From the NCBI GenBank assembly GCA_965279515.1, contig CBDIID010000003.1, forward strand, positions 1,216,001-1,280,000: a DNA stretch of 64,000 nucleotides, read 5' to 3'. Source of the DNA: Turneriella sp. (GTDB taxonomy: Bacteria; Spirochaetota; Leptospiria; Turneriellales; Turneriellaceae). This document shows positions 1-64,000 of this stretch, one piece after another. Position numbers and translations under genes: made by a program. The stretch's first letter is position 1; the number at the start of each line of letters is the position of its first letter. The notes under the pieces were generated by a model. It was not told the DNA's origin. It ran no database searches and worked only from the letters and a program-made list of their open reading frames with translations.

Positions 1-2363
1 CATTGCATGACTGCCGGATTGCCCTCAAGGACTTTTAACACGATGTCCTTTCGCTGCTCGACCAGAATAAAGAGCCGCAGCGGATCATGAATTTCGATCA
101 TCTGCTCGGGCAGCCCGGTGCGCAGATCACCCTCCGCCCCGTTGCCGACGCCAAGCAGCGAAAAAACATTATGCGGTAATTTGGACCCCGCGCCAAAAAC
201 CGAATTGTCCATGCGCGAGAATAGGTACTCGAGATTGATACCCGCACACACCGGCACGAGCGGCGTCAGAATTCCGTTCAGAATCTTTCCGTCTTTATCG
301 GTCCGGGGATCGTAGGAATTAAAAAAGGCGCGGCGATCCAGAAAAAGATTTTCAGAGAGTGAGCGACGGGCGACAATCGCCAACGCATTCGTCGCATGGT
401 TATACTCCGGCCTCGGTTCGAAGAGCATCTCGGTGCGTAGGCGTACTTCCTTCATGGCCTTTTTGAAACCATAGGGAAAATTCAGAATGGCAAATCGGCG
501 TGTCCGTTCATGTGCGTTATGTTCCAGCGCGCTGTTGAATATCGCATTCAGCTCTTTCAGCTGATCTGAATGGTGTGCCATGACATCGTCTTCGTCCATG
601 AAAATAATCTCGTCGCGGGCCGTATCGTGGATCGCACCGATAAAGCGCGTAGAAAGGGGAATATCGATGCCCTCGGCTTTGAGTAGCCGTCGTACATCGT
701 CGCGGTTAGCCATCGTCGCGTACGTGCGTGCGTTGACGAACCCTGGTCTTCCTGAGCAGGCGCCGCAATCGTATGCGGCGAAGTATGGATTGTTTGTACT
801 ACTCGACCCATGGCCGACAACCGCGACCAACGCCGCAAAATTGTGGGTTAAGCCGATTTGGCGTAAAACCCGCGCCACGCGTTCCGCCATTTCGCTGACG
901 GTATAACCCTCGAAGTAACCGTCCTGCGGTGCCTCCCCATCTGGCCTCTCGTAGTGCAGATCGGTTTCATCATCATGTGCGGCAAACGAACTCGCCGTAG
1001 CAAATGTGCGCGAGGGTTTTGCAATCGATATTCCGAGTCTGACGAGGGAAAAAAGACCGAAAACGAGAGATATCAGCCAGCCTAAAACCAGGTTATTCGC
1101 ATAACGATGCCAGAAATTCATCTCAATGCGGCTGGCGGGTAATTTTCTCTTATGCTTCGCTATGCCGCGGATACGGTGACGGGGTGTAACCGGCACCGGA
1201 CACTGCTTGATTGAAATGGCGTCATAGGGTCCCTGATAGACGGCATCTATGGCAAAGAAGCCGGGTGTCGCAAACGTTTCCACGCCATCCGTAAGTTCTT
1301 CGAGATAACGCCGGAAAGAAGACTCCCTGTCATCGATGCAGAATAGCGCCTGAAATTTTGTTTTCCCTTCTTTAGAAAACCGTCCGCGCTTCTGACCTGC
1401 GTTTACCCTGATGGCGCGCAGTGTATCGAGATAAAAACTCAATTCCATCGCCTCAAGCCAAAGGCGACAAATCTTCTCACCCTCGTTTTCGACCGGCGCG
1501 TGCTCTGCAAAAAACGCGGTATTGGTATTGACCAGGTCCAGTTTGGATTTCTCCCAACCGCCTGCGGTGGCACGTTCCGTAAAAATCGCCAGATAAAGAG
1601 CGACGTATTGTACAAGTTTGATCAGGCGCGGATAACTCAGGGATTCCGGGCGGTCTTCTACCTGCGCAATAAGCCCCGACCAGCCGCGCGCAGCCATGAG
1701 CACTTCGAGAAGAAAGGTACGCCTGTCCGCTTTTTCTGGTAACAGCTTTTCCAGGCAATCTGCGACAATGTCTTCAGGGGATTTTTTGCGTATCTGGTCA
1801 GTTAAGTGTGCGCTTAAGGCGTGGATTTTCCCCGTGCGCAACTGTTGGCGCAACGCCGACCAGAAGTCGAGTTGACCTTCGCCTAACGAGATTGCCGCCA
1901 TCCCCTGGTCCAGGTAACTGGCGACCAAACGGAAAACATGCGGATGAATTTGTTCCTCAAGAACAATACCGCATTGCTGCTTGATTGAGAACATGTATCC
2001 GTGCCTGCGAAAACCGGGACGGTGTTGTACATCCGCCAGTTCTCTGTAGAGCATCCGGTGGCGCACTTCCGCCGTGTCGCCACCTTCAGAAGCTAAGACT
2101 AAATTCAGCGCCTCATCACTGATCTTGCCGCTTTTAAACAATGCCCGGAATTCGGAAACCGGCAGGTATTCCCGCGCACCGTAGAGGCGCGAGGCCTGGC
2201 GGATGGATTCATCGAAGCTGAGGTTATGTTCCTGGAAGGCATGCAGCGTATTATGGTGGATAAAATCCTTAATCGGTCCCTGTGACGGCAGATAATGGCG
2301 GATTTCCTTTAGAATTGTCGTAATATCCGTTGGTGCTTCCTGCTTTTTTGAATTCTTTTTCAT
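1..2363 (-). CDS. dabA: DUF2309/UPF0753 family putative inorganic carbon transporter subunit DabA (beta-carbonic-anhydrase-like), 3' end runs off window
   Basis: Absent from the ORF track because there is no stop in the window. Manual translation from ATG 2363 (SD GAGGAGG) gives LPSQGPIKDFIHHNTLHAF, FQALFCIDDRESSFRRYLEE, GHGSSSTNNPYFAAYDCGACSG, RPEYNHATNA, FLDRRAFFNSYDP and INLEYLFS...GSKLPHNV...GDLRTGLPEQM, all DUF2309 signatures including the C/D/H/C Zn ligands. Confidence 0.92.
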   Translation of the reverse strand, partial: MKKNSKKQEAPTDITTILKEIRHYLPSQGPIKDFIHHNTLHAFQEHNLSFDESIRQASRLYGAREYLPVSEFRALFKSGKISDEALNLVLASEGGDTAEVRHRMLYRELADVQHRPGFRRHGYMFSIKQQCGIVLEEQIHPHVFRLVASYLDQGMAAISLGEGQLDFWSALRQQLRTGKIHALSAHLTDQIRKKSPEDIVADCLEKLLPEKADRRTFLLEVLMAARGWSGLIAQVEDRPESLSYPRLIKLVQYVALYLAIFTERATAGGWEKSKLDLVNTNTAFFAEHAPVENEGEKICRLWLEAMELSFYLDTLRAIRVNAGQKRGRFSKEGKTKFQALFCIDDRESSFRRYLEELTDGVETFATPGFFAIDAVYQGPYDAISIKQCPVPVTPRHRIRGIAKHKRKLPASRIEMNFWHRYANNLVLGWLISLVFGLFSLVRLGISIAKPSRTFATASSFAAHDDETDLHYERPDGEAPQDGYFEGYTVSEMAERVARVLRQIGLTHNFAALVAVVGHGSSSTNNPYFAAYDCGACSGRPGFVNARTYATMANRDDVRRLLKAEGIDIPLSTRFIGAIHDTARDEIIFMDEDDVMAHHSDQLKELNAIFNSALEHNAHERTRRFAILNFPYGFKKAMKEVRLRTEMLFEPRPEYNHATNALAIVARRSLSENLFLDRRAFFNSYDPRTDKDGKILNGILTPLVPVCAGINLEYLFSRMDNSVFGAGSKLPHNVFSLLGVGNGAEGDLRTGLPEQMIEIHDPLRLFILVEQRKDIVLKVLEGNPAVMQ

Positions 2364-2465
2364 CTTCCTCCTCAGGTACGGAGCTTGGATAATTCTCCGC
2401 CAAAAACAATAATGGGATTAAACGCGCCGGGACAGAGCTCTCATACCGAGCCTGCCGTCGGGTGT

Positions 2466-2855
2466 TTAGAGAGCAGGAGGGGCGCGCGAGTTTGCTAGAG
2501 AAAGGAGGTCTTTTTGGTGGAGAATCAGGGACGATGCCGAAAAATCGTTGCGAATGAAGTGAATTTGGGGTAAATGGACCGCGTCGGCGGTGACATAGAC
2601 ATCTGCATCGGACTCACCGTCGCACTCTTCACCGTTTTCAGCAAAGAGGCCATCGACCTTGGCCAAGTTCTGCGCAGGGGGTTGGGTAGAGAGCATCAGG
2701 GTTGAAGATGCAGAGGTACAATACGCCGAACCTTCGATGCTACCCAAAAAAATGAACGCAGCCAGCACCAACACAAATCGTCTGAGATATTGGCCGTGCT
2801 TTGCCTTGTGAATCATCTCTTTTAACATAGTAGTAAATCGATCCGAATATGGCAA
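2466..2855 (-). CDS. Small exported-type leader protein with C-terminal RAPP motif (candidate translation-arrest peptide); start may be 2828 or 2816
   Basis: Basic n-region, hydrophobic RRFVLVLAAFIFLG, acidic linker, ends SRAPPAL*; co-oriented 102 nt upstream of dabA. Confidence 0.7.
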   Translation of the reverse strand: MPYSDRFTTMLKEMIHKAKHGQYLRRFVLVLAAFIFLGSIEGSAYCTSASSTLMLSTQPPAQNLAKVDGLFAENGEECDGESDADVYVTADAVHLPQIHFIRNDFSASSLILHQKDLLSLANSRAPPAL

Positions 2856-3097
2856 TAAAATCCGCAGGCAAATTTCGTGCCTGAGCTGCTTTCTGGGGTG
2901 GGCGGCAGATCGTTAGCGAACCTGCCCGATGAAAATGGAAAATGCTGAAATCCGGGAAAAGCGGGCATTTGCTCGTTCACGGCGTGATTTTTGCGACTAA
3001 AAATCGTGCAGCTTCTCTTGAGATTTCAGAATTTTGCACACCCTCCGCGCGCCCCTTTTTCCCTTTACCTGTACATGCTGCGCAGAAATCATACGCC

Positions 3098-5269
3098 ATG
3101 TCTTCGCTTGTCCGGTTTGCGTTCCGGTGGATTGCTTATTTTTCATCCTACGGTATAGCGGTGGCGACGTCGGCGGCGATCAGCTCGATACTCGCGATCT
3201 CCTTTGGTCTCTACTACGCCCGTGCGACGAATTTCCCGCTTTCGAATGCCATGCTGATCACCATCGCGATCGGCGCGGCGGTCGCCTGGATCGGCCATTC
3301 GGTGCAATTCGGTATTCTGAATAAAATCGGCTTCCCGGGTTTTACCCGCCCCGTTCTGGCAGTCAATCGTTTCATCACAGCCACCCCCGACCTTTCGATC
3401 AGACCCGATCTCAGGGAATCGGATTACCATGAGCTCTTACGCGCGCTGACGATTATTCCACTCACCAATGCATTTACCGCGGTACTTTCAGTACAGCTGA
3501 TCTTCGGGGCGATTCTCGTCGCCGCAGAGCTCTCGATTAAATTCGAGCCCTACCACTATGTGCAGGGCCTGATCATGGACCTGATGTTTTCTTTTATCCA
3601 TGGCGGCTTCTGCCTGGTGATCGGCGAAATCGCCACAGGGGGCATGCGCGCCGAATGCAAGCGCATCATGCACGAAAAGGGGATCGCCTTCACGGACCGC
3701 GCTGTCACAACAGTGCGGCTGAAACTCGCCTTCTTCATCACACTCTTTCTCGTAACGCTTTACGTCGCCGCAACCCTTGTCTACTACAACCGCGACAATT
3801 TGCAGGCAATCCTCATTTTCACACTCATGGCGACCGTTGCCGCGGTGCTGATGGCCTACATGATCTTCTACCTGATCTACAGTGCGCTCAAAGATATCGA
3901 AGGCGCTATGGACGATTTAAAATCCGGCGGTTCGGGACTTATTTTCACGAAGTCGATCGACAGCGAATTTGTCAAGGTCGCGACCGGAATCTCCGACGCC
4001 GCACGCACAATCAAAGACTACCAGGCAAACCTGGAACAGAAGATCGACGAGCGCACGCGCGAGTTGCAGGAAAGTTTAGGGAATGTAAAGGCCCTGAAGG
4101 GCCAGCAAGACGGCGATTATTTTCTCACCTCGCTGCTGCTGAAGCCGTTAACCGGAAATTACGCCAACAACCGCCAGATCAAAGTCAGTATCTTCATCCG
4201 CCAGAAAAAAAGTTTCGAATTCAAAACGAAAACGAACGAAATCGGCGGCGACATCTGCCTCGCGCACTCGATCAGGCTGCGCGGGCGGGATTACACCCTG
4301 TTCTTAAACGGCGACGCAATGGGCAAATCGATGCAGGGCGCCGGCGGATCGTTGGTTCTGGGCGCCGTCATGCAATCGATTGTCGAGCGCACGAAGCTCT
4401 CGCCCAAAGAACAGGTACTTTATCCCGAGCGCTGGCTGAAGGCGGTGTTTCTCGAACTGCAAAAAACTTTTGAAAGTTTCGACGGTTCGATGTTGATCTC
4501 GGTGATTATGGGTCTTGCCGATGAGAAATCCGGCTTTGTCTATTTTATCAACGCCGAGCACCCCTGGTCTGCAATCTACCGCCAAGGCAAGGCGTTCTTT
4601 ATCGAAAACGACCTGACGCTCAGAAAGCTCGGCACGCTCGGCGTGGCGATGGGCATCCGCGTGCAGACGTATGAGATGAAACCCAACGACACATTCGTTA
4701 TCGGCTCGGACGGTCGCGACGACCTGGTTCTAGGCACCGACGAGACGGGCACCCGCATCATCAACGAAGATGAAAATCTGTTTCTGCGCATGCTTGAATC
4801 GGGCAAAGGCAATCTCGAACAGACCTATAACCTGTGCAAAGAGACAGGGGATATTTCAGACGACTTCTCACTCATCTCGCTTACCTACCTGCCTGAAATA
4901 GAAACACGCGACATGCGCTTCGGCATCGGGCAAAAAATCAGCGAAGCGCGTGCCTTCGTCGCCAAAAAGAATTACGCAGCAGCAACCGAACTTTTGGAGC
5001 ACGCCTACGAGGTTTCGAAGGATAACCTTCACGTCGCACGCGCGCTCGCCCATATCTATTACAGGGCGGGCAAGCTGGCAGAAGCCGCGCGCTATTTCGA
5101 CCTCTATAGCGAAGAGAACCCGGGCGACACACAGACGATCGGGGTATTGGGATCGCTGTTATTGAAGCTGGGTGACACCGAACGCGCGGCCGACGTATTA
5201 ACCCGCCTCAAGATCCGCAACCCGCACGATGAGAAGATCGCCAGCCAGCTGGCGAAAATTTATAAGTAG
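3098..5269 (+). CDS. Membrane-bound PP2C/SpoIIE-family Ser/Thr phosphatase with coiled coil and C-terminal TPRs
   Basis: About 6 TM segments, coiled coil LEQKIDERTREL, PP2C motifs IGGD, NGDAMGK, INAEHP, GSDGRDD, SDDFSL, and a TPR-like tail. ORF is open from 2942; ATG 3098 is preferred. Confidence 0.85.
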   Translation: MSSLVRFAFRWIAYFSSYGIAVATSAAISSILAISFGLYYARATNFPLSNAMLITIAIGAAVAWIGHSVQFGILNKIGFPGFTRPVLAVNRFITATPDLSIRPDLRESDYHELLRALTIIPLTNAFTAVLSVQLIFGAILVAAELSIKFEPYHYVQGLIMDLMFSFIHGGFCLVIGEIATGGMRAECKRIMHEKGIAFTDRAVTTVRLKLAFFITLFLVTLYVAATLVYYNRDNLQAILIFTLMATVAAVLMAYMIFYLIYSALKDIEGAMDDLKSGGSGLIFTKSIDSEFVKVATGISDAARTIKDYQANLEQKIDERTRELQESLGNVKALKGQQDGDYFLTSLLLKPLTGNYANNRQIKVSIFIRQKKSFEFKTKTNEIGGDICLAHSIRLRGRDYTLFLNGDAMGKSMQGAGGSLVLGAVMQSIVERTKLSPKEQVLYPERWLKAVFLELQKTFESFDGSMLISVIMGLADEKSGFVYFINAEHPWSAIYRQGKAFFIENDLTLRKLGTLGVAMGIRVQTYEMKPNDTFVIGSDGRDDLVLGTDETGTRIINEDENLFLRMLESGKGNLEQTYNLCKETGDISDDFSLISLTYLPEIETRDMRFGIGQKISEARAFVAKKNYAAATELLEHAYEVSKDNLHVARALAHIYYRAGKLAEAARYFDLYSEENPGDTQTIGVLGSLLLKLGDTERAADVLTRLKIRNPHDEKIASQLAKIYK

Positions 5270-5337
5270 ACGGCGGAACGGCGCAGGCCAGATGCGGGCA
5301 ACTCAGAAATAATCTTGCCCGAATAGGATTCATAAAC

Positions 5338-5727
5338 ATGTGGCGCCGCTTACCCGAAGATATTGTCCAGGAAAGAAGTAAGGCCTTTGCACAGAAAAAA
5401 GGTCTTCCGAGAACCGCACGCGGCATACTTGCCGCCCTGCTCTTTGTCGCCGTTTTGTCTGGTATTTCATACCTGAACGATGTTTCTTCGGGAAAGAGCT
5501 TTAACCTGCACCAAGCGCCCGCCTGGGCCCTGATTTGCGTTTTCATTGCCACCGTTCTTTTTATGTATTTTCTTCTGGTGAAGAACCGCAAACCTCCCGT
5601 TATCTTCATCTGTTATGATTGCCAGGAGCCGTTTCACGCGCAGCCAAAGTGCCCTGCCTGCAACAGCGCGAATATTTCAGACATCCGTTTTGCCGAATGG
5701 GTTGAAGGAGCAGAGAACCAGCCTTAA
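5338..5727 (+). CDS. Small two-TM membrane protein with C-terminal zinc ribbon
   Basis: Two hydrophobic helices followed by CYDC...CPAC. Confidence 0.65.
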   Translation: MWRRLPEDIVQERSKAFAQKKGLPRTARGILAALLFVAVLSGISYLNDVSSGKSFNLHQAPAWALICVFIATVLFMYFLLVKNRKPPVIFICYDCQEPFHAQPKCPACNSANISDIRFAEWVEGAENQP

Positions 5728-5736
5728 AGCTGCCGG

Positions 5737-6012
5737 TTAGTAGGGCGACGCGTTCACACAGGAATTCATCATGCCCTGCCCGTTCTGTTTGGCACGCTTT
5801 ACACACTCCGCCAGCTCGTCGGCAGCGAGCTTGCGCTCTTCCTTATCCATTCCCGCATCTTTTACAGCCGCGGCGTACTGCGCCTTGCATGCTGCGCTGT
5901 CTTTTTTGACTGAACTGGTAAACTCGTGGGTGCAGTATTTTTTCTTTTCCGCATCGACGGCAGATGCGGCGCCGCATAACAAAACCGGAATTGCCAGAAT
6001 GATCTTAAACAT
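5737..6012 (-). CDS. Small secreted Cys-containing helical protein
   Basis: Signal peptide MFKIILAIPVLLCGAASA; four Cys in the mature part; follows 6025-6984 on the same strand. Confidence 0.65.
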   Translation of the reverse strand: MFKIILAIPVLLCGAASAVDAEKKKYCTHEFTSSVKKDSAACKAQYAAAVKDAGMDKEERKLAADELAECVKRAKQNGQGMMNSCVNASPY

Positions 6013-6024
6013 TTTTCTTCTGCT

Positions 6025-6984
6025 CTATAAATCGATCCACTTCAGAATATCAGGTAAAACCTCAGAAGCAAGTTCATCAGAAGCTATCATCATGCCGTGG
6101 TCGTAGTCGCGCGCCTGGCGGTTCATGCGGCCCGGTTGCAGAAAGCGCACATCAGGTGAATTCTTCGTTGCGTCGCCGATGGTCTTCACAAAGAATTTAT
6201 AGACCGATTCGGAAGGTGCAACGTTATCAATTTTACCCGCGAGAAACATCACGCGTACACCCTTGTCTTTGAGTGAAACGTTTTCCAGCGAGTCGCGCCA
6301 GACATTCTTACCGCCTGCAACCAGATTTTGCCGTGGCGCGATGAGTTCGGGCCTGAGCCCCGGTAAAAACCGGCGGCAAAATTCGGCCTGTGCAAGATTT
6401 TCTTTGGCGAGGCGGCGGCCGAAGGAGCCCGGGTACTCGTAGTCAAATCCTGTCCCGAGAAAAAACGCCGCCTTCACCTGCAGGCCGCTTGTCGTCGCAT
6501 GCTTCGGCGCTTCGTTCAGGTAGTGCGCGATGGCCTGCCCGCCGAGGGAGATCCCACCCATGGCCCAATCGCTGTCTGTCGAATTTTTGCGTATCGCCGT
6601 GGTAATCTGCGGCAGCACATCGCGGCCGAATTTTTCGAGCGCCATTGCAGGCGGAATGCGCACCAGCCACACGGCGACGCCGCGCGCATTGAACCACGGA
6701 ATGAGCGAGGCGGAGCCTGAATTATAGAGCGCCTCGTCGGCGACGAGAACGGGAGAGACGAGCACGAGCGAGAACGACGGACCCGCAAGAGCGCCATAGG
6801 TTTTGGGGAAGAGACTCACCGCAAACGAGCCGCCGGAAGCGTCGATAGAAAAATCGCGGCGGTTTTCCTTTTCGATATAGTTTGTGGTGCTGGTGGACTG
6901 GCAACGCAGCCCCGAAAACAAAAGGGCAACGGCCACCAATATAGAGTGACGAAGCATACCGCGAAAGTTGTGTCTGCGACCCAT
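6025..6984 (-). CDS. Alpha/beta-hydrolase fold lipoprotein
   Basis: Signal peptide with Cys, nucleophile elbow GISLGG, acid motif GKIDNVAP, His motif YDHG. Confidence 0.75.
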   Translation of the reverse strand: MGRRHNFRGMLRHSILVAVALLFSGLRCQSTSTTNYIEKENRRDFSIDASGGSFAVSLFPKTYGALAGPSFSLVLVSPVLVADEALYNSGSASLIPWFNARGVAVWLVRIPPAMALEKFGRDVLPQITTAIRKNSTDSDWAMGGISLGGQAIAHYLNEAPKHATTSGLQVKAAFFLGTGFDYEYPGSFGRRLAKENLAQAEFCRRFLPGLRPELIAPRQNLVAGGKNVWRDSLENVSLKDKGVRVMFLAGKIDNVAPSESVYKFFVKTIGDATKNSPDVRFLQPGRMNRQARDYDHGMMIASDELASEVLPDILKWIDL

Positions 6985-7075
6985 TGTAAATCAAAATTGA
7001 ACGTTTGTTCGAATTTTAAAGTTCAGAATGGCTTTGCCCGGCTGGCCAGACATACGAGCTGGCAGGTCACAGCGT

Positions 7076-9337
7076 ATGACCCGCATACAAATTACCTGTT
7101 GGATCTCCCTTTGCTCAGCCACACTTTCCTGTGGCTCGCTTCTCAGTGAATCAGAACGGATTCGGAACGCCAATGAAAAATCCGCTGGCTCCCCCGCAAA
7201 TCCCGGAGGTGCGCCGGCAGCCCCTGGTTTTGTGGCGACCCCCGCTTCGCCCGTGTCGGTTTGGGGCACGAATGGTACGGTGAACGCGATCGTCCGCAGC
7301 GGCAGTATCCTCTATGTGGGGGGAACCTTCACGGCCGTCGCGCCTAGTACAGGAACGGGAGCGGTTCTGGATACGGTTACCAGTGCGGCACCGACAGGCT
7401 CAGTAATAGCCACCATCAACGGTGGCAATGTCAATGCGGTTGCGCCGGACGGTTCGGGGGGATGGTTTATTGGTGGCACATTCACTCAAATCGGCACGGC
7501 GACACGTAACCGCATCGCACGCATCAACGCGGACGGCAGTTTACATCCGTGGAATCCCAACGCAGATAATACAGTGAATGCCATCGCCGTGGCGGGCTCC
7601 ATCGTTTACGTCGGCGGTAACTTCACTAACATTGGCGGACAGGCACGCAACAGGATTGCGGCACTCGACAGTACCAATAATGGAAATAGTGCCACCGCCT
7701 GGGACCCCGGCTCGAGCGCCCCGGTCAATGCATTGCTCGTGTCAGGCTCCGTCATCTACGCCGCGGGATCATTTGGTACCATCGGCGGGCAGACGCGTAA
7801 CGGCGTCGCCCAACTCGATACCCTGCTGGCTACGAACAATGCCACGCCATGGAACCCCAATGCCAATGCCGGGGCCAGTGCCCTCGCCCTATCAGGAATC
7901 ACCCTTTATGTGGGAGGAAGCTTTAGCAGTATCGGCGGGCAGGCACGTAACCGAATCGCTGCACTGGATACGACGGTGAATACCAATAATGCCACGGCGT
8001 GGAACCCCAATGCGAGCGCGATCGTGAGTGCGCTCGCAATATCGGGCACGACAATCTATGCCGGCGGCGCATTCACAACCATCGGCGGCCAGACGCGCAA
8101 TAATATCGCGGCACTCGATGCCACCGTTAATACCGGTAATGCCACGGCATGGAACCCAAACGGTAACGGCAACGTAAACGCCCTTGCTGTCTCCGGTACG
8201 ACTCTCTATACGGGCGGCTCTTTTACGACAATCGGTGGACAAACACGCAACAAAATTGCTGCACTGGATACCACCATCAACACCAACAACGCCACGGCAT
8301 GGGACCCCAACGCGGCCGGCGATGCCAACGCGCTTGCCGTGTCGGGCTCAACAGTATACGCAGGCGGTTCGTTCCCGTCTATCGGCGGAAAGTTGCGTAA
8401 CAATATCGCTGCTTTTGATCTGACCACGGGGGCTGCCACCGCCTGGGACCCCAATGCGGGTGGCACGGTGAATTCTCTCGCAACATCCGGATCTACGGTT
8501 TATGTCGGCGGGCAATTCACAACGATCGGTGGGCAGGTGCGCAACCGCATCGCCGCTCTAGACGCCTCGGTGAATACGAATAACGCCACGGCATGGGACC
8601 CCAACGCGAGTGCGAGCGTCATTGCGCTCGTGTTATCGGGTACAACTCTTTACGCTGCGGGCGCATTCGGCACGATCGGCGGACAGGGGCGCACGTGCAT
8701 CGCCGCCCTCGATACCACCATCAACACCAACAACGCAACGGCATTCAATCCGGGCGCCGATGCCGGCGTTACTGCGCTTGCGCTATCTGGCACGACGCTC
8801 TATGCGGGCGGGGCTTTCGGCAACATCGGGGGACAGGCTCGGAGTAACATCGCCGCTCTGGATACAACCATGAACACCAATAATGCAACCGCGTGGAACC
8901 CCGGTGCGACCGGCAACGTGGCAGCGCTTGCGGTATTGGGAACGACTATTTACGCAGGCGGCGCATTCGCGAGTATCGGTGGTCAGGCACGCAGCTTTAT
9001 TGCGGCCCTCGACACCACCATCAATACGAACAACGCGACGGCCTGGGATCCTGCTGCGACCATCGGGGTCAGCACCCTCGCCGTCTCCGGTACGACAGTG
9101 TATGCCGGAGGCGCATTCACGTCCATCGGGGGACAGGCACGCAACCACATCGCCGCTCTCGACACCACAGTGAATACGAACAACGCGACGGCATGGAATC
9201 CGAACGCCGACAATAATGTACTGGCAATATTTGTTTCTGGCAACACGGTTTACGCGGGCGGCGTTCTCGGCACAGTCGGAGGCCAAACACGGAATAAAAT
9301 TGCTGCCATCAATGCCTTAACCGGCCAGCCCTGGTGA
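7076..9337 (+). CDS. Lipoprotein made of 14 ~50-aa beta-propeller-like repeats
   Basis: Lipobox-like TLSC; repeat WNPNA..V.ALA.SG.T.YAGG.FT.IGGQ.RN.IAALD. ORF is open from 7028. Confidence 0.8.
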   Translation: MTRIQITCWISLCSATLSCGSLLSESERIRNANEKSAGSPANPGGAPAAPGFVATPASPVSVWGTNGTVNAIVRSGSILYVGGTFTAVAPSTGTGAVLDTVTSAAPTGSVIATINGGNVNAVAPDGSGGWFIGGTFTQIGTATRNRIARINADGSLHPWNPNADNTVNAIAVAGSIVYVGGNFTNIGGQARNRIAALDSTNNGNSATAWDPGSSAPVNALLVSGSVIYAAGSFGTIGGQTRNGVAQLDTLLATNNATPWNPNANAGASALALSGITLYVGGSFSSIGGQARNRIAALDTTVNTNNATAWNPNASAIVSALAISGTTIYAGGAFTTIGGQTRNNIAALDATVNTGNATAWNPNGNGNVNALAVSGTTLYTGGSFTTIGGQTRNKIAALDTTINTNNATAWDPNAAGDANALAVSGSTVYAGGSFPSIGGKLRNNIAAFDLTTGAATAWDPNAGGTVNSLATSGSTVYVGGQFTTIGGQVRNRIAALDASVNTNNATAWDPNASASVIALVLSGTTLYAAGAFGTIGGQGRTCIAALDTTINTNNATAFNPGADAGVTALALSGTTLYAGGAFGNIGGQARSNIAALDTTMNTNNATAWNPGATGNVAALAVLGTTIYAGGAFASIGGQARSFIAALDTTINTNNATAWDPAATIGVSTLAVSGTTVYAGGAFTSIGGQARNHIAALDTTVNTNNATAWNPNADNNVLAIFVSGNTVYAGGVLGTVGGQTRNKIAAINALTGQPW
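7550..9330 (+). repeat. Degenerate ~150-bp intragenic tandem repeats
   Basis: Recurrent atcggcgg(a/g)cag and accaacaacgccacggcatgg-like words at ~150-bp period. Confidence 0.8.
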
Positions 9338-9386
9338 ATGGCCTTTGTTCTTTTCGCTCGTCGCACCATAACGATTCTGCCCCGCC

Positions 9387-10421
9387 ATGAGGAAACTTAC
9401 CTCGAAGCCGGGGGAAATCCACCAGGTTTCTGACCTCATCTACCGCATCACCCTGCCCCAGCCGTTCTACGCGCCCAACCAGGTATACCTGGTCCGCGAT
9501 GAAAAGATCACGCTGATCGATGCGGGCTATGTCGAGTCGCTGGGTTCGCTTGCTTTGGCGCTCAGATCGATGGGGCTCAGGATGAACGACGTCGACACCA
9601 TCGTTTATACCCACCCGCACATCGACCATATCACGGCGGGGCTGCTCTGGTCGCAGTATGCGAAAAGAACCGAACGCTGGGGGCATTACCGTATGGCGGC
9701 GGATATCCCCGATTACCCCGACTTCATCGACATCTGGCAGGCTGACACCGCGCGCATACTGACGCTGGCCTTCAAAGACAAGCAGGCACGTAATACCCGC
9801 ATCCGCCGCGCCAACGACCGTTGGGCAAGATTTGTGAAAAGGTTCGCCGAGACCGATAATAAAGTAGGCGACCGCGCGGTAAAACTCGACCGTTTACTGA
9901 AAGAAGGCGACGAGTTTTCGACCGGAAAGCTGAAATTCCGAATTATGGAAACCCCCGGTCACAATACCTGGCATATTACACCCGTTGAAATGACGCAGGG
10001 TTTTGCTTTCACCGGCGATCTGCTGATCGGCAACATACCTGCGATCTACGACAAGCTCGACGGCAACCTCGAGCTGTTCCAGAAAAGCCTGGGCAATCTT
10101 CTCGAACTGCGCAAAGCGGCGCCACACACACGTTTTATGCCTGCGCATGGCGACGAGATTCAAAATCCCGAACGTGCGATTAAAATCGTTCTCAAAACGA
10201 TCGGCATTCTCGAGAACGGCTTATTGAAAAAGCTCGTCGAAGGTCGCAAAGACCTGGTAGATCTCATGGAATCGGCATTCGGCGCACACATCGAAGGCGG
10301 CAGCCATTTCATCACCGCGCTCGAACTGCTCGAAGCCCTGCTGCGTAAACTCATGCGCGAGGGCCGCGTGGGATCTCAGGTGTACGAAGACGGTTATGAA
10401 GAATTTTATATGAAACACTGA
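9387..10421 (+). CDS. MBL-fold metallo-hydrolase with C-terminal winged-helix-like extension
   Basis: LIDAG, THPHIDH, TPGHN, FTGD, PAHG motifs. Confidence 0.85.
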   Translation: MRKLTSKPGEIHQVSDLIYRITLPQPFYAPNQVYLVRDEKITLIDAGYVESLGSLALALRSMGLRMNDVDTIVYTHPHIDHITAGLLWSQYAKRTERWGHYRMAADIPDYPDFIDIWQADTARILTLAFKDKQARNTRIRRANDRWARFVKRFAETDNKVGDRAVKLDRLLKEGDEFSTGKLKFRIMETPGHNTWHITPVEMTQGFAFTGDLLIGNIPAIYDKLDGNLELFQKSLGNLLELRKAAPHTRFMPAHGDEIQNPERAIKIVLKTIGILENGLLKKLVEGRKDLVDLMESAFGAHIEGGSHFITALELLEALLRKLMREGRVGSQVYEDGYEEFYMKH

Positions 10422-10422
10422 T

Positions 10423-11604
10423 ATGTCTGCTGAACCAACGCAACCGATCAAAGGCTTTATCGACATACCGGCGAGTATCGTACTTTCCGGTGAAGGGCTG
10501 CAGATTCTTTCGCGCTCCAAAACGGCAATCAAGCGCGTGCCGGCGCGCGGCGGCGTTCCCAAAGAAGGTCTGCTCTCGCAGGCATTCAATGCAACCACCG
10601 TGCAGAAGATGATCATGAATTCATATATAGAGGAAATCTACTACGCCTCGCCGGAGTTTCTCACGAAGCGGCAGCAGATTATTTCGACGACCAATCTCAT
10701 CGTCTATGCGATGCTCTATAAAATGCTGTCACCGACGCTGGCAAGACACGTCATCGAATCGCCCGTCTTGCGCGAGCATAACCGCCGTAACCCCAAGGCG
10801 GCGATTCTCGATTTCAGGCATGTGCCGCAAAAAGCCATGGATGATTTCCTGGCAAAAAACCAAGCCGTACTGGCGCGCATCGAACATGAGATGATCGATG
10901 CAGTATTGAACCGCATTACCTCGGACACAAAACTTCCCGAAGAAGATAAAATCGTACGCATGCGCAGCCTCGAAAAATTTGTGCGCTGGGTCGATAAACG
11001 AATCTGGTATCTCTACCTGATCATCTACCAGACGCCGTTAAAAACCGAGATCGAGAAAGCCTACGTCGACCTGTTCTTCCAATATCTCGACAATACGCAG
11101 ATCGCCACGCATACAGGCAACCTCGTGATGGAATTCATCCAGAACGCTGAAAAGGCCCACCTCGAGCGCGTGATCGTACGCAACCATCTTGCCCCGCGCG
11201 AAAAGGTCGATGAGTACCTGCGCAGCAAAGCACACCGCGAACAGGCAATCGGCCTGGCGGCGCGCAGCAACCAGCAGCTCGAAATCACCTGGCACCTGCA
11301 TACCGATCGCGTCAGTGCAGGCAAGGCCTATAACGTTAAAATTATCCTGTCAAACTTTGGTCTCATCAATGAAGCGACACGCATGGGACTCGCGCAGAAA
11401 ATGAAAACCGACACTGCGGGCATTTCACTCTCTGATTTTTATGAACAGCCGAGCGAAGACGGCAAACTCGGTGCGGGTCTGGGCCTGCTCTATAATTCTT
11501 ATCTTGAAGATGTCTGCCGCGAAAAGGGCATCCGGTATTTCTGTACGATTTTCCCCGAGCCGAAACTCGAGAAAACGACCGTCACGCTGGATTTGACTTT
11601 TTAG
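10423..11604 (+). CDS. Hypothetical protein with C-terminal GHKL/HATPase-like motifs
   Basis: 393-aa ORF directly after the MBL gene; VMEFIQNAEKAH (N-box-like) and GAGLGL (G2-box-like). Confidence 0.65.
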   Translation: MSAEPTQPIKGFIDIPASIVLSGEGLQILSRSKTAIKRVPARGGVPKEGLLSQAFNATTVQKMIMNSYIEEIYYASPEFLTKRQQIISTTNLIVYAMLYKMLSPTLARHVIESPVLREHNRRNPKAAILDFRHVPQKAMDDFLAKNQAVLARIEHEMIDAVLNRITSDTKLPEEDKIVRMRSLEKFVRWVDKRIWYLYLIIYQTPLKTEIEKAYVDLFFQYLDNTQIATHTGNLVMEFIQNAEKAHLERVIVRNHLAPREKVDEYLRSKAHREQAIGLAARSNQQLEITWHLHTDRVSAGKAYNVKIILSNFGLINEATRMGLAQKMKTDTAGISLSDFYEQPSEDGKLGAGLGLLYNSYLEDVCREKGIRYFCTIFPEPKLEKTTVTLDLTF

Positions 11605-12109
11605 CCGGCGCGCTTCTTTTGATTTTGATTTTTTCCGCAAGCTTCGGCGTCTTTTTCGCCTCGGGCGGCGACCCTATGGGATTCTGCATCCGGCGTACAT
11701 CGTCGAGCAGGCCGTTAATAAACCCGGTCGTCTCCTGCGAATCATACTGCTTGCCCATAAGTATCGCTTCGTCGATCACCACCGCCGCATCGGCTTCTTC
11801 TTTTAGATAGAGCAGCTGCGCGACGCCGCTGCGTAAAATCGCGCGGCTGACCGGTGAGATGCGGTTAAATTCCCAGTTCACGAGCCGCTCGGTAATCAGC
11901 GCGTCAATAGCCGGCAGGTTTTCAATAGTCGCGGCGATGATACGCCGGGCAAAATCCTGCTCTTCTTCGGGCACTGGGTAATCTACCCATTTGAAGGCCG
12001 AAAGCTCCGCCGCGTCGGCTGTGCCCGGTGGCAATGAGTCGACCTGAAAGATCGCCTGCATCGCCAGAATACGGGCTTTGTGGCGGCGTTGGCGCAGCGA
12101 CTTTGCCAT
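11582..12109 (-). CDS. nusB: Transcription antitermination factor NusB
   Basis: RRHKARILAMQAIFQ, NWEFNRIS, VVIDEAI, FINGLLD; follows ribH. Confidence 0.95.
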   Translation of the reverse strand: MAKSLRQRRHKARILAMQAIFQVDSLPPGTADAAELSAFKWVDYPVPEEEQDFARRIIAATIENLPAIDALITERLVNWEFNRISPVSRAILRSGVAQLLYLKEEADAAVVIDEAILMGKQYDSQETTGFINGLLDDVRRMQNPIGSPPEAKKTPKLAEKIKIKRSAPAKKSNPA

Positions 12110-12110
12110 G

Positions 12111-12584
12111 TTACAGACCCGCCAGGTTATTCATAAGTTCAACGAGGGAACGCGCGGCTTCGGCGCCCTTATTGGTGGCATCGTTACGCGCGCGCGCCTC
12201 GGCCTGCCCAACATTCTCTACGGTGAGCACCGCGTTCATGACGGGTTTGCCGAAAGAAAGCGACACCTGCATCAGGCCGCGCGCGCTCTCATTCGCGACA
12301 ATGTCATAGTGACCGGTATCACCGCGTATCACGCAGCCGCATGCCACAACCGCGTCGGCTTTTTTTGCGCTGAATATTTTATGCGCCGCCAGGGGGAGCT
12401 CCCATGCCCCGGGCACCTCTAACCGCAAAATACGGGACTCTTCAACGCCCAGCTTTTTCAGTTCGGATAACGCGGCATCGCCCAGCGCACGGGTAATGTT
12501 TTCGTTAAAGAGCGCCGTGATGACGGCTATGCGCGTGGATTTTTTTTTCAGCGGGGTCGAATACGTACGATCTGATATCTGCAT
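12111..12584 (-). CDS. ribH: 6,7-dimethyl-8-ribityllumazine synthase
   Basis: VPGAWELP, GCVIRGDTGHYD, NKGAEAA. Confidence 0.96.
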   Translation of the reverse strand: MQISDRTYSTPLKKKSTRIAVITALFNENITRALGDAALSELKKLGVEESRILRLEVPGAWELPLAAHKIFSAKKADAVVACGCVIRGDTGHYDIVANESARGLMQVSLSFGKPVMNAVLTVENVGQAEARARNDATNKGAEAARSLVELMNNLAGL

Positions 12585-12633
12585 GTCTTACCACCGCTTT
12601 CAAACACGGGGCCAGCCTTAGCTTACCCCTTTT

Positions 12634-12706
<73 letters not shown>

Positions 12707-12715
12707 GGAAAGTCT

Positions 12716-12744
12716 TTAAGGGGGTGGTTGCACCACCCCCTTAA
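12716..12744. repeat. Perfect 13-bp inverted repeat (REP-like or terminator-like hairpin)
   Basis: TTAAGGGGGTGGT-TGC-ACCACCCCCTTAA between the P450 stop and the tRNA 5' end. Confidence 0.75.
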
Positions 12745-12776
12745 CAACCCCCGCTTCATAGATTTTAGACATCGCG

Positions 12777-14144
12777 TCAATTGCGATCTGAAATGCGCAA
12801 GCGAAGTCCACCCTTGGGTCTTAATGTCACAAGCGGCTCCGTCAAGACCTTCTCACCAATATCGTGGAATTCAAAACGGCGGAGTGCATTCGCGAGCACC
12901 ACCATCGACTCGAGCCATGCAAACTGTTCGCCGATGCAGTTACGCGGCCCTGAACTGAAGGGAAAATAGACGTACTTTGACGGCGAAAAATCCGGCGCCA
13001 GCCAGCGCTCCGGGATAAAATCGTCCGGGTTTTGCCAGTAACGCGGATCGCGGTGCATGACGTACTGGCTCATCCATACTTCGGCGTCTTGGGGAATCGT
13101 ATATGCGCCGAATTGGAAATCCCGCTTGAGGACGCGGCCGATCACCCACGCCGGCGGATAAAGCCGCATACTTTCGGCGACGACGGCGCGCGTGTATTTT
13201 AGATTCGGCATATCTTCGCTCGTCGCCGCACGATCACCCATCACGGTGCGAATCTCTTCGGCCATTTTTTGCTGCCTGTCCGGATGGCGCGCCAGCAGGT
13301 GCAGCGTCCACGTCATGGCATTTGCCGTGGTTTCGAACCCCGCGAGATAGATCGTCAGTGCCTCATCGCGCAGCTGCTTGCGCTCTTCTTTAGAGGAAGT
13401 ATCGCGCCCCGCAGCCCGTTTGCCTTCGATCAGCATGGAAAGGAAATCGCCGCGGTCAGTGCCCCCCGCAATATGTTCATCGATAATACCGTAAATAATC
13501 GCGTCGAGTTTTTCGATATTCCGGTTCACACGTTCTTTTAAACCCAGGGGGAGCTTCATAATCAGCTCCGCAAAATTGCGCAGCGCAATCACCGGCATGA
13601 TCTCGGCCATGATTTCTCCGATCACCAGTGAATTATCGCTGCCGTCAGAATCAAACAGCGTACGCGCGACGATGCGCTGCGCCAGGTGTGACATCTCTTT
13701 GTGTACGTCGCGCACCTCGCCCGCCCGCCAGGCGCTAAACTCTTCTTCAGCAAGGTCACTCATGATTTTGCCATAGCCAAGGATTCGGGTGCGTGAGAAC
13801 GCCGGCGAAGACATCTTACGCATCTGCTTGTGTTCGTCCGCCTCTGCGGTAAGCAGCCCCGTGCCTAAAAAGGTGCTTTTTAACATCTGCTCGCCATAAT
13901 CTTTCATCACCCACTGGTTTTCGGTCAGCAGCAGCCTCTCGATATATTCGGGTGAGCTGATGAGATAAAAGACCTGCGTCAGAAACTCGACACGCACCAC
14001 ATCGCCGTGATCGCGGGCCGAACGCCGCAAAAACTCCAGGCTGTCATTCTTCAGGGCAAAATAATTACCGATAAAAGGGAGCGATGGCGGTGCCGGGGGC
14101 TTGGGTCCCTTGATGGGAGAAAAGACCGATGTGGCTGGGAACAT
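12777..14144 (-). CDS. Cytochrome P450
   Basis: I-helix AGFETT, ExxR (ESMR), PERW, heme loop FSSGPRNCIG. Confidence 0.96.
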   Translation of the reverse strand: MFPATSVFSPIKGPKPPAPPSLPFIGNYFALKNDSLEFLRRSARDHGDVVRVEFLTQVFYLISSPEYIERLLLTENQWVMKDYGEQMLKSTFLGTGLLTAEADEHKQMRKMSSPAFSRTRILGYGKIMSDLAEEEFSAWRAGEVRDVHKEMSHLAQRIVARTLFDSDGSDNSLVIGEIMAEIMPVIALRNFAELIMKLPLGLKERVNRNIEKLDAIIYGIIDEHIAGGTDRGDFLSMLIEGKRAAGRDTSSKEERKQLRDEALTIYLAGFETTANAMTWTLHLLARHPDRQQKMAEEIRTVMGDRAATSEDMPNLKYTRAVVAESMRLYPPAWVIGRVLKRDFQFGAYTIPQDAEVWMSQYVMHRDPRYWQNPDDFIPERWLAPDFSPSKYVYFPFSSGPRNCIGEQFAWLESMVVLANALRRFEFHDIGEKVLTEPLVTLRPKGGLRLRISDRN

Positions 14145-14206
14145 AGCACCTGAAAAAACCAGCGCAATCTTCTTGACAAGCGGGAAAAAGCGCCCACCCC
14201 TGCACC

Positions 14207-14803
14207 ATGTTCCGCTCTCTGGTAGCGATCCTTCTTTTGCTGGGTTTCATGGGCAATGCCGACGCCGCGAGGCGCAAGAAACGTGCAGTGCGCAAAGCGA
14301 AAGCCAAGACCGAGAAAATAGCGGCGAAAACGCAGGCAGAAGAAGTAGAAAAGACTACCCCGCCAAAAACTGACGAGATAAAGCCGGCGACAGCAGGTAC
14401 GGAAATGGAAGTTTATCGTATTATACAGAAGCGCAATGAAAGCACCGTTCAGGATCTCGTCGATCTGACGCTGATGTACCGCGGTGAATTCTCCAAAATC
14501 AGCAGCGCAGAAAAACGCCTCGAACGCGCCCGTGAACTCAAGATCATCAAATCACAAAAAGGCAATGACACCCTCGAGCGCGGCACCCTGGCTTATGCGC
14601 TGATGAAAATCTACGCTCCCGAGAGCGGCATTCTCTTCTGGTTGACCGGCTGGGAACGCTATGCGATGCGCGACGTTCAGGAAGCTGGTATTATGCCCAC
14701 AAAAGCGACACCCGCGCAACATATCTCCGGAGAGCAACTCATGGGAACAATCACCGCCGCTGAAGAATACCGCGAAGGGCGTAAGAACTGGGGGAAAAAA
14801 TGA
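14207..14803 (+). CDS. Secreted hypothetical protein with SLH-like segments
   Basis: Signal peptide (ADA), Lys-rich linker, NDTLERGTLAYALMK and GIMP...HISGEQLM; overlaps the next gene. Confidence 0.65.
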   Translation: MFRSLVAILLLLGFMGNADAARRKKRAVRKAKAKTEKIAAKTQAEEVEKTTPPKTDEIKPATAGTEMEVYRIIQKRNESTVQDLVDLTLMYRGEFSKISSAEKRLERARELKIIKSQKGNDTLERGTLAYALMKIYAPESGILFWLTGWERYAMRDVQEAGIMPTKATPAQHISGEQLMGTITAAEEYREGRKNWGKK

Positions 14804-15567
14804 TGCGGCAGGTTATTCAGAGATGGATCGCGGCAATACTTTGCTGCGCCGCGGTCTGTTCCCTCGAAGCAAAGGTCGCAGCTAAATTTGAATCGCTTTC
14901 GGGAGCGGTACAATACCGCGAGAAAAAAGGCAAATGGCAGGACGCGAAGATCGGCCAGGCGCTGAATACGAACACAGAACTACAGACTGGTCCGACGGGT
15001 CGGGCAACGCTGATCTTTCCCAATGGTAACAAAGTAACGCTTGCCCCCGGAACGCTGGCGAGCCTCGACCAGTACGGAACCGGCGCTTATGGCAGTCAGA
15101 CGAATATGAGCCTGCGCCTCGGGCGGATGAACGCCGACATCGCCAAGGTCAATGACACCAACAAGCGCAACCATTTCCGCGTGCGCACTCCCACTGTTGT
15201 TGCGGGAACGCGCGGCACGGTGCAGGAAGTCGGGTACACGCCCGACAAAGGTTCCGATGTAAAACTTGTTGAATCGAGCGCAGAGGTTACGGACAAAAAC
15301 GGCCGCACATCGGTCGTGCCACAGGGTGGTCAGTCTACGGTAACCAACGGCGGTACCACAACGGCGGATAAACAAGAGCAGAAGAATAATACAACGACCA
15401 TGTCAGGCCAGGGAGCTTCGGCCAATGAGACAGAAGTTTCATTATCTGCGGGCGATGCCTTATTCTCATCCAGCGCTTCGGATTTCGACGCCATACAGAG
15501 TCTGTACGAGTTCTTTGAAGCCTACCAATTTGGTTTCGGGGATCCGGTGCAGTTCGACAAACTTTGA
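14800..15567 (+). CDS. Secreted FecR-domain protein
   Basis: Signal peptide; LQTGPTGRATL.F.NG, FRVRTPTVVAGTRGT. Confidence 0.85.
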   Translation: MMRQVIQRWIAAILCCAAVCSLEAKVAAKFESLSGAVQYREKKGKWQDAKIGQALNTNTELQTGPTGRATLIFPNGNKVTLAPGTLASLDQYGTGAYGSQTNMSLRLGRMNADIAKVNDTNKRNHFRVRTPTVVAGTRGTVQEVGYTPDKGSDVKLVESSAEVTDKNGRTSVVPQGGQSTVTNGGTTTADKQEQKNNTTTMSGQGASANETEVSLSAGDALFSSSASDFDAIQSLYEFFEAYQFGFGDPVQFDKL

Positions 15568-15586
15568 TCTTTAGCCGGGTATATTT

Positions 15587-17077
15587 ATGAAGCTTGTAAT
15601 TTTTTCCCTCGCCGCTTGTCTGTGGCTTGTTCCGGCGCTCGGCGCTCAGGAAAAGAAGGATGATGAACCCAAAGAGGCCGAAGAACGCCACGAAGAAAAG
15701 CTGGAAGCCGCCGAAGACGAGTTTGTACCGCTTTCTGAATTGAAGCCGCTGGAAACCGAGAAGGGTTTTTCCGAAAAGCATAGTTACCAGTATGGTTTGT
15801 CAGCGGCCAACACATTCATCGTCGACAACGTGGCTTTATCGAAAGGTTATTTCCTCGGTAACTACAGGCCTTATTTCAAATACCTGTTTCATGAGCAGCA
15901 CATCTTCACCGCCCGGGGAAAATTCACCTACAAAAACAACCCCAGCCTGACAGATGCTCAGAAAAAAACCGGCCTCTCAACCAGCGCCGCAGAATACAGC
16001 CTCGAACTCTTCAATGCAGAACTCAACTTTGACCGCCATCAGATTAATGCGGGGCGGGCTTTTTACAAGCTGGGCCGGGGCCTGCTGTTCGCTAACTTTG
16101 CCGATGGCGCCGAATATAACGGATCTTTCAAACATTTTATCGTAAAAGGACAGGCTCTTTACTCAGGGCAATATAGCGGTTGTACGATTTCTATCGGCGG
16201 TTGTGCCACCACGGGCGATATTGTGCAAAAGAGCCCTTACGATATCGTACCGGGCCGCCCTGCTGACGCAAATTTGCCGGATGCCGGAAAGCGTCTTTTT
16301 CTTTCCACAGAAATTCAATCACAGCAGCTCTATGGTTCGAGCGCCTACTTCGTGGCGATGTATTCGCGCGATATGAACAGGGATGCCTCTACCGGCGCGA
16401 CCAATAAGGGCAATTATTACTCGTTCGACCCGCTTTACCTGGGCCTCGGCCTCAGCGGTTTTATAGTGACACCGCGCTTACGCTATCTCTCTGAATTTAT
16501 CTATGAAACCGGCAGAACCTTTGATAAGACAAACCAGGCGGTGGGTATCTCGGCCTGGGGACTGACGGCCGACGTCAATTATTCCCTGCCCTGGCTGGAA
16601 AACCTGCTGAAACCCGGCCTCACCCTGCAGTATGCAACCGGTTCGGGTAGAGGGTCATCGGGCACTAACCCCAACAACCCCTCGCAAGAGAGCACCGGAA
16701 CAGATAACAACTTTTATTATTTCGGCGTCTATTCGGCGGGCCTCGCGCTGAAGCCCAAGCTCGCGAACCTGCATATCATCCGTCTGGGCGTGCAGTTCAA
16801 ACCGCTGCACGCCTACTATTGGGGGCGCAACCTGATGCTTGCACTTAAATACAGCTATTACCTGAAAGGCAATGCGGCCGCCAGCATTTCTGATAACGAT
16901 GCGAAACTCGCAAAATCTGTTGTCGGCCAGGGTATCGACGTGCAGCTCGTGTGGGATTTCCGCAGCGACGTAAAACTCTTCTATGCATACGGAGCATTTC
17001 TCCCCAGCGAGGCATACGATGCCGCGACGGCGAAGACATTGCAGACCCATATCATCAGCTTGAACTTTCTTTTTTGA
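15587..17077 (+). CDS. Outer-membrane beta-barrel protein (alginate-export-like)
   Basis: Signal peptide, aromatic-rich amphipathic strands, GRAFYKLGRGLLF...DG, C-terminal ISLNFLF. Confidence 0.75.
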   Translation: MKLVIFSLAACLWLVPALGAQEKKDDEPKEAEERHEEKLEAAEDEFVPLSELKPLETEKGFSEKHSYQYGLSAANTFIVDNVALSKGYFLGNYRPYFKYLFHEQHIFTARGKFTYKNNPSLTDAQKKTGLSTSAAEYSLELFNAELNFDRHQINAGRAFYKLGRGLLFANFADGAEYNGSFKHFIVKGQALYSGQYSGCTISIGGCATTGDIVQKSPYDIVPGRPADANLPDAGKRLFLSTEIQSQQLYGSSAYFVAMYSRDMNRDASTGATNKGNYYSFDPLYLGLGLSGFIVTPRLRYLSEFIYETGRTFDKTNQAVGISAWGLTADVNYSLPWLENLLKPGLTLQYATGSGRGSSGTNPNNPSQESTGTDNNFYYFGVYSAGLALKPKLANLHIIRLGVQFKPLHAYYWGRNLMLALKYSYYLKGNAAASISDNDAKLAKSVVGQGIDVQLVWDFRSDVKLFYAYGAFLPSEAYDAATAKTLQTHIISLNFLF

Positions 17078-17084
17078 GGAAAAT

Positions 17085-18674
17085 TTGGACACAGCGACAA
17101 AATACGATACCATCTTCATTGGCTCGGGTATCGGATCGATACTGTGCGCGGCGCTTTTGGCGCGGTATCGCAACGAAAAAATTCTCATCCTGGAAAAACA
17201 TTTTACTCCCGGCGGCTTCACGCATACCTTTAAGCGCAAAAACAAATTCTTCTGGGACGTCGGCATCCACTACATCGGCGACCTGCAGGAAGGCTCGATA
17301 TTAAAAAAGCTCTTCGACCTGCTCTCCGGCGGCACGCTTCAATGGCAGAAGATGCCGCCGCTGTTTGAAAAATTCGTCTATCCCGACATGACCTTCTCTG
17401 TCTACGACGACGTCGCGCGCTACCAGGCGGATCTTGTAAAACTGTTCCCCGCAGAAGCAGAAAACATCGGCAAATATTTTGAAGATATTAAGAAAGTCAA
17501 TACCTGGTTCGGGCGTCACGTTTCGATCAGGGGCCGCGCGCCCTATACCGATCACGTCGAGCAGGGTTTCGTCGACAAAGAAGGTTTTAACCCGCGGCTA
17601 TCGACCAAGGCATATCTCGACTTCCGTTTTAAGGATGATAAACTCAAGGCGATTGTCGTCTCGCAATGGGGCAACTACGGACTGCCGCCGGCTCAGAGTT
17701 CGTTCATTATCCATGCAGCGGTGGTGCAGCATTATTTCGCCGGCGGTTATTATCCTCTGGGCGGCTCGCATAAGATTTTCGAATCGATCGAACATACCAT
17801 CGCTGAAAAGGGCGGCACCTACCTGACTTCGCACCAGGTCAATGAGATCATCATCGAAAATGGCAAGGCCGTCGGCGTGCGCGCACAGGCGCTGCGCGAA
17901 CCGGGGGCGCCGGTAAAGGAATTTTACGCAGATAAAATTATCTCGGATGCGGGGGCGTATAATACCTACCAAAAACTTCTCTCTGGTCAACAGGTCCCGT
18001 TCCGCGGCCAACTCGAAGAATTCTACAAGAAGCATCCCTGTGTGAGTAATGTCACGCTTTACCTCGGCCTGAAAGACGACCCGAGAAAAATCGGCTTTGG
18101 CGGCGAAAACCACTGGATCTATCCCGGCTACGACCACGACGCGAACTTCAACGGCGGCTATAACTGGGTAGAAAAGGGTGAAGTCGTCGGCGCCTACCTG
18201 TCGTTCCCTTCGCTGAAAAACGCCGAGACAAAGGCGCACACGGCAGAAATCATTGCCTTCACCGATTATGCTTTTTTTGAACGTTGGAAAGAGCAGCCGT
18301 GGAAAAAACGCGATGCAGAGTATAAGGAGATCAAGGAAAAGATAGCCGATGCCCTCATCGCTTTTGTAAACCGGCATTATCCTGGCTTTGCGGACCTTGT
18401 GGAATTCCGCGAACTTTCGACGCCGATCACGACCGAACACTTTTCTTCGCACCCGCGGGGCAGCATCTACGGCGTCGCCTGCACGCCCGAGCGTTTTGTC
18501 GCCGCCGAGGCGCCGTGGTGCAATCCCGTTTCGCCGTTTGAAAATCTTTACCTGACAGGCGCAGACGTCTCGTCCCCGGGAGTGGCCGGCGCCATGATGG
18601 GCGCGGTGGCAACCTTGTCGCAACTGAAGAACGGCTTCAAGCTACTCGATCTCATGCGGTTGCAGGTGAGCTGA
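17085..18674 (+). CDS. Phytoene desaturase / all-trans-retinol saturase family FAD oxidoreductase (TTG start)
   Basis: IFIGSGIG, LEKH..PGG, WDVGIHYIG, ELSTP.T..HF, NLYLTGAD...GV.GA; SD GAGG. Confidence 0.88.
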   Translation: MDTATKYDTIFIGSGIGSILCAALLARYRNEKILILEKHFTPGGFTHTFKRKNKFFWDVGIHYIGDLQEGSILKKLFDLLSGGTLQWQKMPPLFEKFVYPDMTFSVYDDVARYQADLVKLFPAEAENIGKYFEDIKKVNTWFGRHVSIRGRAPYTDHVEQGFVDKEGFNPRLSTKAYLDFRFKDDKLKAIVVSQWGNYGLPPAQSSFIIHAAVVQHYFAGGYYPLGGSHKIFESIEHTIAEKGGTYLTSHQVNEIIIENGKAVGVRAQALREPGAPVKEFYADKIISDAGAYNTYQKLLSGQQVPFRGQLEEFYKKHPCVSNVTLYLGLKDDPRKIGFGGENHWIYPGYDHDANFNGGYNWVEKGEVVGAYLSFPSLKNAETKAHTAEIIAFTDYAFFERWKEQPWKKRDAEYKEIKEKIADALIAFVNRHYPGFADLVEFRELSTPITTEHFSSHPRGSIYGVACTPERFVAAEAPWCNPVSPFENLYLTGADVSSPGVAGAMMGAVATLSQLKNGFKLLDLMRLQVS

Positions 18675-18753
18675 CACAAAACGTGAGGAAATCCCCCTGT
18701 TTGCTGCTGAAAACACTTGACGGAGCCGTCGCCGACAAAGCACGGGTGACATA

Positions 18754-19545
18754 ATGCCCATTGATCCCAAGAAGTACGAAGAGACCGATGAGCAAGTTCT
18801 GTGGGAAGACTATAAAAAGACCAAAGAACCCAAATTACGCGAATATTTCATCAAAAAATACGCCCCCCTGGTCAAATATGTGGCCGGAAAAGTGGCCGTC
18901 GGCATGCCGCACAACGTCGAATTTGACGATTTGGTGAGCTACGGCACATTTGGCCTTCTCGACGCCATTGAAAAATACGACCCCTCGAAAGAGGTAAAAT
19001 TTAAAACCTATGCCATGACCCGTGTGCGCGGCGGCATCTTTGACGAACTCAGGAATGTCGACTGGATTCCGCGTTCGATCAGGCAGAAGGCAAAGCAGGT
19101 TGAGAAAATTATTCTCGAACTGGAAAACCGCATGGGCCGCACCGCAGAAGACGAAGAGATTGCCCAGGAGCTCGATATCGATATCGAAGAGTTCCACGAA
19201 CTGATGTCGAAGATCTCGGGCACCTCGCTCATATCACTCAACGACGTCTGGCACGGCAACGACGAAAACGAAGAGATGGTTTTTGTCGACACACTCGAAT
19301 CCCCCGAAGCGCTCAATCCCGACACGATCGTTGAGCGCGAAGAAATTAAAAACATGATCGTGGAATGCATTAAAAAACTGCCAGACCGCGAAAAAAAGGT
19401 CGTTGTGCTCTATTATTATGAAGACCTGACGCTCAAAGAAATCGGCGAAGTGCTCGAAGTCACCGAATCACGCGTGTCGCAGCTGCACACCAAGGCGATC
19501 ATGCGCCTACGCGGCCGGCTCTCTCAGATGAAAAGTCTGATGTGA
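18754..19545 (+). CDS. fliA: RNA polymerase sigma-28 factor FliA/WhiG
   Basis: [52 protein letters not shown]. Confidence 0.95.
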
Positions 19546-20357
19546 TCCATCCCTCGAAAATCATCAAAGAACTGGGCATTGCCCCCTTAAAAAAACTCGG
19601 CCAGAATTTCCAGATCGATACCCATGTTGTCGCAAATGCCGCGGCCATTATACCCGCCGACGCGGTCATTCTCGAAATCGGCCCGGGCCTCGGCGCCTGG
19701 ACAGAGGTTTTTCTCGCACGCGGCCACAGCATGGTGCTCGCTGAAAAGGACCGCACCCTCGCAGAACGTATGCGTACGATATACGCGGGCGATGCCCGCA
19801 TCGAAGTCATCGAAGGAGATTTTCTCGAACAGGATATCCATGGCCAGCCGATCGCGCGTTGTACCGCGGCTGTGGGTAACCTGCCCTTCTATGTCACGTC
19901 AGAGTTGCTTTTGCGCCTCATCGTCGACTGCACATTCATCACGCATGGCCTGTTTGGCGTGCAGCTGGAGGTCGCCGAGCGCCTGGTCTCAGGCCGCGGT
20001 TCTTCGCTGGCGATCGCGCTGGGCTCGCAAGGAAAAATCCAGAATGCGGGAAAGATCGCGCGCACGAGTTTTTATCCCGCTCCCGCCGTCGACGCGGCAA
20101 TCATCGCTTTTACCCGCAGCCCGGCGCCACGCCGGCCGCACTTAAGGTTGCTGCTGAAGGCAGCATTCTGGGGTAAACGCAAGACTCTCGGCACGGCGCT
20201 GAGAAAAAATCCCTTCTGGGAAAAGGACGCCGCAGCGGTGGCGTGGCCGCAGAAACTCGAAAACCTGCCCTCGCCGCTGGGGGATATCCTGACACGCCGC
20301 GCCGACGACCTTTCGATAGCCGAATTTACGGCACTCTATGACGCGCTTATGTCTTGA
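19542..20357 (+). CDS. rsmA: 16S rRNA dimethyladenosine transferase RsmA/KsgA
   Basis: [36 protein letters not shown]. Confidence 0.9.
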
Positions 20358-20393
20358 CATGCTTGCCTTGAGATTGGTCTTTACGGCAATCTG

Positions 20394-22874
20394 ATGCAGA
20401 CTATTGCAGAGCGCGGCGGCGCAAATCAACAAGTAACCCCCGGACAGGTCGTCGCCGCCAAAGGCCAGATCGTCAAATCACTGATCATTCTGCAAAAAGG
20501 GCAGGTCTCGGTCAACAGCGTTGAGACCGGGCAGATGGGGCAGGCAATTCTGCGCCCGCTCTATAACGTCAACGCGCCTGCGGTTATCGCGGGGGCATCA
20601 CTGTTTTCACAGGCGCGCAACGGCTATCATATCGTCACCTCGGCGGCGTCTGAAATCAGCGTCTACCCGAGTAATAAAGAATACCTGCTGAAACTGATCG
20701 CAGCCAAGCCCAATATCGGCGTTCTCGCGCTGAAATCTGTCTACAAAGATCTCACCGATCTTGAGGCAAAACAGGAACAGGCAGAGCAGACCTGGCACCA
20801 GCTCGACACTTTTGAGCTGGGCTTTTCAATCGCGCTGAGCGCGCTCCTGCCTGAGAAGTTCACGGGCGAAGAAAAAGCTACCGGTTTTGCCGACCCGCTT
20901 TTACCGGTGGCGCGCGTGCAGGTACAAGACTTTGTCGAACGCGGCGGCAATATTGTAAAACCCCTCAATGTTAATTTTTTGCGTTCGGCAAAAAACCAGA
21001 TTGAAACTGTTTCCGAAAAGAAGAGCGATTCGAACGCGGTGACGCTGTTGCGCCGCCTCGTCTCGCTGCCGCAAGATGCGCTGGCCATCATCGCCGTGCG
21101 CGACCCGCAACTATTACACACGACGGCAGAGACCGTTGCCGAACTCATCACCGCGAAGGGAGCGGAAATAGACAAAATTCTCGCAAACATGCAGAGTTTT
21201 CTCTCGCGCATGCTGGTCGGTGATTATGCCTGGCTTTCAAAATTTGCTCTGCAGGCCGAGCTCATGGAGTCGAATTCCAACACAGCGAGCCGCGATGACA
21301 TTTTCGCGGCCTGCGGTTTTTTTGCCGAGGGCTTCGCGGCGCTGCGCGATAAACTCTTAACCTTCGCCGAAATTGCCTACCCGCCCTACCCGCAGCCGTC
21401 GCTCCAGAAAATCCAGAAGGCCGCTTCGCAAAAAGATCCGGTCAAAGCCGCGCCGGCTGCAGAGGCGCAGTCTACGGAAATGGCGGGCGATCTTTCCGAA
21501 TTCCAGAATTCCGTGGACAAGATTCTCGAATGGAGCGAGACACCAGCCGATAAAACCACGCAGTTTAAAAAAGACTGGGACACCCTGAAAAAATTCAAAA
21601 ACCCGCTCGATGCATCTGACGACGACATACGCAAGCTGCGTCGTCGCGTCAGTCTGCAGTACTGGGATATCTTCGAGCGCGCCATGCTGAAGTACCTGAA
21701 AAAGCGTGCCGACCTGCCCCGCTACATGCGCCTGTTTTTTGACTATGGTTTCATGGACGAGACCCAGCTCGACGCCGAACACATGACGACGCTGGTCAAT
21801 GCCAGTTATGGCAAGGGTGATCCATGGCTGCCGATTTATACAGTCACCGAATGGCTCGCTGCGATCTATGACCGCAAGGTCACAACGAGCGTGAGCGAGA
21901 TGGGGCTCACCTTCTTCGAAACACTACGCCAGGACCCGGGTAACCGCGACAAAAAGTGGCGGCGTGAAAGCGACCTGCCCCCTGACGTCAATTCACCCGA
22001 AGCACGGGTCAAATTCGAAATAAAAGAAATGCTGCAGATGAACTGCCGCCTTTGCTCCGGTAACATCTCAAGCCATCTCAACATTCTCACGCGCCACCAG
22101 ATCACGCAGCCGCTCTCGAAGGTGCTGATCACAAAAGACACCGTGGTCGCTGAAGTGAGAAAAATCGTCGGCACCGATTTCGGCGCATTCCACCGCGAAG
22201 TCCTTTATACTAACGAGGCGATGAATATCCAGCGCGAATTTATCCAGGTACAGATCACGCCGAATATCGTGCTTGTGCCTTCGATCGGTACGGTCATCCA
22301 GTTCTGGCAAGACCGCGAGGGTAACGACCGCATGTCGCGCGGCCGCCTCATTGGACCGATTATGGTCACTGCAGACCTGCATATGATGCTGCTGCGCGCG
22401 ATCGGCACCTACCGCTGGGAAATGTGCAAGACCACGATGGGTCCTGACTGGAACAATATTTCCGTTTCATCGCTCACGGCCGACTACACCGACTACGTGC
22501 AGTTTTATTATAAGAGTAAAGAGCTTTCCGAAGAAATCAAGGAAAAGCTCGGCGAAGATTTTAAGCGTTTCCGCGACGACCGTGCGCGCTTCGTCAACGA
22601 CTACTCGGTCTATATGCGTTTTGAATCCGATGGTTCGCAGAGGATGAACCGCGTTTCACGCAAGATATTCACAAAACATGTGCCTTTCTCCAAAGAGATC
22701 CGCGAGCGCCTCTTGAAGCTGCCGAGTTATACCGACGTGGTGCAAAAGTCGATCAACATCCGTAAGAAAAAGGCCAACGAACTCACGCCCCGTTATACGA
22801 AATACGAGCGCGAGAATAAGGCATTGCCGAAAGAACTGAGCGAGACGCGCAAATTCTATAACATGGAATACTAA
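20394..22874 (+). CDS. Large protein with degenerate N-terminal cyclic-nucleotide-binding-like domain
   Basis: 826-aa ORF; N-terminal KGQIVKSLIILQKGQV resembles a cNMP-binding barrel; helical C-terminal region of unknown function. Confidence 0.65.
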   Translation: MQTIAERGGANQQVTPGQVVAAKGQIVKSLIILQKGQVSVNSVETGQMGQAILRPLYNVNAPAVIAGASLFSQARNGYHIVTSAASEISVYPSNKEYLLKLIAAKPNIGVLALKSVYKDLTDLEAKQEQAEQTWHQLDTFELGFSIALSALLPEKFTGEEKATGFADPLLPVARVQVQDFVERGGNIVKPLNVNFLRSAKNQIETVSEKKSDSNAVTLLRRLVSLPQDALAIIAVRDPQLLHTTAETVAELITAKGAEIDKILANMQSFLSRMLVGDYAWLSKFALQAELMESNSNTASRDDIFAACGFFAEGFAALRDKLLTFAEIAYPPYPQPSLQKIQKAASQKDPVKAAPAAEAQSTEMAGDLSEFQNSVDKILEWSETPADKTTQFKKDWDTLKKFKNPLDASDDDIRKLRRRVSLQYWDIFERAMLKYLKKRADLPRYMRLFFDYGFMDETQLDAEHMTTLVNASYGKGDPWLPIYTVTEWLAAIYDRKVTTSVSEMGLTFFETLRQDPGNRDKKWRRESDLPPDVNSPEARVKFEIKEMLQMNCRLCSGNISSHLNILTRHQITQPLSKVLITKDTVVAEVRKIVGTDFGAFHREVLYTNEAMNIQREFIQVQITPNIVLVPSIGTVIQFWQDREGNDRMSRGRLIGPIMVTADLHMMLLRAIGTYRWEMCKTTMGPDWNNISVSSLTADYTDYVQFYYKSKELSEEIKEKLGEDFKRFRDDRARFVNDYSVYMRFESDGSQRMNRVSRKIFTKHVPFSKEIRERLLKLPSYTDVVQKSINIRKKKANELTPRYTKYERENKALPKELSETRKFYNMEY

Positions 22875-22915
22875 ACAGGCACAGGCACCGTCCAAAGTCC
22901 CATTGAATTTTTTCT

Positions 22916-25417
22916 ATGAGGCATGTTTCGCAGTCTCAATCTAACCAAATGGTTAATTCGAGATTAATCTTTCTGGGACTTCCTTTTCTGCTATCGCTGA
23001 GCGCCCTGGCGGCTGCACCGCTGACGATTTCAGGTAAGGTATTTAATGAAGCGAACGGTGAAGCACTTGAATTCGGCACCATTGTCATTCCCGAAGCGCA
23101 GTTTAAGAGCAGGATTAACGCAGACGGAAGTTACGCCGCCGCTGTGCCAGGGCCGGGCGAATACACTTTAATTATCACCTCACCCGGATTAAAAAACTTT
23201 TCCGAGAAAATCCGCATCGAAAAAGCACTAAAGCGGGATTTCCGCATGAGCTTACCCATCATCAAGGCCCAAACTGTTAAACTCAGGGAAGAGCGCGATA
23301 TCCAGAAACTCGGGCGCAATACTCTTTCCGTCGAACAACTCAAGGAAACACCGGCAACATTCGGCGACGCAATCAATGCGCTCGCGACGCTCCCGGGAGT
23401 GATCCGTCCCGCCGGGTTTTTCGGGCCGCTCATTATCCGCGCCGCCGGTGACAAGGCCAACCGTTATTTCATCGACGACATTCCGGTACCCAACCCGCAA
23501 CACTTCGGCGGCCTGCAATCGATCATATCGAACGATATGATGCGCGAGATTGACCTCTATTCGTCGGCCTTTCCTTCACAGTTCGGCGGTGCGGTCGGTG
23601 CGATCATTGATATCCAGACAGTCGATGAGGTTAAGGAATTCGGCGGCGTGGTGGATGTCTCACTGATCTCATCCAACTTTCTTTTGAAAAACAAATGGGG
23701 AAAAAATGCCGGGGGCGAAGTCAAAATTACGCCGCAGGCCGGTGATGAACAATATTCGCCCAACCCGCTGAGCCTGGCGGAGTATCCTAAAAAAACTGGG
23801 CCGACCGGTTACTGGATCGCTTCGGGTCGTATCGGTTACCTGACCTTACTCGTACCACCGATCTATAAACTCATCACCGGAAAAACCATCGATCGCCTGC
23901 CCGAATATTACGACTACCAGCTGAAGGGAAAAATATTCGCAGACGACGCAGGCCGGCATTCGCTGACGGCGCTGTTTTTCGGCAGCTACGACACGCTGAA
24001 ATTTACGCGCAACTACACAGATGAAGAAAAAGCAAAAAAAAGAGAGGAAGGAGACGACCCCGCGCTCGCCACCTTCAACATCAGCAACGATGTGTCTTCG
24101 CATAGCCAGGGCCTGTATTATGAATACACGCCGTCGATTAAGCTGAAAAACAGGCTCATTGCCTATAACAGCTATACATATAGCTACTTCTACGCCGATT
24201 TAGGTTCCACGAGTAATATTGGTGCGACCGATCTCAAAGTATATCCCAATATCTTCGGCCTGAAGGATAAGCTGAAACTCGATTGGGCAAATTTTGCTAC
24301 ACTGCGCGCCGCAATCGAATACAACCTGTATTATTTCAAATCGAGCGGGCAGACGCAGCAACTGACATCAGCGGCGCCGACGAATGGCCAGCCCGATCTC
24401 GGCAACAGCGGGCTGTTCCAGACCGTGCCGGTGAATTTTAACGAACAGAACCACCTTGCATCCGCGTATGCGGAAAACAAATTCCAGTTCGGCAGTCTGA
24501 AATTTGTGCCGGGTATCCGCAGCGATTTTCTGTCGCGCACGAAAACTGCAACATTCGATCCGCGCGGGCTGATCAGCTATGAATTCCCCAGCGAAACGAC
24601 CATTGCGGTTGCTGCGGGACAGTACCAGTCCTTTGCGCAGGTAAACACCTTCTACTTCAATCAGATTTTCAACCAACAGCCGCAAATTGTCGTGGCGGAT
24701 TACCTGAAACCCGAGCGGGCAATCCACCGCACCGTGGGCATCGAACAAAGACTCGATACTTTTATTTTCAAACTCGAGGGTTTCATGAACGACTTCGACC
24801 GGCTGCTCGAATCGAATACCGGTTCCACAAACGGAGAATATTTCAAGAACACCGGAGAACTCAGGGCACGCGGCCTCGAATTCATGATCCGCAAGGACAA
24901 GAGCGATAAGGCGGTCGAATTCTATGGCTGGATCAGCTACACCTACACCCAGGGTGAAAGATTCCGCAACGGGCAATGGGGTCGCTTCGAGTTTGAGCAA
25001 CCACATTCCTTGAAGCTGGTTGCGGGTTTCCGCTGGGGTGCCAACACTATAGGAGCCCAGTTTCAACTCTACTCGGGTTTTCCCTACACGCCAATTGTCG
25101 GCGGCGCATGCACGGGCGGCAACTATACCTGCTCAAGCGCCGAAACCACACGCTACTCACCCACATACGATTCAAGCCTCTATGGCGGACGGTATCCTTT
25201 GTCGCACCGCCTCGATATCCGTTACACGCGCAAGACCGCGTATAAGTGGGGGTACTTCAGCTGGTATATCGAAATCATTAACATCTACAATTATGCAGCG
25301 GCGAGTCAGCAAAAATGGAATTATAACCAGCCTTACTCCGACTCAAACCCAAAGATTCAGGTGCCCGACGGGGTGTTGACGCTGATCCCCTACTTCGGCC
25401 TCGAGTGGCGGTTCTAG
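22916..25417 (+). CDS. TonB-dependent receptor with N-terminal carboxypeptidase-regulatory-like domain (start may be 22949)
   Basis: Plug motif LATLPGV...LIIR, FPSQFGGAVGAIIDI, barrel strands, C-terminal FGLEWRF. Confidence 0.9.
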   Translation: MRHVSQSQSNQMVNSRLIFLGLPFLLSLSALAAAPLTISGKVFNEANGEALEFGTIVIPEAQFKSRINADGSYAAAVPGPGEYTLIITSPGLKNFSEKIRIEKALKRDFRMSLPIIKAQTVKLREERDIQKLGRNTLSVEQLKETPATFGDAINALATLPGVIRPAGFFGPLIIRAAGDKANRYFIDDIPVPNPQHFGGLQSIISNDMMREIDLYSSAFPSQFGGAVGAIIDIQTVDEVKEFGGVVDVSLISSNFLLKNKWGKNAGGEVKITPQAGDEQYSPNPLSLAEYPKKTGPTGYWIASGRIGYLTLLVPPIYKLITGKTIDRLPEYYDYQLKGKIFADDAGRHSLTALFFGSYDTLKFTRNYTDEEKAKKREEGDDPALATFNISNDVSSHSQGLYYEYTPSIKLKNRLIAYNSYTYSYFYADLGSTSNIGATDLKVYPNIFGLKDKLKLDWANFATLRAAIEYNLYYFKSSGQTQQLTSAAPTNGQPDLGNSGLFQTVPVNFNEQNHLASAYAENKFQFGSLKFVPGIRSDFLSRTKTATFDPRGLISYEFPSETTIAVAAGQYQSFAQVNTFYFNQIFNQQPQIVVADYLKPERAIHRTVGIEQRLDTFIFKLEGFMNDFDRLLESNTGSTNGEYFKNTGELRARGLEFMIRKDKSDKAVEFYGWISYTYTQGERFRNGQWGRFEFEQPHSLKLVAGFRWGANTIGAQFQLYSGFPYTPIVGGACTGGNYTCSSAETTRYSPTYDSSLYGGRYPLSHRLDIRYTRKTAYKWGYFSWYIEIINIYNYAAASQQKWNYNQPYSDSNPKIQVPDGVLTLIPYFGLEWRF

Positions 25418-25449
25418 CAGGCCGTGGAAAGTTTTCTTTCCGTGGCCTG
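25418..25449. terminator. Hairpin between convergent genes
   Basis: CAGGCCGTGGAAAG-TTTT-CTTTCCGTGGCCTG, a 14-bp stem with two G:U pairs that fills the gap between the stop codons. Confidence 0.6.
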
Positions 25450-27567
25450 TTAGAATTCAATGAATGTGTAGAGATTGCGGGTCGTTTTACCGAACTCGCT
25501 TTCTTTAATAATAAATTTGAATCCCTGGCGGGCGACGATGTCTTCGATGGCTTTACCGGCTTGCCCGGCATGCACGACTGCAAGGTGAGACGGGCTCAGC
25601 AATAATATCTTCTCGCCTTCAACGAGTTTTTCAGAGATCTCGTGCATCAGGGTCAGAATCTGATCGAGCGGCAGCGATGATTCAAAGACGAACTGTGCAA
25701 TAACCGGTGCGACTTCACCCGTCAGGGAAATGCTCTCTTTGAGCTCGCGCACCGCCCAGTCGGCAAGATCGCGCGGATTATCTGTTTCTTTGTCCCTCTC
25801 TATAAAGAACATCTGGATTGCCGGTGCGATTTGCCGCAGGTAACTCTTCACGGTGGTAATGACCTCGGCGTCCGCGAGAGCTCCGCCGCGCGCGCTGTCG
25901 AAAAAGACGACGCGCGCTTTGATAAAACTTTCGGCCAGCGTAAAAATGTGCAGGCCCTTCAGGGTCTCGGCAAAGCCTGCGGGAAACCTTTTCTTAAAAT
26001 AAGGATTTTTGCGAAGATTCGGCGTAATTTCAATATAGCTGTAGTCGGTCACATCGTTCGGCAAAACGGAGTCTTTGGGTAGAAGATAGAATACTTTCGA
26101 CAATTCATCCGGCGCACCAAAGACAAAACCTGTTTTAAAAACAGCGTGTCCCGGATCATAGAGCATAACGGCAAAATCGCGCGATTGCACGGCGTCACCC
26201 GCGACACGCATCGCCTCGGCAAGCTCAGTCTGGCCGACTTCGTCGAAATAAAGCTCGTTGAGGTAATAGATATACTGGTCGATCGCCGGGTAACGGTAAG
26301 TTTCCTGAAAGTCATCGATGAGCTTCGTCAGGTCAGAAGGTGTCGGGGTAATTTCGGCCACAGGCCCTGAGGGCGCCGCCATCGCCGCCATCAGGGTTTT
26401 AAGTTCGTCGCTGAAGGCGCGCTCGCGCAGTTTCTGCTCGTGTTCGCCGAGTTTTTTCGCTTCGATCGGCCGCGGTGATCTCACCAGCGCCGGATTCATA
26501 AAGCGGAACTGCCGGTTCTCTGGCATAACGTCGATGACCAGCGGTACGGCCTGCGGCGGTTTTGCCTCTGTTACGATAGTCCGTCCCTCGCGGATCTTGG
26601 CTTCGATAGCCGCGGCGCGTGAAGCCGTGCTCTGCGATGCCAGCTTTTCCGTGACGTCTTTTTCCCTGTCGATCTCGCCTAACTTTTCGAGTTCGTCGAG
26701 CACTCCGCTCTGCGCATGGAGTGCCTTCGAGTGTGCGGCGAGAATACGTTCGGAAATTTCGCGCCGGGTATAATTGCTGTTCATATGCCCGCGCACAATA
26801 CCGACGAACGCGGCGATCAGCAGCAGCAGGCCGAAATAGAGACTCAGGTAGGTATAAAGCGGGGGTAGCTCGGACACCTGGAAGAGAATCATATTCTCTT
26901 CGAGCCAGGTACGCCTGAGCGAGAGGTAGCGGTTACCGCGCACGGTCATAGAACGCTCGGGCCGTGTCTGCTGCGACAGGAGCACTCCGATCAGCTTTTT
27001 TTCTTCGGCATTGAAAACATCGCGGGAAAACGCTGCGACGGTAGTAAAATCATACGTCGCGGCAAACAGCGTGGCAAAAGTGTTCTTGAGATCGGGCCTG
27101 ACTATGAAAACGATGTGCCCGAGGCGTTTGCCCGTAAAATCGCTGATATCATGGCGACGTAACAGGCCGCCCTCGGCGAGGTTACTGCGTTGTTTTTTCT
27201 CACGCACGAGGCTACGCTCGCGGTCTGCCAGATCGCGGCCGGAACGCGCCAGGGTAATAAAGTTTTTATCGAGTACGATCGCCGATTCGACGAGATCGGC
27301 ATTGCGGTTCAGATCGCGTAAATCCACATCGCGCTTGTCTGCCTTGTTGCCGCCCGCGCGCACACCCAGGAGGCGGAAAAAATCACCGTTGCGGTTTCGT
27401 AACGCCACGTCTTCGTCGAGTCGTTCGATGTCGGCATGCAGGTTGTCGAAACGCGTTTCGGCCAGCGATGCCACGCGGTTAATAAATGCGAAACGTTCTG
27501 CCCAGAACGCCGCAACACCGGTTACTAACGCGAGCGCGGCAAAGAGGTAATTACGGGCCATGGACAA
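25450..27567 (-). CDS. Hypothetical membrane protein (TM, periplasmic domain, TM, large cytoplasmic region)
   Basis: 705-aa ORF with two hydrophobic segments; in an operon with the NUDIX gene. Confidence 0.7.
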   Translation of the reverse strand: MSMARNYLFAALALVTGVAAFWAERFAFINRVASLAETRFDNLHADIERLDEDVALRNRNGDFFRLLGVRAGGNKADKRDVDLRDLNRNADLVESAIVLDKNFITLARSGRDLADRERSLVREKKQRSNLAEGGLLRRHDISDFTGKRLGHIVFIVRPDLKNTFATLFAATYDFTTVAAFSRDVFNAEEKKLIGVLLSQQTRPERSMTVRGNRYLSLRRTWLEENMILFQVSELPPLYTYLSLYFGLLLLIAAFVGIVRGHMNSNYTRREISERILAAHSKALHAQSGVLDELEKLGEIDREKDVTEKLASQSTASRAAAIEAKIREGRTIVTEAKPPQAVPLVIDVMPENRQFRFMNPALVRSPRPIEAKKLGEHEQKLRERAFSDELKTLMAAMAAPSGPVAEITPTPSDLTKLIDDFQETYRYPAIDQYIYYLNELYFDEVGQTELAEAMRVAGDAVQSRDFAVMLYDPGHAVFKTGFVFGAPDELSKVFYLLPKDSVLPNDVTDYSYIEITPNLRKNPYFKKRFPAGFAETLKGLHIFTLAESFIKARVVFFDSARGGALADAEVITTVKSYLRQIAPAIQMFFIERDKETDNPRDLADWAVRELKESISLTGEVAPVIAQFVFESSLPLDQILTLMHEISEKLVEGEKILLLSPSHLAVVHAGQAGKAIEDIVARQGFKFIIKESEFGKTTRNLYTFIEF

Positions 27568-28035
27568 TCAGGTGAGCCAGCGGTAACGCTGGTACGAGGC
27601 GTATTCCTCGCCGCGGCAAAACGCTTTGACCTGCGGCAGACAATCCGGAAAAAAAGCTATTTCGTCGATTCTGTTGATGGGAATCCAGTCATACCCGGCA
27701 AGAGCACCCTCGCGTTTGACCTCGATGTTGCCCTCGATAGTATCGATCTGGAAGACCATCTGAAAGACCTGGGTGCGCCGCGACTCGGCGGGCACTGACT
27801 CTCCGCAGAACAAAAACTTGCCCACGGTGACCTTGAGGCTCAACTCCTCTTGCCATTCACGGCTGAGCGCTTCGACTGCCGACTCACCGGTTTCCTGCCC
27901 GCCGCCGGGCAACAGGTAATATTCGCGCCCGGCCTTGCGGTGTTTGACGAGTAAAATATTTCCACCGCGGGCATAGATGCCCGCGATACGATGGCGGATA
28001 GCCTGGCGGCCCACAAGGAAATTAGGCACGCCCAT
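27568..28035 (-). CDS. NUDIX hydrolase
   Basis: PGGGQETGESAVEALSREWQEEL Nudix box; ATG 28035 overlaps the upstream TAA. Confidence 0.88.
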   Translation of the reverse strand: MGVPNFLVGRQAIRHRIAGIYARGGNILLVKHRKAGREYYLLPGGGQETGESAVEALSREWQEELSLKVTVGKFLFCGESVPAESRRTQVFQMVFQIDTIEGNIEVKREGALAGYDWIPINRIDEIAFFPDCLPQVKAFCRGEEYASYQRYRWLT

Positions 28036-28559
28036 TATGCCTGCACAGCCTCGAATCTGATGAGCACCGTGTCCGCATCGACTTGTGCCCCGGCCTCGAC
28101 GAGAATCTCTTTGATGCGGCATGCCCCCGTGGCCTTCAGCGTCATTTCCATTTTCATGGCTTCCTGAATCAGGAGCGCATCGCCCGCCTGGACAACGTCG
28201 CCCACACGCGCGGTGATTTTAATAATCTTACCGGGAATCTCAGAGCGCAGCTCTGCCGCGCCCGCACGGTCACCGCCCTCGCCCTTAAAGGCTGTGTGCG
28301 TGAGACGGTAATAGAAACCGTCGATGACGAGGTCCGTACTGGCGGCGGATGTATGGAAGTGCGCAGGGCTACTCTCGCCTGCAAGGCGGATAGATGCACT
28401 GCCGGAAACAACCTGCCCCGCTGCGGGCGATGCGGTCAAAGAGACAACGGAAAACTCTTCGCCCGTCGCTGCGCCCGGCGCAGCCGCAGCGATGACGCGA
28501 CCGTCACCGGCGATGCGCGGAAATGTTTTCTGTTCATGGCGGAAATGCCGACGGCGCAT
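28035..28559 (-). CDS. Biotin carboxyl carrier (biotin/lipoyl attachment) protein
   Basis: EIPGKIIK...GD.V..GD.LLIQEAMKME. Confidence 0.88.
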   Translation of the reverse strand: MRRRHFRHEQKTFPRIAGDGRVIAAAAPGAATGEEFSVVSLTASPAAGQVVSGSASIRLAGESSPAHFHTSAASTDLVIDGFYYRLTHTAFKGEGGDRAGAAELRSEIPGKIIKITARVGDVVQAGDALLIQEAMKMEMTLKATGACRIKEILVEAGAQVDADTVLIRFEAVQA

Positions 28560-28671
28560 GGATAGGGGTAGGTCAACTGAGGCGTACAGGTTGGCAACTA
28601 AAACCGTTGCAGATGGGCCGAATTTCAATAAAATCTTGACACGCACATGGACATGGCCTTTCTCAACGCGT

Positions 28672-30354
28672 ATGCGCCGCGCCTACTATGAAATCCGCCG
28701 AATGCTCGCGGTCAATTCCATCGTCATCGATCTTGTGATCGATATGATAATTTCTTACCTGTACCGGCCGCGTGGCCTCAGGCCCCGCCCCTTCTCGCGG
28801 CGCTTCATTGCCGGTATCGTCAGGCGAATTTTCCGCCGTCCCAAGAATTTCGCACGTTTTCCCGTCCAGTTCCGGCGTACGCTTGAACGTTTAGGGCCGA
28901 CCTACGTAAAACTCGGACAGATTTTGTCGCTGCGAGACGATATGCTGCCTGAGCGCATCACGCTGGAACTCAGAAAACTGCAAAGCGCGGTTCCGCCGAT
29001 TCCATACGCAGATGCGAAAGGAGTTATTGAGGCAGAGTTCAACATGCCGATACGGCATATTTTCGCCGAGTTTTCAGAAATTCCGGTGGCTTCGGCCTCT
29101 CTCGCCCAGGCGCATATTGCTAAACTCCGCAGCGGCCAGAAAGTCGTCGTCAAGGTCCAGCGCCCGGGTATCACCCGGCTTATCAGCGATGATATCAATG
29201 TCATGCGCCGCCTGGCTTTTGTCATGGAAAGAATTCCCAAACTGCGCGACTATCGTCCTGCGCACTTTGTCGAAGAATTCGCTAAGTACACGATGCGCGA
29301 ACTCGACTTTGCGCAAGAAGGCAAACATGCGGATATCTTCCGCGAAAACTTCAAGGATTGGGATGACATCACTTTCCCGCGTATTTACTGGGACTATACC
29401 TCGCGGCGCGTTCTGACGATGGAATTTGTCGACGGCGTGAAACCCGACGACCGCGCCAAACTCAAAAAACTCGGCATCAACGGCCCCAAGCTGGCAGCAC
29501 GCGGCGCGCAAGCCGTGCTCAAAATGCTCTACATCGACGGTTTTTTTCACGGTGACCCGCATCCCGGTAACATGTTCATCGTCGACCGCAGCAAAATCTG
29601 CATGATCGATTTGGGCATGATCGGCTCGTTCAACCCGGAAACCCGCAACAACATGTTCTTATACTACTACTTCACGGTAATCCGGGAATTCGACCATGCC
29701 ACAAGTTACCTGGTAAAACTCACCGAGCCGGGCCGCAAGGCCGACGTCGCGGGCTTTCGCACCGAACTTGCCGAACAAATCAAACGCTGGTCGGGCTCAT
29801 CGGCGTTCAAGGAATACTCGCTGGGCCGGCTCATCTTTGATACGATGAATATCGGTGCCAAACACCGCCTGTATTTTCATGGCGACCTGGTACTTTCTTC
29901 GAAATGTATTATCACGATTGAAGCCGTGGGCGCCATTCTCGACCCTAAAATGGACCTCGCCAAAGTTTCGCGGCCAATGATGGAACAGATCTTTGCCGAA
30001 CAGATGTCGCTCGCGCGTTACGGTAAATCCATCCTGCGCGCCTTACCCGACTATCTCGAATACGCTGAGAAAATACCCGACCAGATCCTGAAAACAATTG
30101 GCATGATCTCTTCGGGTAAATTCCAGATCGAAGTGACGCGGCCACCAGAAAGGGAAACGCGCGACCGCAGTAACCATTTCAGCATCATGGGCTTCGTCTC
30201 GCTCTGCCTTGCCGTTTTATTCCTCGTGCGCGACGACCTGTCACCCAGCCAGTGGACGTTGCCGTTTATCGGCAGCGTTTCTGCTCTGGGAGTCATCGGC
30301 GCGCTGAGTTCGGCGTTCTTCTTTATGCTGGCACGCCGGGCCGAGCCGGAATAG
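28672..30354 (+). CDS. AarF/ABC1/UbiB family atypical kinase
   Basis: LGPTYVKLGQILS, ASASLAQAH, VKVQRP, ELDF..E, FFHGDPHPGN, IDLGMIG, C-terminal TMs. The ORF-track start at 28324 overlaps the divergent gene. Confidence 0.92.
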   Translation: MRRAYYEIRRMLAVNSIVIDLVIDMIISYLYRPRGLRPRPFSRRFIAGIVRRIFRRPKNFARFPVQFRRTLERLGPTYVKLGQILSLRDDMLPERITLELRKLQSAVPPIPYADAKGVIEAEFNMPIRHIFAEFSEIPVASASLAQAHIAKLRSGQKVVVKVQRPGITRLISDDINVMRRLAFVMERIPKLRDYRPAHFVEEFAKYTMRELDFAQEGKHADIFRENFKDWDDITFPRIYWDYTSRRVLTMEFVDGVKPDDRAKLKKLGINGPKLAARGAQAVLKMLYIDGFFHGDPHPGNMFIVDRSKICMIDLGMIGSFNPETRNNMFLYYYFTVIREFDHATSYLVKLTEPGRKADVAGFRTELAEQIKRWSGSSAFKEYSLGRLIFDTMNIGAKHRLYFHGDLVLSSKCIITIEAVGAILDPKMDLAKVSRPMMEQIFAEQMSLARYGKSILRALPDYLEYAEKIPDQILKTIGMISSGKFQIEVTRPPERETRDRSNHFSIMGFVSLCLAVLFLVRDDLSPSQWTLPFIGSVSALGVIGALSSAFFFMLARRAEPE

Positions 30355-30375
30355 CCGTCGGCCAGGGCCCTGCGG

Positions 30376-30768
30376 TCAAAAACGAAAAGACAGGGAAAGA
30401 TATCCGGCGGGAGTTCCGTCGAGGTTTTTTGTCTGCGCCTTAATCGCATAGTGGTCATCCATCGCAATACCAAAGCTTAGAATCGCGGCGGTTATCGCCG
30501 TCACCCCATAGAATGCCCCGTCGGTAGTAAAATTAGACTTACCGTCAGCGGCATACATGCCATAGCCGAAAAGACCGTAGACGGCGAAACTCGCCAGGAA
30601 CGTAAACGGATACGAAATAAAAAATATGATTTCGCCCCGCCTGAGCGGCGACTCGTCCTTTGCGTCGGTATGGATATTTTCCGGATAACCGGGATTGAGT
30701 TCAATGGCGTGTGTTGCCGCAAACGCCGTGAGGCTCAGCACTAAAACGATCTTGCGCAGGAATTTCAC
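30376..30768 (-). CDS. Hypothetical membrane protein (GTG start)
   Basis: Signal peptide plus two TM segments; purine-rich SD before GTG 30768. Confidence 0.65.
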   Translation of the reverse strand: MKFLRKIVLVLSLTAFAATHAIELNPGYPENIHTDAKDESPLRRGEIIFFISYPFTFLASFAVYGLFGYGMYAADGKSNFTTDGAFYGVTAITAAILSFGIAMDDHYAIKAQTKNLDGTPAGYLSLSFRF

Positions 30769-30819
30769 GGTAGCTTCCCCTTCCCCGGTACGTTGGCGTA
30801 AGCCGGCCTGGCGCGGCAA

Positions 30820-31836
30820 TCACGCATCAAAAAGCGGAGCCTCTTTGCCCGGCATACCCAGGTGAATGAACGCTTCGCGCGTGAGCATACGGCCGCGCGG
30901 TGTCCGGCGGATGAATGCTCGGCGGACAAGGTAAGGTTCGACATAGTCCTCAAGCGTCGCGAGATCTTCGGCGAGTATCGACGACAGCGGTTTTAATCCC
31001 ACCGGGCCGCCCTGGTAATGGTTGGCGATAGTCAGCATAAACTGGCGGTCGAGTTTTGTGATACCCTCGGCGTCGATGTGCATCTTCTGAAAGGCATGCT
31101 CGGCCGCGGCGAGGCCCACGGCTTTTTCGAGCGAACCGCTGTCGGCAAGAGCATAGTCCCAGACCCGCCGCAACAGGTGCAATGCGATACGCGGCGTGCT
31201 GCGCGCGCGCCGGCTGATCGCACGCGTCGCCTCTTCGTCGAGCAAAATCTTCCAGAGCCCGGCGGCGCGCTGCACAATGCGTACGATGTCGTCGTCTTCG
31301 TAGAACTCGAGATGAAAACGAATACCAAAACGATCGCGCAGCGGCGCGGTCAAGTCACCCGGCCGCGTCGTCGCCCCGATCAGCGTGAAGGGCGGTAATT
31401 TGATCTGCACGGAATTCGCCAGCAGGCCGTCGCCGACGGCGATATCGATGCTGCGGTCTTCCATCGCCCCATAGAGCAGCTCTTCCGCGGCAACCGGCAG
31501 GCGGTGGATCTCATCGATGAAAAGAACGTCGTGCTCGCCCAGGGAACTCAGAATTTTTGCCAGGTCGCCGGGACGTTTGATATTGGGCGCAGTGATCTGC
31601 GAGAAACGCGCGCCCGTTTCTTCAGAGACAATCCGTGCCAGCGTGGTTTTACCCAGGCCCGGTGGCCCCGAGAGCAGAATATGGTCAAGCGGTTCTTTGC
31701 GGATAGCCGCGGCCTTGATAAAGGATCTCAGGTTTTCGACGACATCTTTCTGCCCGACAAACTCTGAAAGCGCCGACGGGCGCACCTGTACTTCCTGGTC
31801 GTTTTTTTCGAGGTGGAGATGTGGTTCGAGCGGCAT
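30820..31836 (-). CDS. ruvB: Holliday junction helicase RuvB
   Basis: GPPGLGKTTLA, FIDEIHRL, FTLIGATTR, LRDRFG, RTPRGR. Confidence 0.97.
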   Translation of the reverse strand: MPLEPHLHLEKNDQEVQVRPSALSEFVGQKDVVENLRSFIKAAAIRKEPLDHILLSGPPGLGKTTLARIVSEETGARFSQITAPNIKRPGDLAKILSSLGEHDVLFIDEIHRLPVAAEELLYGAMEDRSIDIAVGDGLLANSVQIKLPPFTLIGATTRPGDLTAPLRDRFGIRFHLEFYEDDDIVRIVQRAAGLWKILLDEEATRAISRRARSTPRIALHLLRRVWDYALADSGSLEKAVGLAAAEHAFQKMHIDAEGITKLDRQFMLTIANHYQGGPVGLKPLSSILAEDLATLEDYVEPYLVRRAFIRRTPRGRMLTREAFIHLGMPGKEAPLFDA

Positions 31837-31845
31837 GGCTGGCCG

Positions 31846-32229
31846 CTATTCTTTACCGCGCTCGAGCACGACACAGGCATTGGAATAGTCGCGTGCATGC
31901 GAGATGCTGAAGAGTATGCTTGTCACGCTTTTTGTCTTCAGCATTTCTGCCAGAAGTCCGGTGACGTGGATGTCCTTTTTCCCTTCACTACCCTTGAGCC
32001 CGACATCGCGGTACGAAATCCTCAGGTCGCGCGGCATACCGAGCGCTTTGATGAAAGCTTCTTTCACGGCAAAACGCGCCGCGAGATGCGGCGTTGGATC
32101 TTTTTTTTTCAGGCAGTAAGTGACTTCTTCTTCGGTAAAGACCCGGTTCAGAAATCGCTGCTTGTATTTGCCCAACATTTCAGAAATGCGGTCATTTTCA
32201 CAGATATCGATGCCGATGCCAACGACCAT
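31846..32229 (-). CDS. acpS: Holo-[acyl-carrier-protein] synthase
   Basis: GIGIDI, LAARFAVKEAFIKALG, SISH. Confidence 0.95.
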   Translation of the reverse strand: MVVGIGIDICENDRISEMLGKYKQRFLNRVFTEEEVTYCLKKKDPTPHLAARFAVKEAFIKALGMPRDLRISYRDVGLKGSEGKKDIHVTGLLAEMLKTKSVTSILFSISHARDYSNACVVLERGKE

Positions 32230-34892
32230 CAGATTTCCGCTGAGAAAAATTTCACGACCGCGTCGGCATCGCCCGTAAATTTACCCTGTATGAGTTCGGC
32301 CTTGCCACCGCCCGTGACGCCGAGACCCGCCGGGACTTTTTTAACCGTCTGGCCCAAATGGATTTTTCGGGCTGCTGCATAATCTGCGCCCGTACCCAGA
32401 ACAAACACTGTCTCAGCGGGGCCCTTTGCAAACAGCATGTATACCGCTTGCGCGTTCTTTTCACGCGCCTTGTCGATAAGATTTTTAAGATCGTTGATTG
32501 GCCGGGCGTCAAGCACCTGGACGGCATACGCCGTGCCGGAGGCGGCAGTCGTGGTTGCTGCGATGAGAGCATCGAGCAACGGCTCCAAATCGCCGCTCAC
32601 CGCACTCTGGCTTTTTTTGCGCTCTTTGCGCACTGCCTGCTGTAGTTCGGCAACTTCCGCCGCGAGAGCCAGCGAACTGCGCCAGAGCCCCGCGTCGACC
32701 TTGGCTGCTTCGAGTGTTTTCAGCTTTGCTGCAGCAGCGTCGCCGTCCTTACCTATTTCAGTTAACGCAACGCGGATTTCATCCCATTTACGCTGCAGGG
32801 CCGCACTAGCCGCCTGGCCCGCGACCGCTTCGATGCGGCGGTTGCCGGCACCGGGGCTGGATTCCTTCTGGATAAAGAACGCGCCGATGTCGCCTGTGCG
32901 TGCAACGTGTGTGCCGCCGCAGAATTCTTTCGAGAAATCACCCATCTCGACCACGCGCACGACGTCACCATACTTCTCGCCGAAAGTCATTACCGCACCG
33001 CGCTTTTCAGCTTCGTTTTTGGGCAATACTGCTGTGGCAACTGCAGCGTTACCATGGACCACTTCGTTCACGGTGCGCTCAACGGCGGCGACTTCGTCGG
33101 CAGTCATTGCTTTCGGGTGGGCAAAATCAAAACGCAGGTATTCGGGATGCACAAGAGAACCTGTCTGCTTAATATGCCCGCCCAGGCTCTTTTTGAGCGC
33201 GGCGTTCAACAGGTGTGTCGCGCTGTGGTGCCGCATCAGGGCCTCGCGGCGTTCGCGATCGACAATGAGCTCGACCTCTTCGCCTGCCGCAATGGTACCT
33301 TCGATATCGCTCAACAGGTGAACGTATGCATCACCTTGCTTGCGGCAATCGGTGATACGTGCTCCACCCTTGGCGCTTTTGAGGAAACCATTGTCCCCCA
33401 GCTGCCCCCCACCTTCGGCATAAAAAGGTGTCTTATCCGTCAGCACAAAGCAGAGTTCTGCCGAATCTTTTTCAGATATGGAATTCACCACCTGATTGCC
33501 GCGGATGATCGAAAGAATTTTTCCGTGATCTGCGAGCGTTGTAAACCCCGTGAATTCCGTAGCCGTAGATTTCCCCAGCGGTAATTCCAGCACGCCCTTC
33601 CATGCGGCACGTCCACGCTCGCGTTGTTTTTCCATCTCGGCTTTGAACGCCGGAATATCGACGGTAAGGTTTTCCTGCTCGGCGAGCTCTACTGTCATTT
33701 CGAGCGGGAAGCCAAAAGTATCATACAGTTGAAAAATTTCTTTGCCGGGCAGAACCTTGCCACCCTTTTCCTTCACACCGTGCACCAGCTCTTCGAGGCG
33801 TGCCGCGCCTGAATCGAGCGTCTTCAGGAAACGGTTCTCTTCTTCGCGGATATAGTCTGTGATGAACGGAATATTGCCTTTGAGCTCGGCATAGAACTTG
33901 CCATAGATCTCACTGACTGTATCGCAGAGTTTATAGAGCAATGGCTCCTTTTGCCCCAGCTTGCGGCCAAACAACATCGCGCGGCGCAGAACACGGCGCA
34001 GTACGTAGCCGCGCGATTCATTCGAGGGGAAAATACCATCTGACATCGCAAAGGTCAGAGTGCGGATATGATCCGTGAGCACGCGCAGCGCAATAACAGA
34101 ATCACCTTCATACTTCGCCGAAAAAACTTCAGCCGCCTTTTTGCGCAGCGACGCCAGTTCGTCGGTGTCGAAAACGGAATCCACACCCTGCGTGAGTGTG
34201 CCGAGGCGCTCAAGGCCGGCTCCGGTATCGATGCCGGTCTTCGCAAGCGGGAGGTATTCCCCCTTCTGGAAATCAAACTGGTTAAAAACCAGGTTCCAGA
34301 ACTCCATAAAACGATCGCCCGAGCCCCCTGGCGCCCGGTTTTGCTCGTCTGTACCGAACGCTTCGCCGCGGTCGATGTAAAGTTCGCTGCATGGTCCGCA
34401 GGCGCCTGCGTCACCGGCGGGTCCCCAGAAGTTATCCGCACGGCCCAGACGCACGATGCGCTCCCTGGGTACGCCGATGTGTTTATGCCAGATATCAGCG
34501 GCCTCGTCGTCGTTTTCAAAAATACTGATCCAGATCTTATCTTTCGGAAAAGGTAAAAATTGCGTGGAGTACTCCCACGCAAACTCAATCGCTTCTTTCT
34601 TGAAATAATCACCGAAGCTGAAGTTGCCGAGCATCTCAAAGAACGACAAGTGCCGCTTGGTCTTGCCTACGGATTCGAGGTCAGTGGTCCTCAGGCACTT
34701 CTGCACAGAAGCCAGCCGGGATGCAGGCGGATTTTTTGCGCCCGAAAAGAAATCCTTGAAAGGCACCATACCCGCTGTCGTAAAAAGCAACGTCGGGTCA
34801 GCCGCAGGCAAGAGCGAGGCGCTGGGCATACGCAGGTGCTTTTTACTCTCAAAGAATGAGAGATATGAATTTCGGATATCGTTGATCTTCAT
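32229..34892 (-). CDS. alaS: Alanine--tRNA ligase
   Basis: DPTLLFTTAGMVPFK, FEMLGNFSFGDYFK, IDTGAGLER, HSATHLL, CGGTHV. Confidence 0.98.
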   Translation of the reverse strand: MKINDIRNSYLSFFESKKHLRMPSASLLPAADPTLLFTTAGMVPFKDFFSGAKNPPASRLASVQKCLRTTDLESVGKTKRHLSFFEMLGNFSFGDYFKKEAIEFAWEYSTQFLPFPKDKIWISIFENDDEAADIWHKHIGVPRERIVRLGRADNFWGPAGDAGACGPCSELYIDRGEAFGTDEQNRAPGGSGDRFMEFWNLVFNQFDFQKGEYLPLAKTGIDTGAGLERLGTLTQGVDSVFDTDELASLRKKAAEVFSAKYEGDSVIALRVLTDHIRTLTFAMSDGIFPSNESRGYVLRRVLRRAMLFGRKLGQKEPLLYKLCDTVSEIYGKFYAELKGNIPFITDYIREEENRFLKTLDSGAARLEELVHGVKEKGGKVLPGKEIFQLYDTFGFPLEMTVELAEQENLTVDIPAFKAEMEKQRERGRAAWKGVLELPLGKSTATEFTGFTTLADHGKILSIIRGNQVVNSISEKDSAELCFVLTDKTPFYAEGGGQLGDNGFLKSAKGGARITDCRKQGDAYVHLLSDIEGTIAAGEEVELIVDRERREALMRHHSATHLLNAALKKSLGGHIKQTGSLVHPEYLRFDFAHPKAMTADEVAAVERTVNEVVHGNAAVATAVLPKNEAEKRGAVMTFGEKYGDVVRVVEMGDFSKEFCGGTHVARTGDIGAFFIQKESSPGAGNRRIEAVAGQAASAALQRKWDEIRVALTEIGKDGDAAAAKLKTLEAAKVDAGLWRSSLALAAEVAELQQAVRKERKKSQSAVSGDLEPLLDALIAATTTAASGTAYAVQVLDARPINDLKNLIDKAREKNAQAVYMLFAKGPAETVFVLGTGADYAAARKIHLGQTVKKVPAGLGVTGGGKAELIQGKFTGDADAVVKFFSAEI

Positions 34893-34939
34893 GACGCTGG
34901 ATTAACTCCGGTTTTTGAAACATGCCCGCAAGAAGATAT

Positions 34940-34969
34940 AAAAAAAGCGTACCCGAAGGTACGCTTTTT
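34940..34969 (-). terminator. Intrinsic terminator after rplQ
   Basis: Minus strand AGCGTACC-TTCG-GGTACGCT-TTTTTT (cUUCGg loop), potentially bidirectional. Confidence 0.9.
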
Positions 34970-34987
34970 CTGAGGGCTTAAGAATAG

Positions 34988-35515
34988 TTACTTCTTAGCC
35001 TTTTTTTCTTTTGCCGGCTTCGCAGCCTTGGCTTCTTTCGCTGGTTTTTCAGCAGCCGAAGCTTTTTTGCCGCCTTTTTTACTGCGCGCCGCACGGACTG
35101 CACTGCGGTCTTCTTTCAGCTGCGCCAGTTCTTTGCGCTCGACAAGTTGCAGCATCGCCATTTCTGATGCATCAGAAATGCGCTGCCCGACGCGCAGAAT
35201 GCGTGTATAACCACCGGGACGCGTAGCAAAACGCGGCGCGATGTCATTGAACAGCTTGTGGAGGATTTCCTTATCGGTCACGATTTTCGCCGCTTCGCGC
35301 AGGTTATGTACTTTCTCCGCAGGCGTCAGCGAACCTTTTTGGTTTGCCCGTGCCCGCGTGATCAGCTTCTCCGCGATCTGGCGCGCGACCTTGGCTTTCG
35401 CTACGGTCGTGGTGATATTCTCATGAAAGAACAATGACTGCACAAGGTTGCCCAACATCGCCTGGCGATGCCCGACCTTCTTGTTCAGATGTTTTACTTT
35501 ATTTCCCTTAATCAT
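34988..35515 (-). CDS. rplQ: 50S ribosomal protein L17 with Lys/Ala-rich tail
   Basis: ITTTVAKAK, RPGGYTRI. Confidence 0.96.
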   Translation of the reverse strand: MIKGNKVKHLNKKVGHRQAMLGNLVQSLFFHENITTTVAKAKVARQIAEKLITRARANQKGSLTPAEKVHNLREAAKIVTDKEILHKLFNDIAPRFATRPGGYTRILRVGQRISDASEMAMLQLVERKELAQLKEDRSAVRAARSKKGGKKASAAEKPAKEAKAAKPAKEKKAKK

Positions 35516-35539
35516 AATCCCTCTTGGATCTTTCCGTTA

Positions 35540-36520
35540 TCAGCGACCGTCGCGCATGCCGAACGCGAGATTCATGTTAGCGAGCTTGCTTTTAAGCTGC
35601 AATAACACTTTGTCCGAGTAGTGCTTGCTCTTTCTCAGGTCGTCTTCGTAGCGTGTGACGATGTCTTTCACGTTGCGCATGTCTAAGCTGCGCAACACCG
35701 CGATACTGCGCACCGACATTTCCATGTCTTCCAGGGCAACCTGCATCGCCTTCTTGAGGCGCTCGTCAGTTTCGTCGAATTCTTCCTCTTCTTCGTACAT
35801 CTCTTCTGCGAAGTTGATGAATACGGTAAGGTGTTCTTTGAGAATCTTCGCGGCATAAGCCATCGCGTCTTCAGGCGAGATGGTCATGTCTGTCCAGATT
35901 TCGAATGTGACTTTGTCGTAGTCTGTTCTCTGGTCGACGCGTGTTTCGCCGATTTCGAAGTTCACTTTCGTGATCGGTGAAAAGAGTGCGTCGATGGGAA
36001 TCACACCCACTTCATCGATCATCTTCTTAGTGATTTCAGCGGGCAGGTAGCCGCGGCCTTTATCGATCTGCAGCGTCATCTTGAGGTTTGCATCCTCATT
36101 CATGTGCGCGAGAACGAGGTCGGGGTTCATCACCTCGACGCTGTTTGAGACCGCAAAGTCGGCTGCCATCAGCACACCAGCGCCTTTTTTCTCGACTTCG
36201 AGAGTCAGGGGACCCTGGCCGTCCATTTTAAGGCGTACACGTTTCAGGTTGAGGATCAGGCGGGTGACGTCTTCTTTGATGCCGGGCATCGTGGAGAATT
36301 CGTGGCTCACGCCTTCGATCTTGACCGCGACAATCGCCGCGCCTTCGATGTACGACATCAGAACGCGCCTCAGGCTGTTCGCCACCGTGACGCCGAAACC
36401 TTTTTCAAACGGCTCGGCGACAAACTTGCCGTAATCCGGGCGAGTTTCTACGTGCTGGAATTCCGCACTTTTCGGACGCTTGAGACCCTTGAGTAAATTT
36501 TTCGGTGCAGCTTTTGCCAT
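35540..36520 (-). CDS. rpoA: RNA polymerase alpha subunit
   Basis: EPFEKGFGVTVANSLRRVL, HEFST.PG.KEDV, RVDQRTDYDK. Confidence 0.97.
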   Translation of the reverse strand: MAKAAPKNLLKGLKRPKSAEFQHVETRPDYGKFVAEPFEKGFGVTVANSLRRVLMSYIEGAAIVAVKIEGVSHEFSTMPGIKEDVTRLILNLKRVRLKMDGQGPLTLEVEKKGAGVLMAADFAVSNSVEVMNPDLVLAHMNEDANLKMTLQIDKGRGYLPAEITKKMIDEVGVIPIDALFSPITKVNFEIGETRVDQRTDYDKVTFEIWTDMTISPEDAMAYAAKILKEHLTVFINFAEEMYEEEEEFDETDERLKKAMQVALEDMEMSVRSIAVLRSLDMRNVKDIVTRYEDDLRKSKHYSDKVLLQLKSKLANMNLAFGMRDGR

Positions 36521-36537
36521 TATTTCTCCATTAAAAA

Positions 36538-37167
36538 TTATTTCGAGTACAACTCGACAATGACGTTCTCTTTGATCGGAATATCGACGTTTTCACGTGA
36601 CGGCATTTTCACGACTTTCGCTGATTTTCCGTCTTCGCCGTGTTCCATCCAATCTGCGATGAGACCCGCATTTTTCGACATTTCCACGTTTTCAGCGATG
36701 ACCTTATTCGTTTTCAGTTTTTCTGCCAGCGAAATTGTATCGCCGATAGAAACTTTATAGCTGGGGATATCTACACGGCGGCCGTTCACCTGAATGTGGC
36801 CGTGTACGATAAAGTTACGTGCCTGGGCGCGCGATGAAGCAACACCCATGCGGTAGAGCGAATTGTCGAGACGACGCTCGAGCAGAATCAAAAGGTTTTC
36901 CCCGGTGATACCGCGCTGGCGCGATGCGTGTTCAAAATAGTTGCGGAACGGGCGCTCTAAGAGGCCGTATACACGCTTGACCTTTTGTTTTTCACGCAGC
37001 TGTGTCGCATAACCCGACATCTTCGGCTTACGCTTCGGTGGTGGGCCCGGAGGATTTTTTCTTTTGTTAAAAATGCACTTGTCTGTCATGCATTTTTGAC
37101 CTTTGAGGAATAATTTTAATCCCTCGCGTCTGCACAACTTACATGCTGGTCCGATTGCTCTTGCCAT
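36538..37167 (-). CDS. rpsD: 30S ribosomal protein S4
   Basis: CKLCRREG, QLREKQK, LERRLDN, IVELYSK. Confidence 0.97.
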   Translation of the reverse strand: MARAIGPACKLCRREGLKLFLKGQKCMTDKCIFNKRKNPPGPPPKRKPKMSGYATQLREKQKVKRVYGLLERPFRNYFEHASRQRGITGENLLILLERRLDNSLYRMGVASSRAQARNFIVHGHIQVNGRRVDIPSYKVSIGDTISLAEKLKTNKVIAENVEMSKNAGLIADWMEHGEDGKSAKVVKMPSRENVDIPIKENVIVELYSK

Positions 37168-37170
37168 TTC

Positions 37171-37590
37171 TTATACCCTTCTCTTCTTGCGTGGTCGGCA
37201 GCCGTTATGTGGTACCGGTGTGATGTCTTTGATGAGGCTGACGCGCAGGCCTGATGCAGCCAGCGTGCGGATTGCCTGCTCGCGGCCAACGCCGGGGCCT
37301 TTGACGTAAATTTCCACTTCATGCAGGCCGCGCTCGCGCGCTTTGTCGAGAGCTGAACGTGCCGCCAACTGTGCTGCATACGGCGTCGCTTTACGCGAAC
37401 CTTTGAATTCGAGCGAACCGCCCGATGCCCAGGCGATCGAGTTACCGTTCATGTCGGTAATCGTGATGATCGTATTGTTGAACGTCGCGTTGATATAAAC
37501 GCGTCCGCGTGGCACACGACCTTTGTCTTTGATCTTCTTCGACGCTTTCGCTTCGTCCGGCGCCGCTTGTTCTTTTACTTCTTCGCTCAT
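37171..37590 (-). CDS. rpsK: 30S ribosomal protein S11
   Basis: [27 protein letters not shown]. Confidence 0.97.
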
Positions 37591-37602
37591 ATTATTGTTC
37601 CA

Positions 37603-37986
37603 TTAACCTTTGCTCGGCGCCATTTTCTTGCCGGCGACGGTCACGCGGCGGCCTTTACGGGTACGCGCGTTTGTTTTAGTGCGCTGGCCGCGTGCGGGTA
37701 AACCCCGGCGGTGGCGGCTGCCCCGGTAGCTGTTTGTGTCAATCAGGCGCTTCATGTCGAGCTGCACTTTGCTGCGCAGTGCACCTTCTACAGTGTAAGA
37801 CCCGTCGATGACCTTTTTGATCTTCCCGATTTCGTCTTCACTCAGCTCATGCACGCGCTTGGAAAGTGGGATGCCCGCTTTCGCTACGATGTCATTGGCG
37901 GCTTTTGTGCCAATGCCGTAGATGTACGTGAGGCCGATAACGACCCTTTTCTGATTTGGTAAATCTATACCTTCAATACGTGCCAT
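37603..37986 (-). CDS. rpsM: 30S ribosomal protein S13
   Basis: [29 protein letters not shown]. Confidence 0.97.
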
Positions 37987-37988
37987 AA

Positions 37989-38105
37989 TTACCTCTGCCT
38001 CTGTTTATGCCGGGGATTTGATTTACAAATCACGCGGATGACTCCCGCTCTGCGGATTACCTTACATTGCGGACAAATCTTTCTGACCGATGCTCTGACC
38101 TTCAT
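37989..38105 (-). CDS. rpmJ: 50S ribosomal protein L36 (Zn-binding type)
   Basis: Below the ORF-track cut-off. Manual translation [42 protein letters not shown] overlap with the map stop. Confidence 0.96.
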
Positions 38106-38914
38106 ACGTTAACTCCAGATTTCTCAATGCCCATCATTTCAAAAACGTTGATATTTGCACCCTTGGGCAATGTGCAAATCACCGGGCCCGAACTTGTAAC
38201 CGCAATTGTGTGCTCGAAGTGAGCGCTCAATTTGCCGTCCTTTGTTTTGACCGTCCATTTATCCGAATCTGTAAATACGTCATACGTGCCGGCGTTGATC
38301 ATCGGCTCAATGGCGATGACCATGCCGGCGCGGATTTTGATGCCGTCTTTACGGCGACCATAGTTAGGCACCTGCGGCTCTTCGTGGATTGCCTTACCGA
38401 TACCGTGGCCAACGAGCTGGCGCACGACGCCGAAGCCATTGCCTTCAGCGTGCTTTTGTACCGCTTCGCCGATCGCACCGATACGGTTGTCCGCTTTTGC
38501 TTCGGCGATACCTTTAAAAAGACACTGTTGTGTAACTTCGACGAGCTGGCGTGCTTCGCTGCTCACCTTGCCCACCGGCCATGTCCATGCAGTATCCGAA
38601 AAATAACCGTTGTAGCTCACACCCAGGTCTACGCTGACAATATCGCCTTCGCGGATGACATCCTTCTTGTTGGGTATACCATGCACGACACTGTCGTTGA
38701 GACAGGTGCAGATGCATGCCGGGAATCCATAGAGACCCAGAAAGGCCGGTTTGCCCTTTTTAGAATAGATAAATTCGCGCGCGACTTCGTCGAGGTCAGC
38801 CGTCGAAACACCGGGCTTAATATGCTCACGGATACGCATGTGAGTTTCGTAAGAGATCATACCGGATTCCATGATCTGCGAAACTTCTTTGCTTGTGTAG
38901 ATCTTAACTGCCAC
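38102..38914 (-). CDS. map: Type I methionine aminopeptidase
   Basis: VVHGIP, DLG....YFSD, GHGIG..IHEEP, AIEPM, SAHFEHT. Confidence 0.96.
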
Positions 38915-38915
38915 G

Positions 38916-39479
38916 TCATACTCCGACCACGGCCTTTACCTTGTCCGCGATTTCAGTCGTGGAGCCGGTGCCGTGGATGTGGCGCAATATCTTCTTTTCT
39001 TCGTAATAGCTGATAAGAGGTTGTGTCTTGTCTTTAAAAACCTGCAAGCGATTTTTGATCGATTCAGGATTGTCATCCGAACGGCCTTCCTGCGCCGCAC
39101 GGCCCAGAAGGCGTTTCACAAGCTCTTCATCCGGCACTTCAAAATTAACCACATGGTCCATTTTGATGCCGAGTTTTGTTAAAATACCGTCGAGAGCCTT
39201 TGCCTGCTCGATTGTACGGGGAAAACCGTCGAGCACGAAGCCTTTTTTGCAATCTGGTTCCTGAATGCGCTGCTCGATAATGCCGATGACAACGCTGTCG
39301 GGCACAAGCTCGCCTTTATCCATAAAGGATTTTGCCTGCTTGCCCAGATCTGTCCCTTTGCTCACTGCTTCGCGCAGAATGTCACCTGTGGAAATCTGGA
39401 TGATTCCCGCACGATCTAAAAATATTTTAGCCTGCGTGCCTTTACCGGCGCCAGGAGGACCCAGGAAAATCAGTTGCAT
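38916..39479 (-). CDS. adk: Adenylate kinase (short LID)
   Basis: GPPGAGKGTQ, STGDILR, LDGFPR, RSDD. Confidence 0.97.
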   Translation of the reverse strand: MQLIFLGPPGAGKGTQAKIFLDRAGIIQISTGDILREAVSKGTDLGKQAKSFMDKGELVPDSVVIGIIEQRIQEPDCKKGFVLDGFPRTIEQAKALDGILTKLGIKMDHVVNFEVPDEELVKRLLGRAAQEGRSDDNPESIKNRLQVFKDKTQPLISYYEEKKILRHIHGTGSTTEIADKVKAVVGV

Positions 39480-39482
39480 GCG

Positions 39483-40859
39483 CTAGCGCACCACCCGTGG
39501 GCGTCCGGCACTTTTCTTATTGCGATCCATAAAGCCGTCATAGTGCCGCATGATGAGCTGGCTTTCGATCTGTTTGAGCGTATCGAGGGCAACCCCGACC
39601 GTAATGAGCAGAGACGTACCACCGAAGAGGTGAATCAGCTGCGAATATTTTTCGAGGCTCCAAAGCTTAATAAAGATATCAGGAGCAATCGCGACGAAGG
39701 CGAGAAAGATCGCACCGGAGAGTGTGATCCTGTTCAGAATGCGCTCGAGTGTCTCTTCCGTATGCGCACCAGGACGCACACCAGGGATATATCCGCCATT
39801 TTTCTTGAGCGCCTCGGCAATCTCTTTCGGATTGTATTGTATCGTTGTGTAGAAATAAGCGAAAAACAAAATCAGCATGATATAAATGATGAAGTAAGTA
39901 ATCGTACCCGGTGCGAGATACTTCTGGATCGTCTCGGCAAAACCCTGGTAGCGCGAGCCAAAATAACTCGCAATCTGCGACGGGAAGATCATCAGCGATG
40001 ATGCGAAGATGATCGGCATCACGTTTGCAGCGTTAACCTTGATAGGCAGGGTTTGGCTCGCACCTTGTACCATACGGCGCCCGACAATACGCTTACCGTA
40101 CTGCAGGGGAATCTTGCGCTGGCCTTCGCTGAGCAGAATCGACATACCGATCATGGCAATAAAGAGCACCAGGAGAATCAGCGCGAGAATTGCATCGGCC
40201 TGATTTGTGCGGATGTCACCGAGGAACTGCCCCAGCGCAGCGGGCGCTCCGGCAATAATACCCGCAAAGATAATGAGAGATGTTCCGTTACCAATGCCGC
40301 GCTCTGTCATGAGCTCGCCCATCCACATCAGCAGAATCGTACCGGCGGTGATGGTCAGCATGGTCATCGCAGTGAAAGCCGTTCCGGGCCCCCCTGCGAT
40401 CAACAGGCCTTTGCCGCTCTGCGCAGCTTCAAAGTGCAGCGACGTGATATAAACTGTAATACCATACGCCTGCAGGGCGCAGAGTAAAACGGTGCCATAA
40501 CGTGTGTACTGGTTGATCTTCTTACGGCCGAAATCCCCTTCTTTAGCGAGGCGCTGCAGAGAAGGAACCGCAACCATCATGATCTGCATGATGATCGAAG
40601 CGGAAATGTAAGGCATGATACCCAAAGCAAAAACCGACAGACGTTTGAACGCGCCGCCGGCAAAAAGGTCGATATAGTCTGTCAGGCTGCCGCCCGCACC
40701 CGCTGCAGCTTTGGCAAAATATTCCTGCAAAACCTTGAAGTCAAGGCCCGGCACAGTGATGTGTGCGCCGATGCGGAAAAGCAAAAGCATCCCGAGCGTA
40801 AAAAGAATCTTTTTACGCAGGTCAGGAACGGTAAAGATGGTTACGATCGACCGGATCAT
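39483..40859 (-). CDS. secY: Preprotein translocase SecY
   Basis: [42 protein letters not shown]. Confidence 0.98.
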
Positions 40860-41362
40860 TTAGCTGTCTTTTTTCCTTTCTCCAAAACTTTGGACTTCGC
40901 TTCTATAACTTCAACTTTCGCGCCCGCAGCTTCTGCGAGTTTCTTTGCCGCTTCGCTCACCGCGTCGGCCTTGATGTTTTTACCCGACAGCGAAACCTGT
41001 TTGCCGTTAGTTTTACCGAGGAGCTTCCACGCTTCTGTGCTCTTCGGTACGAGACCGGCTTTTTTCAGCGCTTCGAGGTTGATGGCTGCGTCTGCCAGTT
41101 TACCTTCGGCAACATATTTTGCCAGGTTTTGAATGTTAACAGGGGTGTATTCTTTACGGAATGCATTCTGGAAACCGCGCTTTGGAATGCGGCGATAAAG
41201 GGGCCACTGACCACCTTCAAAACGCGCAGGAATATTACCGCCATTACGCGCAGTCTGACCCTTACCACCGCGGCCAGAAGTCTTACCGTGGCCTGACGAA
41301 GTACCGCGGCCGACGATTTTCGGACGCTTATTCGCGCCTGCATTGGGCTTTAACTGGTTCAT
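40856..41362 (-). CDS. rplO: 50S ribosomal protein L15
   Basis: GRG.SSG.GKTSGRG.KGQ, FEGGQ.PL.RR.PKRGF. Confidence 0.96.
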
Positions 41363-41541
41363 CCGATCGCCTCTACTTTCACAAGAAAGTTAACCTTTTT
41401 AAGCATGCCTTCGATTTGCGGAGTTACCGCATGCTCGCGCGACATACCGACGCGGCGCAGGCCGAGCGCTGTGAGCGTCGCTTTTTGTTTATCCGACTTG
41501 CGGATGTTACTGCGAGTTTGTGTTACGCGTACTTTTTTCAT
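41359..41541 (-). CDS. rpmD: 50S ribosomal protein L30
   Basis: TL.ALGLRR, TPQI.GM..KV; position in the spc operon. Confidence 0.93.
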
Positions 41542-41551
41542 TTATATTACC

Positions 41552-42223
41552 TCAGCTAGCTGCCGGCACTGGAGCTGCAGCCACGGCTTTGTCAGCCAGG
41601 GCCTTACGTTTCTCGTCGCGGCGCTGTTTTGAATAATTACCAAAGAGCACGGGCAGAGGAATTCCGCGCCGCAGCTTTGCCTGTTCGATACCGTCGAGTT
41701 GTTTCAGACCGTCGAGCGTCGCTTTAACAATGTTCAAGGGGTTTGTAGAGCCAATCGCTTTTGTCAGAATGTCGTGGATACCCGCGAGTTCGACTACCGC
41801 ACGTACCGAAGCACCGGCGATGATACCAGTACCGGGAGCGCCCGGTTTCAGCATCACGCGCGCCGATTTAAAACGGCCGATGACTTCGTGAGGGATAGTA
41901 TTGCCCTTTTTGCGGATCTTCATGACGCCTTTTTTTGCGTCTTCGATCGATTTACGGATCGCTTCCGGAACTTCCTTCGCCTTACCGAAGCCAAGACCGA
42001 CATACGTCTGTCCGTCGCCGACAACAGTCAGCGCATTGAATGAGAAGCGGCGACCGCCCTTCACAACTTTTGCCACGCGGGCCATATTGACCACACGCTC
42101 TGTGAGTTCTATTGTCTGACCGTCGATTTCGATCAGGTTCTTCTTAACGCCTTCTTTGGGGCCGTTCTTTTTACGCCCACCCGGCTTTCTGCCGCCGCCG
42201 CCCTGTTGCTTTGAGTCTTCCAT
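41552..42223 (-). CDS. rpsE: 30S ribosomal protein S5
   Basis: [34 protein letters not shown]. Confidence 0.97.
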
Positions 42224-42228
42224 AATGA

Positions 42229-42615
42229 TTAGATCTTAACTCCCTTTTCGCGGAGTTTTTCCGCAAAGCTTTGCACACGGCCGTGATACAGTTTTGCACC
42301 GCGATCGAAAATATAACCTTCATCGAGCTTCAGGTTAGCTCCCTGCATTTTACCGACCAGAGTTTCTGCGAGCTTTGCAGAGTGTTCTTTGTTGGTGAAC
42401 GATTTTCTCTCTTTAGTCTGCAGCGCCTTGTCGAGCGTTGAGCAGGTAATCAGTGTTTTACCCGCAGCATCGTCGAACAGTTGAGCATAGAGATGTTTTC
42501 CGGATACATGGAAATAGATGCGGCGCTTGCCGGCACGATTTCCCTTGCGGAGGCCTGCACGCACACGCGCAACCCGTTTTGATTTCTGGCGATTAAGTCT
42601 TGCTACCGATGGCAT
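42229..42615 (-). CDS. rplR: 50S ribosomal protein L18
   Basis: KHLYAQL.DD, FDRG...YHGRV. Confidence 0.94.
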
Positions 42616-42624
42616 ATATCCCTC

Positions 42625-43167
42625 TTACTTCTTAGCGCCCGCTTTACCAGCTTTGCGGCGGACATGCTCGTTCTCATAACGAATACCTTTACCTTTGTAA
42701 GGCTCGGGTTCCTTAAAACCGCGGATCTGTGCTGCCACCTGACCCACGCGCTGTTTATCAATACCGCTCACCTTGAGCTTGGTATTCTCGAGAACCTCGA
42801 CGACAACGTCTGCGGGTTCTTTAAAAATAACATCATGAGAAAAACCGAGGCTAAAGACAACGTCCTTACCCTTTTTCTGTGCGCGGTATCCCACACCCTG
42901 CAGCAGCAGGATTTTCGAATAGCCGGTAGTCGTACCGACGACGCTGTTTTGCACCAGCGACCGCACGAGGCCGTGTTTGGCGCGCAGCGTCTTTTCATCG
43001 CTCGAGCGTGTCAGTTTCGCAATATTCCCTTCGATCTCCAGTTTGAGGCCTGGGAACATGGGAGCCGTGAGCGAACCCTTAGGGCCTTTCACAGTAACGC
43101 TGTCTGCACCAGCGGTGATTGTTACACCCGCCGGGACATCGATAATTTTGTTTCCTATGCGCGACAT
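42625..43167 (-). CDS. rplF: 50S ribosomal protein L6
   Basis: MSRIG, GVGYRA, PEPYKGKGIRY. Confidence 0.97.
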   Translation of the reverse strand: MSRIGNKIIDVPAGVTITAGADSVTVKGPKGSLTAPMFPGLKLEIEGNIAKLTRSSDEKTLRAKHGLVRSLVQNSVVGTTTGYSKILLLQGVGYRAQKKGKDVVFSLGFSHDVIFKEPADVVVEVLENTKLKVSGIDKQRVGQVAAQIRGFKEPEPYKGKGIRYENEHVRRKAGKAGAKK

Positions 43168-43176
43168 ATATCTTCC

Positions 43177-43569
43177 TTAGTAGATCCGGCAGAGAAATTC
43201 GCCACCGACATGCTGGAACTTTGCTTCTTTCTCAGAAAGCACTCCCTTCGGTGTGGAAAAAATACTCAAACCCATGTTGTTACGCGTAGGTTTGATCTCT
43301 TTCCATGGCAGGTAAATGCGGCGGCCGGGTTTTGAAATTCTTTCAATTGCCGAGAACACAGCTTTGTTTTCATAATATCTGAGGTCGATCTTCGCCATGC
43401 GCGCCGCACCGCTCTTAAAGACAACAAATCCTTCTACAAAACCTTCGGATTTGAGAATCCCGAGAATCTTCTCGCAGGTATTGTTGATACGCACTTCTAC
43501 GTTTTCATGATTCGCGCGTCCGGCGTTCCGGATTCGCGTTAACATATCTGATATTAAATCGTTTGTCAT
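43177..43569 (-). CDS. rpsH: 30S ribosomal protein S8
   Basis: DMLTRIRNA, ISKPGRRIY, STPKG, GGE. Confidence 0.97.
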   Translation of the reverse strand: MTNDLISDMLTRIRNAGRANHENVEVRINNTCEKILGILKSEGFVEGFVVFKSGAARMAKIDLRYYENKAVFSAIERISKPGRRIYLPWKEIKPTRNNMGLSIFSTPKGVLSEKEAKFQHVGGEFLCRIY

Positions 43570-43576
43570 AATATTC

Positions 43577-43762
43577 TCACCAAGAAGATTTGCTTACACC
43601 GGGAATGAGTCCGCGTGATGCATTTTCACGGAAACAGATACGGCACATCTCGAAACGGCGCATGTAGCCGTGCGCGCGACCGCAGAGCGGGCAACGGTTG
43701 TAACCGCGGGACGTAAATTTTGGCTTACGCGCCGCTTTGATTTCCATTGATTTCTTTGCCAT
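43577..43762 (-). CDS. rpsN: 30S ribosomal protein S14 (61-aa Zn-binding type)
   Basis: RCPLCGR...MCRICFRE...IPGV.KSSW. Confidence 0.96.
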
Positions 43763-43767
43763 AAGTC

Positions 43768-44340
43768 CTATTTACCTTTCCGAATCGGAAAATTGAATTT
43801 TTCGAGCAGTTTTGCCGAATGCGCTGCGCCTTCGGATTGAATCACCAGGGTCACATCCATACCGTGGATCTGTTCCACGTCATCGAATGTAATCTCGGGG
43901 AAAATGATCTGCTCTTTGATACCAAGGCTGTAGTTGCCGCGCGCGTCGAATGACTTCGGGCTCAGGCCGTTAAAGTCACGAACCCGCGGCAGGGCCACGT
44001 TGACGAGGCGGTCGAGGAATTCATACATACGGTCGCCACGCAGTGTGACTGTCACACCAATCGCGAGGCCTTCGCGCAGTTTGAAGTTCGAGATCGCTTC
44101 TTTCGCGCGCGTCTTAACCGGTGCCTGACCGGTGATGGCTGCTATTTCGGTTACGACGCCCTCGATCGATTTGGGATTCGCTACCGCAAAGCCCGCTCCG
44201 ACATTCAAAACGATCTTCTTTAATACAGGAACCTGCATGACTGAGCGTACGCCCAGCTCTTGCTTGAGTTCACCGCGGATCTTCTCGTTGTAGAGTTTTC
44301 TTAAACGAGGCTGAGGTCTTGTTGCTGTTGCCGTTGCCAT
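43768..44340 (-). CDS. rplE: 50S ribosomal protein L5
   Basis: [27 protein letters not shown]. Confidence 0.97.
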
Positions 44341-44343
44341 ATA

Positions 44344-44688
44344 TTAATCCAATGCCCGCTTGCGCTCTGATGCTACGGAGAACCGGGCTTTTTTGCCGTT
44401 TTTATCCGCTGCATATGAAATGCGTGTGGCCTTTTTTTCTTTAGAATCGTAGTATTGAACGTTAGAAAGCGCAATTGGCATTTCGATTTCGACGATGCCA
44501 CCTTTTGGGTTTTCCTGCGATGGACGTGAGAAACGTTTTCTCAGGTTCACACCTTTGATGACGATTTGTTCTTTCTCGCGGTCAATGCGCAGAATCTCGC
44601 CGCGCGACTTCTTGTGTTTGCCAGCGATGACAATCACTTCGTCTTTGACTTTGAGGCGTGTTTTGATTTTTTCAGGAGCCGCTTTCAT
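44344..44688 (-). CDS. rplX: 50S ribosomal protein L24
   Basis: D.VIVIAGK.K, GVN, GGIVEIE.PI..SNV. Confidence 0.95.
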   Translation of the reverse strand: MKAAPEKIKTRLKVKDEVIVIAGKHKKSRGEILRIDREKEQIVIKGVNLRKRFSRPSQENPKGGIVEIEMPIALSNVQYYDSKEKKATRISYAADKNGKKARFSVASERKRALD

Positions 44689-44690
44689 AA

Positions 44691-45083
44691 TTACAGTACC
44701 TCAGGTGCCAGGGAGATGATCTTCATAAACTGGCGGTCGCGCAATTCACGCGCCACAGGTCCGAAGATACGCGTTCCTTTCGGGTTGTTCTGGTTGTCGA
44801 TGAGAGCGCAGGCGTTCTCGTCGAAACGGATATAAGAGCCATCGGCGCGGCGCAGTTCTTTTTTCGTGCGTACGATGACCGCGCGCTGGACCTGTTTCTT
44901 GTGGTCCTTTTTACCCATAGAGTCTTTGATACCGTATGCGGGTGTCGCCGACTTCACCGCGACGACGATGATATCACCGACGCCTGCGTAGCGCTTCTTA
45001 GAACCACCCAATACTTTAATCAGTTGAACCTGGCGCGCTCCGGTGTTATCCGCAACTTTCAGCCATGAGAGCATTTGTAACAT
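44691..45083 (-). CDS. rplN: 50S ribosomal protein L14
   Basis: [34 protein letters not shown]. Confidence 0.97.
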
Positions 45084-45086
45084 AGT

Positions 45087-45371
45087 TTATCCTACCACCG
45101 GCAGGTCTTCTGCCTTACGCGCGACAATTTTCTGCAGCGCATAGCGCTTGCGTTTTGAATGCGGGCGCGATTCTTCGATCACGACTGTATCGCCCTCTTT
45201 CGCCTCTGTCTTTTCATCATGCGCCATGATTTTTTTAGTCTGGCGGATGGTTTTCTTAAAATGCGCGTCTTGTTTGCGGAACGCGATCGACACAACGATT
45301 GTTTTGGGAGTTTTTGCCGAAACAACAATCCCCTGGACCGTCTTTTTTGCTTTTTTTACTGCTTCACTCAT
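45087..45371 (-). CDS. rpsQ: 30S ribosomal protein S17
   Basis: G.VVS.K..KTIVV, AHDE, GD.V.I.ESRP.SK.K. Confidence 0.95.
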   Translation of the reverse strand: MSEAVKKAKKTVQGIVVSAKTPKTIVVSIAFRKQDAHFKKTIRQTKKIMAHDEKTEAKEGDTVVIEESRPHSKRKRYALQKIVARKAEDLPVVG

Positions 45372-45619
45372 GCTTTAACCGCCGCCTGGCTGCCCGTTGC
45401 AGCTTGATTCTTGCGCTGGTTTTGCACCGTCAGAATGCGCGCAATGTCTTTCTTAAGAATACCGACGCGGGCGTTGTTCGTGTATGATGACGTCACCATG
45501 CTGAACCGGATTTCCTGGAGTTCTTTGCGAAAATCGCCGTGGTAACGCGCGAGTTCCGCCTCGGTCAGCTCTGAGAAATTGACCTTTTTAGTCGCTTTTT
45601 TCTTTTCCGCTTTAGCCAT
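45368..45619 (-). CDS. rpmC: 50S ribosomal protein L29
   Basis: KEL..IRF, KKDIARILT; between rplP and rpsQ; ATG 45619 preferred. Confidence 0.9.
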   Translation of the reverse strand: MAKAEKKKATKKVNFSELTEAELARYHGDFRKELQEIRFSMVTSSYTNNARVGILKKDIARILTVQNQRKNQAATGSQAAVKA

Positions 45620-45667
45620 GGGAGACGTCCATTTTCTGATTTTTAGACATACCGTCAATCAGTCTGG

Positions 45668-46078
45668 TCACTTGGCCCTCTTGACGATCTTGGTCTTAAT
45701 AGGCAGCTTCGCGGCCGCACGTGTCAGCGCTTCTGCCATCACTTTTTCTTCCGCGCCGCCCATTTCAAACATGACTTTGCCCGGTTTTACGATCGCTACG
45801 TAGTATTCCACGCTTCCTTTACCTTTACCCTGGCGGGTTTCGGCGGGTTTGCTGGTTACCGGGCGATCGGGAAAAATGCGGATCCAGACTTTGGCGCCAC
45901 GGCGCACGTGGCGCATCATGGCTACCCGGGCAGCTTCGATCTGGCGCGAGGTAATGCGCTCGCCTGAGACCGCCTTAAGGCCCATGTCTCCGAAAGCAAC
46001 GGAATTGCCGCCCTTCGAGAAGCCCCTCAGGTTCAGCGTGTGTGGCTTACGCCATTTGAGTCGTTTTGGTGCCAGCAT
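45668..46078 (-). CDS. rplP: 50S ribosomal protein L16
   Basis: RQIEAAR, WIRIFPD, KPAETR.GKGKG, KLP. Confidence 0.97.
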
Positions 46079-46087
46079 GATTAATCC

Positions 46088-46765
46088 TTATGCCTCGCGG
46101 CGCTTGATCGTGTATTTGTCCTCGTCGGTTTCTTTCGATTCGAGGTAGTCGCCCGTATAAATCCAGACTTTGACGCCGATCTTACCGAATGTGGTATCAG
46201 CTTCTGCCGTACCGTAGTCGATGATCGCACGCAATGTATGCAGGGGAACGCGGCCTTCGAGGTACTGCTCGCGGCGCGCCATATCGGCACCGTTAAGTCG
46301 ACCCGAAACCATCACGCGCACGCCGAGCGCACCAGCGCGGATTGCCGAGCGCAGGGCCATCTTCATCGCACGGCGGAAAGCCATACGGTCTTCGAGCTGC
46401 AGCGCCACTGATTCGGCTAATGCCTGGGCAGAGCCATCGGGCTTAGCCACTTCAATGATTTTGACTTCGAGCGGCTTCGTCACCATCGTGCGCAGCGTCG
46501 CTTTCAGGGCTTCGATCTTCTTGCCTTGCTGGCCGATGACCAGACCTGGCTTAGTGCTGTGGAGTTTAACGTGCACTTTCTCAGGAAAGCGCTCGATCCC
46601 CACTTTCACAATACCACTTTTGTTAAAACGGTCTTTGATGTGCTTACGGATCTTCAGGTCTTCATGCAGCGTCGCCGCATAAGTTTCTTTTTTGTGATAC
46701 CAGACGCTGTCCCATGTGCGGGTAATTTTAAGGCGCAGGCCGATTGGATTTGTTTTCTGTCCCAT
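46088..46765 (-). CDS. rpsC: 30S ribosomal protein S3
   Basis: [35 protein letters not shown]. Confidence 0.97.
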
Positions 46766-46771
46766 TGCTTA

Positions 46772-47110
46772 TTAACCTTCGTCTGACAGTACGATTGTCA
46801 GTTTGGATGTCTTCTTTTGAATACGATCGGCGCGACCGCGCGCCCGCGGCATGAAACGTTTCATGAGCGGGCCACCGTCGACAAAGATCTTCTTGATAAA
46901 GAGAGCACGTTCATCGACGCCGGGGTTGATCACGCGCGCATTAGCCGCCGCGCTGATTAGCGCTTTGAGAATGATGCGTGAACTCTTGCGCGGGATATGT
47001 TTGAGGATATCCACCGCTTCTGGGTATTCGTAACCACGCACTTCGTTCGCCACAAGACGCATCTTGCGCGCGGACATTCTGACCTGGTCTACTGAGGCTT
47101 TTGATTCCAT
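46772..47110 (-). CDS. rplV: 50S ribosomal protein L22
   Basis: SARK.RLVA..VRG, SA.ANA, PRARGRA. Confidence 0.96.
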   Translation of the reverse strand: MESKASVDQVRMSARKMRLVANEVRGYEYPEAVDILKHIPRKSSRIILKALISAAANARVINPGVDERALFIKKIFVDGGPLMKRFMPRARGRADRIQKKTSKLTIVLSDEG

Positions 47111-47121
47111 CTATATCCCCG

Positions 47122-47418
47122 TTATTTAGGCGGCGCAGAGGGCGCGGCTTTTTTCTTATCGAGGCTGGTATGGCCTTTGTATGTGCGTGTCGGCGCAAAT
47201 TCACCGAGTTTATGGCCGACAACGTTTTCATTCACGTAAACGGGAATGAATTTGCTCCCGTTATGCACGAGGAATGTCATGCCTACCATTTCAGGAAAGA
47301 TTGTCGAACGGCGCGACCATGTTTTGATCGGCTTTTTATCGTTCGTCGCCTTCGCCTTTTCAACTTTCTTGAAAAGGTGTTGGTCGATAAAAGGACCTTT
47401 TTTCAGTGAGCGAGACAT
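47122..47418 (-). CDS. rpsS: 30S ribosomal protein S19
   Basis: [26 protein letters not shown]. Confidence 0.97.
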
Positions 47419-48260
47419 TATTCACCACCTCGTGTGCGTACTTTACGCGAGACAATGAAACGTTCCGATGTCTTGCGCTTATTGCGTGTTTTTTTACCGC
47501 GTGTTGGCTTACCCCATGGCGTCACCGGATGGCGACCGCCCGAAGTTTTACCTTCACCACCACCCAATGGGTGGTCGACCGGGTTCATCGCCACACCGCG
47601 TACGCGGGGACGTTTGCCAAGCCAGCGTGAGCGGCCGGCTTTTCCGATCGATACAAGTTCGTGCTCATGGTTACCCACAACGCCAATCGTCGCGATGCAA
47701 CGGTTGTGCACTTTGCGCGTTTCACCAGAAGGCAGTTTGACGATGGTATATTCACCATCGCGCCCTGAGATGATCGCAAATGCACCCGCAGAGCGTGCGA
47801 GCTGTGCGCCACGGCCGAGTGTCAGTTCGATGTTGTGGACGTTGGCGCCGATCGGCAGCGTGCCGATGGGAGCAGCATTGCCGATCTCGATCTCGACCTT
47901 CTCGCCTGAGACGATCTTCTGACCAACTTTAAGGCCTTTTGGTGCGATGATATAAGAACGCGCACCGTCTGCATAACAGACCAAGGCGATGTTCGCAGAG
48001 CGGTTCGGGTCGTATTCGATGGTTTCAACCACAGCAGGGATGTTCAGCTTGTTGCGGCGGAAATCGATGATGCGGTAACGGCGTTTGTGTCCGCCACCCC
48101 GGCGACGCACAGTAATGCGGCCATGGTTGTTGCGGCCCGCAGTTTCTTTGAGGTAGGTCAGGAGCGGCTTATGCGGCTCTGACGCTGTTACTTCATCCGA
48201 CTGGAGAACCGTTTTGTAACGGAGTGTCGGGGTTTTCGGTCTGAATCTCTTAATTGGCAT
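47418..48260 (-). CDS. rplB: 50S ribosomal protein L2
   Basis: [32 protein letters not shown]. Confidence 0.98.
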
Positions 48261-48262
48261 CG

Positions 48263-48547
48263 TTATACCCCTTCGAAAAGAGCGATTTTATCGTTCTTGT
48301 TTAAATAGACATACGCTTTCTTACGGCGATCTGTATAGCCGACATTGAATTTGTTGGCTTTAGCATCCGAACGGCTCACCAGCGTGTTCACCTTAAGGGG
48401 TGTTACGCCGAAAATCTTGCGGATTGCTTGTTTCACCAGCGTTTTGTTCGCGTTGATATTGACCTCGAACACGTAGCAGTTTTGAGCGCGCAGTGCCTCT
48501 GCTTTTTCAGAGACGAGCGGCTTTTTAATGACATCGTACAGATTCAT
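48263..48547 (-). CDS. rplW: 50S ribosomal protein L23
   Basis: P.VSEKA, YVFEV...ANK, KKAYV.L. Confidence 0.95.
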
Positions 48548-48555
48548 ATTTCCTC

Positions 48556-49251
48556 TTATAATAATGCCGAGAACTTCTTATCGAGTTCGGCGAGTGCTGC
48601 CTTGCTGACCACGAGGCCTGCGTTATAGAACAGCGCTGTTGCAGGAATGCGCGACGCATTGACTGCTTTCACCCAGGGAATATTGCGCAGCGACGCTGCA
48701 TCTTTGCTTTCTGTCGAAGCCATGATGACGGCGATCGAGTGGCGGGCATCGTTGCTGTTCTTACGCAGCTTCTTCTTGGAACGGCCTTCTGTTTGCAGCT
48801 TAGCACCTTCGGTGATCTTGCTGATTGTCTGGAATGCAGTCTTTGTCGAAGCTTTTTCGAGGTTAAGACCATCATATACGACAACCATTTTATCCTGAAC
48901 TTTTTTCGCGAGAATGTGCGCTACGCCGACTTGTTTCTTCTGGCGTGAGATCGAATCACGGTATTCGCGTGGCAGGGGCCCGAACACGATACCGCCGTGG
49001 CGCCACTGCGGCGAACGGATTGAACCCTGGCGCGCATTACCTGTGCCTTTTTGTTTCCACGGCTTTTTACCGCCGCCCGAAACTTCGGCCTTGGTCTTCG
49101 TCTTGTGCGTGCCCTGGCGTTGGTTCGCCTGCTCTGCCTTGATGACTTCCCAGATCAGGTGTTCGTTCACCTTGAGGGATGCAATCTTGTCAGAGATCTG
49201 TGCGTCGCCAGAGGCTGAGCCGGTGGCGGAATATGCTTTCAGTGATGCCAT
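48556..49251 (-). CDS. rplD: 50S ribosomal protein L4
   Basis: RQGTHKTK..AEVSGGGKKPWKQKGTGNARQGSIRSP. Confidence 0.97.
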   Translation of the reverse strand: MASLKAYSATGSASGDAQISDKIASLKVNEHLIWEVIKAEQANQRQGTHKTKTKAEVSGGGKKPWKQKGTGNARQGSIRSPQWRHGGIVFGPLPREYRDSISRQKKQVGVAHILAKKVQDKMVVVYDGLNLEKASTKTAFQTISKITEGAKLQTEGRSKKKLRKNSNDARHSIAVIMASTESKDAASLRNIPWVKAVNASRIPATALFYNAGLVVSKAALAELDKKFSALL

Positions 49252-49260
49252 TGTTATACC

Positions 49261-49887
49261 TTAATTTTTATAGAGAAACAGCGTCGTGCCCTGGTGACCT
49301 GGCACCGCTCCCTTGAGCAGTACGACGTTATCTTCGGGGATAATGCGGAAGATTTCAACGTTTTTCACTGTCGCTGTCTTTGCACCTTTATGACCAGGCA
49401 TCTTTTTGCCTTTCATAACCTCACCTGGAGTCTTGCGGTTACCGATAGATCCGGGCTGGCGGTGAAATTTTGAACCGTGCGACATACGACCGCCGCCAAA
49501 TTTGTAGCGCTTCACAACGCCGGCGAAACCCTTACCTTTGCTGGTACCAGCGACATAGATCTTTTCGCCCGCGGCGAAAAGTTCACAGGTCAGCGAATCG
49601 CCGGCCTGTTTGTCGGTGTTAAAATCGCGCAGCTCGATCGCTTCGCGAACGAACTTGCCTGATTTTTCTTTTGCAGCTTTCTGATGGCCCTTCTCCGCTT
49701 TGCTGACCAGTTTCTCGGCGATATCGCCAAAACCAATCTGCACGGATGAATAACCGTCTTTTTCTTTCGTCTTCACCTGCAGCACGGGACAGGGTCCTGC
49801 CTGCACCGCGGTGACGGCGACTTGTTCACCAGCATCGCTCCAAACACTGAGCATGCCGATTTTTTTTGCGAGAAGACCCTTTTGCAT
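49261..49887 (-). CDS. rplC: 50S ribosomal protein L3
   Basis: KIGM, DGY..VQ, SKGKGF.GVVKR, HR.PGSIG, KG.VPG. Confidence 0.97.
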   Translation of the reverse strand: MQKGLLAKKIGMLSVWSDAGEQVAVTAVQAGPCPVLQVKTKEKDGYSSVQIGFGDIAEKLVSKAEKGHQKAAKEKSGKFVREAIELRDFNTDKQAGDSLTCELFAAGEKIYVAGTSKGKGFAGVVKRYKFGGGRMSHGSKFHRQPGSIGNRKTPGEVMKGKKMPGHKGAKTATVKNVEIFRIIPEDNVVLLKGAVPGHQGTTLFLYKN

Positions 49888-49922
49888 TTTATTCCCTTAA
49901 TTTCGCCTTTTTCTTATCTTAA

Positions 49923-50231
49923 TTAGGACTTGATATAGACCATCACGCCCGCTGGAAGCTGGAGCTTCATCAGGGCATCGATGGTGTCTTCTGTCGGTTC
50001 AAGGATGTCGATCAGTCGTGAATGCGTGCGCATTTCGTACTGATCGCGTGCATCTTTGTACACGAACGTCGAACGGAGGACAGTGAATTTTTCAATTCGT
50101 GTCGGCAGTGGCACCGGACCCGCGATTTTCGCGCGGGTACGCTGTACTGTGCCGACGATGTCTCCCGTCGACTGATCTAACAGCCGCTGGTCGAACGACT
50201 TGAGTTTAACGCGTATCTTTTGAGCGGCCAT
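49923..50231 (-). CDS. rpsJ: 30S ribosomal protein S10
   Basis: [23 protein letters not shown]. Confidence 0.97.
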
Positions 50232-50239
50232 TTTAATCC

Positions 50240-51445
50240 TTATTCGAGAATCTTACCGACGACGCCGGCACCGATCGTACGGCCACCTTCACGAATCGCG
50301 AAACGAAGACCTTCTTCCATCGCGATCGGGTTGATGAGCTCAGCTGTGATCGTTACGTTGTCACCGGGGTTTACCATTTCAACGCCTGTGGGCAGGTTGA
50401 CGGTACCAGTTACGTCTGTTGTTCTGAAGTAGAACTGTGGACGGTATTTGTCAAAGAACGGAGTGTGGCGGCCGCCCTCGTCTTTTGTGAGAACGAGAAC
50501 TTCACCGGAGAACTTCTTGTGAGGCTTCACGGTGCCTGGTTTTACGATAACCTGGCCACGTTCTACGTCTTCTTTCTTTGTACCACGGAGGAGCAAACCT
50601 ACGTTGTCGCCCGCCTGACCGAAGTCGAGGAGCTTGCGGAACATTTCGATACCGGTTACGATGGTCTTCTGCGTATCGCGGATGCCAACGATTTCAATCT
50701 CTTCGTTCACGTTTACCTTACCGCGCTCAACACGACCTGTACAAACTGTACCACGGCCTGTGATCGAGAACACGTCTTCGATAGGCATCAGGAACGGTTT
50801 GTCGACAACGCGTACCGGATCTTTTACATATGCATCGAGTGTTTCTGCAAGTTTCAGAATTGCGCCTTCGCCGAGTTCGCCTGTGTCGCCTTCAACGGCC
50901 TTAAGGCCTGAACCAGCAACAAAGGGCACTTCGCCACCTGGGAAGCCGTATTTTGTCAACAGGTCGCGGACTTCCATCTCAACGAGCTCTTGCATTTCTT
51001 TACGGTCGCCTTCGGGCAGCATGTCGACTTTATTAAGGAAGACAACGATCTGGGGAACACCCACCTGCTTAGCGAGAAGGATGTGCTCACGAGTCTGTGG
51101 CATCGGGCCGTCAACGGCTGAAACTACGAGAATCGCTGCGTCCATCTGAGCAGCACCGGTGATCATGTTCTTCACATAGTCGGCGTGGCCGGGGCAGTCA
51201 ACGTGTGCGTAGTGACGGTTCGCTGTTTCGTATTCCTGGTGCGATGTCGCAATGGTGATACCGCGTGCACGCTCTTCTGGAGCGTTATCGATCTCAGCGT
51301 ATGATACCGCTTTGTTCTTTCCGCCGAATTTGCGTGCAAGCACCGTAGTGATCGCCGCTGTCAGCGTGGTTTTGCCGTGGTCAACGTGGCCGATTGTGCC
51401 TACGTTTACGTGCGTTTTACTTCTATCAAATTTCTCTTTTGCCAT
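50240..51445 (-). CDS. tuf: Elongation factor Tu
   Basis: [32 protein letters not shown]. Confidence 0.99.
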
Positions 51446-51622
51446 TTACGTTCTCCTCAATATATTTGGCTCTGCCGCATACAGCACCCTGAGCAGACCG
51501 CTTGCGATCTGCATGGGCCGTCTACACGACAAAGCCTCAAATGTTAAAAGTTCGCACTGGTTTTGTGATCCAGGCCCGAAACACAGCTTTTACTATGCGC
51601 GAGCCACCAAGTACAGGCAGTC

Positions 51623-51650
51623 AGTTTTTGAGATTGCGTCATGGTGACAA
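51623..51650 (-). promoter_or_regulatory. Candidate sigma-70 promoter of the tuf-S10 operon
   Basis: Minus strand TTGTCA-N16-AAAACT with AT-rich upstream sequence; weak -10. Confidence 0.35.
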
Positions 51651-51740
51651 TAAAAATAGGATTTCCAGCACCCCGGAATGCATTTTTTCGCAGCGCTGGG
51701 GAAAAAATCCCGTGATTATGTCACATAAACAGCATGCGGC

Positions 51741-52508
51741 CTAATCAGGGACGACGGGGAGCTGTGTTCCCGAACCGAAACGATACCCTATAGAAAGGCT
51801 AAATGTATGCCCGGTGAGCGTGGCAATATTGGTACCAGATGTCAATCCCGGAAAAAAGGAGAAGCCGCCGAAAAACTCAGCCATTCCGCGATATTCCAGC
51901 ATGATGCGCATTGTCTCCATGGGCAGATACTGCAGGCCAAAGCGAAGCATCGCATGAAAACCGACCCCACTGGTATCAGAAACGCTTTCGCCGCCTGAAG
52001 CAACAGTATACTTAGCCTTGCCACCGCTGAGGCCAGCAACAAAGCCCATTTCATAACCAAAAGACGAACTGACAGGCATATGCCAGCCGAGGTGAAACGA
52101 GCCACGGATTACCTGCAACGAGGGCGAATTCGATTCCGCAGCTGCAACCGCATTCTGCGCCGTGATTTTTTTATCAGCGTCCCATTTAGTGTATTTCCAG
52201 GTAGAATCGGCCGCTGCCTGCCCGATCGTTCCGCTGATCTCTCCCCCGATAATAAAGAAACCGTCTGCTTTCGGCCGGTAGTTGGAATACCGCAGGCCCA
52301 TGAAAACATTCTCGCGCAAATAAATTGTTTCCGGAGTTTCAAACTTTGTAGTGCCCGCGCCGATCAGGTAACTCTGCCGGCTGAATCCAGCCCAGGAAAA
52401 ACCAGAGCCGCCTATGGCGTCGACTACATGAAAAGAAAACAACGGCGATACAGCGCCGAAAAAGATCACAGATGCGACACCGCGCAGGAAAAAATCAGTC
52501 TTTCTCAT
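51741..52508 (-). CDS. Outer-membrane beta-barrel protein
   Basis: Signal peptide, Gly/aromatic amphipathic strands, SLSIGYRF near the C-terminus. Confidence 0.7.
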   Translation of the reverse strand: MRKTDFFLRGVASVIFFGAVSPLFSFHVVDAIGGSGFSWAGFSRQSYLIGAGTTKFETPETIYLRENVFMGLRYSNYRPKADGFFIIGGEISGTIGQAAADSTWKYTKWDADKKITAQNAVAAAESNSPSLQVIRGSFHLGWHMPVSSSFGYEMGFVAGLSGGKAKYTVASGGESVSDTSGVGFHAMLRFGLQYLPMETMRIMLEYRGMAEFFGGFSFFPGLTSGTNIATLTGHTFSLSIGYRFGSGTQLPVVPD

Positions 52509-53764
52509 CTCCCCTCCTCGTCTTTCTTAAAAAGAAAACTGCATAACAGATTATTGCGCGCATCGGCATCGCCATAACGGATCTTCGCCGCTTCGAATAG
52601 ATCTGCGTCGGCCAGATCATATCGTTTCGCGCGCGAGTGGGCCACACCGCGGTTGATGCGCGCTTGCCAGTAACCGGGATACAACCTCAGCGACTCCGAG
52701 AAGTCGGCAAGCGCTTCTTCATGGCGACCGAGGCGTGCGAGCGCATCGCCACGCGAACAAAGAAACATCGCGTTTGCCGGCGATGCGCTGACAAGCTTGT
52801 TGAGTTCTTCGAGGGCAACATCATAATCGCCGCGCGCCGCCGCCTCACCATACTTTTCATATAAGGGATCACGGCGCCCGGTGAGAGCAGCTTCATCATC
52901 GGGTAGAAAACGCGCGGCCATCGCCTGCAGCGCAGGGGAAAGCGCCGCTTCAAAAAATGCCGCGGCTTCACGGTAAGCCAATGCTTCATCGCGGTTCTGG
53001 GGTTCGATGCCCTGCTCTACACAATATGCCGCGGCAACCAGGCGGATAAAATAATTCTGCGAGCGTGCCAGGGAGCGCAAAAAGGGTCTTACCGCATTTC
53101 GATCGGATACCTGCGGTGCACGTTCAGCAAGTTTCCGCAAATTATATTCAGCCTTCTCATTCATTTGAAATCCCAGCGGCGGCCAGACCAGGGCCGAAAC
53201 GATCATACGAGCATCATCTGCTGTCAGGCCAGGCGGCAGGTTGACCTGCTTCAAGGTATCTTCAACCAACCAGGGCACGACGCGGTCGAGGTGATCGCGC
53301 TTGCGGCCGATCATATCGTGGTCCGCTTCTGCCCACTCCTGGTTTTGCGCAAGCGTCGCGAAGGCATAGTACGGCAATGCGGCCTTGCCCAGCACAGGCG
53401 AGCCCAGCCAATAGAGGCCGTAGAACATCGGTTGTTTCGTTTCGGGCGAGACAACGCGGGGGATATCCACATCGGTAGAAAATTTATAACGCATGTTCCG
53501 GCATTCGATGGTATTGCCGGTGCGCACCAATGGGATGTCCATCGCTCGAAAGGCAGCCGCGAAAAAATCGGCCATATAGGTTTTCAGCCAATCGACATGC
53601 CGCGGCCAGGCAGGCATGCGCCGCACGGTTTCGAGAACACGCTCGATACCCCAGAGTGAAGCAAAACTGCCATCGAGCCGGTATACTCCCAACCGCTTCT
53701 CCAGTTCTTCCCGGTCCGGAATTTCCAAGGCAGGGTTGAATATCCCTGGGGAGCCGGTCGGCAA
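52505..53764 (-). CDS. Tetratricopeptide-repeat protein (TTG start, uncertain)
   Basis: C-terminal TPRs (SRGDALARLGRHEEALADF; INRGVAH); ATGA overlap with the next gene. Confidence 0.75.
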   Translation of the reverse strand: MPTGSPGIFNPALEIPDREELEKRLGVYRLDGSFASLWGIERVLETVRRMPAWPRHVDWLKTYMADFFAAAFRAMDIPLVRTGNTIECRNMRYKFSTDVDIPRVVSPETKQPMFYGLYWLGSPVLGKAALPYYAFATLAQNQEWAEADHDMIGRKRDHLDRVVPWLVEDTLKQVNLPPGLTADDARMIVSALVWPPLGFQMNEKAEYNLRKLAERAPQVSDRNAVRPFLRSLARSQNYFIRLVAAAYCVEQGIEPQNRDEALAYREAAAFFEAALSPALQAMAARFLPDDEAALTGRRDPLYEKYGEAAARGDYDVALEELNKLVSASPANAMFLCSRGDALARLGRHEEALADFSESLRLYPGYWQARINRGVAHSRAKRYDLADADLFEAAKIRYGDADARNNLLCSFLFKKDEEGR

Positions 53765-53878
53765 CCATAATATTTATAATACTTAAGGAAGAAAAATTGC
53801 CAATTATCCGGGAATCTTATATTTTTATTAAACTTTTGGCGCTGCTTAAGCGTCTAAATCGTAGATATTACCGACCGT

Positions 53879-56800
53879 ATGTACCGAGCAATAAAGCTGT
53901 TAATCCCGGCGCTTTTGGCCATTTTGTTTTTTGCGCACTGCAAAAAGCTGGATATTGACGCCAATTGCCTGAATTCGCTTTCTTCATGCTTCAAACCCGA
54001 CAAGACGGCGCCCCTGCTCAAGAGCTATACGCCTATCCCCAATAAAGGCAGTAACCTTGTCAGTGTGCTGACCGGCATTCAGGTCAACTTTTCCGAGGAG
54101 ATGAAGGACAGAACAAACAAGGAAAATTATAAGCTGTCAGGGCCCGGGGCAGCCGGCCTCAGCATTGAATCGATTACTGATGCGGGTGGCAGCTCTGTGA
54201 TCGTAAACCTCAAAGGCACCGTCGCCAATAACGCAATCAACCTCAGCTTTCCGGGGCTTACCGATTACGGTGGAAACACCCTTTCTGCGGGCACGCAGGC
54301 AACGCTGACCGGCAGCATCAATATCGGGATCACAACGCAGGAAGCTCCGACGATCTATTATATCAGCAATGTCGCCGGCTTCACCTCTGCGGTAATCCAT
54401 TGGTACCATGATTATGCCGACGATAACAACAATCTTTACTATGTACAACCCACCGGGTCAACCTGCGCCGATCCGCAGGTCGCATTTCCAGGCGGAGGCA
54501 CCAATATGAGCGGTGGACCGGTTACCGCGGGTGCGGCAAATGTTGTCACCACTACGATACCCATTGCGACAAACTTCACGACCGATGGCACCTACATCGT
54601 CACGATCTGTATCAAAAATTCGGGTGCGAATAAATCGGGCGAGCTGGAAATCCCGATTGTGCGAGACACTGTTGCGCCGGTCATTCAGGCAAACATTGGT
54701 TCGGGCGCCTATGGTTCTCAGCAAGATATTCTGTTTACCTGCAGCGACAACTGCGACAACCTCGCTTATATCTCTACAGGTGGTACGACAATGCCCGCGA
54801 ATCCGGCGGCGCCAACCTTCAATGCAACGGGTGGAGTAACATTAGGAACAAAGGTTACCGGACTGTTAAGAACCCCGCTCACCAGTGACCCATGGTTTTC
54901 AAAAGTGAATCTCAAGGCCTTTGATAAAGCTGGCAACCAAAGCGCCGCGACGATCTTCAGTTACCAGATTGATACGCTGTTGCCTACAACCACTTTCGCC
55001 TCACCGGCGACAACGCACGACTATGTGAGCAGTCTTGCAGGTGGCTATAACTCAACAGTACTTACCTGGAGCGCCGATAAGGGAAGCCAATACCAGATCT
55101 GTGTGGGCGATACGGGCGCCGTCGGCGTTTCTGGCTGTTCGGCAGGCCCCGCGTGCAATGGCGGGACTAATCTTTTCGGAACTGCACAGCCTTATACGCC
55201 GGGAAACTCCATCGGCACGACGATCAATGCTTCAAGTCTTACGGCAGGAGCTAACCGCGTGCACGTCTGCGTACAGAGCGGTGCTACGGTCGGCGACGCG
55301 ACCTATACACTGACGCGCGACGTTGCCGCGCCTGTTATCGCATCCACAATACCTGCCGACGTGGCGAACGGCGTCATACCCGCAACGTCAATCACAGTGA
55401 ATTTCACAGAAACAGTTGGCATCGACGTCTCCACAATTTCTGCCGCTGTTTCACCCAACCCAGGCGACCAAAATATTACAAAAGTAGCCTGCACCGGAAG
55501 TATTCAGGTCTCACTTGCCTCAGATAATTTTGGCGCTGGCACCTGTATACCGATGGTCTCAGCCACACCGGTCACTGTTTCATCCACAGTTTATAAGATT
55601 AATCCCCTCCGCCTGCTCACGCCTGGCCTCTATAAAATCCGCATCACGAACGCCATACGCGACATTGCAGGCAATCCCATTGCGGCGACTCTCACGCAAG
55701 CCACAGGATTCACCGTCACGGGTCTCTTACGCATGTTCACATTCAACAATGACGGGACGAACCTCACCGATCAGGCCAATAGCGGCCAGAACCTTACAGC
55801 GAATGGCGGGCCGCAAAAAGTCATGGGCGTCGATGGCGATACGAACGGCGCCTACCGTTTTGATGGTACAGGCAACCAATACCTGACCGGTGCGGATTCC
55901 ATGTTACCCACAGGAAATTCTCCGCGTACGATGTGTGCATGGTTGAATATTGCGGGCGGTTGCCCGGGATATTGTATCGCAACGATGTACGGTGCTGCAA
56001 ACGGGCCTTACCTGGGGGCGCACAATGGCTTGCGGGCGGCAACTGCGTATTACAATGAACCGAATCTGGATAGTAATACCAATCTGCCGCTCAATACCTG
56101 GGTCCATGTCTGTTCTGCCTACAATGGATCTCTGAATACGCTATATTTGAACGGCGTGGCCGACGGCTCGCAGAATTATGGTGCGATTGCCACAGTCGGT
56201 GGCGGAAATTTCAGAATCGGTAAACAAGCACCAGATGATGCCTTCTCTTATTTTTTTAACGGTCGTGTTGACGACGTGCGCGTTTATGCTGGCGCACTAA
56301 GCGTCGCCGAGATCCGCCAGATTGCAGTCCAGGTGCCCAACGGCCTGCTCGCCTATTATTCTTTCAGCGACGCTGCATCGGGCACGGCGAACGATTATAG
56401 CGGCAATAATCACCCGGGTGTGCGCAATGGCGCTCCCTTACCCACAATCAGTACAGATCGGTTCGGAGTTACTGGCGCTTACAGTTTTGGCGGGCCGTCA
56501 CAGTACATCTCCGCCCAGGATACGAACCTGCCGCAGGGCACTGCCCCACGCACCGTGTGCTCGTGGATGCGCCCTACAGCACTGCCAGGTTCCGGACAAT
56601 TCCGCATCGCCATGCGCTATGGACAACCGCTTGCGGGCCAGTCAAACTACATTGGCCTCTACAACGATGGTGTTCAACAAACTGTCATTTTCAGCGGCTG
56701 GACCGATCATCTCACCAGCCCCTACACGGCAGCCACAAATACGTGGATGCATCTCTGCGGCACCTACGATGGCACCACTGCTAGACTTTATTTAAATGGT

Positions 56801-57592
56801 GGGCTGGTGGCTTCAGCAGCAAAGGCATGGAATACGACGCTGATGGGCAATAACGGTATCATCATCGGTCAGGGCGATCTGACCGGAACATTCCCGTTCC
56901 AGGGCGCCGTCGACGATGTGCGGATTTACAACCGCGTGCTGACGGATAATGAAATCCTGGTATTGTCGTCGCAGTTGGGTGTCGGATTGCTCCGCCAGTA
57001 TAGCTTCGCGAATGGCGGCTTAGCCGATGATGCCGGGTCGGGAAATTCGCTGACGGCAAGCGGATCGCCCGCGCAGGTAAATGGCGTTGACGGGGCCGCC
57101 AACGGAGCCTACTCTTTCTCGGGGGCAGACCAGTTTTCTGCCAACGATGCCGGTCTGCCCGCCGGAGGTGCAGCCCGGACAATGTGCTCTTGGGTATACG
57201 TGACAACCGCGAATACGGACTCTTTTGCGATAAGCTACGGCGCGGCACAAACGACAAGCCAGGGCAGCTTTTTGTACGTCGACAGCAGTAACCAGGCCGG
57301 ATTCGGTAGTTACTCCACCAATTTGCAATCCACCTATGTTGTACCGGTTTCAGCATGGCATCATCTCTGCGCGACGTTGGATTCGACGGGCAATGGAAGG
57401 GTGTATATTGATGGCAATCTTGCCCCTGGTGGCGGACCGACGCCCGTAACCTTTTCCACGGTTTTGAGCGGCAATTTGGCCATCGCTGCCCGTTCTGATA
57501 ATGCCTTCCGGTGGAGAGGCAGTTTAGACAGCGTTCGCATCTATAATCGTGCGCTTGAGGCGCCAGAAATTCTGCAGCTGCAGGGCTATTGA
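53879..57592 (+). CDS. Large surface lipoprotein with Ig-like domains and three LamG-like jellyroll domains
   Basis: Spirochaete-type lipobox FFAHC; D.TAP...I.VNFSE/FTE Ig-like motifs; three repeats of RT.C.W...W.H.C..Y....LY.NG...F.G..D.VR.Y. Confidence 0.88.
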   Translation: MYRAIKLLIPALLAILFFAHCKKLDIDANCLNSLSSCFKPDKTAPLLKSYTPIPNKGSNLVSVLTGIQVNFSEEMKDRTNKENYKLSGPGAAGLSIESITDAGGSSVIVNLKGTVANNAINLSFPGLTDYGGNTLSAGTQATLTGSINIGITTQEAPTIYYISNVAGFTSAVIHWYHDYADDNNNLYYVQPTGSTCADPQVAFPGGGTNMSGGPVTAGAANVVTTTIPIATNFTTDGTYIVTICIKNSGANKSGELEIPIVRDTVAPVIQANIGSGAYGSQQDILFTCSDNCDNLAYISTGGTTMPANPAAPTFNATGGVTLGTKVTGLLRTPLTSDPWFSKVNLKAFDKAGNQSAATIFSYQIDTLLPTTTFASPATTHDYVSSLAGGYNSTVLTWSADKGSQYQICVGDTGAVGVSGCSAGPACNGGTNLFGTAQPYTPGNSIGTTINASSLTAGANRVHVCVQSGATVGDATYTLTRDVAAPVIASTIPADVANGVIPATSITVNFTETVGIDVSTISAAVSPNPGDQNITKVACTGSIQVSLASDNFGAGTCIPMVSATPVTVSSTVYKINPLRLLTPGLYKIRITNAIRDIAGNPIAATLTQATGFTVTGLLRMFTFNNDGTNLTDQANSGQNLTANGGPQKVMGVDGDTNGAYRFDGTGNQYLTGADSMLPTGNSPRTMCAWLNIAGGCPGYCIATMYGAANGPYLGAHNGLRAATAYYNEPNLDSNTNLPLNTWVHVCSAYNGSLNTLYLNGVADGSQNYGAIATVGGGNFRIGKQAPDDAFSYFFNGRVDDVRVYAGALSVAEIRQIAVQVPNGLLAYYSFSDAASGTANDYSGNNHPGVRNGAPLPTISTDRFGVTGAYSFGGPSQYISAQDTNLPQGTAPRTVCSWMRPTALPGSGQFRIAMRYGQPLAGQSNYIGLYNDGVQQTVIFSGWTDHLTSPYTAATNTWMHLCGTYDGTTARLYLNGGLVASAAKAWNTTLMGNNGIIIGQGDLTGTFPFQGAVDDVRIYNRVLTDNEILVLSSQLGVGLLRQYSFANGGLADDAGSGNSLTASGSPAQVNGVDGAANGAYSFSGADQFSANDAGLPAGGAARTMCSWVYVTTANTDSFAISYGAAQTTSQGSFLYVDSSNQAGFGSYSTNLQSTYVVPVSAWHHLCATLDSTGNGRVYIDGNLAPGGGPTPVTFSTVLSGNLAIAARSDNAFRWRGSLDSVRIYNRALEAPEILQLQGY

Positions 57593-57738
57593 CCCTGCGG
57601 CGATTCTGCACCAACAATAAGCGCGGACAGCCCGCGATGTGATCTAGGCTTTAAAACATGAACAAGTAGTCACTTTTGCGCTTTACAGGATATAAAGATC
57701 TTTTTATTGTACACTATCCTTTTTTTCGGAGGCAATAA

Positions 57739-59217
57739 ATGGCAACAAATACAATCCAACCCGACACGCTCATCGCCATCATCGGCGCGGGGTTTAGCGG
57801 CCTCGGCATGGGTATTCGCCTGCGCCAGGCGGGCATCGAAGATTTTCTGATCGTCGAAGCGGCCCCCGAAGTCGGCGGCACCTGGCGTGACAGCAAGTAC
57901 CCCGGGGCAGCGGTCGATGTTCCGAACCACTTATACTCCTACTCCTTTGAGCAGAGCCCCGACTGGACGCGCATGTTCGCCAAGGCCGATGAGATCCAGA
58001 ACTATATCGTTCATACGGCGGATAAATACCGTATGCGGGAAAAAATCCGCTTTAATACCAAAGTGACCGCCGCGCGCTTTGATGAAAAAAGCGGGCTTTG
58101 GCTTATCGGGACAGCGGGCGGCGATACCTTGCGCGCACGGTTTGTCGTCGGTGCCATGGGCCCCTTCGCGGCATCGCGGATTCCTGACATTGAAGGAATC
58201 AAGAAATTCAAAGGTGAGATGGCGCACACCGCGGCATGGCCGAAAGGACTGAGCCTCAAGGGAAAACGTGTGGCTGTCGTTGGCAGCGGTGCGAGCGCGA
58301 TTCAGGTTGTGCCGGCGATCCAGGGCGAAGTCGCACACCTCACCGTCTTCCAGCGCACACCTTCGTGGATCGTGCCCAAGACCGACTATGTCTACAGCGA
58401 ACTCGAGAAAGCCATGTACCGTAATTTTCCGATCACGCAGAAGATCAGGCGCACGATTATCTTTGGCCTCACGGAAATTCTCGCGACGGCGATTGTCTGG
58501 GATACGCCCGTGACATCGTTAATGGAATCCCTCTGCCGGCGCCAGATCGAAAATGCGATTGCGGATGCTGAACTGCGCCGCAAGGTTACGCCGACGTACC
58601 GTCTGGGTAAAACGCGGATGCTGATCTCCAATGACTGGTACCCTGCGCTTGCACAACCGAATGTCGAACTGGTCGATCATGGCGTCGAGGCCATTACGGA
58701 AAACGGCATCATCGCCCATGGCAAAGAATATCCGGCCGATGTCATCGTCTGGGCGACGGGGTACAAATCGCCGTCCGAAGGGTTCCCGTTTCCGCTCGTC
58801 GGTGCGCATGACCGCGACCTCAATACCTACTGGTCACACGGCGCCGTCGGTTATAAGGGTGTCGCCATAGCGGGATTTCCCAACCTCTTCACGCTCATGG
58901 GTCCGAACACGGGCCCCGGACACACTTCGGTGCTGGTCTATGTTGAGGCTCAGCAGGAATATATTGTTCAGGCTATTCGGACCTGCATGAAAAATAATAT
59001 CAAGAGCATCAGCGTGCGCGAAGACAGGCAGGAAGCCTTCAACGCCGATCTCGATAAAAAAATGCGCCGCACCACCTGGGGTGAGGGCGGCAAAAGCTGG
59101 TACTACACCAAAGACGGCCGCAATACGACGCTCTATCCGGGGTTTGCCTCAGAGTATGTCCTGAGCATGCGTAAATTTGAGCTGGGCGATTACAGCACAA
59201 AAGGGTGGTTCTTTTAG
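57739..59217 (+). CDS. Baeyer-Villiger type flavin monooxygenase
   Basis: GAGFSG, GGTW....YPG...D, fingerprint FKGEMAHTAAWP, GSGASA, ATGY. Confidence 0.93.
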   Translation: MATNTIQPDTLIAIIGAGFSGLGMGIRLRQAGIEDFLIVEAAPEVGGTWRDSKYPGAAVDVPNHLYSYSFEQSPDWTRMFAKADEIQNYIVHTADKYRMREKIRFNTKVTAARFDEKSGLWLIGTAGGDTLRARFVVGAMGPFAASRIPDIEGIKKFKGEMAHTAAWPKGLSLKGKRVAVVGSGASAIQVVPAIQGEVAHLTVFQRTPSWIVPKTDYVYSELEKAMYRNFPITQKIRRTIIFGLTEILATAIVWDTPVTSLMESLCRRQIENAIADAELRRKVTPTYRLGKTRMLISNDWYPALAQPNVELVDHGVEAITENGIIAHGKEYPADVIVWATGYKSPSEGFPFPLVGAHDRDLNTYWSHGAVGYKGVAIAGFPNLFTLMGPNTGPGHTSVLVYVEAQQEYIVQAIRTCMKNNIKSISVREDRQEAFNADLDKKMRRTTWGEGGKSWYYTKDGRNTTLYPGFASEYVLSMRKFELGDYSTKGWFF

Positions 59218-59298
59218 GTTACGTAAGCTCTGAAAAGACAAAATTAGGAGCGCTTGCGCGGCCGTGGCCGCGCATGACTTTTTCAGAACTGAGCTACC

Positions 59299-59835
59299 TC
59301 AATTTCGGGCGTACAGGCTTCTTACCGCTTTAACCGCAGGCAAATCGAATGTCGCGGTGGCTGCCTCTGCTCCCAGATAAACGCGGATACCCATGGAATC
59401 TGTTTTCCGAAGCTGCTGCTGCATTTCCTCCGACGGGAAAAAAGTGCAGGAAGCGATCCGGTAAGCAGGTTCCGTTTTATTCTCCAGTCTCCAGCGGACG
59501 TGGTTCATCGGCATAGGCTTATCGTTGACGAGAACGATCATCTTATCGCCAATCTGCGGATCGTCGTTGAAAAACTGTATTTCCACATTGATCTCATCCG
59601 CTGTTATTTTGCCTTCCTCTACTTTGCGAAAATAATCCACGCGCAGCTTTCTCTGGCCTTTGCTGAAATTCGAAAGCAGGTCGCCCGGGCCTTCGAGCCG
59701 GTGCTCGGTGACCAGCGAATACCTGTCGACCCTGAGGTATTTGTCGCTATCGACACGGACGTTATTCTGCGGCCCTGAGCAGAGTAGCGCACCGCACAAA
59801 GGCGGAATCAAAAGGAAAAATGAAAGGTTTCTCAT
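59299..59835 (-). CDS. Hypothetical (lipo)protein
   Basis: SD GAGGAGG, signal peptide with Cys, 178 aa. Confidence 0.7.
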   Translation of the reverse strand: MRNLSFFLLIPPLCGALLCSGPQNNVRVDSDKYLRVDRYSLVTEHRLEGPGDLLSNFSKGQRKLRVDYFRKVEEGKITADEINVEIQFFNDDPQIGDKMIVLVNDKPMPMNHVRWRLENKTEPAYRIASCTFFPSEEMQQQLRKTDSMGIRVYLGAEAATATFDLPAVKAVRSLYARN

Positions 59836-59946
59836 ATAGCCTCCTCACCGCGATAGATGGCACCATAGCGGTCTTACTGCCCTAAAGTACAACAGGGTGC
59901 CCGATTTTTCACTCCCCCTTTTGGTCTAAATGGCCGAAAAACGGGT

Positions 59947-60747
59947 ATGGTACGCTCTCTCTGGACTTCTGCTACGGGTATGATCGCGCAGCAGTTCCAT
60001 ATGGATACAATTTCGCATAACCTTTCGAACGTGAATACGACAGGTTATAAGAAGAACCGTGTCGACTTCGAAGACCTGCTTTACCAACACCAGGTTTTAG
60101 CCGGCACCCCTTCGACTTCGGTGTCTGAAATTCCCGTCGGCGTCAATGTCGGCGTGGGAGTGCGCCCCGCGGCGACGCAAAAGTTATTTCAGATGGGATC
60201 GCTCCAGTCGACGGGCCATAAGCTCGATATGGCGATCAGCTCAGACGTGGGCTTTTTTAAGATTCTCATGCCCGATGGCACTTTTGGCTACCAGCGTAAC
60301 GGTGATTTCAAAATCGATTCGCGCCGCCAGGTACTGCAATCTGACGGCTACACACTCGAGCCGCCCCTTGTTATTCCGCCCGATGGCCTCATCGAAACCC
60401 TGACCATCAACGAACAGGGTGAGGTGCGCATCCAGATCGGCGACGACCAGATTCCCCGCCAGATCGGCCAGGTCGAACTCTATCGTTTTGTGAACCCCGC
60501 TGGCCTCAAGGCCATCGGTAAGAACCTCTACAAGGAATCACCCGCGTCGGGCGCTGAAATTCCCGGCACACCGGGCCTCGGCGGCTTCGGCGGTATTCTG
60601 CAGGGCTTTCTCGAAATGTCGAACGTGAACCTAGCTGAAGAGATGGTCAACATGATCGTCGCCCAACGCGCCTATGAAGCCAACTCGAAATCCATCCAGA
60701 CTTCAGACAGCATGCTGTCGACAGCGATACAACTCAAGCGCGGTTAA
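59947..60747 (+). CDS. flgG: Flagellar basal-body distal rod protein FlgG
   Basis: SL.TSATGM.AQQ, NLSNVNTTGYKK, F.DLLYQ, QGFLEMSNV...EEMVNMIVAQRAYEANSK. Confidence 0.96.
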   Translation: MVRSLWTSATGMIAQQFHMDTISHNLSNVNTTGYKKNRVDFEDLLYQHQVLAGTPSTSVSEIPVGVNVGVGVRPAATQKLFQMGSLQSTGHKLDMAISSDVGFFKILMPDGTFGYQRNGDFKIDSRRQVLQSDGYTLEPPLVIPPDGLIETLTINEQGEVRIQIGDDQIPRQIGQVELYRFVNPAGLKAIGKNLYKESPASGAEIPGTPGLGGFGGILQGFLEMSNVNLAEEMVNMIVAQRAYEANSKSIQTSDSMLSTAIQLKRG

Positions 60748-60761
60748 TTTTTGGGGATTGA

Positions 60762-61367
60762 TTGAAGCAGGGAATTAAAAACCACGGAGGACATGGAGAG
60801 TACGGAGGTCGCGCTTTCCGATGCTCCTCTTACCTCTGCGTCCTCTGCGTCCTCTGCGGTTCATCTTCCCTATTCTCCGCTTCCGGGCTCTCGTTCTCTT
60901 TAAAGCGGGATTTCTCGTCGGGTAAGAAAAATATCTGCCTGAATGAAATCATTAGCGCGGAAACCATGGCGCCACGCGAAGCAGAAAAACTCTCGCGTTA
61001 CTGCCAGATTGAACTCAAAAATGCGCGCACGACGCTCAGCGCCAAAGAAATCGAGTTGCATGCCTGGGCGGCAGGTGTGATTCCGGAAAAAATTTCAGGC
61101 TCGCAGATCGTCATCACGAAGTCGGCGACAATCGAACCCGAAAATAAGGCCGCCGTCGATTCGACGCAAAAAGTCCGGCGTGGCAGCGTTCGTCGCGGCA
61201 ACCCCATAAAACTTATACTCAAGAGTGAAAACATGCAAATCGCGCGCGAAGCCGTTGTACTCATGGATGCCTTCCCGGGTGAGACGGTCGACGTGCGCCC
61301 GCACGGAACGCGCAAAACGCTTCGGGCAAAGCTCGTCGACTCGACAACAGCGGAGATGATGCCATGA
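60762..61367 (+). CDS. flgA: Flagellar P-ring formation chaperone FlgA (short form, TTG start)
   Basis: C-terminal VRRGNPIKL...AVVLMDAFPGETVDV; position between flgG and flgH. Confidence 0.72.
   Translation: MKQGIKNHGGHGEYGGRAFRCSSYLCVLCVLCGSSSLFSASGLSFSLKRDFSSGKKNICLNEIISAETMAPREAEKLSRYCQIELKNARTTLSAKEIELHAWAAGVIPEKISGSQIVITKSATIEPENKAAVDSTQKVRRGSVRRGNPIKLILKSENMQIAREAVVLMDAFPGETVDVRPHGTRKTLRAKLVDSTTAEMMP
60780..60861. repeat. Imperfect 29-bp inverted repeat built of 9-mer units inside the flgA 5' coding region
   Basis: AACCACGGAGGACATGGAGAGTACGGAGG (60780-60808) versus CCTCTGCGT-CCTCTGCGT-CCTCTGCG-GTT (60833-60861). Confidence 0.8.
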
Positions 61368-62014
61368 AACATGGTCTTCGTTTATCGTGGTTACTGGCGG
61401 CGATGACCTGCGCCGCGCTCTTTGCCCAGGAGTCCCTGTGGAAAGACCAGAACCCCTATGTGGCTCCACCGAAAGAGGGCGAGATCATCGCCATCGAAGT
61501 CAACGAAAGCTTCAATATCGTCAGCGACGGCCAGTGGAAATCTTCGCAGAGTTTCGAGATGAAACTCGTGCCCGATACGAAGAACATCCCGTTTCTGACG
61601 AGCTCGCAGCAGAATAAATCACGCAGCAAAAGTTCGCAGTCAAACAACAAGACGCGTGACACGTATAAATTTCACCTGACAGGCATCTTGGGCCCCAAAC
61701 AGGCCGACGGTAATTTTCCCCTGACCGCGCAGAAGAGCCTCAACGTCGACGGCAAACCCGTAAACGTGCGCCTGACCGGCATTGTCGATGCCCGGCGCAT
61801 TCGCCAGGGTTCGATCGAGTCGCGTTTTGTGGGCAATCTCTCGCTCAACATTCAATCCGAACCGCCCTTCCCCAAAGACGAAAAACTCAACCTGAAACCA
61901 CCGGCGGGCACAGACCCGAATTCGAAGCCAACGATGACTGAATTCAGCGACCAGCTGCGCAAAGAACTGCTCATCGAGCATATGAAACAGATTCTGGGCG
62001 GGATGAACCAGTGA
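61364..62014 (+). CDS. flgH: Flagellar L-ring protein FlgH-like (divergent)
   Basis: SLW, GEII.I.VNE, DGN...AQK.L.V, RLTGIVD...I....I.S..V.N; position between flgA and flgI. Confidence 0.7.
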   Translation: MKHGLRLSWLLAAMTCAALFAQESLWKDQNPYVAPPKEGEIIAIEVNESFNIVSDGQWKSSQSFEMKLVPDTKNIPFLTSSQQNKSRSKSSQSNNKTRDTYKFHLTGILGPKQADGNFPLTAQKSLNVDGKPVNVRLTGIVDARRIRQGSIESRFVGNLSLNIQSEPPFPKDEKLNLKPPAGTDPNSKPTMTEFSDQLRKELLIEHMKQILGGMNQ

Positions 62015-63210
62015 GAGCGCACTCTTCTCGCCCCACCCCCGCCTACGGCACCCCCTCCCCAAATTTGGGGAGGGGGCTGGGGGGAGGGGCGTCATCGCTC
62101 TTGCGACGGATATTTGAATACATTCCGGTGGTGCTGACAATACTCTGGCTATTACTACCCCTCGAGGCGCTGAACCTGACGGTGCGCGACATCGCTCGCA
62201 TCAGCTGGCACCGCGAGAACCAGATCTCGGGTTATGGCGTTGTCATTGGCCTGAATGGCAGCGGCGACTCGCGCTCTGAACTTGCGCTCGAAACGTTAAA
62301 GAAGAATCTCTACAACCGCGGCATTGACCTGGGCGAGAAGACACTCCAGGCAAAAAATATCGCAGCGGTCATGGTCACCGCATCGCTGCCCACGCATGCG
62401 CGCCCCGGCGACCCCGTCGATGTCTGGGTTTCGTCGATTGGCGATGCACGCGCTATCAATGGCGGCTTTCTTTTGCAGACGGCGCTCACCGGCGCCGACG
62501 GGCAGATCTATGCCGCTGCGCAGGGCCCCGTAGCCGCGCCCCTGCCCCGACCGACCGAAGTCAGCAATCTTCAGCTGTATAACTTCTCTGTCTACAACCG
62601 GCGCATTCCTCCCAATGACCGGCTGACACAGGAGCGCCACAACTCGGCGCACATACCCGGCGGCGGCATCATCGAAAAGGCTGTGTCTCAGCCAACGGTG
62701 AAAATCGACGATACGAAAAAGACCAAGGCGTCGCAGCTCTCCCTGCACTATTTTGACTTCATGACAGCGCGCAATACCGTGAGCGCGATCAACAAAAAAC
62801 TGCCGAATACAGCCAGCCTTGCCAATGATGGCACCATCGCACTCAATATTCCGTACGCGTCAGATCACGTCGATTATCTCAGCAAAATACTCGCTATCAA
62901 AGTTGATGTGCCTGAGCGCACGAAGATCGTGCTCGATACGCGCACCGGCACGATTGTCTCCGGTGGCAGCGTGGCGATTTCGCAGGTGATGGTCACGCAT
63001 AACGGCATGCAGATCGAGGTTTCGAATAAAAAACAATATACCTATGGCGAAGAAAAGTCACCCGCGAATGCCGTGCTCGGCGAAGGCGCGACAGTCAAAG
63101 AACTCGTCGACAATCTCAACAAGCTGGGATTGACCTCGGCGGAAATCATCGACGTCATCAAGGCCATTCATGCAGCCGGCGCGCTGCACGGGGAACTGAC
63201 TGTATTATGA
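62011..63210 (+). CDS. flgI: Flagellar P-ring protein FlgI (start GTG 62011 or TTG 62101)
   Basis: RENQ..GYGVVIGLNGSGD, KNIAAVMVTA.LP, VSSIGDA, LN.LG.....II.....I..AGAL. Confidence 0.95.
   Translation: MRAHSSRPTPAYGTPSPNLGRGLGGGASSLLRRIFEYIPVVLTILWLLLPLEALNLTVRDIARISWHRENQISGYGVVIGLNGSGDSRSELALETLKKNLYNRGIDLGEKTLQAKNIAAVMVTASLPTHARPGDPVDVWVSSIGDARAINGGFLLQTALTGADGQIYAAAQGPVAAPLPRPTEVSNLQLYNFSVYNRRIPPNDRLTQERHNSAHIPGGGIIEKAVSQPTVKIDDTKKTKASQLSLHYFDFMTARNTVSAINKKLPNTASLANDGTIALNIPYASDHVDYLSKILAIKVDVPERTKIVLDTRTGTIVSGGSVAISQVMVTHNGMQIEVSNKKQYTYGEEKSPANAVLGEGATVKELVDNLNKLGLTSAEIIDVIKAIHAAGALHGELTVL
62014..62101. repeat. Nested GC-rich palindromic (REP-like) element with G-quadruplex motif
   Basis: Perfect 26-bp palindrome CCCCCTCCCCAAATTTGGGGAGGGGG (62051-62076) inside CGCCCC/GGGGCG and AGAGCG/CGCTCT stems. 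Confidence 0.85.
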
Positions 63211-63212
63211 AA

Positions 63213-63243
63213 GGTTATCGAGTAGCGGAGCGTATCGAGATAT
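63213..63243. repeat. Short REP-like element in the flgI-flgJ spacer
   Basis: GGTTATCGAGTAGCGGAGCGTATCGAGATAT; two TATCGAG copies and a TATC/GATA stem. Confidence 0.45.
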
Positions 63244-63733
63244 GAATATAAACGCCATCGACCCATTACTTTTACCGCAGCGCGACCAAGGGCGCACGGA
63301 TGCGCTCAGGCAGGCGCTGCCAGGGACGGCATCTGAGCGCATGCGCCCGCGGGCGCAAAAGGCGGATAAACAATCTACAGAATCTTTTTCACAGATGCTG
63401 AACAACCTCGTACCGAAACAGCTCAACCCCAAAACATCGTCCGATGTTTTTAGCCGCACGCCGGCGCGCGAAAAAATTATCGAGCATGTCGGCGATAATC
63501 CCGAGCGCAAGCAGATGTTCGAAGCCGCGCGCCAGTTCGAAAACTTCTTTCTCGAAAAAATGTTCCGCGAGATGAAAAAGAACATGGGTAAGGACGATAT
63601 TATCCACGGCGGCTCGGCCGAAGACATCTTCCAGGACATGCTGTTAACGGAGCGGGTGAATAAACTCACGCAGGGCTCAACGCTCGGCCTTGCCGAGCAG
63701 ATCTACACCCAGATGCAGCGGCCCGTCAAGTGA
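63242..63733 (+). CDS. flgJ: Flagellar rod-binding protein FlgJ (single domain, no muramidase)
   Basis: AARQFE..FL..MFREMKK, EDIFQDML, LGLAEQIY.Q. Confidence 0.85.
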   Translation: MNINAIDPLLLPQRDQGRTDALRQALPGTASERMRPRAQKADKQSTESFSQMLNNLVPKQLNPKTSSDVFSRTPAREKIIEHVGDNPERKQMFEAARQFENFFLEKMFREMKKNMGKDDIIHGGSAEDIFQDMLLTERVNKLTQGSTLGLAEQIYTQMQRPVK

Positions 63734-63734
63734 G

Positions 63735-64000
63735 ATGTTTACAGCACCAAAAGCCATCCCACTTTTTGCCGCTCTTTTCTTTTGTTTTGCTCTCATAGCA
63801 CAAGACGCTAAGCCCCCTGCCCCGACGGCGGCACCAACACCCGCAGCTGTGCCGACGACAACACCGGGCACCGCAACCGCAACCAAACCCGATGTGGCGT
63901 CTCCGGCGCGCCCCGGCAAAAGCGCGGCCTTGAAACGCGCGGAGAAACTTTATTTTGCGAAGAAATACGAGACTGCCGCGGCGCTCTTGCGCAAGATCGT
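63735..64000 (+). CDS. Secreted protein with Pro/Ala/Thr linker and TPR-like helix, truncated by window end
   Basis: Manual translation MFTAPKAIPLFAALFFCFALIAQDAKPPAPTAAPTP...LKRAEKLYFAKKYETAAALLRKI, no stop. Confidence 0.7.
   Translation, partial: MFTAPKAIPLFAALFFCFALIAQDAKPPAPTAAPTPAAVPTTTPGTATATKPDVASPARPGKSAALKRAEKLYFAKKYETAAALLRKI

What the first reader, a model, noticed from the sequence alone, without database searches (positions are those of the whole stretch)
1..2855. Candidate RAPP ribosome-arrest leader controlling a DabA CO2/bicarbonate pump
Seen: a ~116-129-aa ORF with a signal/TM segment, an acidic spacer (ENGEECDGESDAD), several His and two Cys, ending SRAPPAL*. It lies 102 nt upstream of, and co-oriented with, a DUF2309/DabA gene. 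Established: C-terminal RAPP/RAGP/RGPP motifs stall ribosomes in SecM and ApcA/ApdA/ApdP (upstream of protein-localization genes) and in DUF2946 leaders such as CruR/CutF (upstream of copper genes). In the Sec-monitoring cases, export pulling on the N-terminal signal relieves the arrest. DabAB couples an ion gradient to CO2 hydration. Inference: this is an arrest-peptide sensor that links inorganic-carbon uptake to export activity, proton motive force, pH/CO2 or Zn. I know of no description of an arrest peptide regulating a dab gene.
Basis: partly seen in the sequence, partly recalled or inferred. Interest (0 to 1): 0.88.

Follow-up and report, generated by a model that had tools for sequence, protein, structure and literature searches.

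The report
Ribosome-stalling leader before CO2-pump genes
A small exported protein that ends in a known ribosome-stalling sequence sits in front of this bacterium's CO2/bicarbonate uptake genes and probably acts as a switch for them, possibly by feeling the electrical pull across the membrane, although no stall has been measured.

Summary
Observation confirmed: a 116-aa signal-peptide ORF ending RAPP lies 102 nt before a dabA-dabB-sulP-porin operon. It is a real gene under selection. All 29 homologues found (median 21% identity) end in RAPP or RGPP. It heads the dab operon in 12 of 14 family genomes with dabA and was found in 0 of 6 without. R[AG]PP occurs once in 1.1 million residues of this genome's long ORFs (A[AG]PP 34 times). 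The His and Cys residues are not conserved, so Zn sensing is unsupported; an acidic band 36-55 residues before the motif is conserved. The genome's only beta-carbonic anhydrase (a SulP fusion) has an unrelated leader of the same design ending PPP, as do many Bacteroidota dab/sulP/CA operons. Best reading: a RAPP arrest leader whose stall keeps the operon on, perhaps released by membrane-potential pull on the acidic band (inferred). Stall, direction and signal are untested; one paralogue heads an efflux pump. RAPP leaders before diverse genes are published, with SulP in the source data; no dab case appeared in my searches. This scan noted such leaders before on other DNA (e1-7114977, e1-5170005, e1-5263752).

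The parts
2827..2855 (-). sigma70-like promoter of the leader (-35 TTGCCA 2855..2850, -10 TACTAT 2832..2827)
   Evidence: consensus scan; similar element 7-11 nt before the start in 7 of 12 homologous loci; function not shown
2466..2816 (-). leader ORF, 116 aa from ATG 2816 (open frame 129 aa from TTG 2855)
   Evidence: no Pfam or NCBIfam family
2724..2816 (-). signal-peptide-like N-terminus (basic n-region, hydrophobic residues 14-25, possible cleavage after Ala31)
   Evidence: hydropathy 1.4-2.35 in 12 of 12 homologues; FLG core conserved; cleavage site judged by eye, no signal-peptide predictor was available
2601..2654 (-). conserved acidic band (D55, E60, E63, E64, D66, E68), about 43-56 residues before the Arg of RAPP
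   Evidence: D/E at E63 in 29 of 29, D55 26, E60 24, E68 23; 81 D/E observed against 40.5 in shuffles (window chosen after seeing the data)
2475..2486 (-). RAPP arrest motif (residues 111-114), two residues before the stop
   Evidence: 24 RAPP and 5 RGPP among 29 homologues; synonymous codon variation
2475..2560 (-). C-rich, G-poor mRNA stretch at the leader's 3' end, possible Rho loading site
   Evidence: 43% C against 12% G in the 60 nt ending with the motif; fewer G than synonymous recoding gives, z -2.5; rho present; weak
2364..2465 (-). 102-nt intergenic region with the purine-rich ribosome-binding site of dabA (2373..2364)
   Evidence: no coding-strand promoter or terminator match inside it; predicted local hairpin over the site
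1..2363 (-). dabA (first 787 of 854 codons; it runs off the window and is followed by dabB, sulP and an alginate-export-like porin gene)
   Evidence: PF10070; PF00361/PF00662; PF00916; PF13372; Cys, Asp, His, Cys motif at 342, 344, 518, 533

Best explanation
The ORF is a regulatory leader of the RAPP arrest-peptide kind. SHOWN by sequence: design, conservation and position. INFERRED: (1) the ribosome stalls with the two Pro codons in the P and A sites, as measured for other RAPP peptides; (2) the signal peptide threads the chain into the Sec channel, so the acidic band, about 45 residues from the stall site, sits at the membrane; (3) a strong membrane potential pulls the carboxylates outward and releases the stall, whereas a weak potential or low pH leaves it in place; (4) the stalled ribosome keeps the operon on, by covering a C-rich Rho loading site and in some homologues by freeing the downstream ribosome-binding site; (5) the result is more DabAB and SulP when the cell's energy or pH state calls for it. 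My odds: stalls 0.85; controls the operon 0.7; the acidic band is the input 0.45; the input is membrane potential or pH 0.3.
For: R[AG]PP ends 29 of 29 homologues at median 21% identity. It occurs once in 1,106,933 residues of this genome's ORFs of 300 aa or more, against 34 for A[AG]PP. The leader heads the dab operon in 12 of 14 family genomes with dabA and was found in 0 of 6 without; in G008 it stays first although the order is sulP, SPFH gene, dabA, dabB. Seven of seven C-terminal RAPP/RGPP proteins of Streptomyces lividans stalled when tested (PMC12992588). The acidic band is conserved and enriched at -55..-36 in three non-homologous leader groups: 81 vs 40.5, 60 vs 38.3, 72 vs 34.0. About 45 residues span the ribosome's active site to the translocon (PMC12002286), and membrane potential pulls acidic stretches through SecYEG and releases SecM arrest (review PMC6028853). 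DAB homologues contribute to membrane potential (PMC8552792). The genome's one beta-carbonic anhydrase has a leader of the same design ending TPPP. In SecM, CruR and CutF stalling raises downstream expression.
Against: No stall, expression or ribosome data exist here; the one RNA run gave a single 175-nt contig inside dabA. [quoted passage not shown] Two genomes (G012, G013) keep dabAB with no leader. A paralogue with acidic band and RAPP heads an RND efflux operon in G003. The acidic band is also enriched, more weakly, in 7 other leader-like ORFs of this genome, 25 vs 14.5, so it may be a general feature of leaders. The review notes that basic and neutral stretches also relieved arrest. Blocking the leader mRNA lowered the cost of opening the ribosome-binding site by 5 kcal/mol or more in only 6 of 12 loci (2 of 12 with the footprint alone) and not in this window, 9.7 to 9.2; pairing with that site beat synonymous recoding in 1 of 12. 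The leader profile was built from the 12 loci it recovers, and these genomes are kin.
Confidence: 0.62

Rival explanations
1. An arrest leader that monitors general Sec export, like SecM or ApdP: the signal peptide alone supplies the pull, and the operon (membrane proteins and a porin) is tuned to export capacity. The acidic band only keeps the spacer soluble and unfolded.
For: Signal peptide and long spacer fit the monitoring-substrate design. Acid enrichment also appears in this genome's other leaders. A paralogue heads an unrelated membrane transporter operon.
Against: Downstream genes are not Sec components, so there is no feedback loop. Single acidic positions are fixed (E63 D/E in 29 of 29). 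By eye, few of the 27 secD-leader rows seen in PMC12992588's source data carry such a Glu cluster (not counted).
Confidence: 0.15
2. The acidic band binds a cation (Ca, Mg, Zn, Na) or is protonated in the periplasm, and the folding that follows releases or holds the stall, as the CxxC site does in CruR and CutF.
For: The band lies where CruR has its CxxC, 45 residues before RAPP (PMC9426467). DabA needs Zn (PMC13684180). Several acidic positions are conserved with regular spacing.
Against: No conserved His or Cys. In this genome Cys- or His-rich leaders head other genes, among them a TonB-receptor-like and an AcrB-family gene. The band's sequence differs between the three leader groups, as suits charge more than a shaped site.
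Confidence: 0.15
3. The stall is constitutive and senses nothing: it holds the mRNA at the translocon and shields it from Rho so that a long membrane-protein operon is made at the membrane.
For: RAPP arrest is strong and resistant to EF-P. The C-rich, G-poor stretch is present in 12 of 12 loci. Leaders of this design precede many envelope operons.
Against: All studied natural cases read here are conditional. dabB-first operons carry a divergent LysR-type regulator in place of a leader in 5 of 6 loci viewed, which suggests that the slot is regulatory.
Confidence: 0.12
4. The ORF encodes a small exported accessory protein of the Dab complex, and RAPP does not stall.
For: Some DAB operons have a small third subunit, DabC (PMC13684180). 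Many RAPP-like motifs do not stall.
Against: Only the motif, the hydrophobic core and the acidic band are conserved at 21% identity; unrelated peptides with other tails fill the same slot in Bacteroidota; the motif is otherwise almost absent from the proteome.
Confidence: 0.06

Closest known systems
RAPP/RGPP arrest peptides upstream of genes of diverse function (Fujiwara et al. 2025, PMC12992588)
   Same: Small ORF, localisation signal, RAPP/RGPP near the C-terminus, co-oriented downstream gene. SulP is a downstream product in 15 of the 8,420 source-data rows held, 13 with the motif near the end.
   Different: DabA/DUF2309 and carbonic anhydrase appear neither in the rows held nor among the top 30 classes; SulP, bicarbonate and acidic do not occur in the main text. 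No acidic sensor band is described.
CruR (Bordetella, DUF2946; PMC9426467) and CutF (Rhodobacter; bioRxiv 10.1101/2025.02.05.636593)
   Same: Signal peptide, a conserved segment about 45 residues before a RAPP or PPP stall, long intergenic region; a C-rich, G-poor stretch as in CruR.
   Different: No CxxC, no DUF2946 match, no copper genes; the conserved segment is Glu/Asp-rich and the cargo is inorganic-carbon uptake.
Sec-monitoring arrest peptides SecM, ApdA, ApdP (PMC10951233, PMC10987492)
   Same: RAPP-like motif, N-terminal export signal, spacer longer than 30 residues.
   Different: Downstream genes are not secA, secDF or yidC; no SecM upstream motif.
Engineered force-sensor constructs with acidic stretches (Ismail et al. 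2015, seen only through review PMC6028853)
   Same: Exported chain with an acidic stretch at translocon distance from an arrest motif.
   Different: Those are laboratory constructs; my searches returned no natural leader said to work this way.
DAB / MpsAB inorganic-carbon pumps (PMC13684180, PMC8552792)
   Same: DabA with Zn-ligand motif beside a DabB antiporter-like subunit.
   Different: dabA-first order with sulP and a porin gene, headed by a leader ORF; dabB-first loci viewed have a divergent LysR-type gene.

Membership tests
RAPP/RGPP arrest peptides | small upstream ORF co-oriented with the downstream gene | tested here: met
   116 aa, 102 nt before dabA; first in the operon in 11 of 12 loci, behind the porin gene in G003
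RAPP/RGPP arrest peptides | RAPP/RGPP conserved near the C-terminus | tested here: met
   29 of 29 homologues
RAPP/RGPP arrest peptides | N-terminal localisation signal | tested here: met
   hydropathy peak 1.4-2.35 in 12 of 12; by hydropathy only, no predictor
RAPP/RGPP arrest peptides | spacer of more than 30 residues between signal and motif | tested here: met
   68-85 residues; criterion from PMC10987492
RAPP/RGPP arrest peptides | motif-dependent ribosome stall | not testable with these tools
   needs in vitro translation or toeprinting; motif avoidance in the proteome is indirect
RAPP/RGPP arrest peptides | stall controls the downstream gene in cis | not testable with these tools
   RNA predictions are mixed; no usable RNA data
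DUF2946 (CruR/CutF) | Pfam PF11162 match | tested here: not met
   no family for the leader; 8 homologues gave nothing below E 0.09; only a feature-level look-alike at 0.93 in the Atlas
DUF2946 (CruR/CutF) | CxxC about 45 residues before the motif | tested here: not met
   Cys33 and Cys65 not conserved; acidic residues hold that place
DUF2946 (CruR/CutF) | heads a copper-handling operon | tested here: not met
   dabA, dabB, sulP, porin
DUF2946 (CruR/CutF) | C-over-G bubble usable by Rho (CruR) | tested here: inconclusive
   C exceeds G in 12 of 12; G at fourfold sites 0.23 against 0.31 and 0.35 in controls; partly due to Pro, Ser and Leu codons
Sec/YidC monitoring substrates (SecM, ApdA, ApdP, ApcA) | downstream gene is secA, secDF or yidC | tested here: not met
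His-rich metal leaders (CzcI-like) | conserved His cluster | tested here: not met
   five His, none conserved; CzcI appeared only as an Atlas look-alike at 0.92
DabAB | PF10070 protein with Cys/Asp/His/Cys site next to a PF00361 subunit | tested here: met
   the ligand pattern is partly recalled, PMC13684180 gives two Cys and one His
DabAB | energised CO2 uptake | not testable with these tools
   needs complementation of a carbonic-anhydrase-free strain

The most novel reading that the evidence does not exclude
Spirochaetes and Bacteroidota control inorganic-carbon uptake (dabAB, sulP, beta-carbonic anhydrase) with a convergent class of leader peptides that act as voltmeters or pH meters: an exported acidic band held about 45 residues from a stall site is pulled through the Sec channel by the membrane potential, and three unrelated tails (RAPP/RGPP, xPPP, and an aromatic L-Y/F-x-L-F/Y-x-S/N-W/L-K/R end that would be a new arrest motif) serve as the brake.
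Probability: 0.25. Interest if true: 0.85.

Novelty: new variant of a known kind. Interest (0 to 1): 0.62.

Why it matters
How heterotrophs tune CO2/bicarbonate uptake is little studied, and arrest peptides described so far in the papers read here watch protein export or copper. A stalling leader on both inorganic-carbon loci of one genome, and on the matching operons of a second phylum, would add a translation-level control of carbon uptake. If the acidic band is the input, it would be a natural use of the electrical pull on nascent chains that my searches found only for engineered constructs. The leader is short and the tests are routine, so the question is directly testable. If the stall proves constitutive or export-driven, it is one more member of a published class.

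Tried and rejected
Zn sensing by His/Cys: rejected, residues not conserved. Direct CO2 sensing through a conserved Lys: no conserved Lys in the alignment summary. A fixed anti-Shine-Dalgarno switch: the leader's 3' end has CCUCCU stretches, but pairing with the downstream site beat synonymous recoding in 1 of 12 loci (window: 86% of recodings paired as well), and leader-to-intergenic pairing in 0 of 12; the 201-nt fold had z -0.62. Homology between the RAPP, PPP and aromatic-tail leaders: not detected (probabilities 1.7 and 0.3). Wider spread of this leader family: 1 weak non-own hit in 201 phylum genomes, not a leader. 'All proton-motive-force operons have acidic leaders': not borne out by eye in 30 antiporter and 25 oxidase rows of the published list, the latter mostly CxxC type (not counted). 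Acidic band as specific to carbon genes: rejected. Expression: the one RNA run laid gave a single 175-nt contig in dabA, uninformative. Literature search returned only unrelated papers. The metagenome scan with the single protein gave 6 loci: 2 with RAPP leader, 1 with aromatic tail, 1 without, 2 cut short. No genome handles outside Spirochaetota and Bacteroidota were reachable, so the planctomycete note could not be checked. No structure or complex prediction was run.
Full report
Observation. The ORF at 2466..2855 (-) is 129 aa from TTG and ends SRAPPAL*. A sigma70-like promoter covers 2855..2827 and a similar element stands 7-11 nt before an in-frame start in 7 of 12 homologous loci, so the likely product is 116 aa from ATG 2816. 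RAPP is at 2486..2475 and dabA starts 102 nt after the stop. No coding-strand promoter match lies in that gap. The leader matches no Pfam or NCBIfam family. The Atlas recognised it as protein-like and gave DUF2946-named and CzcI clusters only as look-alikes.

Operon. The genome continues dabA (854 aa, PF10070), dabB (PF00361/PF00662), sulP (PF00916) and an alginate-export-like porin (PF13372). DabA resembles PDB 9rd0 (E 3e-59) and has a Cys/Asp/His/Cys pattern at 342, 344, 518 and 533. The closest titled records are Turneriella and Spirochaetota, so I take the window to come from that genus (inference).

Conservation. DabA was found in 14 of 41 genomes searched, all in the window's family. An ORF ending RAPP or RGPP lies directly before dabA in 11 of them and at the head of a reordered operon (sulP, SPFH gene, dabA, dabB) in G008. 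G012 and G013 have none. A profile of 12 leaders found matches in 12 of 20 family genomes: 12 of 14 with dabA and 0 of 6 without; the profile was built from those 12 and the genomes are kin, so the absences carry the information. Against 1.84 billion representatives it returned 29 proteins, and all 29 end in R[AG]PP (24 RAPP, 5 RGPP) 2-4 residues before the stop, at median pairwise identity 21%. The codons of the motif vary synonymously, which places selection on the peptide. In this genome's 2,222 ORFs of 300 aa or more (1,106,933 residues, some spurious) R[AG]PP occurs once and A[AG]PP 34 times. The family is narrow: 1 weak non-own hit, not a leader, in 201 phylum genomes.

What is conserved between signal and motif. 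The window's five His and two Cys are not conserved. D/E is found at E63 in 29 of 29, D55 in 26, E60 in 24 and E68 in 23. The most acidic 10-residue stretch is centred 42-55 residues before the Arg in 12 of 12. CruR has its CxxC 45 residues before RAPP (PMC9426467, passages).

Same design on other carbon genes. The genome has one beta-carbonic anhydrase, fused to SulP, and it is preceded by an unrelated ORF with signal, EEEEDE band and TPPP tail, kept in 5 of 12 congeners. In Bacteroidota, 13 of 251 genomes had DabA (14 loci). Of 11 dabA-first loci, 9 have a signal-plus-acidic leader with an aromatic tail directly upstream and the other two have a leader at the operon head. Two more such loci have one and two (L027, L028) do not: 13 of 15. 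Of 30 beta-CA loci fetched from 61 genomes, 2 had a PPP leader directly upstream, 8 had sulP upstream and all 8 were headed by a PPP leader, 1 had it between CA and sulP, and 19 showed none. A profile of the PPP leaders gave 7 new hits below E 1e-5 in 151 genomes, all before sulP (5) or beta-CA (2); 7 weaker hits were not examined. In the window's phylum, 9 of 10 genus-g19 genomes have an ENPPP leader before SulP-CA, 0 of 4 in genus g21, and 0 of the 19 top-scoring sulP loci (L153-L171) showed one. dabB-first loci have a divergent LysR-type gene in 5 of 6 viewed. The three leader groups are not detectably homologous, yet each is enriched in D/E at -55..-36: 81 vs 40.5, 60 vs 38.3, 72 vs 34.0 in shuffles (the window was chosen after seeing the data).

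Against specificity. Seven other leader-like ORFs of this genome show the same enrichment more weakly (25 vs 14.5) along with more Lys, Arg and Cys. A paralogue of the leader heads an RND efflux operon in G003, and aromatic-tail look-alikes precede an RND adaptor and a DoxX gene. The acidic band is therefore not a carbon-specific mark.

RNA output. C exceeds G in the 60 nt ending with the motif in 12 of 12 loci (43% against 12% here). G is below synonymous recoding in 11 of 12 (z -2.5 here; this genome's codon use was applied to all), and G at fourfold sites is 0.23 against 0.31 in mid-leader and 0.35 in the next gene. Rho is present. This fits the CruR model weakly. Blocking all leader mRNA lowered the cost of opening the next ribosome-binding site by 5 kcal/mol or more in 6 of 12 loci, the footprint alone in 2 of 12, and neither in this window (some downstream starts were chosen by eye). 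Pairing with that site beat recoding in 1 of 12. The one RNA run was uninformative.

Mechanism. Shown: anatomy, conservation, position. [quoted passage not shown] Inferred here: about 45 residues span the active site to the translocon (PMC12002286), and membrane potential pulls acidic stretches through SecYEG and releases arrest, though basic and neutral stretches also gave some release (PMC6028853; the primary 2015 paper was not read, and that its force peak lies near 45 residues is recalled). DAB homologues contribute to membrane potential (PMC8552792), which would close a loop: low potential, longer stall, more pump. Odds: stall 0.85, control of the operon 0.7, potential or pH as input 0.3.

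What is in print. PMC12992588 (main text parts 1-5 of 10 read, word search of all, supplements searched) reports RAPP leaders before genes of many functions; its top 30 classes do not include dab, sulP or carbonic anhydrase and the main text lacks SulP, bicarbonate and carbon. Its source list has SulP downstream in 15 of 8,420 rows held and DUF2309, DabA or anhydrase in none. That file is cut, to about half by my estimate, and one PDF and three archives were too large to read, so a dab class there is not excluded. Other papers were seen as passages (PMC10987492, PMC9426467, PMC13684180, PMC6028853, PMC12002286, PMC12628692, PMC8552792, PMC10951233) or abstract and discussion (bioRxiv 10.1101/2025.02.05.636593). 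Searches listed no paper on an arrest leader of dab, sulP or carbonic anhydrase genes; most subscription journals are not covered. Earlier notes of this scan describe an RGPP leader before dabAB in planctomycetes (not checked here) and PPP leaders before SulP/CA in two Bacteroidota groups (seen after my own Bacteroidota results and consistent with them); they are leads and not support.

Verdict. A real, conserved leader that works like a RAPP arrest peptide and meets the sequence criteria of that class; not a DUF2946 member and not a Sec monitor by cargo. New variant of a known kind, interest 0.62. The boldest reading not excluded, a convergent class of voltage- or pH-sensing leaders for carbon uptake, has probability 0.25 and would merit 0.85.

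Noticed in passing
G000:C3:817887-818267 (+), L058: Second leader (signal, EEEEDE band, TPPP tail) 43 nt before the genome's SulP/beta-carbonic-anhydrase fusion; homologues in 5 of 12 congeners searched (6 places, 5 followed by sulP).
   Followed up: yes
L040-L050, L026, L056, L098, L099: Bacteroidota dabA-first operons carry signal-plus-acidic leaders, mostly with an aromatic tail (for example LYILFHSW, LFLLFCNLK, LYLTQRSLRI) and no RAPP: 13 of 15 loci seen. The tail may be an undescribed arrest or termination-stall motif; I ran no literature search on it. Similar tails also precede an RND adaptor (L113) and a DoxX gene (L114).
   Followed up: partly
L178, L179, L186, L187, L189-L193: Class-mates of genus g19 (probably Leptospira, an inference) have an acidic leader ending ENPPP before their SulP-CA fusion in 9 of 10 genomes; genus g21 has none in 4 of 4. 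Second sulP copies in L177 and L180 have PPP leaders with a hydrophobic segment in place of the acidic band.
   Followed up: partly
G000:C3 1598110, 1970250, 1976745, 1980174, 1981955, 2030304, 2264800: Seven further leader-like ORFs with signal and RAPP or xPPP tails; five are Cys-rich and four of these cluster at 1.970-1.982 Mb, before a TonB-receptor-like gene, a lipoprotein, an outer-membrane-like protein and a multi-pass membrane protein; the His-rich RAPP one heads an AcrB-family gene.
   Followed up: partly
L217 (G003:C1), 1498-1854 (-): Paralogous acidic RAPP leader between a TetR-like gene (label by eye) and an RND efflux adaptor and permease.
   Followed up: partly
L018 / L007, L015, L017 (G001): Tandem duplication dabA-dabB-sulP-porin-dabA-dabB; the second dabA follows the porin gene with no leader.
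   Followed up: partly
L004, L006, L009, L017: In four dabA copies the common N-terminal HHNTLH stretch reads ADN instead, a possible sub-type.
   Followed up: no
L100-L102, L125-L127: dabB-first operons have a divergent LysR-type gene in 5 of 6 loci viewed (three labelled by eye, two by annotation) and no leader was seen.
   Followed up: partly
window 2942-5269 (+): Divergent membrane-bound PP2C (SpoIIE) phosphatase with TPR repeats, lying beside the leader in most congeners; a conserved neighbour with no tested link.
   Followed up: no

Follow-up and report, generated by a model that had tools for sequence, protein, structure and literature searches.

Introduction

The closest described systems are the RAPP/RGPP arrest-peptide uORFs (Fujiwara et al. 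2025, PMC12992588). As at the locus described here, these encode small proteins with an N-terminal hydrophobic signal and RAPP a few residues from the stop, and a same-strand gene lies just downstream. At least 15 rows of the RAPP list in that study have a downstream SulP gene. Its main text and the part of its supplement covered here contain no DUF2309, DabA or carbon terms, and such rows may exist in the rest. In the same parts, two matters are left open for non-Sec RAPP leaders: the means by which they act on the genes behind them and the source of the pull. Shine-Dalgarno (SD) sequences and stem-loops go unmentioned there, and the discussion cautions that RAPP alone is no guarantee of arrest (PMC12992588).

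A second group comprises SecM-secA, MifM-yidC2, VemP-secDF2 and uDF_RQH-secDF2 (PMC10987492), in which, as proposed here, arrest of an exported leader relieves an SD-masking stem. Such stems are described for secM and for uDF_RQH, in the latter case by stem mutants (PMC10987492). Unlike the substrates that monitor Sec or YidC (SecM, MifM, VemP, Apd, RQH), the leader studied here precedes a carbon-uptake operon and not export machinery. Because the target differs (dabA, dabB, SulP, porin), we do not regard it as a Sec/YidC monitor. Also unlike SecM-type leaders, the mask is predicted to be a helix that spans a spacer of 60-130 nt and in which the Pro codons themselves often take part, and the three-helix relay predicted at this locus would need a queue of ribosomes.

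The third comparison is CruR (DUF2946) of Bordetella pertussis, likewise a RAPP leader with a C>G bubble at its end that heads a transport operon, with stalling predicted to mean ON (PMC9426467). CruR acts through Rho: the stalled ribosome covers the bubble, which serves as a rut site (PMC9426467). Unlike CruR, our leader has no DUF2946 match (only an atlas neighbour at 0.93) and no CXXC, and carries an acidic patch instead.

By its sequence, the locus family described here is a variant of known arrest-peptide regulation. We hold, with somewhat better than even confidence, that its best-supported output is occlusion of the ribosome-binding site (RBS) by the leader end, which stalled ribosomes would relieve. 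The family would thereby give a comparative answer to the question left open for non-Sec leaders: SD occlusion, either by Pro codons or through a relay, with the stems given exactly. The family further suggests that DAB/SulP carbon uptake is under post-transcriptional control. Our literature search, to which subscription journals were mostly closed, turned up no study in which a leader controls DAB or SulP.

An arrest-type leader heads the dabA operon

The window is a 64,000-nt stretch of a Turneriella sp. genome, and the features discussed below are listed in Table 1. The leader, its motif and the operon are present and linked across the genus. In the genome, dabA is followed by dabB (NuoL-like), SulP/STAS and an Alginate_exp-family porin gene. 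We found dabA in 14 of the 61 genomes searched, and a RAPP/RGPP leader occupied the operon head, upstream of a same-strand gene, in 12 of these 14 (it was not found in G012 or G013).

Table 1. Features of the leader-dabA region, with positions counted in the window
Feature	Position	Strand	Remarks
dabA	1..2363	-	854 aa, continues beyond the window; DabA PF10070, E 2e-202
dabA Shine-Dalgarno AGGAGG	2367..2372	-	
Hairpin 3 (CUCC 2383-2380:GGAG 2371-2368)	2368..2383	-	Covers SD; predicted OFF state; excludes hairpin 2
Hairpin 2 (GCGGAG:CUCCGU)	2378..2400	-	Predicted ON-state anti-anti-SD
16-bp outer stem, 3' arm	2390..2406	-	Holds 5' arm of hairpin 2
Hairpin 1 (RA:GGCGCG, AL:GAGAGC, CCGA:UCGG)	2423..2486	-	Predicted P ~0.9 on free RNA; not conserved
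Leader ORF, 116 aa, end NSRAPPAL*	2466..2816	-	Likely start ATG 2816
C>G bubble, rut-like	2466..2543	-	31 C / 10 G in 78 nt; composition
RAPP codons	2475..2486	-	CCUCCU (2480-2475), the Pro-Pro pair, is the complement of the dabA SD; P-site codon predicted at 2480-2478
Second anti-SD-like heptamer CCUCCUU	2502..2508	-	SD pairing predicted when 2340-2520 is folded, absent from wider folds
16-bp outer stem, 5' arm (leader codons for LILHQK)	2511..2527	-	Locus-specific
Acidic patch E60-D72	2601..2639	-	41-53 residues ahead of P-site proline; sequence
Hydrophobic segment after basic N-terminus, signal-peptide-like	2733..2777	-	KD 2.4 over 15 aa, hydropathy only
-10-like hexamer TACTAT, predicted leader promoter	2827..2832	-	
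-35-like hexamer TTGCCA, predicted leader promoter	2850..2855	-	Similar boxes in homologues

The leader protein matched no Pfam or NCBIfam family (no Pfam match at E 0.1). In an alignment of 12 leaders (20-41% identity), no columns but R, P and P were invariant. A search with this alignment returned 12 proteins, Turneriella-like wherever named, and atlas neighbours of the leader fell in clusters of 107-116 aa at 0.95-0.96, which is a lead only. The motif lies near the C-terminus (RAPPAL*) of a protein well below the 300-aa bound used for RAPP/RGPP uORFs, and an N-terminal localisation signal or membrane segment is indicated by hydropathy. Together with the conserved place upstream of dabA, these features mark the leader, by sequence, as a putative RAPP/RGPP uORF. 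In the leaders of L003, L004, L005 and L105, which form one clade, a second hydrophobic stretch ends 16-25 residues before the Arg and would lie inside the exit tunnel at arrest.

A sigma-70-like promoter (TTGCCA-17-TACTAT) is predicted 10 nt ahead of ATG 2816. At 11 of 15 loci, an in-frame start follows the -10-like box by 7-12 nt, a spacing that was counted without a shuffle control. Because promoter-to-start spacing is short here and at these loci, the leader is likely 116 aa long and its mRNA likely near-leaderless. The upstream start codons TTG 2855 and ATG 2828 were disfavoured because both lie inside the predicted promoter. A single RNA run, of which a small share was covered, gave one 175-nt contig within dabA and is uninformative on leader and dabA expression. 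Farther upstream, the stretch 2939-3037, ahead of a divergent SpoIIE/TPR gene, recurs at three other places in the genome (77-84% identity) and contains a 12-bp hairpin at 2982-3009.

The linkage was also assessed at 160 dabA loci from Methylococcales and other distant groups, using the motifs RAPP and RGPP only and with short flanks at many loci. An upstream ORF ending in RAPP/RGPP was present at 17 loci: 14 were Turneriella-like, one was from Bdellovibrio, and two lay far upstream and were unconnected. In the Bdellovibrio record, the RAPP leader heads sulP-porin-dabA. Among 35 Bdellovibrionota upstream regions, we picked by eye from the motif scan 11 with a small leader at the operon head; 2 of these leaders end in RAPP and 9 in a different PP motif. 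Over 20 family genomes, a degenerate DNA pattern for RAPP-stop stayed at control level, with real leaders at only 5 of 30 loci. Overall, these sequence data suggest that a conserved arrest-type leader very probably regulates the carbon-uptake operon dabA-dabB-sulP-porin.

Several arrangements depart from this gene order. In G008, two other genes separate the leader from dabA (L020:1622-3463): an SPFH gene and a fusion of SulP with a CaMKII_AD/SnoaL domain that ends in HHSS and may be iota-carbonic-anhydrase-like. This different SulP fusion is the first gene after the leader, and its RBS matches the Pro-Pro-Ser codons perfectly over 9 bp. In L021 (G001:C224), two tandem dabA-dabB pairs surround sulP and the porin gene. 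Small acidic leaders ending in DFPPEIA or FIVFRNLRL head the dab loci L100:583-876 (a Saprospirales record) and L182:2533-2892, and their ends suggest convergent arrest motifs. The Turneriella genome also encodes a 351-aa RuBisCO-large-family protein (G000:C3:4570689-4571741; low score, E 4.5e-36), likely a RuBisCO-like form, so that carbon uptake here is probably anaplerotic.

Pairings around the RAPP codons

A preliminary description of 2364-2490 had proposed a secM-secA-like switch, and the pairings it drew on the minus strand are present. CGCGCC (2486-2481) faces GGCGCG (2428-2423), GCUCUC (2474-2469) faces GAGAGC (2442-2437), and an inner stem pairs CCGA (2461-2458) with UCGG (2449-2446), with UUUAAU (2422-2417) following the hairpin. 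The Pro-Pro codons CCUCCU (2480-2475) are complementary to the SD (2372-2367), and a second hairpin (GCGGAG 2400-2395, CUCCGU 2383-2378) ends 5 nt before it. Taken alone, these pairings are only weakly above chance. The fold of 2350-2500 had z +0.33, with 122 of 200 shuffles as good. The 127 nt contain three Watson-Crick helices of at least 6 bp, compared to 1.25 in shuffles, and 13.6% of 2000 shuffles reached three (p 0.14). In windows picked post hoc, z was -1.6 for hairpin 1 by itself and -2.7 for hairpin 2 by itself, and we found no counterpart of hairpin 1 in homologue folds.

The Pro-Pro:SD helix competes with hairpin 1. Its predicted probability was 0.22 in the stretch chosen by the preliminary description and 0.09, 0.007, 0 and 0 in four others. 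The Pro-Pro codons were thus not borne out as the direct mask of this locus's own SD, the helix being unpopulated in full-context folds.

It had also been proposed that a stall prevents termination, with hairpin 1 and UUUAAU as an intrinsic terminator that the stalled ribosome blocks. Hairpin 1 is well populated on free RNA and overlaps the ribosome footprint, and the SulP-CA leader of this genome does have a terminator-like hairpin across its stop. However, a terminator scan returned no match, the internal loops of hairpin 1 are large, only three U follow it, and homologue folds have no U-tract at its position. We consider this reading very improbable. Hairpin 1 was rejected as a terminator since it is not a compact GC stem with a U-tract (tail UUUAAUCCC).

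Leader ends pair preferentially with their own RBS

Because CCN CCN (Pro codons) resembles an anti-SD by nature, we compared the pairing of each leader end with its own and with swapped RBSs. Leader ends paired better with their own RBS than with those of others (p 0.003, 11 loci; p 0.0012-0.0044, 15 loci). The preference held with one locus per clade (median p 0.012-0.018 over 108 picks) and was not significant under within-clade permutation (p 0.12-0.38). When either window was slid, the signal peaked at RAPP..+27 against -24..0. Swapping the RBSs halved the expected base pairs from 6.9 to 3.5. In short context, at least 5 base pairs were expected between RAPP..+27 and the SD zone at 10 of 15 loci, compared to 8 of 75 crude control gene pairs.

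The register of pairing shifts among loci, as in CCUCCCG:CGGGAGG (L015), CUCCCCC:GGGGGAG (L005), CACCCUCCG:CGGAGGGUG (L024) and UCCUUUAAAUU:AAUUUAAAGGA (L013). With 60 or 120 nt more upstream context, the direct helix was kept at 6 and 5 of the 15 loci, respectively; fewer loci keep it in longer context because other C/U-rich leader sequence competes. L011, L104 and L106 show little direct pairing, and the cognate duplex of L001 is only average (-11.3 kcal/mol). When 17 leaders were recoded synonymously, z averaged -1.2, and 4 of them fell on the wrong side.

We assessed ribosome occupancy by covering the leader fully. The drop in RBS-opening cost then exceeded the control 95th percentile at 11 of 15 loci. 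The difference from controls (Mann-Whitney p 3e-7) is overstated, as kin are not independent; for one footprint it was p 0.046. A composition-matched shuffle abolished the cover effect in many loci, this one included.

Outside the Turneriella-type leaders, the cognate signal was absent in 12 Bdellovibrionota leaders (p 0.27) and weak in eight SulP-CA leaders (p 0.048, 0.09 and 0.37; L284 was left out, and L287 and L289 have no leader). A like design is seen in unrelated leaders, with 9 bp ahead of czcA in this genome and 5-7 bp ahead of an RND operon. Among homologues, the spacer could not be aligned, and Rfam over 2000-3300 gave no match beyond a chance snoRNA hit at E=1; for both reasons, no covariance model was built for it and a conserved spacer RNA family was rejected.

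We take these comparisons to reflect selection for RBS occlusion in Turneriella that is real, if loose. We propose that the C-rich last leader codons hold the dabA RBS in a paired state, which ends when these codons are covered by ribosomes, likely stalled at RAPP. In the majority of relatives, the Pro-Pro and next codons would pair straight with the SD, closing a multiloop over a 62-132 nt spacer. By analogy with known families, arrest would occur with the first Pro in the P site, a register taken from PMC10951233, and would be ended by pull on the exported nascent chain. The likeness to secM-secA thus stands for the conserved RAPP leader, for a 3' end that would, by prediction, block the next gene's RBS and for cognate Pro-codon/SD pairing in homologues; it does not reach as far as the switch as drawn at this locus.

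A relay is predicted at this locus

We folded 2335-2560 at equilibrium as free RNA and with ribosomes covering part of it. The preliminary description had missed three elements: a 16-bp outer stem, the hairpin CUCC:GGAG over the SD (hairpin 3), and a second anti-SD, CCUCCUU. In the free ensemble, the outer stem (P 0.99), hairpin 1 (0.9) and hairpin 3 (0.92) were populated and Pro-Pro:SD pairing was absent. The outer stem scored z -3.3 in a post hoc window; it had no covariation support and no counterpart in homologue folds.

One ribosome on 2465-2495 melted hairpin 1 and nothing else. The cost of opening the RBS (-13..+3) dropped by 0.0 kcal/mol and hairpin 3 stayed at 0.92, contrary to the proposal that a single stalled ribosome exposes the SD. 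With cover extended to 2525, the outer stem was gone, hairpin 3 reached 0.14-0.18 and hairpin 2 0.77-0.86; over the disome and queue cases together, hairpin 3 fell from 0.92 to 0.14-0.22 and hairpin 2 rose from 0 to 0.59-0.86. Mean SD unpairing increased modestly (0.25 to 0.33-0.47). The constrained folding that the preliminary description had put forward therefore left SD accessibility unchanged for one footprint and changed it modestly for a queue. With a queue or the leader covered, the opening cost of -13..+3 dropped by 4.3 kcal/mol, which ~1% of the 75 control gene pairs equalled. Over -16..+3, it did not fall even with a queue (8.2-8.8 vs 8.5); this window differs in that it takes in the foot of hairpin 2.

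These predictions suggest that unmasking occurs only when 2511-2525 is also covered, that is, by a disome or queue, and that hairpin 2 is likely the ON helix. In the proposed relay, leader codons 2527-2511 would capture GGCGGAG, and the freed CUCC would fold over the SD. A stalled and a queued ribosome would together release GCGGAG, hairpin 2 would form and the SD would loosen.

Alternatively, the arrest peptide is real and the helices named here reflect chance or drift, with generic coupling, such as ribosome traffic protecting the mRNA, and no defined switch. The unremarkable fold and helix count of the region agree with this, as do hairpin 1 and the outer stem without homologous counterparts, the unalignable spacer and the average duplex of L001. 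The z-score of the outer stem, though post hoc, and the family-wide cognate signal oppose it, and we regard it as unlikely.

Rho-dependent attenuation as an alternative output

The preliminary description's output mechanisms left out of account Rho-dependent attenuation, which the C-rich leader end allows. As in CruR, a C>G bubble lies at the leader end and a rho gene (over cut-off) is present in the genome. A stalled ribosome would hide a rut site in the leader end, Rho would terminate in the spacer upon release, and the SD pairings would be a C-rich by-product. Over the final 78 nt of the leader, C exceeds G by 21, a value reached by 1 of 2394 long-ORF ends in the genome, and 11 of 15 leaders exceed the genome 99th percentile (11). 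Shuffled C-rich leader ends occlude the RBS here as well as the native end does (9.2 vs 9.9; 40% of 25 shuffles reach native), and the mechanism is proven for CruR (PMC9426467). Against this, composition alone gives no cognate-specific pairing across clades, and hairpin 1 would fold part of the bubble. Some of the C excess is due to the RAPP codons; ahead of R, a stretch of 60 nt still holds +12 here, but only 0-5 in L003, L004 and L013. We consider attenuation in place of occlusion, the main rival reading, possible and not probable. The favoured RBS occlusion and Rho attenuation can act together, and both predict that a stall means ON.

The acidic patch and what may be sensed

In all 15 Turneriella-type leaders, the top-scoring acidic window of 10 residues sits 38-56 residues ahead of the P-site proline, compared to 5.0 expected from shuffles, although these sequences are related. 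Of 12 Bdellovibrionota leaders, 8 had the same spacing (3.9 expected, p 0.019). A filter for hydrophobicity and acidity passed 27 small ORFs ending in PP in this genome, and among them the two carbon loci hold the two strongest patches. The membrane potential pulls on an Asp5 segment, with the maximum at ~50 residues (bioRxiv 10.1101/310698), and CCCP affects DAB uptake (10.1101/476713), which is sensitive to it; PMC10880623 gives background on DAC and SulP.

The most speculative step of our proposal is that the membrane potential pulls on the acidic patch, so that a weak potential or acid would prolong the stall and increase carbon uptake. The leaders would then be nascent-chain voltmeters. 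A patch ~41-56 residues back, pulled through SecY by the membrane potential, would set the dwell at RAPP/xPPP; the Pro codons would double as anti-SD, and both carbon loci would be tuned to potential or pH without a transcription factor. We put this forward tentatively, as an idea that could well be wrong. If true, one 6-nt word would serve as stall signal and RNA switch, and the patch would put to natural use a force for which descriptions to date come from engineered reporters.

Acidic-patch RAPP leaders also head an RND efflux operon (L276:1168-1521 in G001, L262:1501-1857 in G003), with Pro codons that pair with the SD in predicted folds. The patch is therefore not specific to carbon uptake. 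One query for the operon of the acidic RND leader did not find it in this genome. Judged by eye, nine SecD leaders had no marked patch and CzcA leaders were His-rich. Metal binding or simple translocon monitoring may be alternatives to voltage sensing.

Other candidate arrest leaders in this genome

The second carbon locus, G000:C3:817887-820481 (L282), encodes a SulP-beta-carbonic anhydrase fusion behind a leader with a hydrophobic start. This leader has a net-7 acidic patch 43 residues before TPPP, and a terminator-like hairpin overlaps its stop. Leaders of this type were found at 9 of 11 orthologous loci.

A His-rich RAPP leader (G000:C3, stop 1598110 on the minus strand; L019:4111-4638) precedes a CusA/CzcA-type RND gene, a class among those enriched in the RAPP supplement of PMC12992588, as far as covered. 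Its 9-bp Pro-Pro-Val:SD helix gave the largest predicted switch that we observed (drop 12-15 kcal/mol). Three Cys/His-rich small leaders ending in PPP (G000:C3 1976745, 1980174 and 1982326; L283) share a single 8-kb locus, where they precede genes for membrane proteins and lipoproteins; they are possibly metal or haem sensors.
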